Shown piece after piece: positions 1 to 20,722 of a stretch of 20,722 bases of DNA. Made by a program: the position numbers and the translations under genes. A model generated the notes under the pieces. It saw only the letters and a program-made list of their open reading frames with translations. It was not told where the DNA came from and ran no database searches. Within the stretch, counting starts at the first letter, position 1; every line of letters begins with the position of its first letter. Source of the stretch: Vermamoeba vermiformis (Eukaryota); the NCBI GenBank assembly GCA_045837725.1, contig JBEWZL010000251.1:62001-82722 (forward strand), read 5' to 3'.

Positions 1-63
1 CAACAAGAAGAGTACGGTGGTGAGGAATACCAACAAGAAGAGTACACTGAAGAGTACCAGTAA
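1..63 (+). CDS. 3' end of an upstream gene; acidic low-complexity tail QQEEYGGEEYQQEEYTEEYQ*
   Basis: Frame 1 is open to TAA at 61-63. The 15-nt direct repeat caacaagaagagtac at 1 and 31 encodes QQEEY. AT-rich sequence follows. Confidence 0.6.
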   Translation, partial: QQEEYGGEEYQQEEYTEEYQ

Positions 64-487
64 ACGGATTCGCCCTTAACTTTTTCTTCGAAGTTCAACT
101 GCGATAACGAAAAACCTGGTTGTATTTATAAATACGTCTCGACAATAACCTTGCGTGTGTTGTTTGACAAATGCAATCAATCTTGTTACATTAATAAAAA
201 ATATTGTTTAAATAGAAACCTACCTCCCTAAAATTAGCAACCTTCCCTTCACCGATCGAAAAGCAAGATTAGATGCAGCAAGATCAAGGTATAGATATTT
301 TTATTTTAAAGATGGCAGCCAAGATTCTACGAGCACAAACCTCGCCTGCCAGCACGTCAGACGGGTTTATTTTTGAAACGTTCTTTTATTGAAGGACACA
401 GCACCTTCTCTACTTGTAATTCAGTATTATATTATATATTCGTATTGTACATAGTCTATATATTGCATAGTACCGTTAATTTCCGCA

Positions 488-3236
488 ATGGCAACTCATC
501 GAAAATTTCATCAGATTGACTCACCAAGGTAATTTATTCTGCACCGCTCAATATATTATTTTAAATTATATTATATCCCTGCCGATGTTAAAAGTGTTTC
601 AATACTGGTGCTATCTGAAATTTATTGTAAGCTCAGGTCAATTTTAATGAATAATTTTCAGGCTGGGCAATCAATTCGTCGAAGACAGCGGCTTACAATC
701 ATGTCTCGAGTATTTTGTGCCCAAGGAAACACTTGATAAAATGCGAGGAGGCTTAGAGGAGTGGGGACAACGTTGCGTCGGAGATCTGCAAGAAATGGGT
801 ACGTGTTGTGCTGCTTTGTACTAACTTGTGCTATGATATTTATAATATTATTTTATATAGGTGATGACGCGGAAGCACATCCTGCTACTGTTACTCATTA
901 CAATGCTTGGGGTGAGCGCATTGACAAGATCAACACGTAAGTGGATCGCTTCAATTTTGATAGCAACTTGTATCTATAATATATCTTAGCGATTATAAGA
1001 TACCAGCGCATTTCTTAATGACATTTTTGTACTTCATTAGTGCTTGGGGCTACAGACGAATGAAAGAAGTCTATCCCGAGTCAGGCATTCTTGCTGTCGC
1101 TTACGAGCGCCCTTACGGTGAATTCAGCCGATTGCTACAATATAGCATGAGTTACCTTGCCTCTGGAGCTCAGGTAAGCGCAAAAACGGATGAATAGGAT
1201 CTTTCTGACTCACCCACCGTCGCGCGAGTTGGAATCAATCCATGACCTATGTTAAAGAACTTTGGTGGATTAACTCGTATCCGTTAGGGTATTTCGTATT
1301 CTTGCCCTGGCGCTATGACTGACGGCGGTGCTCGTCTCTTGGAGCTCTACTTGAAGTCCAAAGATCAAATGTGCTCATCGAATGCAGGCAAGGTTTGCAA
1401 TTGTTCTCAAAAGAATGCGACTGACAAAGTCGTTCAACTTGCGCGCATGTACTTCGAGGGATTTACTTCGCGAGACCCGAAGAAGTATAAAGACTGCGGC
1501 CAATGGATGACTGAAAAGACTGGTACGTTATAGCTGATCAAGCGCACTTGGCACGCTCTAACTTGTTAATACAAAAGGTGGCTCTGACGTATCGGGCACT
1601 GAAACTATTGCTACTCCTCAACCTGACGGCAGCTACACTTTGTCTGGCTACAAATTCTTCACTTCAGCCACGACCAGTGACGTCACATTCACACTTGCGC
1701 GCATTATTGATCCTGAAGGTACTTGCTTAAGCCAGCGCAATAGTACGCGGTTATTCTAATGTCTTTCTTAGATCCTCAAGGTATCAAGAAGAAGCGTCAA
1801 AAACTCTCCTTGTTCATGCTCGAGTTGCGCGATGAGAATGGCAAGATGAACAACATTTACATTCACAAACTGAAGAACAAGTTCGGCACCAAGTCACTTC
1901 CCACTGCCGAGCTCGAGTTGATCAACTCAAAGGCTTATCTTCTTGGCGAGCCCGAGCAAGGAGTCAAGATGATTTCAACCATCCTGAACATTACCCGTAT
2001 TGGCTCGTGCATCAGTGCACTTGGTATGGCTCGTCGTGCAGTAGCTATTGCACGCGATTACAGTCACAGACGCTCTGTATTTGGATTTAAGCTGTCCAAG
2101 CAACCTCTCCATTTGCACACTTTGGCTGCGTTAGAGGTACGTGCCCGGATCCGACTTTTACTATTATTGCCCTTAAGCCATGTGATGTGACCACAATGAA
2201 CATCCTCATCGTTCAAAGGGCAAATATTCCATTATATATGGCCACACCTTATTCTAATCGTTCTTATAGCTTGAGGTTCGTGGTTGTTTGTACCTCATTG
2301 GCAACATTCTTCGCTGGACTGGATTGATCGAAACTGAGAAGCAAGCCCAATCGCCATTCATTGAGGCACATCGCCTTTTGATCCCTCTCGGCAAGCTCTA
2401 CATTTGCAAGATGTCTGTGGCCGTTATTTCTGAAGCCATGGAGTGCTTGGGAGGTAATAACATCACGTCTTACGACTAAGGCGAAGATAGCTAAATTTCT
2501 TCTAGGCACTGGTTACATGGAGGACTCGCGCTTGCCCCAACTGTACCGCGATGCGCGTGTCAATTCGATCTGGGAAGGCACCACTAATGTCATTTCAATG
2601 GACGTTGTGCGTGTGTTGACTGGCTCGCCCAAGTCTTTCGACGCACTCATCAAGTACTGCACTCAAATGCTCGAGCAGGTCTCGAAGCACGCCTCGAAGC
2701 AAGATGCACTCACTGCCAAGCGCTTGAACTACGCCATCGAGAACTGCAAGCACTCTTTGAGCAAGATGAACGAGTTCTGCTACAAGGTTGTGCGCACTAA
2801 GGAGAGCGCTGAAACAGCTTTGCCTTCGTGGTTGTCAGTCGTGAGATTGTTTTCATTCAGCATGGCTCGCACGTTGATTGCATGTTTGTTGTTGCACCGC
2901 GCTTTCGAGAAGCCATCTGCCACGGTAAGCAAACTGAGGGATCTTTAAACTGCAGCTCTCTGATGCATTTTTCAATTACAGATGAAGCGCCAAGAAGTGG
3001 CAATTGCTCTCCGATGGGGTTCTCGTCCGTTGTTTATCGTCGGTCACGAATTGAACCTTGCTAACGACGCTATGCTCGTCGGTGACCTCAAGGGCGAGAG
3101 ATTCGGTTTGAGCAACACCGAGTTCTTCAAGCTCGTCAGCGAAGAAGACGAACTCATTGGTCTTGATATGGACGATAGAGGAGTCGCTCGTGGTACTGGC
3201 GAGAAATTGAACGGTCAGATCCGTCCGAGATTGTAA
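488..3236 (+). CDS. AidB-like acyl-CoA dehydrogenase (about 10 exons), probably peroxisomal
   Basis: Spliced translation MATHRKFHQIDSPRLGNQFVEDSGL...HYNAWGERID...SCPGAMTDGGARLL...GQWMTEKTGGSDV...KLKNKFGTKSLPTAELEL...[40 protein letters not shown]. These are hallmark ACAD/AidB-family motifs. Introns are GT-AG, e.g. 529-661, 799-860, 937-1040. The start codon is uncertain and an upstream exon is possible. Confidence 0.92.
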
Positions 3237-3542
3237 AATGATAAGGAGTGAAACCCACCAATAGAAAACTGGTGTTTATTTCTAAAATATTAGTGAATCG
3301 CCAGTCCTCTTCGATTTCTTTTCCTCAATTTCGAACGATCGCGCCTCAACCACGTTGCATACACGAAACATAATACTATTGCAATTAGTTGCTTCGAGCT
3401 TACAGCTGACCATGACAAGCACCTTATTATAACAAAGCGCTCTACGCAACTTGGCTGCCGGTTGGCAAGACGGGTTTGGATAAAAAATTGAATTAAATTT
3501 TATAGTCTTGTTGTCTTGCGAAGCACTTACAAAAAAGAAATT

Positions 3543-6316
3543 ATGGATAGTAATGAATTGATCAACTATTTCATCGAAGCGGAGCCAATTTGGTTTCTAC
3601 GCAGAAGTAAGCGGATTTAAAATCCAAAGACAAACAGATCCGAAGCTCTTTTGGTTAATATTAAGTAATTAATATTTAATTGCATTATTAATTGTTGCAT
3701 AGAGGAGGGCCCTCACAGTGACAAAGAGCGCAAGTTAATCGAAAAGTTATTCAAAGCCCTGGCAACCAGAAACCACATTAAATCTATTGATATTGAAGGA
3801 AGTACGCAGTATAAAAATATTTATAATTATTTTGGGCGTTAATTGTTTTATTGGTTGTAGAGCAATACTCGGACGAGGAGTTTCTTCTGTTCATCGATTG
3901 TCTTGGCCACAACGAGTCCGTAACAGAGTTACGTATAAATTGTAAGTAATGCAACACAGGTGTAACTTTTGATCTTACAAATTCTCAGGTTATTCAGCGG
4001 ACGAGGATCGGGATAAAACAGTCGTCACTAACCGATTGTTAACGGCCTTAGCAAACAGAAATATTAGTCTTCGAAGTCTAGAATTGCCTTGTAAATTCCT
4101 GTTTTATTGCTTAAGTAGGGCTAACAACCAATCTTAGGGGGACCGGACTACTCAGATGGCGGAGTAGCTCACTTGTTGGAGCTGATCCGTTCAAATCCTG
4201 ATTTGCGACGACTGCACATTAGCGGTAGTTTTAACGATGACGACGTTGTGGCCATTATTAACCAGTTGCGCGAGTCCTGTGAGAATTTAACGTCATTTTA
4301 CATCGGTGGCGATTTGACTTTTGATGGACTTTGCCGTTTGGCTGAATTTGCCGGTCAATCCCGAGTGCTTCAGTCCGTAAACTCTTCTAGTAAGTATTAT
4401 ACCATATTTGGAAAGTTTATGACTCGTTCTGATTTAATATTCATAGCTAATTTGGATATTGAACTTTCCGACCAACAGTTTTATGTGCTTAGTAACCTCT
4501 TAGGGAAGGAAAATACAAAGCTAATGGAATTTGGCACTTGGTGTAAGTAGAGTAACTTTCAGCCTAGATGAAGTCCTTCAAGTTTAGTAATTAGAAAACA
4601 AATAGCGAATCATAAGTTGGATCTGCTTCGCCGAAATAAGGAACTGGAAATCGAAGAACGAGCAAAAGAGAGGCATCAAAAGTTCTTAGATTTACAAGAA
4701 CAAAAGAAAAATCACGTGGAGTACATTCACGCGGCGAACTATGATTTGACGAAATTTCCTTCTGAACTGATATTTTCGCTGTTGGTTTACAGTGGCATGT
4801 TGAGCTCAATATCTGCGTTTTTCAAAACATGCAAACATTGGCGAGCTGTTGGCAGGAAAAGCAATTTTTGGAAGCACTTGGCGGCACATGTGTTGCCCGT
4901 GGTTGAGCCTAAAGTCCTCGAGTTTGTTGAGGTATTCTACGCGGAGCACGTGCAGAAATATGGCGCCGAGAACAGCAATTTTTGGGAGATCTTGGTGAAA
5001 CATGCTTACTCGTACCATGTATCGGCTCCGGCTCGATGGACTACTGTTGGGATCACGGACATTACGACCACAAGATTGCCGTTCCATCACCCCCAACCAT
5101 CACCATTCCTACACGAACAGTTCTTGACTGCGTTGTACAGACGTTACCCTGGCTTGATGCCATTTACTCAGAGCTGCGATATAACGACAGTCAAAGGAGA
5201 AAGCGCACCTCGCTTGTTCTTGCACTTGGTCTCGGACTCGATGCCGTACTTCCATATTGTCATTCAAACGGTTGGAAATACCAACATCAGTGGAATATTC
5301 TTTGTGTCGAATTATGACAGAAAGTACCCGTTGCTACATATCGAACAGGCGCTTGATTATTTCGCCGCCGAATCGCTTGACGACGCGTTGGTGAAATCGA
5401 AGCGAATGATAGAGACTTTCTACGTGGCACATGGTCGCTCGATCGATTATTCAGAGACTCGTTTCTCTACTGCTTCATTGCTTGCGCGTGCGGGAGAGAA
5501 TCACTCGAAATTGAGAGAGCAGATCAGTAATATTTTGGAATCGGTAGCCGAGAGAATAATCAGTCAGTTTAATATTGGTGGCAATCAAGTAGATGTGGTG
5601 ACACAATTGACGATATTAATGGTGAATCGGCTACGTGAACAAACTATAGTGAGCAATGCGGATCTGCCGGACAAAAAACAAAAATTACCTTCTAGGAACA
5701 TTTTACACACATTATACCCAGCACGTGTTCTTAAAGAACTCAGTTTTGTTTCCAACAGCATGTAAGTACTTTTGATGTTGCAGATCTGCCGGCAATTACT
5801 AATGACTTAACCACTTTCAGGGACCGGGTTCGTGGCGTTGAGTTGCAGCCCATTAGGCCTCAGCCGAAGAAAAAACCGCGTCTTTCATCACTCAAAGGCA
5901 CTATTATGAAATGTATTCGTGTTATGGTGAATTTCATAGTCATGCCAGTGTTGCAGGTGTTGTGGCCAAGACACGTGCGCGAGATGGAGCAAGGACCAAC
6001 GTCAGTCGAGTTTAAGCTTCCAGATGGACTTTACAGGCATTATTATGAAAATTTCAAGCCATTATCAGGTGTTACAGTCGACAATGCAGCGCCAGTTTGT
6101 TGGCCCATGACAGCTTTGGTGTTCGCATCTCAGATCGCCGAACATGTTGGGCTAATATTTGAGCGGTTGGTTGGATTACGATTGCAGAAAATCAACAAAG
6201 AAGATATCAACATCGTTCAGTTGATGGAGCCTCTTTCAATCGATGAAAACTTGATCCCGCCAAAACACATCGCTGGATTTCAGGAGGTCGTTAGTCGAAT
6301 CATTGAATTTTCGTAG
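3543..6316 (+). CDS. RNI-like leucine-rich-repeat protein with internal F-box-like motif and uncharacterised C-terminal region (about 8 exons)
   Basis: The 5' exons give RNI-type repeats (LFKALATRNHIKSIDIE, LGHNESVTELRIN, LIRSNPDLRRLHISG, CENLTSFYIGG). They splice in frame into ORF 4617-5765, which holds LTKFPSELIFSLLVYSG...TCKHWRAVGRKSNFWKHL (F-box-like). Intron 5762-5820 joins ORF 5843-6316 in frame. Confidence 0.7.
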
Positions 6317-7054
6317 AATATACATCTGTTACAATCGTAAGTGTACATTTATACCTTCGTAACGTCATCAATCTTCATTAACGCACGGATTTAGGGAGAT
6401 CACTCCAATAGTTTGCAACTTGATTAAACCGACGAGTCGTATTGAAAATTGAGCATGATTCCTCGCTTGTTAAATGACGGTTAGTAGTGTAATATATAAA
6501 AAGCGAGAAAATTAACGACAGCTTGCGCACACATGAGCAGTTTATTCGAACAACATGGTGAAATTCCCCAAAGATTCGATGCGATAAATGAGCCGCGCAT
6601 TTGCCGTCATACATAATTTATCTCTGGTGTTCTAGATAGTGTCGCAATTGAATGCAGTCGAGCATCACATTAGTTACAGACTTGTTCGAGCAAATCTGAT
6701 GGACCACTCGAAGGTATTGTTATGCTTCCATTCTTGATTGAGAATTGCAGAAGAACATCCACATGGAAGCGTATTGAAATCAATAGAATAATTCAAATGG
6801 AACAAAAAATAGTTGCATTTATTCAACAGAGAATCCAGTTCTAAGGATAATTTTAATTACAAATAATCTTGATATTAAAGAACTCGGATGACAAAGGATG
6901 ATTAATATTCGTAGAGACAAATATATCTATGTATATTAGACACATCATATTTCATTTTACACCACGATCATTCCCGGCGGCAACAAATCCGCTGTCAAAA
7001 CTTAAACCAATCCTGACGTCATCCAATCAGATTAATAACCGAGTTTTATTATAG

Positions 7055-8548
7055 AACACTTGGCGAGTTACAACGCTAGCCGGTCAAGTCAATTCTCGAG
7101 GAGACAACGACGGTAAAGGGTCCGAAGCTAGATTCAGTCGTCCTCGAGGCATAGCCATTGACAAACACGACAATATCTATGTATGCGAGTGGAACAACAA
7201 TACTATTAGAAAAATTACACCCGATGGCGTTGTCGTGACTTTGGCGGGTCATGCAGGTCATTGGGGATCGCGAGATGGCGTCGGTAGCAAAGCACGATTC
7301 AACGGGCCTTCAGGCTTAGGTAAGTAATTGCAATATATTGTATGAATACGAGAGGGCGAATCTTTTCTTCTGAAAATAAGCATAATTGAGTCTTTTTCCG
7401 ATAATACGTTGCCTATTTTTATTGAATTTTCTTACAGACGTGGATGAAGATGGAAATGTTTACGTTGCTGATTACTACAATAACACGATGCGCAAAGTGA
7501 CGCCTGAAGGGATCGTAACGACGATTGCTGGTCATGTTGGCCAATGGGGATCAACGGATGGATCAGGCTTTAAAGCTCGTTTTAATGGTCCTTCAGGTGT
7601 TAGAATTGATGCAAAGGGCAATATTATCGTCAGTGATAATAATAACAACACTATAAGAAAAATATCGAATGTTGATGGAAACGTTTCGACTATTGCAGGA
7701 TCTGCTGGAAAATCCGGTACGTTTTGAACCAGAGAATCTCTTATACATATCGAATACTAGCAATGATTAATGTACTAATCTTATATGATAGGAGCGGAGG
7801 ATGGCAATGGAACACAAGCACGCTTTTTTGGTCCATCCGGAATTGCAGTGGCTACAGACGGCACTATTTTCGTGTGTGATCGCTACAACCATACTATTAG
7901 ATCTATATCTATAGTAGGAGAGGTTACTACGATTGCCGGACGCGTATTGCAAGCCGGATCTGCTGACGGTAAAGTCACCGCGGCAAGGTTCAATCAACCT
8001 TCTGGGATTTCCGTCGATAAAATTGGCAACTTATTCGTGAGCGATTACTACAACCATACTATTAGGAAGATAAGTCCGTTGGGTGAAGTTACTACTATTG
8101 CCGGTAAGATCCAGTTTGAATTGAATTTACCGTTTGCAAATTTCTGAAATTCAATTTGACGTTTGATTGCAATACTTGACAAGTATTCTTTGCGTTTCGC
8201 ATATTAAAAGCAAGGTATACTACGTTACTAAGTATACTATTAAAGGTATGGTTGGGCATCAAGGCGCAGTTGAAGGGTTCGGAGACCACATCCGATTAAA
8301 CCATCCCTTCCGAAACACGATTGATAGTGATGGCAATCTATACATCTGCGATGAATATAACTCTATCATTCGCAAGTTGATTAGACCTCCTATTGAAGAT
8401 CTAATCAATTCTGCTAAAGAGGTAAGATTTTTGTAACGCAATCTGATCTTGATTACCTTTTATGACTATCAAAACCCTAATTCTTCTATAGAAGAAGCAT
8501 TATATTCAACATAATATTAACCATTCATATTATTTTTAGAACGCATAA
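7055..8548 (+). CDS. NHL-repeat six-bladed beta-propeller protein (first and last exons uncertain)
   Basis: Six tandem repeats of about 55 aa with consensus VTTIAG..G..GS.DG.G..ARFN.PSG+.VD..GN++V.D..N.TIRKI, across exons at about 7055-7319, 7438-7717, 7793-8103 and 8246-8421. The start exon is not securely identified (possibly ATG 6898). Confidence 0.88.
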
Positions 8549-8833
8549 TCAACGAGAGATTCGTAAATTTGAACTCCGAATTTTCTCCCTCGATCCGGTT
8601 GCCTCGCTAAACCTGATACCACGCTACTAGCCCAAGCATTATAATGCTAAGATTATCATCGGAATGTAATAGAGTGAGCTATCAACAAGCTCCACGACGC
8701 AATAGTTTCTGGCTAGATCTGCACCAATTCTTTGAACGAGTAAATCTCGAATAATAAACTTCAAAGGACCATTTTTGTTTCAAAAAATCAAGCAATATTT
8801 AGTTATATATTATAAGGCTAATGGGATACTATA

Positions 8834-10018
8834 TTATAGATCGTGGTTCTCAAATTCGAGCGAGTAGATCGGGTGGATCTTGTCTACTGGTACTTGCATA
8901 TCATGGCAGTAACCAGTGTGAATATCGTAGACCCATCCGTGAATACTAACAATAAGACCATATTAGGGAACAATATCTTAAAGCTATTTTTAGCGCTATT
9001 TACCGAGGCAATTGTTCTTGGCCCTTTGCTTTTGCAGATGCCCAAGCTTTTTGTATAAGAGACGTCTCAGTCAAGCGGAACACTGTCAAATATTAGTTAA
9101 GATATCATATGTATGTATAATAAGGTATTGTTTACCTTGCTCTTGAACGTTCAATTCGACCAATCGTCGTTCACGTGCAACGGGATCAGTAATTGGATCT
9201 AATTCAGCGCTGTACTTGGCGTAGGTATCTTTAATATGGCGCAACCATTTGTTGATAAGACCATTGTACTAGAATAATAAATTAGCACTCTATATGAATA
9301 AACTTTTGTGTTTAGAAAAAAAAATAGATCCGTTACACGAGGTAACCAGAGCCAATTTGCGTCGATAGTTATGCATAGTAGATACAATATGATATAGTTT
9401 AATAATATAGACTCTTACAGCGTGAGTCAATGAGTGTCTAACACCACCACAGTTGTAATGACCGCAAACAATAATATCGTGGACCTATTTGAAATACAAT
9501 TAATATTATTATATGAATAGTATGCATATAACACATACTTTCAATGTCTCGACGGCATATTGAAGCACAGTCATCAAGTTCATGTCGGTATGGATCACCA
9601 GATTTGCTACATTTCTGTGCTCGAAAATATCACCAGGACGAGTACCAGTGACTGCAGTCGGTGGAATTCTGCTATCAGAACAACCAATCCATAATACTTT
9701 TGGGATTTGAATGTGGCTCAATCGCTCGAAGAAATACGGATCTTCATTCAAACGATCCGCAACCCAGCGTTTGTTATTGGCAAGGAGCTTTTCGTAGCCT
9801 ATTTAATATCGATAAATTAGTATGCCATACTTTGCACCGATATTTGCACGAGAGAAGCTTCTACTGTCACTGAAAATTTGCTTCTAGAAGATCGGATCCA
9901 GCTCACATTTCGAGTGTAATAAAAACACGACATTAATTTTAAATTATTATTTTATAATCACCTTTTTGCTTCGTAAGATCAACGGTCTTCTCGGCATTCA
10001 CTTGTTGGAAGACTGCCT
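8834..10018 (-). CDS. Beta-class carbonic anhydrase (Can/Nce103-like), multi-exon; N-terminus uncertain
   Basis: Spliced product [12 protein letters not shown]...[12 protein letters not shown]...[11 protein letters not shown]...[24 protein letters not shown]...[10 protein letters not shown]...[11 protein letters not shown]...[11 protein letters not shown]...ENHDL*. The Zn-ligand motifs CxDxR and HxxC are intact. Stop at 8834-8836. Confidence 0.95.
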
Positions 10019-10477
10019 GTAAAAATAAAAGATGAAATTCCCGTTCATTGTGTTTTTCTGAGATTAAAAGTAATAGAAGATGCATTATAATAATTTCACT
10101 ATGTTTAAGACGTAGTTTTTAAATAAATTACGCTTGCGTAAAGCCAGCTGTGCGGTATAAGAAAAATTCACAAAGAAACGCGTTGAAGAGTCGATAATTT
10201 ACTTCTTTAATCGGCGATCTATCGATATCATATAGCGATATTATAACAGTTATTGAAGGAAAATAATATTCTTTAGTTCGCAGAGGCGAAGAAGCGCGAT
10301 CCGCGAAGATCTTCCGAAAGATCAATTAAAATAGACTTTTAGACCGCTTCGTTACGATGATCAAGCGGTGAATAATGATTGGATAGTAATTTAGATTATA
10401 TCCTAGTGATTTTTTTCGAAAATTTCAACGGTCAAGAAGAATGAGTTTGCGGATTGCAAAAACATATGCTTGAACGC

Positions 10478-10792
10478 TTATAAATTTGTAAAAAAATTTT
10501 CTTTATGGTCACTTACCGATAACTTAAGCTTCTTAGGCTGAGGAAGCGCGGCCATCAATTTATCAGTGATAGTAGCGAGAATTCTAAGCTGCATCTCGCT
10601 CTTTGACCCAGTCTCGAGGCCCAACTCCTTGCAAAAGTGCGTCAATTGCTCTTCAGTAACAACTCCATTAGCGATGTCGTTCTTAGACTCTAAAAGCTGC
10701 TTGAAGAAGTCGTCGTGTGGTTCGTGGATGTGATCGTTGCCCTGATCGGTGTTATCAACATGAATTGAATCGACTTGGCTTACGGTGCTCAT
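10478..10792 (-). CDS. Small protein with SAP-like helix-extended-helix motif; 3' end uncertain (probable intron donor at 10516)
   Basis: ATG at 10792. TEEQLTHFCKELGLETGSKSEMQLRI resembles the SAP consensus (L...L...GL...G.K..L..RL). Basic PKKLKL could be an NLS. Confidence 0.5.
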   Translation of the reverse strand: MSTVSQVDSIHVDNTDQGNDHIHEPHDDFFKQLLESKNDIANGVVTEEQLTHFCKELGLETGSKSEMQLRILATITDKLMAALPQPKKLKLSVSDHKENFFTNL

Positions 10793-10980
10793 TATAATTA
10801 TGTGGTTAAGTAGAGCCGTGGTCTTTTGCAAGGAGTGAATAATTTGAATGAAGGAACGCCCGAGAAAAAAGGTACACCAAACTTTTACGGAAATTTCGTG
10901 AGGACGCCGGTGGCCGCGTTCTTTTTTATTTCTAATTACTTGTAGAATACAACAATACCGCGAGTGCTAGGACAAGCAAC

Positions 10981-13900
10981 ATGGAAAAAGAAAAGGTAAC
11001 ACAGATTTGAAGCGACATAACGACCGACAATCCGTTGCCGTTTTTTTGACATCACGAGTTATCATTTTACGTTTAGGCATTAATTACCATTTATTTTTTA
11101 CTTACACGTTTGGAGGAGTGTTTGACAAATTGAGATCTAAATTGGAACGTAATTATTTAAAATTACACAGCCCTTATTTTAGCGTGCTTACTGCATAGAT
11201 TATTGTAAAAATATCCAAATAACGTGAAATATTTTTAGGTGCTTTTTATCCTTCGTGGTGTGTCTGGATCCGGCAAGTCAACTCTTGCTCGCGAATTGGC
11301 CGGAGAAAATGGCGTAGTATTGAGTACAGACGATTTTTTCATCAATCCAACTACTGGTGGATATGATTATAATACTCAAGCACTTCCCAAAGCCCACTAT
11401 TGGAACCAAATCCGAACTAAAATGGCAATGCAAAAATTAACAAGCCCTGTAGTCATTGATAATATGAATTTGACTGCATGGGATGCTCGACCATATATTA
11501 TACTAGCATACGAATATGACTACACACCTAAAATAGTTGAACCGCAAACGCCTTGGCGGATGGATCCCGAAGAACTTGCCAAAAAATCGAGTCACGTGAC
11601 GAATGCAAATGCAATTAAACAAATGCTAGGCAAGATGGAAGATTATAGTGTTGATGACGCTATTAAATCTAGCGCACCTGTTGGTCACGTGGAGTTAGAC
11701 GACCGTGACAAAAAACGTGTCGAACAGCGACTTGTGACCGCTGAAGAAGAGAATCAAGATAAGAATATTAAGAACAATACTAACATGAAGACTGACGGTG
11801 CCGCTCACATCAAATCTAGTGGCTCATTGTTGGTTCAAGTCACCAAGAACGACGGCCAAAAACAGACTTTCAAGCCGGTCATCATCAAAAGTTCGGACTG
11901 GACTGCATTTTTGAAAGCAGCTTGCAACAAAATTAACGCAAAGTATACGCCGAAAGCACGTGTATTCACCGTCCGCGGCGAAGAAATTTCAAAAGTTGAA
12001 GATCTCGAACCGAACATCCAGCTAGTCGTTTCAGAGAAAGGTCTGGATTTTATTCCCATGGCGTTGAAAATGACCGCAGCAGAGCGACGAGAGGCAAAGA
12101 TGAAAAAAGCATTGGAACAAACGAATGAAATGTTGCACGCTATTTCAGTGAATGATAATAGTGACAATAAGAGCTATCAAGCCAAGCATAAAAACAACTC
12201 GCGTGGCTGGGAGAAGTTGCCGCTCGGAATTTCGGAGATTTTGGATGGATTTCTATATTTGGGCAATGTCCGTGATGCGCACTCGGAAGAACAGTTGCAA
12301 CAGTTTGACATCAGTCACATTCTCAACATGTCAAATGACGCGTCAAATTCAAGCTTTGATTTTATCACTTACAAAAGAATTCCCATCGCCGACGATGAAT
12401 TTCAAAATGTCACATCAGTGCTGGATCTTTGCATAGATTTTATCGATTCAGTGAAAGCCGCCAACGGTCGAGTACTCGTTCATTGCACAAAAGGCAAGAG
12501 CAGAAGTGCAACAGTGATCATGGCGTATTTATTGAAGAGTTACAAATTGACCTTGAAAGAAGCGTACCGATTGGTCAAATCGAAGCGCGATGAAGTTAGG
12601 CCCAATTCGAACTTCGTCAGACAATTAATGCAAGTCGAAAAACAAATCAACGGTATTGGTAAGACATTTAAAACATGATAATATATAAGTACTATATTAC
12701 AACTTTTTTTACGAAATTAGTTTCGATTTGGATCTGGATCACTTTTTCTAATTTCTTTTTTTGGCAATAGTGACACTGGATTGGGTGGACATCGAATCAG
12801 AGTACAAGTCAATTTTGGATTGGCTGCAGAAGAATTCAGTGCCCAACAAACAGCCAACACATTTCTGGTGGGAAGTGTTGTCCAAGTCCAAGTACCACAT
12901 CCCGCAAGAAAAATTAGACGAATTATTCGCGGAATTTGCAAGGTCAGCCGTGGTTAGAAAAGAGCCGTTGAAATTGGTGGAGCTGCGTGGACCTCAAACG
13001 TTCAAGTTGCATCTGGATCTCGACGTTAAAATGGAAGAAAATTCGTGGAAAGAAATGGAGATTTTGGAAGCGTTCTTGCCCGAGATTATGAATGCGGTCA
13101 ACACGAAATTTCCTAATATGGAAAGTTCATTCGTTTGCAGTGGACTTGTCGGACCATTTTACACATTAAGTAACCCCGACGTCAATTACAAGTATGGATA
13201 TCATTTGGTTTGGCCAAATATAGTAATCAACGAGCAACAGCTCGCAGAATTTTTGCAAAGTTTAGCGAAGACCTTTGCGGCTATGCAAGAAACAAAAGAA
13301 TACCCCGAAAACTTCCCAATGGACGCCATAACAGCGAACAACACGTGGGAAGAGATATTTGATTACAGTTTGATTGAAAATGATAGCGGCATCAGAATGT
13401 TAGGCTCGCAAAAAGTATTTTCGTGCAAAGTTTGTCAGAAGAACGACGAGGCCAAGAAAAAAGCGAAAAATAACAAGGCTTCAAAGGTAGCCAACGAACC
13501 TTGCAAATTTTGCAATGATACTGGCATGTTGGATCCTAGGTACCTATATCATTTAATTTTATTACTCCGGATCTGACATTTTATTGAACAAGGGTCCACA
13601 AGTTCATGGGAGTCTACGATGCAAATGGCAAACTCAATGAAACCAAAACGAAACAATTGCTTGCTGCCGATGATATGAATGCCTTAGTAGAGAAATTATC
13701 GTTGTTGTCTATTCTCGATCGAACCGTGGATCTGACGCGTAAGAGCACTTTGCGTACAAAAAATTTTCCTATGACAACGATCAAATACGATGAAATTTTA
13801 TGCTCTGATAGTAGTTGTCGGGGGAACAATGTATTAATCATTTATATGGTATTGTAGCGAAGCCCAAGGCAGCCAAAAAGAAGCAAAGTGACGTCTTGGA

Positions 13901-15104
13901 AACGCAGTTATTTTTGCGAAGTGAAGGCGAAGAAGAGCTCAAAAACAAGTTCAAACTCAAAGTCTCGAGGCATCAAGAACACACCAACTTGCTGCAATTC
14001 TCTTACGGAAAAACTAGCGTAGATTTCGCTCACCCAATCGTGCAAGAATGTCGTGGACTAATTTTAGACGCGCGAAATAATTGGAGCGTTGTCGCGTTCC
14101 CGTACACCAAGTTTTTTAATTGGGGCGAGGCACTTGGCACGGACATAGATTGGAACACTGCGTCAGTCACGGAAAAAATTGACGGAAGTTTGGCGATTAT
14201 GTACTGGTACAAGGACAAGTGGCACGTGGCTTCCAGCGCGACAGCAGACGGAGCAGCAGTTCTCGGAAAAGATTTAATCTTTGCAGATCTTTTCTGGGAG
14301 ATTTGGAACAAGAACGAGTACAAATTGCCCGAAGAAACTCATTGCACATTTATGTTCGAAATATTTTCAGCGCGGTGCCCCGTCGTAGTCAAAACTGATC
14401 GAGAGTCCATCATTTTGCACGGAGTTCGCGACAACAAAACTTTCGGAGAATTAGAGCCAAAGCCTATTGCGGAGAAATACTCCTGGGAATGCGCCCAGGC
14501 ATTTGAATTTTCATCTTTGCAACAAGTCTTGGAGGCTTCAAAGCGATTAAATCCAGCGCAACAAGAGGGCTTTGTGGTGCGAGACAGCGAATTTAATCGC
14601 ATCAAAGTGAAATCTCCGCAATACGTGGCACTCGCGCATTTAAATTTCAGCGGCAGCATCAGTCTTAATGCGCGACACATGCTGCAGATTGTCGTCAAGA
14701 ACGAAGGATCGGAGTTTTTAGTGCACTTTCCTCATTTCAAGCAGTTATATCAATTAGTTCAAACAGCGCTGAATAATTTAATCAACAAATTGGATCGAGC
14801 ATTGGATCCGAACAACGAAAACGAGAATGACGAGGTGAATTCAATGGCATTTGATAGACTATTAAATGAGATGAAGCAGCGACAAGTCGAAGATGTCAGA
14901 GAGTTTTTGTCAGAGTATGAAGATCTCGATCTGATTTTTGGATTATTGGATATTGGTTTAGAAGCGAATTCAGACGATGAGAATAAGCACTCGCATTATA
15001 TCAAGCCCTCACAGAATGCGGTAAAAGGCCAAAAAATCTCGAAGAAGGAGAAGACACAGCTGAAACGAGACAGGCAAAGAAAAGGCGCGAATAAATTTGA
15101 ATAG
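10981..15104 (+). CDS. About 1198-aa multidomain nucleic-acid repair protein: P-loop polynucleotide kinase-like + DCX/Ubl-like + dual-specificity phosphatase + AEP primase/polymerase-like + T4 Rnl1-type RNA ligase
   Basis: Exons 10981-10995, 11239-12658, 12771-13539, 13593-13738 and 13858-15104 total 3597 nt. All introns are GT-AG and phase-compatible. Motifs: GVSGSGKST, LSTDDFF and VVIDNMN (kinase); VHCTKGKSRS (DSP); LHLDLD, GYHLVWP and IFD..GIRMLGSQK (AEP); ECRGLI, KFFNWGE, EKIDGS, EGFVV and RIKVK (Rnl1). Confidence 0.85.
11239..11670 (+). other. Domain: N4BP2-like / AAA_33 P-loop (polynucleotide) kinase
   Basis: LFILRGVSGSGKSTLARELAG...VLSTDDFF...AHYWNQ...SPVVIDNMNLTAWDARPY...IVEPQTPW..DPEELAKK matches the N4BP2/N4BP2L-type kinase pattern. 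Confidence 0.88.
12229..12650 (+). other. Domain: dual-specificity (Cys-based) phosphatase
   Basis: ISEILDGFLYLGN...ISHILN...IPIADD...RVLVHCTKGKSRSATVIMAYLL...VKSKRDEVRPNSNFVRQL. The CX5R motif lies within 12481-12507. Confidence 0.95.
12771..13738 (+). other. Domain: archaeo-eukaryotic primase (PrimPol / NCLDV-type AEP)-like with CxxC...CxxC insert
   Basis: Motif I FKLHLDLD, motif II GYHLVWPN and motif III WEEIFD...GIRMLGSQK, followed by CKVC...CKFC. Confidence 0.75.
13890..14800 (+). other. Domain: T4 RNA ligase 1-like ATP-dependent nucleotidyltransferase
   Basis: Motif I KIDGS (14175-14189), FMFEI, motif IV EGFVV (14565-14579) and motif V RIKVK. The Rnl1-type N-terminal ECRGLILD and KFFN motifs are also present. 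Confidence 0.92.
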
Positions 15105-15291
15105 TTGGTTGACATTCAATCAGACTATTATTTTGTAATGCATTCTGTTTTGATACTAGAACCATTACCGTGTTGTTGATTAGTATCAAAGCACTGACTA
15201 ACATGCGTTGTTTTGTTCAATTACAGGGCGTCAGATTTTGTAATTTCCATGGATGATTATGGTACAATTGGAAATTTATTATTGTCTTGTT

Positions 15292-16160
15292 CTAATCTTT
15301 TTTGTTACTTTTCATTTGTTTTAATTTCTCGACGACCTCATCGTACGTCACAAAGAAGTTGTTGTAGATCCATTTGCGGGCTGCCTCGCACGTCAGTTCT
15401 TTCGACATGCAGTGCATATGCAAATGATAGACTTCGTATATAAAAGTTAGTATTAATAAACCGCATAAAATAGTCTTATTAAGGTACCTGTATTGAACGG
15501 TGGCATTACAAAGCCGAATCTGAAAACGATGTTAGAACTGACACCATGATAGGAAGATTATATTATCGTGAATATAGATATTATATTATACGCAATGATT
15601 TTAATAATTTTTTAGCGGCATTGCGTTTGCCTGAACGGATCTACTGACCAAAAAATTGGTACTTACTGACATGTATTTTCTTCGATGTTATTCTCGGCTA
15701 AGACTGTTCTAAATCCAGCCATCATATCATTTACTAAATAAGGTCATTATTATCGTTGCTATTGAGCGATGATAAAACTTACGTAAAGGCAGATCCTCTG
15801 GTGTTAGTGCGTGCACGTCGCGAATAGACTTCTTAGGCAGTGCTAAATAATGATGGAGAGCTGCAGGATATTCATCTTTTATAATTACGTAATTATCTTG
15901 CTGTGAAAATTAATTATTAAATTTTTATTATTGAATTATCTGATTTTAAAATTCATGTAGGCTTATGAACTAACGATTTTTTGTGACAATTAATATTAAA
16001 TTAATCAAACCTTCAAGGCGTACTGCGCTTGCTCATCCTGTTCAAGTGCAATCCGTAAAAATTGTTGGGCCAATTTGGTACCTTTAGCATTTTTAGCTGA
16101 AATTATGGTACCTATTACTGCTGATATTACACCAAGGACTATTAATATTGTTGTGAACAT
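15292..16160 (-). CDS. HINT3-like histidine-triad (HIT) nucleotide hydrolase, 168 aa, with N-terminal hydrophobic segment
   Basis: Exons 16160-16011, 15900-15783, 15733-15667, 15519-15488 and 15431-15292 total 507 nt, with GT-AG introns. Product MFTTILIVLGVISAVIGTIISAK...YVIIKDEYPAALHHYLALPKKSIRDV...QFGFVMPPFNTVYHLHMHCMS...FFVTYDEVVEKLK carries the HxHxH triad. Not represented in the ORF track. Confidence 0.88.
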
Positions 16161-16284
16161 TATTTGTGTTTGTGTTCTTCTTTGCCGTTAAAAAAAATGA
16201 TTAATTTATTTTTCTGACGCACGCGCAGGAGCGACATAATTCACTGCCTATTGTACAATTATAGTCGTGTATTGTATTATAGAT

Positions 16285-17025
16285 ATGAGTAGGCTACGCA
16301 GAGATTCAAGTTTTGTTTCAGAACAAGAGTTAGATCTAGAGGCATCAGCCTCGTTGCTTAAAAGATCGACTGGACGTAGAACTATTAAGAAAATAATACA
16401 AGAATACGGATATAAACGATTAGCGATTGATATACTGATTTTTTGTGCTAAACTCGCTGTGTTAATTGGATTAGCCAAACTGATCAGCTACGGTAAGCGA
16501 TAAATATTAATTTTAAAATATTGTATATATTTTTTCGTAATTAATCAAGCATTTTACAGTGTTTATGTTGAAGTATTGCGATTTCATATTCAGATGCGGT
16601 TGCACGTGGGCTTGGGCAGGAGCTGCCTCAAAATGTAACATACATAATCCCGATGGTAAGTAATTTTGATTATAGGTCGACTAATATGGACATCGCTGGA
16701 GGGGATCCGCGTCAAAATGTCATTTTTATTATGCTTTTGTTAACTTATTTTTATGCGGATCTGGCAAATTAAACTAAATAATTTTTAATTAGGCCCTCAT
16801 TGTCCATGGTGCGCAGCTTCATTTCCAGCGACTTTAGCTATCGGACCGTTAACTCAAGCCTCGTTAATTATCTCTTACTTCCTGTTCGAGTGGTTCAAGT
16901 GGCCGCACTTTAGACGTGTTTGGCTCAAATTATTGTTGGCTATTGCGTCATTTTTTGGCGTAGGATTAATTAGCGCGCTAATATTCAAATTGGCGACCAA
17001 TTATCCTTACTTCCTTGTACAGTAA
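16285..17025 (+). CDS. Small multi-pass membrane protein with Cys/His-rich loop, paralogue A
   Basis: Exons 16285-16492, 16560-16655 and 16793-17025. Product has a TM segment, then YCDFIFRCGCTWAWAGAASKCNIHNPDGPHCPWC, then two hydrophobic segments, ending YPYFLVQ*. Exon structure is the same as the neighbouring paralogue. Confidence 0.85.
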
Positions 17026-17220
17026 ATTTATTTTAAAGCGGTACCTGCAATAATATTATAGTATTTATTCATATTGTGTTACTTTTAGCAAAAAATTTTA
17101 TACTCTGGTGTCGCGGCAGTTAAGTCAAGATCCAATTAAGCCACGACTCTTGATAAAACAGTTAAAAATTGCCGTTATACAGAATATTCTTATATGCCCG
17201 TATTGGCACTATAATAAACG

Positions 17221-17921
17221 ATGTCTGGGAGGATCAAAGACGGATCTATCTACTACAGATCCCAAGAAATGGATCTCGAAGCCAAACCATTTCTCAGTCA
17301 GACAACTACACATCGGACATTAAAAGAACGGTTCAAAGCATATGGATACAAAAGAATAGCGTTAGACGCGCTAATATTCGTGATTAAGTTAGGCGTTTTA
17401 ATTGGGTTAGCTGAGCTGATCGCTTATGGTCAGTACAAAAATTAGAAAAATATTCCTAATTATTATTTCAAGACTAATACTAATAATCTATAGTATTTAT
17501 GACGAAATACTGCGGTTTTCTTTTCAGATGTGGGTGTACGTGGAGTTTTGCCGGTGGATCCTCGAAATGCAACATTCACAATCCCCATGGTATGTCCGCG
17601 ACATTGATATCGCCAATGATAATAATAATATTAGTAAATCATTTGTACTATTTTCGAGGTCAGATCCGATCTCACATTTCTAAAAAAGGTCCGCATTGCC
17701 CGTGGTGCGCCGCGAAATTTCCTGCAACTCTCGCAATCGCTCCTTTAGCCAAAGCGACGCTAATAGTGACGTACTTTCTGTTTGAATGGTTCAAATGGCC
17801 GCATTTCAGGCGGATTTGGCTTAAACTACTGATTAGCATCGCTTCGTTTTTTATTTATGGATTCTTTAGCGCTGCAATATTTAAAATTGCAACGGGTTAT
17901 CCTTACTTTCTTGTAGATTAG
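17221..17921 (+). CDS. Small multi-pass membrane protein with Cys/His-rich loop, paralogue B
   Basis: Exons 17221-17428, 17494-17589 and 17689-17921. Product contains YCGFLFRCGCTWSFAGGSSKCNIHNPHGPHCPWC...YFLFEWFKWPHFRRIWLKLL...YPYFLVD*. It is a tandem duplicate of 16285-17025. Confidence 0.85.
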
Positions 17922-17941
17922 GAAGCTCTAATTAAAGTTTA

Positions 17942-18846
17942 TTACAGATCATGGGTGGTCAGGTAGTCAATTATTTCAACTCGATTTAAATCCCTTGCGC
18001 TCGACCAAATCTTTTTTAAAGAGAATCCAGCTTCGTGAAAGAACTTAATACAATCCAAATTATTCGCTGCAACTGCGATGTTTATACAGCCAGGATTATG
18101 TGGACCTAAAGAATTAGCGCTGTTAGGGACCAACTTTGAATGGTAATTGTCACTTACAGCCGTTTTTATGCAAGTATTTGAGCATGTCTATGTTTCCTAC
18201 TTGGACAGCAATATCGAATGTTAAGGGAGACCAAGGACACCCTTGGTCGCGTGCGTAGTTCAAGCACGCAAAAGATCCGGATCGAACCGCGCTGTCGCAA
18301 ATTTGGGAATTATTCCACGGTGCTTTCTTTTCATGCAAATACTTTAAACATTCTAATTGTCCCCTAATAAGTAGAATCATAAGTTAATTGGGTTGCATAA
18401 TAAGTTTAGACAGATCTTAAAAGAAATAAATTGAATTATACTTTCGCCTGAACAATTAAATGGATCATATTCATAATTAGCATAACTTACCCTAACGCAG
18501 CATAACTACAACAAGTCTTGCTCCAAAAGCAGCCGAGTTCATAAAAATACTTCAAAACTGAAATACTGCCAGCATAGGCGTGCCAGTCTATCAGCCTATC
18601 AATAGGCACTGTGTATATATCGTTGACTTCGGAATATTCGTCGATAACTTCGCGGTAAAAGCGAGAGACCAAACGAAACAGAGGAATCACCATTTGATTA
18701 TTCGTTCCCAAATAGTCCAATATTTGCCATAATATTTCTGCTGGTAAAGGATGCTCGATATAATCATCTCCTAATTTAATAATTAATTTTATTATTTACA
18801 AGCGCTGGATGTGAAATTTAATGTCAAAAATATCCTTACGTTCCAT
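17942..18846 (-). CDS. F-box-like + ankyrin-repeat protein (4 exons)
   Basis: MERDDYIEHPLPAEILWQILDYL...FRLVSRFYREVI is F-box-like. It is followed by the repeats GSISVLKYFYELGCFW, GQLECLKYLHEKKAPW, GSFACLNYARDQGCPW, GNIDMLKYLHKNGC and NNLDCIKFFHEAG. Confidence 0.85.
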
Positions 18847-19151
18847 CGGATTGATAAGGCGGTGTAATAAACGCAATATTATCTATTCGCTTGAGCTGTG
18901 GTCATAGCATAGTTATTTGAGCTGTTGTTATCAGCTTTGACGTTCGCAAAATTTTAGTTTTGAGCCGAAACAGTTTTTATTTGAAGCGGGCCAACAAGCG
19001 TTCAAAACAGCTTGCCTTGGCTACTTGTATATAAAGCAGGTATACCTCAGCGGTTCACATTAATAAATGCAGTAATATTACTTCGGTTTGACAGCCAGTT
19101 CACATGCACATTAAAATTACTTCCCTGACAGGAGCTCCTCCATAAATCAAT

Positions 19152-20722
19152 ATGGAAGTAACGAACAATACGCAGATTAACGTATTAAATAATTTTCAAG
19201 TATTTATACCGCTCTCAGGAGATGCGGATGCGTTTGCTTTTACCCAAACCACCTCTCCGAGCTTTGGATTAACTTTGACGAGAACAGATTCTCATGAAAG
19301 CTATCATTATCAAATTCAAATGCTCCAATCAAATGGTGTTTCAGAAGTAATTATTCCAAATGGACTAACTTGGGCCAAAAGAGCACCATACCTGTTTCAA
19401 AAGAAGCAAAATACGTCAATTATAGAAGCGCTAGTATGTAGACTACGAATCCCTTCAGGAATATTCGATTTCAGACGAGCGAAGCATCGATCGGTCAGAT
19501 TCGTCGTTCGTTGTTTCTCAAACAATGTCTTGCTCAGTACTGGCCTTTCTCAATCATGTAGAGTACTTCCTAAAAAACGTGTTGCAGGCGAGGAAGCTGA
19601 GGAGAATGGAAACGGTAAGTTAAACGCTCCAAAGCAGTTAGTATCCTTTTGAAATGATTACTTAGCATTAGATAATTAATTTCATATTTATTCAGTGATA
19701 ATTCCAATTTATTGGGCGCGGGATTCACCGGAGAACCGCTCCGATCCCACATCAGATTGCCTTCCTCAAAACGAGCTTGAGGAATATCAAGAATACCAAG
19801 ACGAAGATAGTGTCATGGTAAATTTAAACGATTCGGAAGAACAATTTCAAAGTTACAGCAACGACGGTGACTCAGACGAACTTTCCCGGATCGTGTCGTA
19901 AGTTAAATCCTTTTTGCAGAATACACTAGCATTATAAGTTGAAGATGAAGCCTTACCTATAAGCTTTTATAGGAACACGAGCTATTTATTAGCAGAACCT
20001 GAGTCAATAGTCGCCAAGTACGTACCACGCGATCCTTTTTTTCAATAACAATAATACAATTTAAATTCTAATAATATTTTTATTGTGATTTAGTGACCAG
20101 TCCTCGCACTACATGGTACTCTACAACGGCAATGCTGAAGTCATCGGCAACTTTAGAGCACTCAACTTCTACAAAGCATCCGACATCAACATTAAAGAAG
20201 ACGTTAGACTTTTGACCGAAGACCGTGATCCACGCTCAGTGCTTCTCAAAATTGATGGCGTGGAGTACAAGTTCAAAGAAGGCTCAACAAATGCACCAAT
20301 GAACAAGCGATTCGTCGGGTACATTGCGCAACAGATTGAAAATGTTGTGCCTGAAGCTGTGCAACTCATCGATGGTAACAAAAAAAATGTCAATAAGCGT
20401 CTTATCAATAATTCTAACTCGTATCGTTAGGTATTCTGCATGTTGACTACGAGTCATTGATACCCTATCTGAGCGAGTCCATCAAACAGAATTTCCACGA
20501 CATTACGGACCTCAAATCAGACACGCGTCACATTCATCGTGTCATTGACATGATGTACCAAGAGTTCATTAAGAAAGAAAAAAGGAAGAACGACGAATCA
20601 ACAGTTAAATCAGTTAAGCAATACTGTCATACTCGCGGACCAATGCTCCGTTGGATCGTTGGCACATCGCTCGCGGTACTTTTGATGATCAGCGTGGCCG
20701 TTGCAACGTTCTTCGTCATGCC
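19152..20722 (+). CDS. MYRF/MrfA-like membrane-tethered protein with peptidase S74 (intramolecular chaperone auto-cleavage) domain; 3' truncated by window
   Basis: Exons 19152-19614, 19696-19897, 19973-20017, 20094-20374 and 20431-end are phase-compatible. The S74 signature is FYKASDINIKEDV...IDGVEYKFK...VGYIAQQIENVVPEAV...LHVDYESLIPYLSESIKQ. A coiled coil and the TM segment WIVGTSLAVLLMISVAVATFFVM follow. Confidence 0.85.

Follow-up and report, generated by a model that had tools for sequence, protein, structure and literature searches.

The question raised by this locus is whether a series of open reading frames from Vermamoeba vermiformis, which look like parts of a kinase, a phosphatase, an AEP polymerase and an RNA ligase, belong to a single gene and, if they do, what a protein combining these activities might accomplish. 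(The window referred to below is the whole stretch of DNA that was analysed, 20,722 nucleotides in length; all features described lie on its forward, or +, strand.) To the first part of the question the answer is plain: one spliced nuclear gene encodes a single chain of 1198 residues. To the second part the answer is conditional: judged from its sequence, an RNA-repair role is most likely for the fusion protein, and that the protein is a self-contained enzyme for the healing and sealing of RNA ends is held with moderate confidence.

The gene is composed of five exons, under which lie four long open reading frames (11239..12678, 12752..13576, 13588..13857 and 13815..15104), placed as in the original prediction, which had joined them through canonical, phase-compatible introns. 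This structure holds: all four proposed introns begin with GT and end with AG; comparison of the intron sequences with the list of open reading frames reveals compatible frames and exon phases; and the exons, when joined by a script, amount to 3597 nucleotides, that is, to 1198 codons and a stop, with no internal stops. Because an in-frame TAG immediately precedes position 11239, the P-loop exon must be preceded by an exon that supplies the start. Putative exon 1 (10981..10995), which consists of five codons beginning with ATG and is followed after these 15 nucleotides by GTAACA, is among only four ATG..GT phase-0 candidates within 10701-11238, and it gives a predicted N-terminus equal in length to those of the homologs. 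Intron 1 (10996..11238; 243 nt, GT..AG) leads to exon 2 (11239..12658), which encodes the kinase, a beta-grasp domain and the phosphatase; intron 2 (12659..12770; 112 nt, GT..AG) leads from the phosphatase to exon 3 (12771..13539), which encodes the AEP domain; intron 3 (13540..13592; 53 nt, GT..AG), which is based on homolog collinearity, leads to exon 4 (13593..13738), the C-terminal part of the AEP module, recognized by peptide conservation; and intron 4 (13739..13857; 119 nt, GT..AG) leads to exon 5 (13858..15104), which encodes the Rnl1-type RNA ligase, its C-terminal domain, a basic tail and the stop. An aprataxin-like HIT gene is convergent on the 3' end of the fusion gene, possibly by chance.

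RNA joints were sought at all four junctions, of which introns 2 and 4 are bridged. A contig of 206 nucleotides from run X1 (84 and 122 nt on either side) omits exactly the 112 nucleotides of intron 2, and one X1 contig omits exactly the 119 nucleotides of intron 4; this run is from a near-identical relative (95-99% identity), and its label as RNA is a guess. In X2 (8 reads) and X3 (6 reads), RNA-seq runs of a relative at 90-95% identity, loose read ends run on past 13738 into sequence resembling exon 5. Exon 2 is covered by reads of a relative; putative exon 1 and intron 1 have zero read coverage in the RNA data of relatives, in whose reads and contigs no joint was seen for introns 1 and 3. 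Three transcript-derived homologs align collinearly across the intron 3 junction, and an exon-level protein call that is 78% identical (P0019) continues at this point into non-homologous sequence. Read differences, moreover, affect third codon positions in the predicted reading frames in 34 of the 40 cases listed (binomial p 2e-11; 210 further differences are outside this count).

That the exons instead stem from two or more genes, the fusion being an artefact of joining neighbouring open reading frames, is very unlikely. Such a reading could appeal to the missing joints at exon 1 and intron 3, to the fact that in V. vermiformis the transcript is nowhere covered from end to end by one read or contig, and to exon-sized database entries from close relatives (P0019, P0167-P0170); these entries, however, come from short contigs (1.3-6.4 kb), and one of them continues into an intron. 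Against it are the joints across introns 2 and 4, full-length single open reading frames in three transcriptomes and two other sources, the lack of a start codon before the P-loop in exon 2, and the lack in exons 3-5 of plausible independent starts with conserved N-termini. The claim of one gene and one chain therefore stands, on the open joined frame, the X1 contigs and the full-length homologs.

By Pfam the order of the domains is an AAA_33 kinase, a weak DCX-like domain, DSPc, AEP (AEP_C962R/PPL4) and RNA_lig_T4_1. This order recurs in five other full-length proteins, three of them transcript-derived and two from other sources (all five parts in order in 5 of 166 stored proteins, with DSP-AEP fragments in five more). 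The catalytic motifs of all the enzyme domains, described as intact in the original prediction, are kept in each of the six full-length members, whose pairwise identity is 28-48%; the window protein is a member of a small conserved family with intact active sites. This family is rare, and no name for it was found in the literature and databases searched. The architecture is not confined to the window protein, given the five further members, and the AEP domain falls within the Pfam family PPL4. According to a 2021 paper, Prim-Pols with predicted RNA-repair roles had been reported in 2016.

The AlphaFold model of exon 2 (mean pLDDT 82.5) comprises three folded blocks with low-confidence linkers between them. 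The first of these domains, the P-loop kinase (11242..11637; Pfam E 1e-14; Walker A Lys codon 11275-11277), retains GxxGxGKS and the Asp after strand 2 in all six members and matches a PHROG polynucleotide kinase at 4.1e-11. N4BP2L1/2 and CNP-like proteins are the closest relatives that bear a name, with 35-48% identity across some 45% of a 300-residue query, and CCA-transferase-HD-kinase proteins are among its further relatives; the domain groups with N4BP2/CNP-type and phage polynucleotide kinases. None of the 45 kinase relatives listed (lengths of 260-828 residues only) has a ligase or an AEP domain. The DCX/ubiquitin-like beta-grasp (11821..12048) matches Pfam DCX at E 0.014, below the cut-off, and its counterpart in the ortholog P0001 exceeds it (E 1.6e-5; 25.4 bits, cut-off 22); the modelled fold is strand-strand-helix-strand-strand (pLDDT 82-92).

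The dual-specificity Cys phosphatase (DSPc; 12253..12645; Pfam 5.2e-37; catalytic Cys codon 12484-12486) keeps its HCX5R signature (HCxxGxSRS) and upstream Asp in all six members. Its top PDB match is DUSP16 (1.2e-29), and Foldseek comparison places it with DUSP5/8/16 (TM 0.93-0.95, 36-44% identity); more broadly, it shares 33-44% identity and TM of at least 0.9 with the catalytic domains of the human MAP-kinase phosphatases DUSP1/4/5/8/10/16. No RNA-end phosphatase is present among the best 60 of its 85 PDB matches. The phosphatase motifs are intact, but the supposed removal of terminal phosphates is weakened, the domain being closest to MAP-kinase phosphatases and not of a known nucleic-acid-end type.

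Exon 3, which encodes the AEP domain, matches the Pfam families AEP_C962R (E 8.5e-18) and PPL4 (E 3e-12), both above cut-off, and its catalytic codons (DxD, 13016-13024; His, 13202-13204; Asp, 13361-13363) are each kept in all six members. The model (pLDDT 78.6) has as its top structural matches by Foldseek the N-terminal domain of ASFV PrimPol (E 7e-4), herpesvirus primase and MPXV E5; these nearest matches, DNA primases from large DNA viruses, reach a TM of only about 0.3. At the end of the domain is a zinc-ribbon-like, probably metal-binding CxxC...CxxC insert (13424..13513), all four Cys of which are kept in the six full-length members and in most aligned AEP relatives. The exon-4 peptide, which matches no Pfam family, recurs in conserved form behind the zinc ribbon in P0021, P0025, P0028 and P0038, and also in P0001-P0003. 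A UL52-type zinc finger, which is required for priming in PrimPol, is present in four of seven stand-alone AEP relatives scanned and was not found by Pfam in the window protein or in five orthologs; given this absence, the domain more plausibly acts as a polymerase or terminal transferase than as a primase.

The ligase matches RNA_lig_T4_1 over 14046-14624 (Pfam E 4.9e-20), and exon 5 matches PHROG 562, of T4 RnlA type, at 5.5e-42; a profile of the family's ligases aligns with T4 Rnl1 (2c5u) over residues 35-362 of 375 (E 2.2e-18). Motif I (Lys codon 14175-14177) and motifs III, IV and V are kept in all six members and are invariant in the nine rows of alignment A2, and a Lys/Arg-rich tail ends the exon (about 15027-15101). 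The ligase misses the NCBIfam cut-off for T4 RnlA equivalogs (51.4 bits vs 242), and viral Rnl1-type ligases make up the large clusters nearest to it in the Atlas. According to precomputed Pfam lists, proteins of the ligase clade elsewhere carry RNase_T-type PF00929, the PF08302 CPD and AAA_33. At the point of intron 4, between the AEP domain and the ligase, two of the six members (P0001 and P0002) carry an insert of about 140 residues; the P0002 insert matches Pfam tRNA_lig_CPD above cut-off (5.8e-7) and the P0001 insert weakly (E 0.048). This cyclic phosphodiesterase, which is absent from the window protein, is a domain sensible only on RNA ends, and its presence in one ortholog, with a weak second, favours RNA end healing and sealing.

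In such a healing-and-sealing enzyme the kinase would phosphorylate 5'-OH ends and the phosphatase would remove a 2'- or 3'-phosphate from the opposite end, after a Trl1-type cyclic phosphodiesterase, in some orthologs, had opened a 2',3'-cyclic phosphate; the AEP domain, lacking a UL52 finger, might add back or fill in nucleotides or else hold both ends together; and the ligase, adenylylated on its motif I lysine, would then seal 3'-OH to 5'-phosphate. Such an enzyme would probably act on tRNA or rRNA cleaved by metal-independent ribonucleases. The logic of this proposal is sound, and it gains from support beyond that originally available: the ortholog's phosphodiesterase; the N4BP2/CNP/phage-PNK type of the kinase; and viral neighbourhoods, in which the ligase gene has a kinase homolog no more than 6 kb away at 10 of 80 loci, one of them having genes for an Rnl2-type ligase, an Rnl1-type ligase and an AAA_33 kinase consecutively. 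No AEP, DSP or DCX-like homolog is near the ligase at any of the 80, so that within this search the link between polymerase and ligase lacks independent genomic support outside the fusion family.

The same parts could serve other ends. Most of the weight among the alternatives, each of them unlikely, goes to RNA synthesis or processing rather than repair, for instance in silencing, in some other pathway of small RNAs or in housekeeping splicing: the AEP domain would make short RNAs, the phosphatase would trim the 5'-triphosphate to a monophosphate, and the ligase would join or circularise the products. A polymerase, a ligase and a Cys phosphatase do share one chain here, and DSP-family enzymes such as PIR1/DUSP11 convert 5'-ppp RNA to 5'-p RNA; however, by its signature and its nearest structures the DSP domain belongs with the MAP-kinase phosphatases and not with PIR1/BVP, the UL52 finger of the stand-alone relatives is missing, and the kinase and the orthologs' phosphodiesterase are end-healing parts that pure synthesis would not need. 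A shade more doubtful is that the chain repairs RNA while its phosphatase acts on protein, either a stress MAP kinase or itself, thereby coupling repair to signalling. The likeness to human MAP-kinase phosphatases, with near-complete structural overlap and the HCxxGxSRS signature throughout the family, together with the lack of an RNA-end phosphatase among the best 60 PDB matches, means that the target could be a protein; yet Pfam finds no MAP-kinase-binding (rhodanese-type) domain in exon 2 or in five orthologs, the phosphatase always lies between the kinase and the AEP domain (six full-length members and five fragments), and Pfam matches to Rit1 DUSP-like (22.9 bits vs a cut-off of 22) and, below cut-off, PTP-SAK may point weakly to RNA-linked DSP families.

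Distinctly improbable is DNA break repair, with the protein as a LigD analogue joined to a PNKP-like end cleaner, a protein whose kinase and phosphatase clean DNA ends, whose AEP domain fills in, perhaps with ribonucleotides, and whose ligase seals a ribonucleotide-terminated nick. The AEP domain does group with DNA primase-polymerases (AEP_C962R; by Foldseek, ASFV, herpesvirus and poxvirus primases), its stand-alone relatives being PrimPol-like AEPs with a UL52 finger; the N4BP2 kinase is active on DNA as well as RNA; the LigD polymerase adds ribonucleotides; and the convergent gene, perhaps fortuitously, is aprataxin-like. But the ligase is of the Rnl1 type, down to the C-terminal region of T4 Rnl1, and belongs to no DNA ligase family, the viral kinase homologs adjoin RNA ligase genes, and a Trl1-type 2',3'-cyclic phosphodiesterase occurs in one ortholog and weakly in a second.

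Several known systems come close to the fusion protein. With T4 Pnkp and Rnl1 (RnlA) the fusion protein shares the ligase family, with motifs I, III, IV and V aligned, a phage-PNK-related P-loop kinase and a kinase-phosphatase-ligase logic; it differs in being one chain, in its additional AEP and beta-grasp domains and in its Cys-type DSP, the T4 Pnkp phosphatase being of the acyl-phosphatase (HAD) type, to which Pfam finds no match in the window protein. Fungal and plant Trl1 (ligase-kinase-CPD) likewise has a ligase of the RNA_lig_T4_1 family and a P-loop kinase in a single chain, and the P0002 insert matches its phosphodiesterase model; in the fusion, however, the two come in the opposite order, the kinase leading and the ligase at the end, the window protein has no CPD and no Pfam match to the tRNA-ligase kinase model, and to our knowledge neither a DSP nor an AEP domain is part of Trl1. 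Baculovirus Pnk/Pnl and Clostridium thermocellum Pnkp are multi-domain healing-and-sealing enzymes with kinase, phosphatase and ligase, have other phosphatase types and lack an AEP domain; the fusion kinase matches CthPnkp kinase structures weakly (E 0.24) and NCBIfam bacter_Pnkp far below cut-off (3.9e-4), so that no score supports membership with either. N4BP2, N4BP2L and CNP provide the closest named relatives of the kinase, in their N-terminal P-loop kinases, but these are partnered by nothing or by the CNP phosphodiesterase PF05881.

The layout had also been likened to that of bacterial LigD, which, in non-homologous end joining, unites an AEP polymerase, an end-cleaning phosphoesterase and an ATP-dependent ligase in one polypeptide, a combination that suggests fill-in or end-bridging ahead of sealing. 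The likeness extends to the logic alone: LigD works on DNA, by means of a domain of the DNA ligase family, whereas the fusion ligase is Rnl1-type, the phosphoesterases are unrelated, and the fusion AEP is of the NCLDV/herpes/PrimPol branch. Within that branch, eukaryotic PrimPol-like proteins and the ASFV C962R primase, its best Pfam and Foldseek matches, share with it the AEP fold and three catalytic motifs; in the fusion family, however, neither a UL52-type finger nor a helicase domain is found, and the AEP domain has a phosphatase on one side and an RNA ligase on the other.

The five-domain fusion gene is real. The four long open reading frames on which the original prediction was built are present on the forward strand (11239..12678, 12752..13576, 13588..13857 and 13815..15104), and inspection of the sequence found GT..AG boundaries at all four of the forward-strand introns proposed to lie between coding segments: intron 1 at 10996-11238 (GTAACA...TAG), intron 2 at 12659-12770 (GTAAGA...TAG; 112 nt), intron 3 at 13540-13592 (GTACCT...AAG) and intron 4 at 13739-13857 (GTAAGA...TAG; 119 nt). 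The corresponding exons (10981-10995, 11239-12658, 12771-13539, 13593-13738 and 13858-15104) sum to 3597 nt--that is, 1198 codons plus a stop--and the spliced frame contains no internal stop. Exon 2 encodes the kinase, a DCX-like beta-grasp part and the DSP phosphatase; exon 3 encodes the AEP domain, exon 4 the C-terminal segment of that domain, and exon 5 the ligase.

Read evidence comes from two sources: (i) a read run, termed here X1, that is 95-99% identical to the window and whose type (RNA) is a guess, and (ii) three RNA-seq runs from a relative that is 90-95% identical. Intron 2, with precisely its 112 nt, is missing from one X1 contig, and intron 4, with precisely its 119 nt, from a second; should X1 in fact be DNA, then it comes from a close relative lacking these two introns, and in either case the exons are joined in frame. 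The three RNA-seq runs cover 11285-15178, with empty flanking bins, and in two of them 8 and 6 reads, respectively, pass from position 13738 into exon-5-like sequence. Among 40 listed read differences, with 210 more outside the listing, 34 hit third codon positions in the frames proposed. X1 and the three RNA-seq runs contain no read joint for intron 3, which is instead placed by the alignment of homologs and by the peptide encoded in exon 4, which further relatives of the AEP domain retain; the joined model is collinear across junctions 1, 2 and 3 with three full-length homologs (P0001, P0002 and P0003). Together, the open joined frame, the skipping of introns 2 and 4 and the existence of full-length homologs with the same domain order bear out a single gene encoding a single chain, and it is extremely improbable that the ligase, AEP and kinase-phosphatase exons are separate genes. 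An upstream start exon is required, because a TAG lies in frame immediately 5' of 11239 and the first Met of exon 2 lies 3' of the P-loop. The putative exon 1 has zero coverage in the same four runs; among four upstream ATG..GT phase-0 candidates, the one originally proposed (10981-10995) is the nearest and gives a short N-terminus, as in homologs.

Pfam profiles assign families to most of the chain. Exon 2 matches AAA_33 (E 1e-14; 55.5 bits versus a cut-off of 27) and DSPc (E 5.2e-37; 127.1 bits versus 33.5), between which DCX is weakly matched (E 0.014). The corresponding part of P0001 scores above the DCX cut-off (25.4 bits versus 22), and in the AlphaFold model of exon 2 this part forms a strand-strand-helix-strand-strand arrangement with a pLDDT of 82-92. 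Exon 3 matches both AEP_C962R (E 8.5e-18; 65.7 bits versus 23) and PPL4, 'Prim-pol 4' (E 3e-12; 47.2 bits versus 25), and exon 5 matches RNA_lig_T4_1 (E 4.9e-20; 72.8 bits versus 28.3); exon 4 matches no family in the Pfam scan.

The same five domains occur in the same order in 5 of 166 proteins onto which the window's domains were mapped, namely P0001 (1313 aa), P0002 (1341 aa), P0003 (1244 aa), P0012 and P0062. The first three are complete open reading frames from assembled transcripts, and their precomputed Pfam sets all include kinase, DSP, AEP and ligase; five shorter entries (P0021, P0023, P0024, P0027 and P0031) are DSP-AEP fragments. P0001-P0003 were among the 18 matches that the ligase exon gave when longer proteins were searched. 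The fusion family is rare: a HMMER search with the AEP exon against 1.84 billion representatives found 197 relatives at E<=1e-3, 23 at <=1e-10 and 7 at <=1e-30. Pairwise identity among the six full-length members (the window's protein included) is 28-48%, and in every one of them the catalytic motifs of all four enzyme domains are intact, as had been claimed for the window's protein. Conserved throughout are the kinase Walker A motif (GxxGxGKS) and the Asp after strand 2; the HCX5R loop of the DSP and its upstream, general-acid Asp; AEP motifs I (DxD), II (His) and III (Asp); the four Cys of a CxxC...CxxC insert; and ligase motifs I (KxDG), III, IV (EG) and V (KxK). With active sites intact in six divergent members, the family offers a clearly defined subject for expression and assays. 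Relatives 78-90% identical to the window's protein (P0019 and P0167-P0170) are recorded only as exon-sized pieces on short contigs, one of them named 'protein-tyrosine phosphatase' by its source, so that in those records the gene is split or truncated; P0019, which is 78% identical, continues into non-homologous sequence exactly at intron 3.

The kinase domain belongs with the polynucleotide 5'-kinase-type P-loop kinases (AAA_33; N4BP2, CNP and phage Pnk), and the corresponding activity is predicted from this kinship. Among its relatives, the named ones (35-48% identical) are N4BP2-like 1/2, CNP-like proteins and CCA-transferase-HD-kinase fusions; it also matches PHROG 505, 'polynucleotide kinase' (E 4.1e-11), and, weakly, the kinase of Clostridium Pnkp (CthPnkp) in the PDB (E 0.24).

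The ligase, judged by its profile matches, is a relative of T4 Rnl1, and it is not an equivalog of T4 RnlA, since it scores 51.4 bits against an NCBIfam equivalog cut-off of 242.25. Residues K106, D108, G109, E167, E236, G237, K249 and K251, which align to the T4 Rnl1 motifs, are invariant in all nine rows of an alignment of the ligase exon with eight relatives from outside the family. A profile of this alignment matches T4 RNA ligase 1 (2c5u; E 2.2e-18) over residues 35-362 of 375, reaching into the Rnl1 C-terminal domain, where posterior support is low; by itself the ligase exon retrieved no PDB chain with phmmer, and it matches PHROG 562, of T4 RnlA type, at E 5.5e-42. According to precomputed Pfam lists, this ligase clade is combined with RNA-end domains in other cellular proteins. 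In the Atlas, the large clusters closest to the ligase consist of viral Rnl1-type enzymes, from giant viruses and from tailed phages. Of 80 loci on viral contigs that encode a related ligase, 10 also encode a homolog of this kinase within 6 kb; homologs of the AEP, DSP or DCX-like domain are found near none of them. On one viral contig (L066, 4950-7524), an Rnl2-type ligase (Pfam RNA_ligase, 1.5e-8), an Rnl1-type ligase and a stand-alone AAA_33 kinase are encoded consecutively, a gene row resembling a compact RNA repair cassette of a virus. In four of the six family members, namely the window's protein (~15027-15101), P0002, P0012 and P0062, the ligase is followed by a Lys/Arg-rich tail that may serve as a nuclear signal or in binding nucleic acids.

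The exon-3 domain is assigned, on profile and fold resemblance, to the NCLDV/herpes/PrimPol branch of the AEP superfamily. Its model has a pLDDT of 78.6, and Foldseek places the N-terminal domain of ASFV PrimPol at the top (E 7e-4, probability 1.0) with a TM score of only ~0.3; further structural neighbours are herpesvirus primase and MPXV E5, likewise at low TM scores of about 0.3, and a sequence search of the PDB reaches C962R at E 0.4 only. A Herpes_UL52 zinc finger occurs in 4 of 7 stand-alone AEP relatives scanned (~500-600 aa), and is absent both from the window's exons (Pfam) and from all five orthologs at E up to 0.05. Among viral contigs the AEP exon gave 14 pattern matches, none confirmed, and among longer proteins 1056 candidates, none scored. 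Within the searches made, nothing outside the fusion family supports a link between polymerase and ligase, and this is a weak point.

A second weak point of the RNA-repair reading is that the phosphatase resembles those acting on proteins. In the PDB it is matched best by MAP-kinase phosphatases (DUSP16, E 1.2e-29); the exon-2 model superimposes its DSP domain on DUSP5, DUSP8 and DUSP16 with TM scores of 0.93-0.95 at 36-44% identity; and the Foldseek top list for that model consists throughout of MKP-type or atypical DUSPs. The best 60 of 85 PDB matches are protein DUSPs and their relatives, and no RNA-acting DSP of the PIR1/DUSP11 or baculovirus BVP type is among those 60. The domain is a Cys-based DSP with intact motifs, and in these matches its closest similarity is not to known RNA-end phosphatases. 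An MKP-like phosphatase may still be compatible with an RNA substrate.

Between the AEP module and the ligase, two of the six members carry ~140 extra residues, at about 790-915 in P0001 and about 780-910 in P0002, with two His-x-Thr motifs. The P0002 insert matches Pfam tRNA_lig_CPD, the cyclic phosphodiesterase (CPD) of Trl1 (5.8e-7; 29.7 bits versus 23), and the P0001 insert does so weakly (0.048); in these two proteins, as far as such matches predict activity, all three Trl1 activities would be combined with a DSP and an AEP domain. The insert is lacking in the window's protein, P0003, P0012 and P0062. A CPD exon concealed in intron 4 was considered for the window's protein and rejected, because that intron is too short, at 119 nt, and is spliced out.

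The fusion protein is similar in logic to T4 Rnl1, Trl1, LigD and the Pnkp of T4 and bacteria, but differs from them in its phosphatase type, its added beta-grasp and its embedded AEP domain. It is not a Trl1, because Trl1 has the order ligase-kinase-CPD with a 2H phosphodiesterase, whereas here the kinase comes first, the ligase last and a CPD is lacking; nor is it a Pnkp of T4 or bacterial type. It is also not a LigD, because LigD combines DNA-ligase-family and LigD phosphoesterase domains, whereas here RNA_lig_T4_1 and DSPc take their place; no DNA ligase or LigD PE family is found by Pfam in the window's exons at E up to 0.1. The LigD-like layout originally noted is a likeness of logic and not of domain families.

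A single-chain enzyme that heals and seals RNA is the mechanism that probably, and by no means surely, explains these features. The kinase would produce 5'-phosphate ends, and the phosphatase would remove 2'- or 3'-phosphates, in some lineages after a 2H domain has opened a cyclic phosphate; the AEP domain, which is without a primase-type finger, would extend or bridge ends, and the Rnl1-type ligase would seal them. The intact motifs, the relatedness to Rnl1 and Pnk and the CPD insert in orthologs speak for the RNA-repair reading originally put forward, and the MKP-type phosphatase speaks against it. That the phosphatase domain of the same chain acts on proteins would fit its closest kinship, by both PDB match and Foldseek, with MAP-kinase phosphatases, and is unlikely. 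A role in making and processing RNA, for a chain joining a primase-type polymerase to such a ligase, has a small chance of being correct. Repair of DNA ends by a LigD-like logic is improbable.

A more specific form of the RNA heal-and-seal reading, offered tentatively and rather doubtful, likens the chain to non-homologous end joining transferred to RNA: the AEP domain would refill or bridge broken RNA, the Rnl1-type ligase would seal it and the Cys phosphatase would be a new remover of 2'/3'-phosphates from the MAP-kinase-phosphatase lineage. If so, the cell would mend RNAs beyond simple healing and sealing, for example where a nuclease has excised a nucleotide. More generally, a kinase and an Rnl1-type ligase are here joined, in one conserved eukaryotic chain, by a primase-type polymerase and a domain like the MAP-kinase phosphatases, which raises the questions of whether broken RNA is refilled ahead of resealing and whether a DUSP-type phosphatase acts on RNA ends. 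To our knowledge, the known RNA heal-and-seal enzymes (T4 Pnkp/Rnl1, Trl1 and bacterial Pnkp) are without a polymerase. A function, if demonstrated for this family, would be a first. RNA-acting prim-pol domains are reportedly mentioned in a 2016 abstract by Burroughs and Aravind. No description of a kinase-DSP-AEP-ligase fusion was found in the full-text literature searched, nor a given name for the family members in the sources searched; Burroughs and Aravind (2016) may already show the order. The relevant passages of a preprint on bdelloid rotifers describe horizontally acquired RNA ligase genes, including PF09511, that are induced upon fungal infection and for which ribotoxin repair is proposed; the kinase-DSP-AEP-ligase architecture is absent from those passages.

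The fusion gene lies among ordinary nuclear genes, with exons for an acyl-CoA dehydrogenase and a gene for an NHL-repeat protein close by. A recent viral insertion was rejected as an origin, given the fusion gene's four introns and a GC content resembling that of its surroundings. If exon 1 is correct, then the fusion gene and a divergent reverse-strand open reading frame (10478-10966; 162 codons, no Pfam family) have in common a promoter region that is short, at about 150 nt. Converging on the gene's 3' end is a reverse-strand HIT-family gene (15292-15909), whose stop lies ~190 nt from that of the ligase gene; its exon at 15730-15909 matches Pfam DcpS_C (1e-10) and HIT (0.0016), and the reverse-strand reading frame at 15295-15531 has a His-x-His-x-His string. 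We take this gene to be aprataxin-like; aprataxin-type enzymes remove AMP from failed ligations. Its position beside a ligase gene may be due to chance. Farther along, two neighbouring forward-strand reading frames (16789-17022 and 17487-17918), for which Pfam gives no family (one at E up to 0.01, the other up to 0.001), share long similar strings in which a Cys-Pro-Trp-Cys segment is followed by hydrophobic stretches; from these strings, they look like tandem paralogs encoding a small membrane protein.
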